Below are positions 1 to 64,000 of a stretch of 64,000 nt of DNA, in pieces. Both the position numbers and the translations under genes were made by a program. The stretch spans positions 87,296,001 through 87,360,000 of the forward strand of contig OX597825.1 of the NCBI GenBank assembly GCA_951406725.2. The letters run 5' to 3'. The notes under the pieces were generated by a model. That model was not told where the DNA came from. It did not search any database and saw only the letters and a list, made by a program, of their open reading frames with translations. Every line of letters starts with the position of its first letter. Position 1 is the first letter of the stretch. Source of the DNA: Octopus vulgaris. Taxonomy: Eukaryota.

Positions 1-993
1 GAGAGTCGAGCACAGAATGCGGTGTAGGAAACCGAATAACAGCATCAGATTCAGCGTGAAAAATTACATCAATATACCAACTTTGAAAATGTTTCATTTG
101 AAAATTTCAAAAAGTGTAAGCCAAACATAAAAGATCCTAATATCCTTCCAACAAATATTGAAGCCGTGAGAACCATAAATAAGAAACGAAACTATAACCA
201 GCTGTCACCTCTTGTAATATTTAATGAAATATACGTATTCAAAATATAATTTACTGTGAACAAAAAAAAAAAAAAGGAAAAGATGACAAAATTTCGAGCG
301 GGGAAACATTTTATGAAGACAGAAACAATAGATAATCAAAAGTGGGGGTGGGGACAAGAAGAAAAATCTGTGTTGGTGCCATGAAATAATGGTAAACAGA
401 AATGAAAGGGTAAAGTGGAATGTGACTTCTGATTTGAAGAAAGGGACGTCGGAGTGTAAACAGAAATGTCTTTCAGACACAAGACCAATCAGACCATTAT
501 AGACCATTCTGTTTTGTTATAGAAAATGGTGGAGAGATCCCTTCAAGAATCCCAGATAAAGTGAAAGTATTTAAATAGGAATTAAAACTGGTTTATGGAT
601 TCCAAATGATTCGAACTTATGAATAGGAAAAGAAACGAAAATTCGAATGAACAACAGGAAACGTTAGAAGCAAAACTGTCTTTACCGTTTCTCTCTAAAT
701 GGAACCTTCCATTATCTTATGTAAATAGAAATTAATTCTATCTCGAATACTCAGTACATAAGGACATGATTTAATTAACGTCAGGTTGTTTACTACTAAT
801 TAAAAAAAAAAACAGTGGTGTAGCGAGGCTATAAGAGACTACCAGGCATAAGTAAAGCTTCTCATACATAGCAAACAGTCACAGATACACACGACCGACC
901 GACCGACCGACCGACTATATAACGGGAAATACTAATGGGAAGAGAAAATATCTCTATTCCCTAACCCCCTCTCCTCCTCCTTCCTCTTCTTCT

Positions 994-1032
<39 letters not shown>

Positions 1033-1127
1033 TACATATGTATACACACATATTTATAAATGAAAGAATAAATAGTCAAAATTAAGAGTGACTACGATTC
1101 AACAGCTCAACCATATATATATGCATG

Positions 1128-1176
<49 letters not shown>

Positions 1177-2041
1177 TTTTAAATATGTATATAAATAAAC
1201 TGTAAATTATGTGTGAGTGACACATGCATATCTATCTATCTATCTGTCTATCTGTCTGTCTGTCTCGCTATGTATGTATGTATGTATGTATGTATCTATC
1301 TGTCTGTCTGTCTGTCTGTCTGTCTGTGTATATAAATATACACACGCACACGCACACTCATTCACACACACGTAGAAAATTCCACAAAGTGTGTTATTTT
1401 TCTGTAAAAAAAAAAGAGCAAATATCAACCGAGCGAAAATAGAAAAAGGAAAATCCAAGCTACACAGAAAAATAACAAAACTAGCATTTTACATTTCGTG
1501 CATTTAAAATCAGTCTTTTAATGAATAATATGTGTAATTACTTTATTCCTAATCAATACAGTAAATTTAAAATATCTATTTGCATTTTTTTCACTGTCAC
1601 CATTATCAAATGTAAATAAAAGACGAAAAAACAACAACAACAACAAGCCATCTTGTCTCATTTCAATTAATCTTAACAAATATAGTTTTTGTAGGTTGTG
1701 TTTTATGGAATCAGTGACGTATGTGTTACTAGCACCAAGCTTTGAAAGAGATACACGCAACACATATCAGTACTCACTCTCTTTCTACACACATACACAC
1801 GCACTAGCAGACATGCTGTTATATATATCTATCTATATGTGTGTATGTCTGTGTGTGTTTGTATACCTATATACAAACACACATCGCACATACACTATCT
1901 ACTTCTGTGCATATATGCCTTCGTTTGTGTGTCTTTATGCAATATGCCAGTGTGCAGCATGTATGGAAGCATGGCTGAATATAAGTATTTATAAAATCAA
2001 TAAGAGATGTAACTGAGCTTTGTGAATGTGATACAGGTTCA

Positions 2042-2676
<635 letters not shown>

Positions 2677-2989
2677 CATATTGAATACACGATGTCGATG
2701 TTCTTTGTTTTTAATTAAAGCTAACTTTTGCTGTTCGTAAGAGCTTCACTTATACGACTTCTCTAACACAGAAAGGCAAATACACTCACATTTACACACA
2801 TACACACATGCACACACTTATGAACATGCATATGGATATAGAAAAAAGACACAGGAATATGAATATGCCCGTTAAAAACAAAGACTCCAAAGACTCGAGG
2901 CCTGCTTAGCATATAGCAGACTTTTAGTAATATGTTTGTATTACAACTGTTCAGCACTCATATATTTACATACATATGTTGATTCGTTA

Positions 2990-3168
2990 GCTCCTGCACG
3001 CATTCTTTTTCTCTCCTTGTTTCTCTGCTTGTTTCTTTTCTGTGTATCTTTCTGTCGAAGAGCGTAGGCTCGAAACGTAAAAGACTTGTTCTATTTCTAT
3101 TCCTGAGCACCATACTAATACAATTGTTTGTTTGTACTCCACCTGACTTCGTCTTTTGTTTATTTTCG

Positions 3169-3175
<7 letters not shown>
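2990..3175 (+). mobile_element. Short interspersed repeat (Penelope pseudo-LTR/retrozyme-like) with hammerhead-like motif; second copy at 57398-57570 in opposite orientation
   Basis: Reverse-complement similarity to 57398-57570 over about 170 bp; abuts (TA)n. Confidence 0.65.
3047..3084 (+). ncRNA. Minimal type-I hammerhead-like motif, CUGUCGAA core
   Basis: UCUUU-CUGUCGAA-GAGC GUAG GCUC-GAAA-CG-UA-AAAGA; 5-bp stem I, 4-bp stem II, palindromic ACGU, GUA triplet. Confidence 0.6.
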
Positions 3176-3549
<374 letters not shown>

Positions 3550-4392
3550 AAGAACTTCAGTGAGTGGCTCCAATAATTTTACCTCTATTTTTCGGTCACC
3601 TGCGCTATGAATCCTATTAAGTAAATACTTCCTTTTTATAGATGTTTGGATCTTTGGTCGGTTATAAAGGTAAATCTGAAGTCACGGTTTCAATTCTTTC
3701 TGTCGCTCTCTCCTTCTCTGGTTTTAATTTTATTTTCCCGGAAGTGCAGAAGAGCAGCTTCTGCGAAAAATGTGCTTATCGAAACCCTTCAAGGAGACTA
3801 TCTTTCTCTCTCTATCTCGCCCCCACTCTCTCCTCCCGCTCTCTTTCTATGTCTATATCTGTCTGTGTGTCTGCCTGTCTACATCTATCTCTGTCTCTGT
3901 CCCCCTCTCTCTCTCTTTCTAGCTATGTATTTACTTTTTTTTGATTGAAGCGAAAGCTGTAACATGTTCCATAAAGTAGCAAATTGTGTAACTCAGCATC
4001 ATAAGACAAAGATAGATAGATAGATAGGGAGAGGGAGAGAGAGAAAGAGAGAGAGAGAGAGAGGTGGGAGTAAGGGTCATATACTCGGATCAACATGATT
4101 GCCGATGTCTATCTATAGATTTATATATTTGGAGACGTCCGTACGTGAATGTTTTTGGTTTTACATGTAGGTTTCCACGTGTGGATATATCTGTATACGC
4201 TCGACCTATGTATTGAAACCTGAATTATATTCTCCTAATTCTAGAAGTCCTGTTACCAATTCTTCTTGTAAACATTATTTCGTTGTTATGTTGAGTTTCC
4301 TCGTCTTCGTTGAATTGTTTCTGGCATCTCTCCTTCAATTTACACGTCATTATCTATGTACTACACTATACTTCATTTAAAATTAACATTAA

Positions 4393-4610
4393 TTTCAAAT
4401 TATTGAACAAGACCGGCATGTTCGGGGTGGGGTAGGGGCAAATGAATTATATCTACCCTAGTGCTCAACTGGTACTTACTTTATCGACACCAAAGGGATG
4501 ATAGAAAACGCCAACTTCAACTTCACCATTCATCCTTTCAGGGTGAAAAACTTAAGTACCAGTTGAAGACTAAGGTTGGCATAATCGATTTACCTCCAAC
4601 CCGAATTCAC
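4393..4610. mobile_element. Two SINE 3' fragments in opposite orientation
   Basis: CAACTGGTACTTA...AAAGGGATGA (4466-4501) followed by TCATCCTTT...TAAGTACCAGTTG (4530-4565). Confidence 0.7.
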
Positions 4611-7362
4611 AATCAATCGCAACATAGAATTCACTATTTTTGAAAGCTCTTCCCCGCCACGCGTTTTCATAAATCACAGCTCTTCAGAAAATTCATGTCT
4701 TTAAAGACATGAATTTTCTGAAGAGCTGTGATTTATGAAAACGCGTATATGAACAAACAAAAAAGGAATTAATTTGGTCTCTAAAGGAACATAATAAACT
4801 TTTTGGTGTGCAATAGAATATTCTATCTATATCCTTTCCATATGATAAAGGTAAATCTTTTTGTCCGCTCTGTAACGAAGAACAATATCTCATTCTGTTC
4901 TCGGAGAATTCTCTTCTTACTTTTCATTTCCACTAAATATATTTATTTCCACGCTTTTAAGCTTTCTTTCCATTCAACTATTGCACTATATTTCTCCACT
5001 CTTGATTTTCTATTAATTTCTTTCATTCTCCTCCTTCTCTTTCTCTAAATTTTCTTTGACCTTAAATCTATTAACGGTTAAAAAAAAAACAACTTTCCAG
5101 CATTCCCCTTCATCATATACGCGGTAATCACATTCAATTAAAATGGCTTATTGATGTGTTTTATTTCTCATTTTTTCCTTGATGAGGTGATTGCATTGTT
5201 TTACCCCATTTTATTCCCCCTGGAATAATATCTATGTTTTCTTCGAAATATATGTCGGGAGTATAAAGATTTGAATAACACCTGAGTTTAACTCCATTTC
5301 TTAATTTATCTATGTACTTATTTATATATACGATGTTGGGGTGAATTATATCAATATATTACATAAAACATTATAGCACGCATACACATGCACATACAAA
5401 TGGATTTCTATATTCCTGTATAGTTTGTGAGATGGACACGAAGCAGCTGAATCGAAATATATTATCTGATTTACGCGAGGTGTTCAGTGATAATCTAAAA
5501 ATATTCGCAGCTGTTATGAAACTACGTTCAATTTACACACATTCGTCCACGTTTCTTTCTTTGTCTGTTCAGAAGTCTGGGAATAGCTGTGTGTGTGTGA
5601 TTGTGTACGCGTGTGGCGATGTGTACGTGTGTGCATGTGTGTGAGGCTGATTACGTGTGAGTTGTTGCGTGTGTGCTAGTTCAAGAAAGGGAATGCGAAG
5701 AAAATGAGACACAACGAGTTTCTCCTTTTGTTTTTCTTTACCTTCCTTTTCGTTTTCCTTCTTCTCACCCAGATATTTATTTCAGGAATCTTATCACTCG
5801 TTCTGGATAACTTTAGATTCTAGAGTTCGATTTTGCATCAAGTTCACTATTTCCAATTAATTCGATACCAGTTCTGCTGCGATACTCTCGCTAATTCAAT
5901 AGAATTATTCTGCTACGTTGGCATCAAATTATTCCTATTCAATAATATATAATTATATTCGAAGCCTATCATATTTCCATTATCTCTGGCTTCACTCAGG
6001 TTCACACCAAAAATCATTAGATTTTAACACTCTATAAGGAAAGAGGATTGGGTTTCAATACTCACAGCGGAATTTCAATAACAAAATCACGCATGAAATT
6101 TTAATAAAAAATAGTTATGAAATGATAATAAAAGACATTGCCTTCTTTAAGTGATATAGAAGAGCAGAAGAATAGAGTGCTACCTGCCGTCTCTGGCGTG
6201 TAATTATTCTTTCGTAGTGTGTAGCATATTTCGCTCTTTTAGATGTTTCTGTGGAAGCGAGCAGACACAGACAACCTCTCTCGACACCATTCCTACCCGG
6301 CGGCTTTATTGATTCTGCAGAACATCCCCAATGTGACCACTTGAGGTTCGACATAAGTTTAAACAACAAAACGGCTCGTCTGGGTATTGATTCTGAACAG
6401 ATACGTATACAATTGTAAAACAAAAGGGATTATTTTCAGAGAAGTAAGGAAATTTTAGAACAGATTTCAACGAGCGTCCAAAAAGGAAAAACTCGGGGTT
6501 CTCATTCACTTTTCATTCTTTAAAACAAAATAAAGTGTCTGTTTAAGTCTCATTTCTTCAAAACAAAACCAAAAAATACATTTATTGAGGTATTTCTTCG
6601 TGATTATATTCTTGTGTATTTCGGAAGCTCGTAAAGAATATAGAATATTTTGAAGTTGTGATAAGCTTTTGCAATAAATTAAAGAGGAAACAAACCTCAA
6701 GTGAATGGATTGATAAAATCTATTTTAATCCTTATCTTCTCTAAAGTTTCGTTCATGAAGTTAGAAATATAGAAATGTAAATTAATATGAAATGCTGGTT
6801 CATTTGGTTTATGCAAATCCTGCGAAAGAGATGATAACATAATAAAATGTATCAGCACAACTTCATTTTCGTCGTATTTCAACAGCGTTCTAAGTGAACC
6901 TATCCCTATTTTACGTGAGTCACATATCCCATCGAGTCCTGCTTGAATAGTGATGGATTATCAATGGAGTAACGTTTAGAGTATAACAGTGCTGTTTCTA
7001 AGGTCATAGTCCTTAACAGGTGACGTTCTTAAATGTCTATATAAACAACTACAGTGGAGCGAGTCGAGCAGACAAGGTCGAGGGGCGGCACACTGCTAAA
7101 AGTGGATCTTCGCTGTGAATTTTACAAGTGGCTCCATAAAACCGGTCTGGTTTGGAGTTCATCTCTGGTTTTTCTAATTTCATTTCTGCAGCTTTCATTT
7201 GTGAATTATTTCGTATTTTACTTGATATTACTATAAAGTTAAAATTTAGGATAACCATGGAAACAACAAAACACGCATGAAGGAGATCGTCAATAACGGA
7301 AAGTAAATAGGAACCTGCCAACAATGCGGGCTAAGTTTTAATAACAACAACAACAATATTAA

Positions 7363-7575
7363 TCCTTTCTACTAAAGGCACGAGACCTGAAACTTGGGGT
7401 GGGGAAGTAGTAGTCGATTGTATCGAACAGTGTTTAACTGGTACTTATTTAATCGACCTCAAAAAGATGAAAGGCAAAGTCAACCTCGGCGGAATTTGAA
7501 CTCAAAACGTAGCGACAGACAAAATCCGTAAACATCTCACCCGGTGTGTTAACGACTCTGCCAGCTCACCGCCTT
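7363..7575 (-). mobile_element. tRNA-derived SINE, near full length (octopus-type)
   Basis: Reverse complement begins GGCGGTGAGCTGGCAGAGTCG (A box) ... GAGTTCAAATTCC (B box) ... CTTTGCCTTTCATC...TAAGTACCAGTT body; several related copies in the window. Confidence 0.85.
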
Positions 7576-7679
7576 ATTATTATTATTATTGTTGTTGTTA
7601 TTTCTAATAATAATAATTATAAATTTGGAGGGAGTGTGTCAACTGTTGTTGCAAAGAAAGTAACATCAATGCCGAGGAA

Positions 7680-8330
7680 TAAAGCGCATGGCTACTTGGC
7701 TAATAGCTGAGAGGGGGGGGGAACCGCTGAATGGCCAATATGCGGCCCGTAGCAATGAAGCTGATGTGGTCAAGAAGCAAATTGAATGAGTGGCTACGAA
7801 ACCTAGGGCTAAAGGCAGAAAGCGAAGCCTTCATCTTGGCTGATCAAGATCAAAGCTTATTGACTCAGAACTACCAAACCAATCCGATGAAAACTGGATC
7901 AGGTGTAAAGAACCGATTGTGCAATGATGGAACAGAAAGAATGGACCACTTAATCGCTGGATGTAAAGTTTTAATACCGGTGCAATATAATTCAAGACAT
8001 GGTAAATTTTCTGTACAATTAAATATGTCGGCATTACAAAATCAAAACTATTGACAAATAATATAACCACCACCCTGGGGCTGTAACTGAGGGAAAAAGT
8101 GTTACAATTCTTTGAGACTTTCCAGTATATACAGAACCATTAAACCTAATAAACGGATATTGATGCGAGAGACTAAAATAATTTCTGTTTATTGATCGAC
8201 ATAAGCATTCCTTGTAATCACTATATATCGGTAATAGAATTTGACAAGCTCAGAAAATATAAAGGTTTGTTTATTGAAATTGAAAAAGGGGGCATTTCAA
8301 GGCGGTTACAAAACCAGTGATCCTAGGAAG
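7680..8330 (+). mobile_element. R4/Dong-type non-LTR retrotransposon relic (zinc knuckle plus restriction-like endonuclease)
   Basis: WLRNLGLKAESEAFILADQDQSL.T.NY...RLC...E..DHLIAGC..L...Y..RH, then frameshifted TIL*DFPV...LIDISIP...EFDKLRKYK.L.IEI. Confidence 0.85.
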
Positions 8331-8334
8331 AGCA

Positions 8335-8435
8335 CTCGACTGTTATTTATTTCATCGAACTCGAAAGAACGAACGACAAAGTCAACATCAGCAGAATTTG
8401 AACTCAGGACGTAAAGACGAACGAAATGCCGCTCA
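8335..8435 (-). mobile_element. SINE middle fragment
   Basis: AAAGTCAACATCAGCAGAATTTGAACTCAGGACGTAAAGACGAACGAAATGCCGCT matches 59452-59507. Confidence 0.7.
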
Positions 8436-8448
8436 GCTCGACGCCATA

Positions 8449-8474
8449 ATGATGATGATGGTGATAGTGATGAC

Positions 8475-8529
<55 letters not shown>

Positions 8530-8554
8530 ACGATGATGATGATGGTGATGATGA
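8449..8554. repeat. (GAT)n microsatellite
   Basis: Seen directly. Confidence 0.95.
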
Positions 8555-8790
8555 TTAACCAACTGCTGTTTACGGGCGATGTGATACTTTAGAGAACAAG
8601 TAGAGATCAACTGGATTACCTTATTCAGGCCGTTCAAATTTTCTCATATGATATCCGGATGGCATTTGGATTAGATAAATGCGCTGTTATTGAATTGAAG
8701 AGAGGACGAAAAGTAGAGAGCAGTGCAGCAGAATACGCAGCTGATAAGCGTATAAGGGAATAGGGTATCAGAGGGTTACAAGTGTATTGG
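8553..8790 (+). mobile_element. Non-LTR reverse transcriptase fragment (R4/Dong-type)
   Basis: INQLLFTGDVIL (decayed INHLLFMDDLKL) ... DIRMAFGLDKCAVIELKRG, homologous to 43840-43900. Confidence 0.75.
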
Positions 8791-8796
8791 TGTTTT

Positions 8797-9159
8797 ACAG
8801 CCAATATTCTGCTCAATACCACAAATTTGCTTGTCAGTTGTTTCACCGTAACCCGTTCAGCATGTCCCTTATTGGCTGACGATATGTGCATCTCTGATCA
8901 CGAGCAGAAGTAGTGGGGGAGCATCATAGCCACCTGTTGAGAGGGATTCTTTGGGGTTTGGACAATTCAACTTAGGAAACACGGGTGTTTTGTTAATTAT
9001 CCTTAAACAAATCTTATTCAAGGACCCATTTCGCGCACATATGGTTATGATGCATGTGCCTAGTGTAACCTTATCAGACGGGTAGTCATGATGGGTATGC
9101 TAGGCCTTGTATATTTTACCCCAGTGTCACTTTGATTACATGCACTGCTCTCTCACTCC
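8797..9159 (+). mobile_element. Non-coding interspersed repeat ending in (TAA)n, truncated and internally deleted copy of 44666-45209
   Basis: Colinear similarity to 44770-45209; both end ...CATGCACTGCTCTCTCACTC then (AAT)n. Confidence 0.8.
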
Positions 9160-9223
<64 letters not shown>

Positions 9224-9224
<1 letters not shown>

Positions 9225-9317
9225 CATCAGAGTATCACAACAAATCACAGCACATACCCAAGGCACACAGTGCTGCGCTCGGTAGTGAAGTGAAAGCACG
9301 CTATAAAAATAAAACTA

Positions 9318-9321
<4 letters not shown>
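9224..9321 (+). mobile_element. Probable 3' terminal fragment of an R4/Dong-type LINE between two (TAA)n arrays
   Basis: CCCAAGGCACACAGTGCTGCGCTCGGTAGTGAAG...AGCACGCTATAAAAA resembles the 3' UTR end at 44500-44558. Confidence 0.5.
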
Positions 9322-9373
<52 letters not shown>

Positions 9374-9376
<3 letters not shown>

Positions 9377-9646
9377 AGAAATAAAAAATAGAAGTGTGCC
9401 ATAGTTATCATGTGAAATTGGTTGAACGATATTTCGGCATCTAGCGTGCCTTCCACAGGTTCAAAACTTATATGTCAGACTCCTTAATTTTTTGTTAAGA
9501 TTATATAGGACTGATGTAACTCATCCAGAAGTTATACAGAAATAAAAACAAAAGAGTGCCATAGTTATTATGTGAAGATAACTCTTCTATTTTTTTTATT
9601 TGTGTATAACTTCTGGAGGAGTTACCTCAGTCGTATATAATCTTAA
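9374..9646 (-). mobile_element. Penelope-like pseudo-LTR relic (partial tandem plus inverted copy)
   Basis: Direct repeat 9374-9416 vs 9535-9575; inverted repeat 9495-9557 vs 9581-9646; hammerhead fold at 9422-9464. Confidence 0.55.
9422..9464 (-). ncRNA. Minimal type-I hammerhead-like motif, CUGUGGAA core
   Basis: Reverse complement UUGAAC-CUGUGGAA-GGCA CGCUAGA UGCC-GAAA-UA-UC-GUUCAA; perfect 6-bp stem I, 4-bp stem II, palindromic AUAU, AUC triplet. Confidence 0.65.
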
Positions 9647-10700
9647 TAATGATAATAATAATAGTAATAATAATAGAAAATTACTTGTTTAGCAAATGAC
9701 AAAGATGTTCGATGGAATAAACCGACATCAGTAATTATAGGGTTTCGTTTCAAACACACGTTGCATCCATTGGACATAAAGGTCCGCAATTAAATTACCT
9801 TAATATATTTTATTATAGCAACCCTGTCATAAGCTATATACATCATTATCATCAGTGTATCATAATTATGGAGTAATTTGTGCCGTGTATTTATAGACTG
9901 TTTTAACTCTCTCTCTGATCTATATTAAAACAATGCATAAATAAACATCAGCAAAGAACGGAAATAATAGAGTGTCGGCCATTAGTTCTGAAAGTCGATG
10001 TCTGTGCTTTTGGTATAAATGTGCTAATGTGTCTACAGCGTAATTTTATCATAAGTTTGATATATACAAACAACTATAATAGGTTGTAATTGGTTGAATA
10101 GTTAATTAATTATAACATCGATATATATGATGTGGAAACACTTTCAGAAGTTCTCGCCTGTCAGCTTTTACCATGATTCTGTTCCTAAAACTCGATAGTT
10201 CACGCGCATAATTTGTTACCGAATCATAACTTAATTTGTAATTTCCATTATAATTTCCCGGGTAGACAGTGCACACTTACACCTATTTCCATCTAGAATC
10301 TGCAGCTCCATTATCAACTCACTTCAAAACTTTGTGGAATTACTTTGGCCGTAAATCGTGGGGCGAGATGATAATTTCACATGGTAAAGGTAAGCTGAGA
10401 TGAATAAATGCCATTATCTTTTGTAAATATATATTAGGAGCACTGAACTATTTCAAGACTATAATAATGGGCTTTATAACGAAAGAATCGATATGTAAAT
10501 TTAGTGGTAAGGACTTTAACTCCACATGTTAACATGTAAGTCAAAACTTCTGTCCGTGAACGAAATCTAGTTTGCTTGATGACAGAAAAGGGTCGAACAC
10601 AAACATGGGGAACTTAAAATATATCGATCCAAGATAAAGACTATCGCAAATAACTCGTCGTTATGAATCTTTTAAAACAAACAAGATTGCCTCAAATATT

Positions 10701-10805
10701 CGTTTCAAAATTTAGCACAAAGTCAGCAATTATGGAAAAGGGGGGCTGAGTCGATAACGTCGACCCCCCAGTGCTCAACTGGTACTTATTTTGTCGACCC
10801 TGAGA
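10701..10805 (-). mobile_element. SINE 3' fragment
   Basis: GTCGACCCCCCAGTGCTCAACTGGTACTTATTTTGTCGACCC matches the other copies. Confidence 0.75.
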
Positions 10806-10939
10806 TTTTGCTATCTGAAATCTGAAGTATTAGTCTTGCCTTAAACAGATCATCTGTTCAGTAGGTCGTTGTGTAAAAAATTGCAGAACCCTCGCCTGTC
10901 ATCTATGGTATGAGATTTCATCATATATCTATAAACATA

Positions 10940-10977
<38 letters not shown>

Positions 10978-11329
10978 TACACACTACATATACATATATG
11001 TGTATTATATTATTTATAAACCCAGGCCTATTCCGCATTTTTTTAGTAGGTGGTAGCCACAACGGGACACATACCAGTCATTTCCTTCATTTTCTAGTTC
11101 AAAGAGGTGAGCCCCCTCCTATGGTCATGTCAAGGCAAAGAGCGCAACCCTCAAGATCAGCAGCGGGGCCCGACAGCATATGCTGTTTTAATCCCGCCGC
11201 ATCATGCTGGTTCCGTACTTTCAGCAACATCAAATACACTCATCCGTCCACAAACATTCTCCAAGCTTTCCTATAATTTATAAACATATATGTATGCCTG
11301 TATGTGTGTGCGTGTACGTGCATGTGTGT

Positions 11330-11530
11330 GTGTGCGTGTGTCAGTGTATGCTTTCCTCACCGCTTCACAACCGATGTTATTGTGTTTACGTCTCCGTAAG
11401 AGACCAATAGAATAAGTATCAGGCTTGAATCAAAAACTTGGGGGTCGCTTTATTCGACAAAAAATTCTTGCAAGCGGTGTCACAGCATGGTCGCAGCCTA
11501 ATGACTGAAACGAGCAACAGATAAAAGATG
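11330..11530 (+). mobile_element. SINE 3' half (second family, ...CAGCATGG..GCAG..ATGACTGAAAC tail)
   Basis: ATAGAATAAGTATCAGG...GGGGTCG...GCGGTGTCACAGCATGGTCGCAGCCTAATGACTGAAAC...ATAAAAGAT followed by (TA)n; tail related to 19622-19675 and 58939-58975. Confidence 0.7.
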
Positions 11531-11587
<57 letters not shown>

Positions 11588-11808
11588 CATACATACACAC
11601 ACACATATATATATATACGTACACACACATATGTATATATACACACGCATACGTACACGTTTATGGAAGTTCATATTTTTAAATGCGTTTGAAAGTAGAA
11701 ACCAAAAAGGAAATATTGAAATATGTCGGAGAGTTTATTTAGTCATTCAAAGGTAAGTAGCGACTGGGTAAATCATTAAGACACACTAACGTATACACAC
11801 ATCGCACG

Positions 11809-11839
<31 letters not shown>

Positions 11840-13129
11840 ACACACTCACACACACATAGGCAAAGTAGAAAGGCAGGAAACATTCCGTCCAATTTAATTC
11901 GTAAGTCACTGTCGAACTTTTTCCATTTAGTGTGTCATAGCAAAGTCCAACTGTCGCTTCCATGCTTTCCATTCTGTTGATTGCAACCGGAAATTACAAA
12001 TATGGAGATGAAGCGAAATTAAATGGATCATCTATGATGGAAAATACTTCACAGACTCTGCTTTACACTTGATTACCACTATTTAACGTTGGTTGCAAGT
12101 ATTAATAGATAAAAATCTATTTATACTCAGAGCAAAACCAACGACTTTATCTTTTTTGTTTGGAAAGATCCAAACTTGTTTTCCGAACGAATTTCTGCTG
12201 TTAGCTATAACGTTTCAACGATATCCTGTTATTCATAGGAGTTAATACATAATTGTCTTTGTAGATCAAAATTCGGGAAATGGCGAAAATAGTATAGGTA
12301 CGTTACAGTTGATAGCTTGGCTTCTTAACTTGAGGGTGAGAGGCTATCATTTATCGTCTCAATGGAGCTACATTTCGAGCTAAACGTTCGTTTTACGAGA
12401 TATTATGCTGCGGAGGTAAGGGGTTATTAATTTTATCACATTTCGTATAAATAATAATAATAAAAAAATGCGAAATGTCTTTCCCTAAATTTGCCATTTC
12501 TTAGCTACGTGCCTGATCATACAGATTTTATAGAATTCTTTTTGTAATGACAGAGGCGATATATTTTTTTTCATATTTGCTATAATTGTACCATATTGTC
12601 GGCACATTTCCACAGCTACTTTGTATTCTATTACAAATCATCACAGTACGTATTCAGAATATATTACAGAGGCTCAACAGCGGGCAACTGTTAAGCTTCA
12701 CTTTCTACTCGGAATTAAGGGTTGGCATTTTCCTAACTTAATGCGTTCAATAACCAGATTATCGATTTCTTATATGGAAAGAAAGATATAAATTTATAGA
12801 GGAGTTCCCATCGAGAATATATGAAGTTTTTATGCTCATTCATACTTATTTTATGAGCAGAAGAAAGATGAAAGGATAAAGCGAGTTTAATTTCTATGTC
12901 ACTCCTTTCCTGTCACAAGCAACATGAACGAAACGACAGCGGAATCATAAATACGCCATATTCCTACAGTGTATTGGCTCTTTGGAGGCCATTATTTGTC
13001 GCATACACGATCGCATTAGGGACTAATCTAATTGAGACATTCACAAATATGATTTACGACCGTTTCGTTTTCATTAAAGCGTCCGACATTTGTTCTTCCG
13101 ATATTAGTTCTGGCTGATTAGGCTCGTAT

Positions 13130-13267
13130 TTCTAATCCTGCCCAAGTCATCTTTGCCTTTCGTCCTTTCGGTTCGATAAATTACAAGATCAGTCACGTTC
13201 TGAGCCGATAACATCGATTAACCCACACCCACCAAGATTCCTTACCTCGAGCTTCTGTGAAACACCA
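13130..13267 (+). mobile_element. Diverged SINE 3' part ending in (TTC)n; near-identical tail at 30273-30350
   Basis: CTTTGCCTTTCGTCCTTTCGGTTCGATAAATT body; shared CAAGATTCCTTACCTCGAGCTTCTGTGAAACACCA(TTC)n. Confidence 0.7.
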
Positions 13268-13618
13268 TTCTTCTTCTTCTTCTTCTTCTTCTTCTTCTTC
13301 TTCTTCTTCTTCTTCTTCTTCTTCTTCTTCTTCTTCTTCTTCTTCTTCTTCTTCTTCTCCTTCTTCTTCTTCTTCTTCTTCTTCTTCTTCTTCTTCTTCT
13401 TCTTCTTCTTCTCCTTCTTCTTCTCCTTCTTCTCCTTCTTCTTCTTCTTCTTCTTCTTCTTCTTCTTCTTCTTCTTCTTCTTTCTTCTTCTTCTCCTTCT
13501 TCTTCTTCTTCTTCTTCTTCTTCTCCTCCTTCTTCTTCTTCTTCTTCTTCTTCTTCTTCTTCTTCTTCTTCTTCTTCTTCTTCTTCTTCTTCTTCTTCTT
13601 CTTCTTCTTCTTCTTCTT
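13268..13618. repeat. (TTC)n polypyrimidine microsatellite, about 350 bp
   Basis: Seen directly; few CTC interruptions. Confidence 0.98.
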
Positions 13619-13958
13619 TATTTGCGAGTAACTGCTATTATGTTCCGAACAAACCCTTCTTGAATATTCTAGTTCGATGTTCCGCTATTCAAAACATTTC
13701 GTCTCCCCTCTTGAATTTCAATTTTCCCATCATCAGCTGCTGATAGTTATTTGGATGGGCAGGACTTATGTACATTCACATACATAAATGCATGTTTATG
13801 TGTATATACACATGTATGTATGCATTGATACACATGTGTATGCATATATACACACACACACACGTACACACACACAAACACACATATATGTATATATATA
13901 TAAACATATATACACATATGTATTCACAAACACACATATATGTGTGTCTATATATAAG

Positions 13959-14010
<52 letters not shown>

Positions 14011-14052
14011 CACAAACACACATATATGTGTGTATATATACACATATGTATT

Positions 14053-14088
<36 letters not shown>

Positions 14089-14969
14089 CATAGAATATGT
14101 ACCGTCAGTGGCAAATTGAGGCCTTTGACAGTGCTGTCAAAGTGTTACATACAAAACACATGCACACATAGAACACTCACACAGGCGCGCACACACGCAC
14201 TCACACACACACACATACATACATACATACGCAGAGCTTTAACTCATAAACTGGCAAGTCTATAACCCGTTTGCCATTCACAGCTTATTATTACACCTTC
14301 ATCTGGTTATGATAACGTATGTAACTTATATCTCCTGTTTATTACAATAAGCAATCGCAATGTCGATACAAGGCACCTGATATATGCAATCTATAAGAGC
14401 TGCTGAATGGGGGGGGGAGGCTGTGTTAATCTTGGAAACACCAAATAATCGAACAGCTTATTGAAATTTCATCTGTTACATCGGATCGTATCGGGTGTAA
14501 TCTAAACAGTCGCAATATTAGCCATTTTTGGTAAAGATGGCAGAGCAATGATATTTGCCAAAGCTGCCACCGGAGAAAATGTCATACTCGCTCCACACTC
14601 AACGGGAAACTATGTTGTTTATTAGGAAAGAATGGTATTTGATATAAGGTATTAATATCATCCATTGATAAATAATTTGATATATTCATTGCCTTCATTT
14701 CAGCTGAAGATAAAATGTTATCAATGCCTTTTATCTTATCATCGCAATCTAACAATGTAGAAGTGCCCGGCAATCTATATACAAAATATATACATCCGTA
14801 TGTGCATCTTGAAGTGGAAGCAATGCTGTAGATGCACGTGGACGTACGGTGACTGCACGTGTTGCATTGTGAATGCACGTTAAGAGATGCATATTAATAT
14901 TATTGCTTTTTATTGCATATGTGCATGTGCGTATATGTATACACACATATATATACACATATATATATG

Positions 14970-15005
<36 letters not shown>

Positions 15006-15033
15006 AATATATATATGTATATATATATATATG

Positions 15034-15086
<53 letters not shown>

Positions 15087-15316
15087 ATGTGTACATGTAT
15101 ATATTTATATGTATATATACTTATATATATATATTCACATACATGTATAAATATATATGCGTATAAATATATGTGTATATATATATGTATATATATATAT
15201 AGTAGTATTAACAGAAAAGAGGAATTTCGGTTGTCCCCACGTGGTGGACTGTAATGTATATAAGAAATTAAAAAAGGAAAATACGCACACTTACATGGTT
15301 ATAATATAATTTTTAA

Positions 15317-15353
15317 TATATCGACCGGTTTCGCAATCGCTATACATGATATA
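15317..15353 (-). ncRNA. Inverted copy of the minimal hammerhead motif (core AUGUAUA)
   Basis: Reverse complement reads UAUAUC-AUGUAUA-GCGAUUGC-GAAA-CCGG-UC-GAUAUA with a 6-bp stem I. Confidence 0.55.
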
Positions 15354-15984
15354 GTGTTTAATTTATATGAATATATATTTTTTCTTAAGAAGAAATTTGG
15401 TCCATGTTGTTGTAATGAAATTCACGAGTGAATGAATTTACAAGTTGACAAGTAAAGGGAGGTACATTGGACAAACGAGTTTAACTTTGAGGAAGAGAAT
15501 CACTCTGCATAAGGAGCAAATGCGTTTCTCGCAATACAGACAAATTCCTCTTAGTGAACACATAGAAAAATGTGCAGGTAACATCAAACCAAATTTTACA
15601 GTCTTCCCTTTCTACCAGTGCAAAGACACAATCTCTCAACTAGAACGCTTAAATAAAGAAACTTTTTTCTTTGAAAAATACAAAACGCATCTTATTATGC
15701 ACGCATAACCAACTTTTATATTTTTACATATTACATCACTGTACATAAATCCCCTATTAAACAAGGTCCCTTTTTTAAACCTGTCTCCTTTCTGTACACA
15801 TATTTATTCCCCACCCAAAACCTAAACAGTTATCTCCCTTACACACAACAATAACAATAATAACAACCAATTACCTCCTTTTACTTGTCAACTTGTAAAA
15901 TCATTCTCTCGTGAATTTCATTACAAACAACATGGACCAAATTTCTTCCTAAGAAAAAAATATATATTCATATAAATTAAATAT

Positions 15985-16021
15985 TATATCATGAATAGCG
16001 ATTGCGAAACCGGTCGATACA
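15985..16021 (+). ncRNA. Minimal type-I hammerhead ribozyme motif, A3-U8 variant core
   Basis: UAUAUC-AUGAAUA-GC GAUU GC-GAAA-CCGG-UC-GAUACA; stem I UAUC/GAUA, palindromic ACCGGU helix III, GUC triplet. Confidence 0.65.
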
Positions 16022-16082
16022 TTAAAAATCATATTATAACCATGTAAGTGTGCGTATCTTCCTTTTTTATATATATATATTT

Positions 16083-16115
<33 letters not shown>

Positions 16116-18314
16116 CTTTGCATATTAACATTTACCTCGCAGCCCAGCCGTGATAATAATAACACATAACTACGAGTCAAATTGTTTTTCTATAAATGAA
16201 TACGTGTAAAGCCGTCAATGTATCCGTAGATATGACTGTCTGTAACGATACGGTTTGCTTTTACGGTGAACTCTATTCTAATAGTTCTTGCGGCGTAGTA
16301 GCAAACGAGAACCTTTTGTCAGCCGATATGCATTAGTTTATGTGTTAGGAACGATTAGGGGATCGGTATCTATGAAGGTTTATTATCTAAAATATTCTTA
16401 GTGACATGGAAGTTATGAATTGTCCTACAAAAGAAATCTATGGCATAAATGCTGTTTTTCCTGTTGCTTCCTATTTATGGTTGTGAATTATACAAGTATT
16501 GTATTTCCTGTCTGGATTGAGAGCTATTTCTGTCAAAATTCCCGAGAAGATATTTCGTTCTGTAAAATCATTTTTCCGCTAGAATATTTCTTAGCAAAAT
16601 TCAATGTTGCACAAGCGAATAAATATAAAGATTGCCTTTTGGCATTGATTCTTTGGTTATTGCTTTTTAATAAGCCCACTGGCTATTTGCTACATCAATG
16701 CCTGGATAAACACTGAGACTCTATTGTTGACAGAAGATTCGGCAGTTATGTCGCTACTGGACACCTGTCACTGAGGAACTCATGCAGGGCGAAATCACAG
16801 GATTTAGTAATTCCGGTGGCCGTAGCAGACGGTTCGCGTCTGTCTAGGATATAATTACGAATGTTTTTATGAGGTATACAGTATATGCATATATTTGTGT
16901 GAGGGTGGTAGTGGTTGAGGTGGGTTATTAAGTGACACACCATAGTTTTTACGAATAGTGTGCTGCATAGGTTACGGGTATTAATAACCAGAAGTAATAA
17001 AATACTTTCCAATTTTTACCTGTCCGACACTTAATGTTTCTGGGTTTTCAATATTTTTAGCGTCCGTCAGGTTTACAATATTTGCAATGAAAAGTTTAAA
17101 ATCAATGGATATATTTAGATATATTTAGACTTCAAGAAAGGAAGAGAAATTTGCAATAATAGAGAAAGAAAAGCATTAGAAGGATGAGGAAAAGGCGAGG
17201 CGGAAAGATCTGAAAACATTTTCAGAAGTGTAGAAGTAAGCTTTAGAAATTCCAAAACATGGTTCGCAAAATTCTATTATAGATTACAACATCTCAAAGT
17301 TTGAGGTATCATATATTTTCAGTTTCCAGTTTTACAGTGGAAGTGGGGTTGCGATACTTTTGAGTTCCTGATATGATATGCCTGGTGTTTCTATCGCTTC
17401 TTAGATGTACTTACTGTAAACCCTTAAGAGATCCGTTCATTTTGTTTTGTTAAATTCACTTTAACACAGGACATGAATTCTATGTTTAGGCATTTGTCTT
17501 CAAATGGGCAAGTGTTCATGCTGGCACAACTGAACTGGACCTGGTCAAATGATGCGAGGCTGCTGTTGTAATATTTTCTGCTAATGTAGGAAACGAATTT
17601 TTTTATGTATATAGTGCAGCTTTAGGCAACATTTATGGAATTTTGCTGACGATTTCATGATAATTGTGACAGACATATACAGATACACACATACACACAT
17701 GCATACATACAAATACACGTATGTATATATAAATGTCCACACCCAACCAAAAAAAAAAAGCCTAAAGCAGAGAGAAACATTCCTCCTACAGACGGACACA
17801 CAAATATGAGGTGCGTTTCGATAGTTTTGAGCCTGACTGTGAAATAAAAATTAAAAAAAACGAAAGTATTCATTTTCTGCTGTACACATATATGTGTGCG
17901 TGCATTTCTGGTTATGCTTGTAGTGTGTGTGTGTGTGTGAATTTTCTTTCCTACTTTCTCTTTCCTCCATCTTTAAAGATGCTTCAGCCTCGCATCCATT
18001 ATCGAGATGACATTGAGATCTCGCTATCATAACGACTATTAACGTCTCAAGGCTTTCCCCTCCAAAATAGGAATATATTCTTGCAGCACATTAGTTGACA
18101 GTTGCAATATAAATCATCTTCCTTCAGTACATTTCTTCTCTAAAATATATATAACATATAAATCATGTGGCGTATAAACCTGTACGGAAGATTATCAATT
18201 GTTTAATCAAATATTTCATAGGAAGTGAGAGAAAAAAAAACCCCTGCTATAATGAAAATAACAAACGAAAAAAATTAGAAAATGTTCTCTTGGAATATTA
18301 AATTCGAAATGAAG

Positions 18315-18405
18315 CAACAACAAATATAACAACGACGACGACGCTGATCATAATAATAATAAAGATGATGATGATTCTGAGGATAATAACAATAACAACA
18401 ACAAC

Positions 18406-18449
<44 letters not shown>

Positions 18450-18522
18450 TGATGATAATAATAATAATAATAATGATGCTGAGGATAATAACAATAACAA
18501 TAACAACAACAACAACAAAAAC

Positions 18523-18586
<64 letters not shown>

Positions 18587-18664
18587 CATTAAGAACAACA
18601 TCAACACCAATAATAATAAATCATGATCAGTTATTATCGCTGCTTTTATTGTTGTTGATGTTGC

Positions 18665-18724
<60 letters not shown>

Positions 18725-18770
18725 GATTATTATTATTATTGTTGTAGTTGTTGTTGTTGTTGTTGTAGTA
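18315..18770. repeat. Compound triplet array, (AAT/AAC)n followed by (ATT/GTT)n
   Basis: Seen directly. Confidence 0.95.
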
Positions 18771-20002
18771 AACAATTTGAAAATCGAAGACAAAATTCCC
18801 GAGTAAAATGAAATTTAGTTGAGTTACATTTTTATGCGTAAATTAATTTCTTAGGATTTTGTATTCCATTTCATCCTCAGATTGACAGGGTTTCCAGAAG
18901 AATTCGTGGATTAAAAAAAAAAGGAAAAAAGTAGTAAATTTGGGAATATCAGATCCGTTAATATAATCATGATTCAAAAGTCTGACACCAATCGCTTAAA
19001 AGGACGTCGCTATTGATTGAGCTGTTGGAAAGAAATGTCTTTTGGTTTAATCTGCCTTACGTGTGAACATCACAGCAGTTCCAAATAGCGCCGATTCCTG
19101 ATGGATACGAAATTACTTCACTCTATTGATTATTTCACTAGCGTCCCCTTTCTTTCGTGCTTCGGATTTTTCTTTTTTACTTCACACTTCGATAAAAGGT
19201 TTGTCTTCATATAAAGGCAGAACAGAAATTGCCTTCTCTACAAAGAACAATTCTCTTTTCATGTGGAAATGAGAAATACTTGAATAAATTTGCCAGTGAA
19301 TATCTGATAACCTACAAAACTTGTGAAATCGGTTGAAGATTGCGATCAAACGTACGTTTTATGGAAGAATGCTTTAATTTCGGCACTAAATGGAGAATTA
19401 CGGCATGTTAAAAGTGATTCGGTTGAAATATAGGTTTATAGAAACTGCATTTTGTTATTTGAAATGTCAAGGTGAGCTTGAGAGGAAGAGGGAATTTATT
19501 GCCCAGATTTATGCAAATGAGAAAAAGATAATAAACATCCTCATATTATGAAAATGTGGCTAGGAATGTAATAATTATTTGGCATGTTAACAAAGGCGGG
19601 TAGTGAGTGTGTAGTAACACTAACGGTGGCACCCAAGCTTGGCCGCAGCTTACAGTCTAAAACAAGTAAGAGATACGAGTAAGATCGCTTGACACACGAG
19701 AAACATTAAAATATTTACTCCAACGTTTAGACATTGTTATAGAAGTGTTATTAAATGTGTTGTTGTATCCTTATACGATATTATGATTGAAGAAACGAAG
19801 CTGGAATTAAAATTAACAGGGATTAATAACAAAATAAGCTAAGCCTGGCATTTGGTTTAAATGTAGGCTGTGTAATTAATCCGACATAGCAATTTGGAAA
19901 CATATCTAAATTCTATCGCACGGCACTCCATTGCTGCTTCAGATATATGTATATGTATATGTATACACACACAGAGACACACACAGACACAGACACAGAC
20001 AG

Positions 20003-20085
<83 letters not shown>

Positions 20086-21699
20086 GGCATATACGCACAT
20101 GTACGTGTGTGTGTGTGTGGCTACAATATCAAATGACTGTTAGATACGAGAAGTTTATATGTGTACATTGGTGATTAGAATTAGCTCATTAAAACAACAC
20201 GAATTAAAGGTGTCAAACAAATTTCCTGATTTAATTTACTGTATTCTTATCTTCATCAAAATGTCCGTCTTCACAGTTCAGGAAATGATCAATTATGATG
20301 GTCAATTGTTTGAAATGGTTTCTAAGTATGAACTTGAAATATTTACTATTTACGATAGCAAACATAAGTTAAACTGCTATAACTAGCCGTTTAGTAGACC
20401 CTTAATGACGAACATAATGTTGAAATACATCTATGGCTGTTGTCGCATGCGTTCGTCATTAATTTTCAGAGAAAAATGGATGAACAAAATATTAAATGTG
20501 GTACCAGTCACCATTCACGTCCTGAAAAATGTCAGGTTCTCTCTTAAACTTTCATTTAATACAGAATGTAAGAGCAGGCACAGAAATGGCTAAATTTAAT
20601 ATCTTTAACAAGCTGGCTTCGCACACACTGTCAGAGAAAACCCTCAAACGTTTTGTCATCATCATCGTCATCATCGTCGTAATTGCCGTGGTTGTGGTCG
20701 TCGACGAGGTCTCGCCATCCTCATAATCATGACGACTAGCACCGTCATTGCCACCACGATGACGACAACGACGACCGCCGCCGCCGCCACCACCACCACC
20801 ACCATTGGCCTCCATTCAACAACGACAATCACAGTAACAGCAAAAGCAGGAGCCGTATGACAAGGCCATCAACTGCAGCCAAAGATTATATTACATTTAG
20901 GATAATTTCAATGTCAACTTTAAGGTCTCGTTTGAAGAGAACTTTCTAGCAATTGTCATGTGTTCGTGACATATCAACGAACCCTTCCCCCCGTTCTCTT
21001 TTACATCTTCACAACTTCAGGAGAATCACGTTTGCAACAAATATCGATCATTCTCTAACGATATGCTCAAGAAGCAAATCCGATTGATTGACGCAATGGT
21101 ATGCACCATTTAATCGTAATACGAGATGACATTTCACCGGAGTTTAAGGCCCCCAAGACATTACTGTGATTGACAGGGAATTTTTGAAAAAAACCTGGTT
21201 CAGTGCAAGAATTAAAGATCGAAGCAAGGGGGGATAAGATATATATTGATTGATTAAACATGATCTATGCCCAGAACTGTAAAGCCAGTTAACCGATGTA
21301 TTCTCTACGGATCCCTGGTTATCAAGATATCATTTCCTCAGTAACTTCGATTTAATTTCAGTTTCAAAAAATATAGCTACAGGAACAACAAAGAATAAAA
21401 ATGTTGAATGTCTGTTTGACACACATCTCTAGTTTAGTTAGGTTATAATGAAAACTACATTGCATTGACTAGATTATCCCTTCATTTCGTTATAGCGATC
21501 CTTAGCCTTGGATTGAACTAGAAATGTGATATGGGTTGATTCACACAATGCAAAAACACTCACACGCAAACACAAACACATGCATATAATACATGTATAT
21601 ATATATATTTATATATACATATATATGTGTTTGTATATGTATGTACCTATCTAAATCCATAATCCTTCTCTCTATCCCTCTCCTCCCCCTCTCTCTCTG

Positions 21700-21740
<41 letters not shown>

Positions 21741-22544
21741 ATGTATGTACGTGTGCATGTATGTATATAATATAAAGGAAGAAGAAAGTGGAGATTTTGA
21801 AGTTAATAAATGTCTGTTATGAACAACAAATCGAACATTATCCCTTAACGCTGTTTCAATTATGCGTAATGAAATTAATTAAATATTAGGTTCATATTTC
21901 TGAGCAAAATCTCTTCAGAGGCGAAAAGGCACCCTTAGATGTTTTGTTTAAACAATAAAATAGGTTGTTCGTTTGTCAAACTCCTTTCAACACACTCTTT
22001 CACATCAAAACTCTTGCAAACCAAGTACAAAAAGAAAATATACACACACATGTACACACACACACATGCACACACACACACACACGTACACACACACACA
22101 CACGTACACATACACACATACGTACACACACATAATTTACACACATACACTTGTAAGACATTATTCAATGAATGAATGTCAGTGGTCGCAACATTTGCCG
22201 ACCGCCATGGTTCTTACGTCTGAACGTTTATAAAAGGTAACTCGCCGAACTCCATGTCTTCTGCTGCTTGCAGAACATTTCTTATAGACGTCAGTATAGA
22301 TTCTTTACATGAATTGTCCAGCAAGCTGATGCCATACTCCATCTGTGCTGGTAATTTTCAGCTTCCAGCCACTCGTATCATTTGATGACAGAAGGCATTG
22401 AGAACGGAACAGCGAATCTAGTGACAATGATATTATTGGTGTAATATGGACGATGCAGAGTCTTTGAAGTCTTGTTAGAAATAATTGTCAGATAAAATAT
22501 ATTTGTGGTATTGCATATGCGTATCTCCAGGTATGGTAAATATG

Positions 22545-22578
22545 TATCTATATCTATATCTATATTTATATCTCTATC

Positions 22579-22663
<85 letters not shown>

Positions 22664-22688
22664 ATATCTATCAATCTATCTATCAATA

Positions 22689-22727
<39 letters not shown>

Positions 22728-22728
22728 A

Positions 22729-22764
<36 letters not shown>

Positions 22765-22784
22765 AACCTCTCTATCTATCTATC

Positions 22785-22825
<41 letters not shown>
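22545..22825. repeat. (CTAT)n plus (TA)n microsatellite
   Basis: Seen directly. Confidence 0.95.
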
Positions 22826-22826
<1 letters not shown>

Positions 22827-25022
22827 AAATACATAGAATCCACATTTCATTATAGTATGGTATATATACACGCACACACACACACACACAACCACACATA
22901 CACACACCAATACGGATAGTGTTTCTTGTAAGTAGAGTTAGATGAATGGCTGCAAGTGTTTTCTTTAGAACTTGCTGTAGATTATCCTCGTCCTGTCTGC
23001 TTATGTATAGTAGTTGTGTTACTGCTGTACTTCACGGTGTTACTAGTTATGAAATACAGAACAAATGTTGGCGAAATTAATAAATGCCAGTGTGTTTCAT
23101 TAGTTTCTGCCTATCTTTTGTCATTACGGTTGCTTGGAGCCCTGTATTGAATGCTCTGAATGCCCTGTTATTGAATGCCCTGTATTGAATGCTCCAGGTG
23201 CGTTTGGATGCTTCACCACAACAGATAATCAAATGTCATTAGGCCTCATTAGATCTCATTCCCTTCTTATATTGAATATGTAGGATATCATATTTTCTTC
23301 GACATACGTAAATGAATGGATGGTGTTATATAATGTGAGACTGTTTATACACTTGGCCTTTATGTATGTAGTATGTCGCTTATGAGTAGTTATTCTCGTT
23401 CGCATGTCTGGAAACTAGTTGTTACTAACAGCAGTTTACTTATTTCTCGATCGCTTCATAACAGAGAAACCGTATACATACATTTATGTGAGTTAAAGAA
23501 TGAAACTCGCAACCAGCCTTCGGCTACCTTACAATATTCTTAGAAGTCAGTTGTTTAGGATTAATGTCTGCATAATTTCAGGACCGATAAAGATCTCACT
23601 TGATTGATAAAATACGCTTTTATTGGTAAAAATATTTTTCAAAATATTTACTATAGCTTCACCTGAAATTTCACATTATTGCATTTTTTAGAGCTTCCAT
23701 TATATCCGAGTGCGATTATATATAACAAATTAAGCAACAGACACTGTTGCCATTTACCTCTTTCTCCTTCACTTTTTCCTCTCTCATTTTCTTTTCTCTC
23801 TTTCTCTCTCTCCTCTTTCTTTTCTCTATTCTCTTTCTCTCTCTCTCTTGTCGGTTTAATCTCTCACAGAACCGCAAAGCAGCGTCACTTTGGAACATTA
23901 TAATTGATTACAACACGTTTCCTTTAATTAGAATAGTTCTCAATCTACAATGAAAGTCAAACTGCAAGTAACAGAGTTGCCCGAGGCATCACCATTTTCC
24001 TGATAATTCTAAATTAATATTCATTAGAAACCGTCGACTAAGCTGCTCGTAATTTTCTCTTTACTCATTTAACTCTTATCCCTCAATGACTAAATCACTC
24101 AAAACACCCACAACAGTTGATAACATAATGATTCATTACTAATTGATCTTCATTCAAGTGCGGCCTCTTTCGGTTGATATTATCAGAGCCTACCACCCAC
24201 TGCACACACCGAGATTGCTGCACGTCTCATTCATTAACATAAAGAGACAAGTAAAAATTAAGATTATTATCTTTGCTAACATTTCTTTCTCTCTACTTCA
24301 TTGTTGCAGCATGTTTTGACACGGCTCAGGCCAACATTTTAATAACTTTAAATAAAAGTTAAATGTGTGTGTGTATGTGCGTGTGTGTGTGTGTGTGCTA
24401 CTTATACAGTGTGTCATAGACTATAATTTAAAAACTTTTTGAAGTAAAGTTAGCAAATTAGTCTTGTGTTGTCCTATCTACCTTCAAGCCATGCTCTCAT
24501 AGGATTTGAACTTAGCATATCGCGCTATCTAACAACAATCCGCTTTACTTTGATGTTACTGGTGCTTCTCCAGCGATAATTACTATCAGCAGGGTAGACT
24601 ATGGATTTAGGGATTAATTTTTTTGCCTAAAGGCATCATGATGAGCTGGTGACATTGAATCATTCAGCGAACCGAGTTCTCCTCTTCCGTGAGCCAACGA
24701 TTTTTTGGTCTAGAAGTAAATACTATTGCGAAATCCAAAATCTGTCGGTTCACGACATCAGTTACCATGTTGTTAGTTACAGAATAAAGATAAGAAAATG
24801 TTTTAGAATATTTCACTTCCTGTACCTAATAACTGAGCAAAGAGGATCTGCTAATGACAGCCGCATTGTATTTCTGTGGATGAATAAACAAGTGGGGAAG
24901 TAAATGGATGGGAGAGTCATTCGGACACGGTTCGGAACTGCTTCAGTTTCTGTGCTCCTGAAAGAAGGGATACAAATAAATTAAGGAAACTGAAACAGGA
25001 CCGATAATTGAATACTTCACAA

Positions 25023-25324
25023 TACATACATACATACATACGTACATACATACACACACATACATACATACATTCATACGTACATACATACATACATACA
25101 TACATACATACATACATACATACATACATACATACATACACACATGCATACATACATATACACACACACATACATACATACATACATACATACGTACATA
25201 CATACATAAATACATACATACATACATGTATACATACATACACACACATACATACATACATACATACATACATACATACATACATACATGCATACATACA
25301 TACATATGTGTTTATATATATAAA

Positions 25325-25370
<46 letters not shown>
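25023..25370. repeat. (TACA)n plus (TA)n microsatellite
   Basis: Seen directly. Confidence 0.95.
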
Positions 25371-25371
<1 letters not shown>

Positions 25372-25542
25372 GCAAACGCATGCATACATATATACATATG
25401 GACACACTTAAACACACACACACACACAGACATATAATGGAGTACATAAGTAAGTAGTCATAATTTCAATTGAATTGCATCTATCAACTGACAGTTCCAT
25501 TTATCATCAACCAATTTAATTATTTTTCCGTTTAATTTTCAG

Positions 25543-57105
<31,563 letters not shown>

Positions 57106-57397
57106 GTACGTTTTCATTTAAATATTCATAAAATTGATTTTCCTAAGTTATTGGAATCACAATCAGTTGATGACCCGTAGCGGAAATAATCTTGTGGTTC
57201 GCTGTAAAAGTATATTCATATTATTGGTATTAATTGCAGATATGTATATTTATACAGAGAGATATGTGAGAATGAAAGTGAGAGAGAGAGAGAGAGAATG
57301 AGAGAGAATGAGGCGAGTTAGTGAGGGAAACAGAGGCAGGAGAACAGAAAAGGTGTCGGTAAATGGTTGTGTTTGTTTGTATATATATATAGGGAGA

Positions 57398-57570
57398 ATT
57401 CACAAAGAAAACAAAAGACGAAAACAAGTGGTGTAGACAACAAGCAGATGTATTTGTCTAACGCTCGGGAAATGAAAAAGTATTTACCGTTTCGAGCCTA
57501 CGCTCTTCTACAGAAAGGAACACAGAAAGAAACAAGGAGAGAAAATAAAAAATGTGTAGTGCCTATAGGT
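57398..57570 (-). mobile_element. Second copy of the 2990-3175 repeat with degenerate hammerhead-like motif (57481-57518)
   Basis: Reverse complement contains CCUUU-CUGUAGAA-GAGCGUAGGCUC-GAAA-CG-GU-AAAUA; cleavage triplet and stem I decayed. Confidence 0.6.
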
Positions 57571-57847
57571 AGATGTATTTAGGAGGGGACGTCAAAGAGA
57601 AAGACGCGAAGAGTGAGGAAAGAACTGGCAATATATTCCTTGATTGCTCAAAGAATTTATTACTTCTTTAGATAATCAACTTACACGTGGATTGGATATG
57701 ATAAAACGAGGCGAAATGTATTTGGTGAATGTTGTTATTTTGGCGAAATGACTATAACTTAGTCTGTTTCAATACATTAAGAACCTAAAAAAACATGCAA
57801 GAACTACATATACATAGATACGCAGAGGCACACGCTCTCTCTCTCTC

Positions 57848-57925
<78 letters not shown>

Positions 57926-58579
57926 AGTAAAATGTATACATTTATGTACGTATGTATGTATGTATGTATGTATGTATGTATGCATGCATGTATCTGTACG
58001 TTTATGTGTTGCAAGGAACTTCACATGACACCCTGTATTGAAGCATAATTTATTTACAGCAAACATTGTCAATGAAGGCATATATATATATATATGTATA
58101 TATATGCGTACACTGTTGTTTCCTAGTGGTTATTAATTAATTAATTAATTAATTAATTACTTAATTCGTTAAAGTATTTCATCACGCAACTCATACTTTT
58201 TTGAAACAATGCAACTCACCAGGCAAGAAAAATGGCGGGAAAACCGTTCCAAATGAAGTCAGTGTTTCTATGATTGCTTTGCGGTGAAAAAACCAGACAA
58301 TTAATTGATTAATGACAAATAAAAGTCCTACAACCAGTTTGTGTGTGTGTGTGTGTGTGTATGAGTGTGTATGTGTGTGTGTGAGTGTTTGTGATTTTAT
58401 AACGCGAATGATATTCCTAAGTGCAGTGCCCACACATATGCAAACACTTGTACATAATCAGACACACACGCACACCCTCTAATGCGCGTGCGCACATAGA
58501 CAAACACACACACACATATATATTTATATATAGACACTCACACCTATATGTATATATACATATATATATACATATATAC

Positions 58580-58656
<77 letters not shown>

Positions 58657-58754
58657 ATTTCAACAATTGAGGGTAAAATTAATGAATTATTAATCAATTT
58701 CACCAAGTATTCAGTATGTAAAGGGACCATTATTTTACTAAGCCCTTATATATA

Positions 58755-58803
<49 letters not shown>

Positions 58804-58805
<2 letters not shown>

Positions 58806-58922
58806 TTATGGCCATATCACGTTGAAAGCATCGGTTCTCGTCCGATCACCGAAGTTAAGCAACATTGAGCCTAGTCAGTACTTAGATGGGTGACCGTTTG
58901 GGAAACCTGGGTGCTGTAAGCA
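58804..58922 (+). rRNA. Full-length 5S rRNA-like sequence, probably a pseudogene or the head of a 5S-derived SINE
   Basis: About 119 nt GCTTATGGCCATATCACGTTGAAAGCATCGGTTCTCGTCCGATCACCGAAGTTAAGCAACATTGAGCCTAGTCAGTACTTAGATGGGTGACCGTTTGGGAAACCTGGGTGCTGTAAGCA; terminal stem and A/C boxes recognisable; no oligo-T terminator follows; solitary intronic copy. Confidence 0.9.
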
Positions 58923-58992
58923 TTCCTCATTTCAGCAGTGGTGCCCCAGCATCGCCGCGGCCTTCGGGCTAAAAATTTTAAAGGATTTAAGG

Positions 58993-58996
<4 letters not shown>
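58804..58996 (+). mobile_element. 5S rRNA-derived SINE (SINE3-like) inserted in a (TA)n tract
   Basis: 5S head, then a tail GGTGCCCCAGCATCGCCGCGGCC resembling SINE tails at about 11475 and 19625, then terminal (AAGGATTT)x2; (TA)n on both sides. Confidence 0.7.
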
Positions 58997-59055
<59 letters not shown>

Positions 59056-59334
59056 CGTATGTAGAGCTTAAAATTCAAGAAAGGGTGCGATTAAGGGAAA
59101 ATATTGATAGACAAAAATGAAAATAGAAATAATGGTTTGGGGTAAAATATATAAACTAGTAAAGGAGTGTGTAGGGGTGGGGTAACACATGTAAATATTT
59201 GTTCATAGAAAATGTATTTAGAAAATAGAAACATTTCCGGATCTGTCGGCTCGTGTAATGAGTATTTCTCACTGTCGAGTTTTACACGGGTTGCATCGAG
59301 GGAAAACACATTGCATTCTAAATTCTAGAAAAAT

Positions 59335-59551
59335 GTTGGTCTCAAATTTTGGCACAAGACCAGCAATTTCTGGTAGGGAGAACGGTTTTGATTATATCGA
59401 CCACAGTGCTCAACTGGTACTTATGTTATCGACCCCGATAGGATGAATGATAAAGTCGACATCAGTGGAATTTGAACTTAGAACGCGAAGACGAACGAAA
59501 TGCCGCTAAGCTTATTGCAAAGTGGTACCGATTCTGCCAGTTCGCTGCCTT
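59335..59551 (-). mobile_element. tRNA-derived SINE, near full length
   Basis: Same family as 7363-7575: ...CAACTGGTACTTATGTTATCGACCCC...GGAATTTGAACT...ATTCTGCCAGTTCGCTGCC. Confidence 0.85.
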
Positions 59552-62500
59552 AATCTATGGAAAAAATATTGGAAATGGAAAACTATTGATAAAATTACAT
59601 TATATGTTTGCAACATATACTGTGTCAATCTATCGTAGGTATTGACCACGTAGACTGTCACTAAACATTACCACCGTTGATAAGGTACGAACCACCAACT
59701 GCGTTAATTGGTATTTCAGTATCTTACCTATTGAGACTGTCACAAACCTGGAGAATATGAAGGCGATATAATGAAGTAGAATTTCAAAAATCAATATTGT
59801 TTAGAAAGTATTTTTTCAATACTATTGTGTATTCAAAGACTAATTTCTTTCCAAATAATTATAAAAGATGTCAATCTGCGCAAAAATTGGAAAATTGCTC
59901 AAAAAATTTCGATATCAATTTATAGCTTAAATTCAAATCCCTCCTACGTCGCCTTCGATCTTCCTCCCCCAGGGCTTTTGCCGTCTCTACCAGTTAAATA
60001 CTTATCTCGATTTAATCAAGTTACATTCTGTACGTTGTGTTACTATGTGCCAATGTAAGAATTCAATAATTATGATCTAAAATACAACAGCAATTCAATC
60101 ATGTTGAATTGGAAAGAAACCATTTAAAAATTTGATAAGTTTGAATTCGTCGTAAAATTAGAAGCTGTTAAACGATTACTTTACTTGCGAAAGAGGAGAC
60201 ATTTTCAATTTTCCTAAAATTATTAATGGTTATGGATAATAATGTATAAAAGAAATCACATGATATATACATCAATCAGGATTAATTAATGCAGAGAAAT
60301 ATATTTTTTTAATGGCATTCAGCAAATTGGTAAGGAATTAAACATTGTCTTATTGTAAATACTATAATATATTTATCCGATGTTTCCATAATAAATGATA
60401 TTTGTAAGTTGTTCTTGTGTTTTCGATATGTTCATAGTCTTGTCAACAATATAGTCAACGTTTTCAAGGTTGTGGCTTACATTTTGAACGATATGTAGCA
60501 TATAATTACATTCCATTGTGTCTATATTTTATAAAATACGCTCTCGTCATATACTCATGGTGATGCCCCCTGATCACAGCTAATTCTACAAATTTCAGGC
60601 CAGTATTCTAATATCAGAAAATCGATATTTTGCTATCTATTCTCTGTATCCATAAGGAGAGTACAGGAGGCGGTCGAAAAAGTGCGGGCTAAAACTACGC
60701 GCCTTCACTAGTCAGTTTAGGTGAGACAGTGTCATGTGACAACTTGCTGGGGCTGCCTGCTGGAGTCTGTGCGGCAGGTATTTAAAGGGAGAAATTTGAC
60801 AAGACAGTCAGTCACCGGCTGACACTCGCTGACGATACATCGAAGAGGCCAGGGAACAGAAGAAAGAAGAAAAGAAGTCATGCACCCAACACCAGAGCTG
60901 AATACACCTCCGAAAGAGGGTGGGGGGCGCCACGTCAAAACGGTAGAGGAGTAGGGGCCGAAACCGGACGTGGTTCCTCCTGATGATGTCTTGAGCTAAC
61001 TGGATCCTATAAAGGAGCTGTTGTGGTAGCAGACCACGAAACACGGTGGTAATTCCTCCTATTTTAACGACGTTTAAATATCGATTCCAGAAGTAGGGAC
61101 TCGAACTAAGTATTTTGACGGATTTATTGCTTCTAATTAATTGGCAATTATTATGCTGAGTCAATAATGATGAAATTCCATAATTAAAGGCAGTGGTATT
61201 CGACTTACGTAACAACTTTTTATAAATATTTTAAAAGTATTTATTGGAACTCTGTGTGGGTTCCAGCACCTTCATGGGCTGCAGTTGTCTCACTCCAAGG
61301 GAAGCTACTCCAATCATGTTGGAAAAATATTATTTGACAGCTCTAACTGCTAAACCGAGGTTTGGATAAATATTCTGGTATTTATTTTTGTAGAAATTCC
61401 AATTATGTTAACACGAATAAAATAACAATCAGTATGAGAATCTCTTATTATTGTTTCCATATCATTGTTATGGAAGCAAGAATCAAATGTAGCAGAGTTT
61501 TATAAGAGGGACTGAGTTTTGTGATTCTTGTAACAGTGCGAAAATATTTGAATGCTATTTTACATTCACGGAAACTGATCAAATGGCAATGATCTGAACA
61601 AATATTCTAGAAAATGCAAAATGTATCGAGTATAATTTCAAAGAAAATATAGGTTTTCTTATGCCATAATAATATATGCTACCAAGATTCTAAATTAGTT
61701 TAGAAATTAGCAGAAAAAGTACATTTGGACCTCTTAGAATGATGTTTTTGAGACAAGAAATACAATTAAACAATTTCCTACAACATTCCTCGGCAGAATT
61801 CTACCTGACTACAATTCCCACCCTACCATCGTCGGTCTACCCAGATACAGGATGACTATGCAGTGATTTCTAACGGTATATCAGCGGGTTTAGTCCCAAA
61901 CAAGGAGGGGATCTCTAAAAAATGAGGGAGAAATATATGCGAACAGCGTTTGACAGGGAGACGTTAAAACCAGCATCAAACTGATAAATGTGTATATGTA
62001 AAACTCAGCTGGACCAAACCACGTTGCGACGCATCACACATCCACCTACGTATCTTAATAATGGCAATCATAACCTTGTATTATCTGCGGAATGAAGTTC
62101 ATTTCATCTACATCGACGATTTAACAGAAAATATAAGGAATGTTACGCGATTATATTTTCTTGTCTAATACCACTGTGACTACAAACGATAGAATAACGG
62201 AATATTTTCCTTTTTAATTATGGCAATAAATTTTACCCCAAGCAAGCTATCAAACTGATTCTTTATAAATTCTGTAAAAGACCCATCCTCAAATATTACC
62301 CCTGCTATGGAATTCGTTTAAATTCATTAAATATTATATTGCTAAGCTTTGTGTTACCATTCTGAAAATTGCCATTTTAATGCCATCATTGTCATAATGA
62401 TGATATAAAAAGTAAAATATATTTCATTGAATTATTTGAAGCTGTTAAAAAACACAACTAACGATGGGCTATAAAGATATTTTACGTGAAAAACTGCTTA

Positions 62501-62946
62501 CTAAATTGATATATATGGAACAATTCATTCAAAAACACTTCAGTCTCTGCCTTATCTAGCGATATATTCTATAGCTGAGATCTTTTTGTCGAAAAATATA
62601 TATTGTATTATAACGGTTATAGTTTAAACATTTAACACATATTCACACGCACCTACTCACAAGATCACTAATATATTGTGACTCATGCTGATACATATAC
62701 ACACCCTACCCCTACACATACACACATACACACACACACTCGCATAGACGTATTTATTATATACGTAACACATCCATTCAGTTCATATACACATATATTG
62801 TGTGTATTTTTCAGTAATATATGCTACTGGTAATATATGCTATTGGTACATACTCTATACATACCGCACGCATGCTTATACGTGCAATATGTATATATAA
62901 TATATACATATGCAAGCAGGTAAGAATATCCATAAACCAATATATA

Positions 62947-62981
<35 letters not shown>

Positions 62982-64000
62982 CATACATATATGTGCATGG
63001 TTATATATGTACTTATGCATACACCCTTACATATATACAAGATCTTTGGAATTCGTGTGTGTACAAGTAACATTGAAAACACCTTGTAGGTGTGTTGTCA
63101 GAAGATATGTTACCAAATGTAAAATATTGATTTAAACCAGCAAAGATTTGGGCCGGACCTTTTTTGAGAAACATTCAGAAAAATTGTGAATTATATATTA
63201 TATAAATGTGGCTAACCTTTAAGGGTTGATGTCACTTTTAGTTGGCTAATATAATTCACAACATCGTGCTGTTACTGTTTATATCTCGCTCAGAGATTTA
63301 TTATATTCAGTAAAATATCATATTTTATTGAAAATATTTAGACAACTGAACCTGTATTTTGTGTAAATAAATAATTAATGTGTGTGTATGGATGCGTACA
63401 TGTGTGAAGCAACTCAGTTTATGAAGCTTTAAGTGTTTCTGAGTTATTAAGTATTTACATAATAGATGTAAGAGACGTAAGAGACCTATGACACTTTGTG
63501 GTTAACTGGAAGAACCTGATATTTCTCAGAAGCAATGACTAAAGTAAAGAAAATTTAAACGACTACAACCAGAGAATAAAGATTTGAAGCTGATTCACAG
63601 CGAGCTTATAATAAACAGGCGATATTTTGATATATTTATTTACATAAATATATTTTTGCACATTTAGATATAGATATAATATATCTCGTGTGATCGCTGC
63701 ATCAGAAGAGAGGAAATTAAGTAACCCCTAACAAATATATTGGCCATTGATCTTACTTTTATTGAAAGCCTGAAATAAAATCGCCATTTTCCCCAGCCAC
63801 GTATATATTTTCCCCTCATTAATTATCACCAGCAAAGGCGGTTTTACTCTCTGCCTTTTTATCACCTGCCACACTTCAATGCTTTCTTTGGTTTAGAATA
63901 AACTCCAGGATCCGAGGTCAGTGATGTCAGTCTGTGTTGGTAAGCACTGATCCATTATTTGTCTTTAAGTTCGAAGAAAAGTTCGTTGAGTTCACTTGCT

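Follow-up and report, generated by a model that had tools for sequence, protein, structure and literature searches.

Is a hammerhead-like RNA whose core has lost the adenine at position 6 a family-wide variant of a mobile element, or the decayed state of one copy? A6 is treated as near-invariant in hammerheads, and the natural change that we found described is a single phage A6C. The question is raised by a window of 64,000 nt of Octopus vulgaris DNA (assembly GCA_951406725.2, contig OX597825.1, positions 87,296,001–87,360,000 of the forward strand), which is the whole stretch analysed here and contains two copies of a repeat designated family A. The window is AT-rich, with many microsatellites. 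Its forward strand carries exons of a neprilysin-like M13 peptidase gene (27644–27916 and 37608–38027), one of which (27671–27838) is 96% identical to Octopus bimaculoides and Octopus vulgaris proteins, the best 2 of 6 matches, as well as an isolated full-length 5S rRNA match (58804–58922, 106 bits) that could be a gene, a pseudogene or the head of a 5S-derived SINE. A near-perfect 88-nt palindrome at 4659–4746 is possibly a small foldback transposon remnant, and ORF pieces at 42517–43340, 53879–54400 and 54416–54940 resemble, by eye, decayed fragments of LINE-type retrotransposons; Pfam gave nothing firm on these three pieces.

Table 1. Coordinates of family A, B and C features in the window (numbering from its first nucleotide).
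Feature	Position	Strand	Description
Family A copy 1	3007–3172	+	U-rich 5′ flank, hammerhead-like module, ~92-nt 3′ tail, (TA)n end; 5′ limit approximate, contig depth climbing from 3006
Copy 1 hammerhead-like module	3047–3084	+	Minimal type-I fold, 38 bases
Stem I, 5′ strand	3047–3051	+	UCUUU, pairs with 3080–3084; weak, mostly U-A
Core	3052–3058	+	C3 U4 G5 U6 C7 G8 A9; U6 = 3055, N7 = 3056
Extra A after A9	3059	+	
Stem II and loop	3060–3071	+	GAGC/GCUC, 4 bp, tetraloop GUAG, closed by G10.1–C11.1 (G3060–C3071)
G12 A13 A14	3072–3074	+	
Palindrome in place of helix III	3075–3078	+	ACGU (A15.1-C-G-U16.1)
A17	3079	+	Predicted cut 3′ of it, from hammerhead numbering
Stem I, 3′ strand	3080–3084	+	AAAGA
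Family A copy 2	57390–57560	−	Different subfamily; ends at (TA)n; limits approximate
Copy 2 module	57481–57518	−	C3 at 57513, U6 at 57510, N7 = A
Family B motif	9422–9464	−	CUGUGGA + A (U6), 6-bp stem I, 4-bp stem II, palindrome AUAU, triplet AUC
Family C GIY-YIG endonuclease 3′ fragment, Penelope-like element	15436–15708	+	PF01541, E = 1.8e-4, just under the curated cut-off
Family C motif	15987–16019	+	Sense, ~280 nt past the GIY-YIG stop; A3–U8 core, A6, palindrome ACCGGU
Family C motif, inverted arm	15317–15353	−	Like the + arm motif, with U6

The module of copy 1 is built like a minimal type-I hammerhead (Table 1), and every element that the original prediction had assigned to this fold is found where it was placed. 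Both stem I (5 bp) and stem II (4 bp) are part of the predicted secondary structure. The C3–G8 pair, U4, G5, A9, G12, A13 and A14 are present in both family A copies, and copy 1 also has the A15.1–U16.1 pair and a GUA triplet that obeys the NUH rule; agreement with the hammerhead thus extends to the remaining core letters, A15.1–U16.1 and H17, the exception being the required A6, which is U in both copies. Measured against the minimal hammerheads (min-HHRs) of Penelope elements, copy 1 has the extra nucleotide between 9 and 10.1, the G10.1–C11.1 pair and a palindrome (15.2–16.2) replacing helix III, and departs from their core consensus CUGANGAH with CUGU-N-GA-A. Because A6 is absent and cleavage is predicted only, the family A module is not classed here as a hammerhead ribozyme.

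This architecture is rare by chance. A relaxed descriptor that accepts any Watson–Crick pair at 3–8 and leaves positions 6 and 7 free finds five matches in the window, four of them with a stem I of at least 3 bp; the mean number of the latter in shuffled sequence is 0.023 per window, with 7 of 300 shuffles containing one and none containing more. Folding energy alone is no better than that of shuffles (z = −0.04 and −0.84). None of the three Rfam matches over 3000–3170 (E up to 10) is a hammerhead, and a hammerhead at the copy 1 site is absent among the 150 listed of 288 window-wide Rfam matches. Approximately 35 nt downstream, at 3104–3109, lies a second GAGC, a potential competitor for pairing with the 3′ strand of stem II; at 3109 most of the family has G (88–96%).

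Two departures, A6U and the extra A, had been proposed to define together a variant core. The first stands; the second is standard, an extra nucleotide after A9 being a listed trait of Penelope min-HHRs that is found, by our count, in 54 of 56 published examples (PMC4209133). A6 occurs in all 56 examples in the part of PMC4209133 available, none of which is from a cephalopod, a figure that is partly built in because the descriptor used there fixed the core; family A has U6 instead, and, as anticipated, a standard CUGANGA search cannot find it. Natural core variants described in the available text of PMC3088659 include A6C, with no A6U found there, and a single CUGUAGA in PMC4191386 appears to be a typographical error for the usual core. 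No natural U6 hammerhead was found in the literature searched, outside which subscription papers, including Lunse et al., mostly lie, and the novelty of U6 is provisional. The motif strings are absent from paper full texts and supplements of PMC8557442, PMC13282606 and PMC8967140, and the word ribozyme occurs 0 times in the main text, as available, of the Octopus repeat annotation (PMC13282606).

A sister copy with the same core, differing at N7, had been claimed and is present on the opposite strand. The two copies are 78% identical over 143 nt and have approximately 165 nt in common; the 20-nt centre of the module occurs twice in the window, and 0 of 100 shuffles contain any match to it. Over 3048–3077 copy 2 equals copy 1 at 29 of 30 positions, N7 being the sole difference. 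As an intact fold the sister copy does not hold up: an extra G turns its palindrome into ACGGU, its stem I pairs 2 bp and it fails both descriptors. The statement that only position 7 varies is accordingly correct for positions 3–15.1 and incorrect outside them, where the palindrome and stem I differ. A (TA)n tract terminates both copies, 92–94 nt past the predicted cut; each represents an end, ~165 nt long, of a single Octopus repeat present in high copy number. No tandem partner is found in the window, the two copies being solitary and 54 kb apart, and no reverse transcriptase ORF or ORF remnant was found beside either.

Tabulation of the core positions across the family, planned as the key test of local decay, was carried out with contigs from 4 of 24 public runs, placed on 3000–3172 at 80% likeness and with a reporting floor of 2%. 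The runs yielded 13,300 (X1), 16,665, 5,514 and 933 (X8) placed contigs; X8 may be an RNA run, and its contigs do not count as evidence for expression. At 3055 (U6), an alternative letter reaches at least 2% of depth in 0 of the 4 runs, which bear three organism labels; this figure is a soft bound because placement is biased toward the reference, rows of CpG decay expected at 3056–3057 and 3063–3064 being absent. At the adjacent 3056 (N7), C>A accounts for 14–25% and C>G for 7–9% of depth, so that C, A and G are all observed and position 7 is free. With other letters below 2% at position 6 against 22–34% variation at position 7, U6, seen in all four runs, is the state of family A and not local decay of one copy. 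A family consensus with mostly A6 is ruled out for those copies whose similarity allowed placement. A hypothetical A6 variant would seed as easily as the neighbouring N7 variants. In X1, where 1,396 of the 13,300 contigs fit partly, none of the 24 loose ends listed falls at 3055–3057, and 356 more exist. At the flank mismatch rate of 0.23, a single site is ~77% likely to be unchanged, so that an invariant position 6 carries no significance by itself; constancy of 3058–3067 is not readable from placed contigs as a result of the seeding bias.

Elsewhere, flank sites 3088, 3091, 3109, 3123 and 3137 vary by tens of per cent, and variants at 3047 (8–19%) and 3083 (1–8%) disrupt outer pairs of stem I. 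G12 and its neighbours show 1–8% transitions at CpG sites (G12 G>A, 2–5%), which, as expected, fit decay of inserted copies. Depth is a sum over contigs rather than copies and was not converted into copy number; family A is very abundant, probably with thousands of copies.

The module is more conserved than its flanks, as both the mismatches between the two copies and the contig variation indicate. The copies differ at 1 of 30 module columns and at 27 of 117 flank columns (Fisher p = 0.017, for one sequence pair with gaps left out). Contig depth is maximal over 3054–3083, at about twice that of the 3′ flank in X1 and X5 and 4–10 times in X10 and X8, a peak that is in part a seeding effect. Differently flanked contigs enter the alignment at 3037 and 3048 and depart at 3087–3095, indicating that subfamilies with different flanks share the module. 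Loop II, whose conservation catalysis does not require, is as well conserved as the core, and conservation of the module does not show selection on U6 itself.

A control scan of metagenome contigs, with the same stem II and with positions 6 and 7 free, gave 121 matches at 120 loci among ~150 estimated. Position 6 is A in 114 of these matches, G in 3, C in 2 and U in 2; one U6 control (L037) is without a palindrome, and the flank of the other (L089) recurs beside a sister motif with A6 (L014). Further motifs in the flanks of control loci have A6 in 7 of 7 cases. Family A is not among the 121 matches, and searches with its patterns were empty both in viral contigs and in prokaryote genomes (0 stretches each). 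Among the control loops the commonest class, with 60 of 121 matches, is very similar to the Acropora Neptune motif (PMC4209133, Fig. S3), and at 2 of 120 loci (L007 and L033) a fragment of a Penelope-type ORF lies 5′ of an A6 motif, both on one strand. The layout is therefore that of the Penelope minimal hammerhead, with U6 peculiar to the octopus family. At another control locus (L055, 606–687), two A6 minimal hammerhead motifs adjoin each other in opposite orientation, an arrangement like that of inverted Penelope insertions.

Two further motif families occur in the window (Table 1). Family B, a single copy also with U6, is unrelated in sequence to family A, and its stems differ yet pair. 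The short insertion around it is inverted and duplicated and stops at (TAT)n; it carries an imperfect inverted repeat of ~160 nt (9492–9649) and a direct duplication of 44 nt (9534–9576 and 9373–9416). The family B pattern is found at 0 of 120 control loci and in two viral stretches; one viral match (L121) lies inside overlapping ORFs and looks like chance. Family C occupies 15269–16070, where a GIY-YIG fragment, 41% identical to the C-terminus of P0001, a reverse transcriptase-bearing protein that has a CX4CXXC linker, is set between inverted arms that are 94% alike. Both of its motifs have a 2-bp stem II and are without the extra base; its pattern gave 0 viral stretches. Automatic alignment of motif families A, B and C was uninformative. 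Families B and C make it more likely, short of proof, that position 6 is tolerant of change across the lineage. A weak hammerhead-like match from 40602 onward on the forward strand, with a U3–A8 core and no stem I, is probably chance.

Judged from sequence, family A is thus a genuine variant, shared across the family, of the core of an already known type of motif, and is built like a hammerhead. What it does is a matter of modelling, and we give a probability of about 0.5 to its being a slow, conditional, Penelope-derived self-cleaving RNA, dependent on dimers and probably on protein, that would cut after GUA. The module would lie near the 3′ end of a high-copy repeat that is likely the tail (3′ pseudo-LTR) of a truncated Penelope-like retroelement, a Penelope origin being suggested by the architecture, the 3′ position and the (TA)n ends; 5′-truncated copies would have inserted into microsatellites. 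Solitary truncated copies are the rule for Penelope min-HHRs (PMC4209133), and (TA)n preference as well as inverted or tandem insertions are described for Penelope-like elements (PMC8557442). As in the scheme of PMC4209133, the ACGU palindromes of two tandem copies would pair, form helix III and allow the cut after A3079. Loss of A6 would lower the intrinsic rate, and the protein of the element or ion conditions may offset this in vivo. Both window copies are probably dead-on-arrival insertions, and selection would have acted on master elements.

Precedents for activity point both ways. Natural A6C ribozymes keep activity, mainly in Mn2+, and A6C introduced into a fast ribozyme gives 3.55e-6 per min in 0.3 mM Mg2+ vs 0.18 per min in Mn2+ (PMC7151607); in a mutational scan, every single change in the CUGA region gave low activity (PMC9901934). 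Cleavage by the Anolis Penelope hammerhead needs protein, and this hammerhead is dispensable for insertion in vitro, with no RNA-seq ends at the cut site in the data available from the same study (PMC11167929). Counted in favour of cleavage are U6 fixed beside a free N7, which is the hammerhead pattern, the different but paired stems and different palindrome that accompany U6 in family B, and the A6 look-alikes 3′ of Penelope-type ORF pieces at L007 and L033; counted against it are the absence of the defining core base, the single copy of family B and the split of family C between A6 and U6 in its two arms.

A strong rival, although less probable in our estimate, is that A6 was lost from a hammerhead-derived structure that no longer cuts and is selected as a binding or packaging signal for a Penelope protein. 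It would account for a loop II as conserved as the core, and Penelope insertion in vitro is unaffected by hammerhead mutants (PMC11167929); on the other hand, the free site is exactly N7 and the triplet obeys NUH, as catalysis predicts. U6 can also pair with A15.1 and close the core: on 51 nt of copy 1, the modelled probability of a G5–N15.2 pair is 0.41–0.44, vs 0.01 with A6. On 69 nt, however, the open-core share is 0.20 with U6 and 0.12 with A6 in copy 1 (0.29 and 0.63 in family B). We dropped the proposal of a monomer kept closed by U6, its effect in copy 1 being lost between these two contexts and hence not robust.

Another explanation, which we consider quite unlikely, holds that U6 arose neutrally and by chance in one master, amplified since the ribozyme is dispensable, and that the conservation reflects the sampling of few lineages. 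Naiad Penelope-like elements reach high copy number without canonical hammerheads (PMC8557442), the two-copy test is one pair (p = 0.017) and seeding contributes to the depth peak; yet several subfamilies with different flanks share the module, and the unrelated family B, with different intact stems, has U6 as well, a letter found in just 2 of 121 controls. The last alternative, very improbable, is a signal acting at the DNA level, such as the polymerase III B-box of a tRNA-derived SINE; the conserved block would then resemble a hammerhead by coincidence. The 3′ strand of stem II followed by GAAAC resembles a B-box, which we counted for this alternative, as we did the abundance of SINEs in Octopus (PMC13282606). 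Against it, ARAGORN finds 0 tRNA genes in the window, an A-box at tRNA spacing is not seen by eye, the full descriptor has a null rate of 0.023 per window and an A6 version of this architecture lies downstream of Penelope-type ORF pieces.

A high-copy U6 family offers a natural test of how far the core tolerates change with the help of protein or ions, and of whether Penelope elements need cleavage. If the conditional self-cleaving RNA is active, the core consensus is wider than assumed and surveys undercount; if it is inactive with the fold kept, a non-catalytic role would be indicated. A tentative extension is that octopus Penelope-like elements might contain a lineage-wide U6 sub-class of several families, including one with an A3–U8 core, that act as protein- or Mn2+-gated dimers and of which CUGANGA surveys would have missed thousands of copies.

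Among known systems, the A6C hammerhead of phage Bcep176 (PMC3088659, PMC7151607) also has a natural pyrimidine at position 6 and is a slow, Mn2+-favoured precedent; unlike family A, it has C instead of U, is a single, non-minimal phage sequence that is not dimer-dependent, and is no high-copy animal repeat. Anolis Poseidon (PAc; PMC11167929) shares the Penelope minimal hammerhead and is a model for protein-assisted cleavage, but it was tested with its cognate protein and cleaves, and its element is intact, with the hammerhead at the pLTR–ORF junction. Non-LTR retrozymes (PMC7229834; bioRxiv 10.64898/2026.07.22.740005) share a non-coding nature, a type-I hammerhead motif and a proposed Penelope descent, and form tandem arrays with units of ~170–400 nt, whereas family A is solitary with microsatellite ends; identity with them was rejected, the two solitary copies in the window not being head-to-tail tandem units. 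Also close are the min-HHRs in pseudo-LTRs of metazoan Penelope-like elements (PMC4209133), which share with family A the type-I topology, a short helix I, the extra nucleotide between 9 and 10.1, G10.1–C11.1, a palindrome replacing helix III, a U-rich 5′ flank and mostly dispersed single copies; in that group, Acropora Neptune has the same layout as copy 1, with a 4-bp stem II, a 4-nt loop and ACGU.

Follow-up and report, generated by a model that had tools for sequence, protein, structure and literature searches.

The stretch of DNA analysed here (the window) comprises 64,000 nucleotides of Octopus vulgaris, C12:87,296,001-87,360,000, and genome-wide searches covered the 2.8-Gb assembly. On the minus strand, window positions 9464 to 9422 read UUGAAC-CUGUGGAA-GGCA(CGCUAGA)UGCC-GAAA-UA-UC-GUUCAA. 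Re-reading of the window letters bore out exactly the sequence and stems given for this site by an earlier sequence-only reading, and the comparison motif at 3047-3084 on the plus strand was also found as that reading had described it. The features are listed below, with hammerhead numbering after Cervera & de la Peña 2014; PLE denotes Penelope-like element.

3047..3084, plus strand: U6 minimal hammerhead of a second, unrelated family with high copy number, the pLTR of probable Neptune-type PLEs
9321..9375: microsatellite, (AAT)n, where the insertion ends
9374..9577, minus strand: direct part of the insertion, made up of ~1.25 units of a ~162-nt repeat; its end is the first fixed 3' terminus, ~+52 relative to the cut
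9409..9474, minus strand: predicted extended stem I, with a distal helix (9474-9470 with 9413-9409) that has one mismatch in the window copy
9422..9464, minus strand: type I minimal hammerhead motif
9464-9459 with 9427-9422, minus strand: stem I of this motif
9458-9451, minus strand: core box, including the extra A between 9 and 10.1
9455, minus strand: U6, the sole departure from the PLE minimal hammerhead consensus
9450-9436, minus strand: stem II
9435-9432, minus strand: GAAA
Minus strand: helix III, the palindrome AUAU
Between 9428 and 9427, minus strand: predicted cut site, after C17
9497..9534, minus strand: 38 nt that separate the two termini and correspond to the PLE 'tail'
9578..9644, plus strand: inverted piece with a truncated 5' end; it runs to the second fixed terminus (~+90)
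9644-9675: second (TAA)n, beside the insertion
57482..57517, minus strand: further member of the high-copy U6 family, lightly damaged by an extra base in the helix III palindrome

In this numbering the core of the 9422 motif is C3 U4 G5 U6 G7 G8 A9, followed by the extra A and stem II, and then by G12 A13 A14 A15.1, a U-A, U16.1 and C17. The motif has the features of PLE type I hammerheads, namely a stem I that closes the core, a stem II with G10.1-C11.1, a GAAA box and a UH triplet. The extra nucleotide, A9a, was present in 34/34 copies of the repeat family to which the motif belongs (the 9422 family), and the palindromic AUAU also matches the PLE type. The sequence-only reading had considered the 8-nt core unusual. 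However, an 8-nt box is ordinary for PLE hammerheads, to which CUGANGAH and a palindromic helix III have been assigned as consensus (Cervera & de la Peña 2014, PMC4209133); the sole deviation is U6. All 56/56 representatives in Fig. S3 of that study have A6, and the descriptor used there fixed the catalytic boxes (PMC4209133). A descriptor scan of the window returned two variant (U6) motifs and no canonical motif. The 9422-9464 element is a real type I minimal hammerhead motif as carried by PLEs, and we regard its hammerhead-derived, PLE-associated nature as very probable.

A genome-wide search with the 260 bp surrounding the motif yielded 565 candidates, and the host of the motif was identified as a non-coding repeat unit of ~162 nt. 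Most copies span 1-1.5 units, and one tandem array contains eight, with periods of 167, 161, 163, 146, 165, 156 and 163 nt. The unit has no detectable homology outside the motif to the family of the 3047 motif (best E 0.11), in agreement with the earlier description of an independent repeat family. The 3' ends of 151 distinct segments fell into two windows, +40..55 (68/151) and +85..104 (57/151) from the predicted cut, and 89 of 123 clustered 3' ends abutted TAA/TTA repeats. In the window copy the two 3' termini lie 38 nt apart, and this copy is among the many that carry an inverted 5' piece. The family therefore displays what is expected of PLE-mobilised insertions (a tail and fixed 3' termini, 5' parts that are truncated or inverted, incomplete tandems, and microsatellites as targets). 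As expected of a non-LTR retrozyme, it also forms tandems of a short unit that is non-coding and holds a single type I hammerhead, as seen in the 8-unit array and in dimers. PLE architecture includes a 30-40-nt tail (PMC8557442), which arises from two internal reverse-transcription starts (PMC11167929). The two 3'-end windows of the 9422 family match this two-start tail and so support PLE-type copying.

PLE coding sequence was found in 0/82 9422-family loci searched with one query protein over flanks of mostly 1.5 kb, and the ORF with reverse transcriptase (RT) and GIY-YIG domains expected beside the pLTR-like unit of an autonomous PLE was likewise not found at these 82 loci. The 9422 family therefore looks non-autonomous and retrozyme-like. 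The Penelope or retrozyme setting proposed from the sequence thus gains support from the PLE-type insertion architecture together with the tandem non-coding units. An RLE-type non-LTR element beside several copies was considered as the parent and rejected, because it has the (TAA)n target in common with the family and occurs in either orientation. Pfam analysis of this long shared flanking sequence, a non-LTR element with a restriction-like endonuclease, returned only zf-RVT; its motifs suggest an R4/Dong-like element. The 3' end of such an element occupies 9223-9320 (plus strand) of the window and ends in the same (AAT)n, and the same neighbour was seen again at L003, L007, L025 and L026. Separately, a 137-bp satellite derived from the 162-nt unit, with 14 and 27 units, was observed at L361 and L363 (C1:206.287-206.314 Mb); it arose by deletion of the 5' side of stem I and some of the core, and has GGAA in place of GAAA.

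The state of position 6 was then compared among copies. A 9422-family pattern matched the genome 101 times and the reversed control 0 times. With positions 6-7 left free, U6 was found in 89/94 listed family matches (A in 3, C in 2), the 94 being the 101 matches minus 6 non-family rows and 1 not listed; the homologues, when checked for CUGANGA, thus do not mostly carry it. U6 was found in 30/34 copies anchored downstream of the core and in 134/143 of all motif copies in the family. The nine non-U6 copies sit as scattered singles on the family tree, consistent with the earlier claim of a fixed core rather than random decay. An A6 sub-lineage within the family was rejected, as the 4 A6 copies occupy 4 separate tree positions. 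N7 is mostly G in this family (132/143), and the argument from N7 variability therefore rests on the sister family described below.

A second subfamily (24 rows) has remodelled flanks and has kept the core. The distal stem I pair is U-A in 53 subfamily-1 rows and A-U in 16/24 subfamily-2 rows, in a comparison for which one side was unread in 62/143 rows. RNAalifold detected no covariation among 9 near-identical copies. The full stem covariation claimed by the sequence-only reading requires division: differences between two non-homologous families are not strict covariation, whereas true compensatory changes do occur within families.

The sister family, represented by the 3047 motif, is far larger. 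A general U6 pattern gave 26,892 matches genome-wide versus 87 in the reversed control, and a looser A6 pattern gave 11,441 versus 483. The sister U6 family is linked to GIY-YIG genes: at L081, at L087 and twice in the partial tandem L396/L397, a U6 motif follows the 3' end of GIY-YIG coding sequence at a distance of ~0.7-0.9 kb and in the same orientation. This family, unlike the 9422 family, thus shows the RT plus GIY-YIG ORF beside a pLTR that marks an autonomous PLE. The CX2-5CxxC linker before a C-terminal GIY-YIG, a feature of the Neptune clade, was seen in the related intact ORF P0001, to which the U6-linked ORF fragments are 48-61% identical; the Neptune label is tentative. To avoid circularity, 90 sister-family copies were chosen by a 3' flank pattern (21,440 matches) in which the core was not used. 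The motif was present in 82/90, and U6 in 82/82. In these 82 copies N7 was U30/A22/C17/G13, N17 was A64/U16/C1/G1, and each remaining core position deviated in ≤5 copies. An invariant U6 with N7 in all four states is the pattern expected of a hammerhead under selection, and the free positions, N7 and N17, are those that a catalytic hammerhead leaves free. Selection is likely to have kept the motif core, U6 included. The sister family is invariant in loop II as well, and conservation is therefore not confined to the catalytic positions. Given U6 in 134/143 and 82/82 copies of the two families, neither of which has the canonical CUGANGA (A6) core of PLE minimal hammerheads, the motif was classed as a variant PLE hammerhead.

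Among motifs with the exact stem II of the 3047 family, 723 had a non-U at position 6; C prevailed in the 100 listed, which is what neutral transitions would produce. Contigs from 4 public runs (three organism labels) listed three alternative letters at N7 and none at U6, and A/U variation at N17 was not listed in them. Depth and conservation in these contigs, in which RNA ends are not readable, peaked on the motif. A run search with the sister family as query listed no run on record as RNA. Viral contigs gave 58 pattern matches, of which 53 were parsed and 0 had both stems. A diverged relative of the 3047 family (L053:718 and L142:2633) has kept U6 with paired changes in both stems (GGGC/GCCC and CUCU/AGAG).

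The U6 family shares homology with pLTR families that have the canonical A6. In a tree with positions 4, 6 and 7 masked (73/94 rows after thinning of near-copies; bootstrap not fully settled), the U6 clade (100/100) stands apart from the A6/C4 families, with a small A6 group nested inside it. Among the first 100 of 39,269 related motifs listed, 61 had CUGU, 17 CCGA, 16 CUGA and 6 another core. The youngest intact PLE family, with 99% identical ORFs in 6.2-kb tandem units (L274:1501 and 7665, C10:97.805-97.830 Mb), has a CCGACGAA core (U4C, CCGA) and a stem I mismatch; U4C is a tolerated viroid variant. A canonical A6 minimal hammerhead family with a longer stem II was also observed at (TAA)n (L002:358, L108 and L114). 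A loose pattern designed to reveal additional U6 families was not informative (1,088 matches versus 852 in the control). The variants had been proposed to form a single lineage. This proposal was not upheld: the two families look unrelated, and convergence or module exchange is therefore as likely as one lineage. What the genome contains is a PLE minimal hammerhead with A6U, present in many copies and spread over two unrelated families.

We favour, with a probability of roughly 0.55, a reading of the 9422 locus as a Penelope-type A6U hammerhead on a ~162-nt repeat that is likely copied by a Penelope RT/endonuclease, with putative slow self-cleavage, either dimeric or protein-helped. This reading starts from direct observations of the motif sequence, U6 as a family state, the insertion architecture and the link between the sister family and GIY-YIG genes. 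Under the proposed mechanism, reverse transcription would begin at two internal sites 38 nt apart to give two 3' ends, and the cDNA would insert at (TAA)n. More-than-unit copies would stem from tandem or circular RNA, in which two motifs could pair via the AUAU palindrome and cut after C17. Selection in source elements would hold the core, including U6, and N7 would drift.

That the U6 motif actually cleaves RNA is a prediction from sequence that we hold to be evenly balanced. An A at position 6 is not absolutely required, since a natural A6C hammerhead does cleave, with Mn2+ supporting the reaction better than Mg2+, in which it is slow (PMC7151607, PMC3088659). In pairwise mutagenesis, single mutants across the CUGA region all had low activity, with A6U not singled out in the available text (PMC9901934). 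A PLE hammerhead cleaved only once its protein was added, and catalytic mutants had no effect on PLE insertion in vitro (PMC11167929). For 10/10 natural dimers, the double-hammerhead fold was predicted to lie 12-32 kcal/mol above the MFE, and its stability fell short of that of two single folds by 7-18 kcal/mol. For both window motifs, U6 is paired with A15.1 in the MFE fold, which hints weakly at an inactive monomer fold. The 5' ends of 9422-family copies were not piled at the predicted cut (7/89 within -1..+3 versus 53/89 over -60..+8). An apparent 5'-end peak at phase 1-10 proved to be partly a model-edge artefact, and re-analysis gave no cut-site spike. The 5' ends of 15/89 9422-family copies were mildly clustered in stem/loop II, at phase -11 to -17 (no statistics), which perhaps reflects reverse transcriptase stalling at the hairpin.

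Several of these results would also fit a motif that no longer cuts and has been retained because its structure or its binding of protein acts as a signal, either to the PLE protein or in the handling of transcripts. U6 may then favour an alternative hairpin, formed between U4-G5-U6 and the helix III palindrome. The U6-A15.1 pairing, the lack of a 5'-end pile-up at the cut site, the dispensability of PLE hammerhead cleavage for insertion in vitro (PMC11167929), the weakness of CUGA mutants (PMC9901934) and the invariant loop II of the sister family are all consistent with this explanation. However, the alternative pairing is a minor one (MFE frequency 0.08 and 0.17) and appears in neither centroid, and the sister family varies at precisely the two positions, N7 and N17, that a catalytic core leaves free. 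Loss of cleavage with retention of the motif is a possible but less probable account than the favoured one of slow, assisted self-cleavage.

A6U could also have inactivated a dispensable ribozyme as a neutral mutation and have spread by hitch-hiking in source elements that were successful. Such a history would accommodate the U6, A6 and C4 cores found side by side in sister lineages (among the first 100 of 39,269 listed), the CCGA core and stem I mismatch of the youngest intact PLE family, and the amplification of the 137-bp satellite derivative without the core. It is rendered improbable by the U6 clade (100/100), across which N7 changed repeatedly but U6 and the other core letters were held, with exceptions limited to scattered singles and one small A6 group; by the same A6U change in an unrelated family; and by the compensatory pair change in distal stem I. 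Far more remote is a chance look-alike. Although the isolated 56-nt fold was not unusually stable (z -1.02) and an Rfam search returned no hammerhead match at either threshold, this explanation was refuted by the homology of the U6 family to canonical A6 pLTR families and by the enrichment over controls that the sequence-only reading had called for: 0 variant matches in 200 block dinucleotide shuffles of the window, and 26,892 versus 87 and 101 versus 0 genome-wide against reversed sequence.

The 9422 motif shares with PLE minimal hammerheads the extra nucleotide between 9 and 10.1, the G10.1-C11.1 pair, a palindromic 15.2-16.2 without a helix III loop, short stems, dispersed truncated copies and opposite-strand pairs; its AUAU-C ending also occurs in the published alignment (PMC4209133). 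It differs in that U6 is fixed in both families here, whereas the published motifs examined in that alignment all have A6. The role of PLE minimal hammerheads has been described as unknown (PMC7761336). Like animal non-LTR retrozymes (PMC7229834; bioRxiv 10.64898/2026.07.22.740005), the 9422 family has a short non-coding unit that bears a single type I hammerhead, occurs both as monomers and in tandem, is proposed to be mobilised by PLEs and has given rise to satellites; its ~162-nt unit lies at the low end of the 150-450 bp reported for retrozymes (PMC7229834). The coral and mussel retrozyme hammerheads tested are active in monomeric form, whereas those of axolotl require dimers; circular RNA is produced in every case (PMC7229834; bioRxiv 10.64898/2026.07.22.740005). 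Unlike retrozymes, the 9422 family has a minimal motif with U6, mostly 1-1.5 units, and PLE-type inversions and a tail, and is known here from DNA alone. The phage Bcep176 hammerhead also has a natural change at core position 6; however, that is a single phage sequence with C6, slow in Mg2+ and Mn2+-preferring, whereas U6 is present here in thousands of eukaryotic copies of two unrelated families (PMC3088659, PMC7151607). PAc, a Poseidon element of Anolis, resembles the 9422 family in its PLE pLTR hammerhead and in two RT starts that produce a 30-40-nt tail, but is autonomous, and the available text mentions no position-6 change for it (PMC11167929).

The sole A6U match in the literature concerned twister, not hammerhead, and was set aside. 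Lünse et al. 2017 reportedly surveyed PLE hammerhead variants. That work and Arkhipova et al. 2017 lay outside the literature searched, in which no A6U hammerhead was found, and 'unreported' is therefore provisional.

A bolder proposal, which we advance only tentatively and consider rather doubtful, is that A6U is a working alternative core, rescued by PLE protein or dimerisation, that has arisen independently in two retroelement lineages within this genome, where it outnumbers the canonical core. If so, standard CUGANGA descriptors miss A6U entirely. If U6 cleaves, the accepted invariant core is too narrow and descriptor-based counts of animal ribozymes are too low; the scale of the possible undercount here is indicated by the U6 matches (26,892) against those of the looser A6 pattern (11,441). 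One genome also provides a natural experiment, in which homologous pLTRs with A6, U6 and C4 cores and an unrelated U6 family have all transposed successfully. A side-by-side comparison of A6, U6 and C4 would bear on whether catalysis or the fold alone is selected. Elsewhere in the window, at 58804-58922 (plus strand), a full-length, isolated 5S rRNA match (106 bits) was observed between (TA)n repeats.
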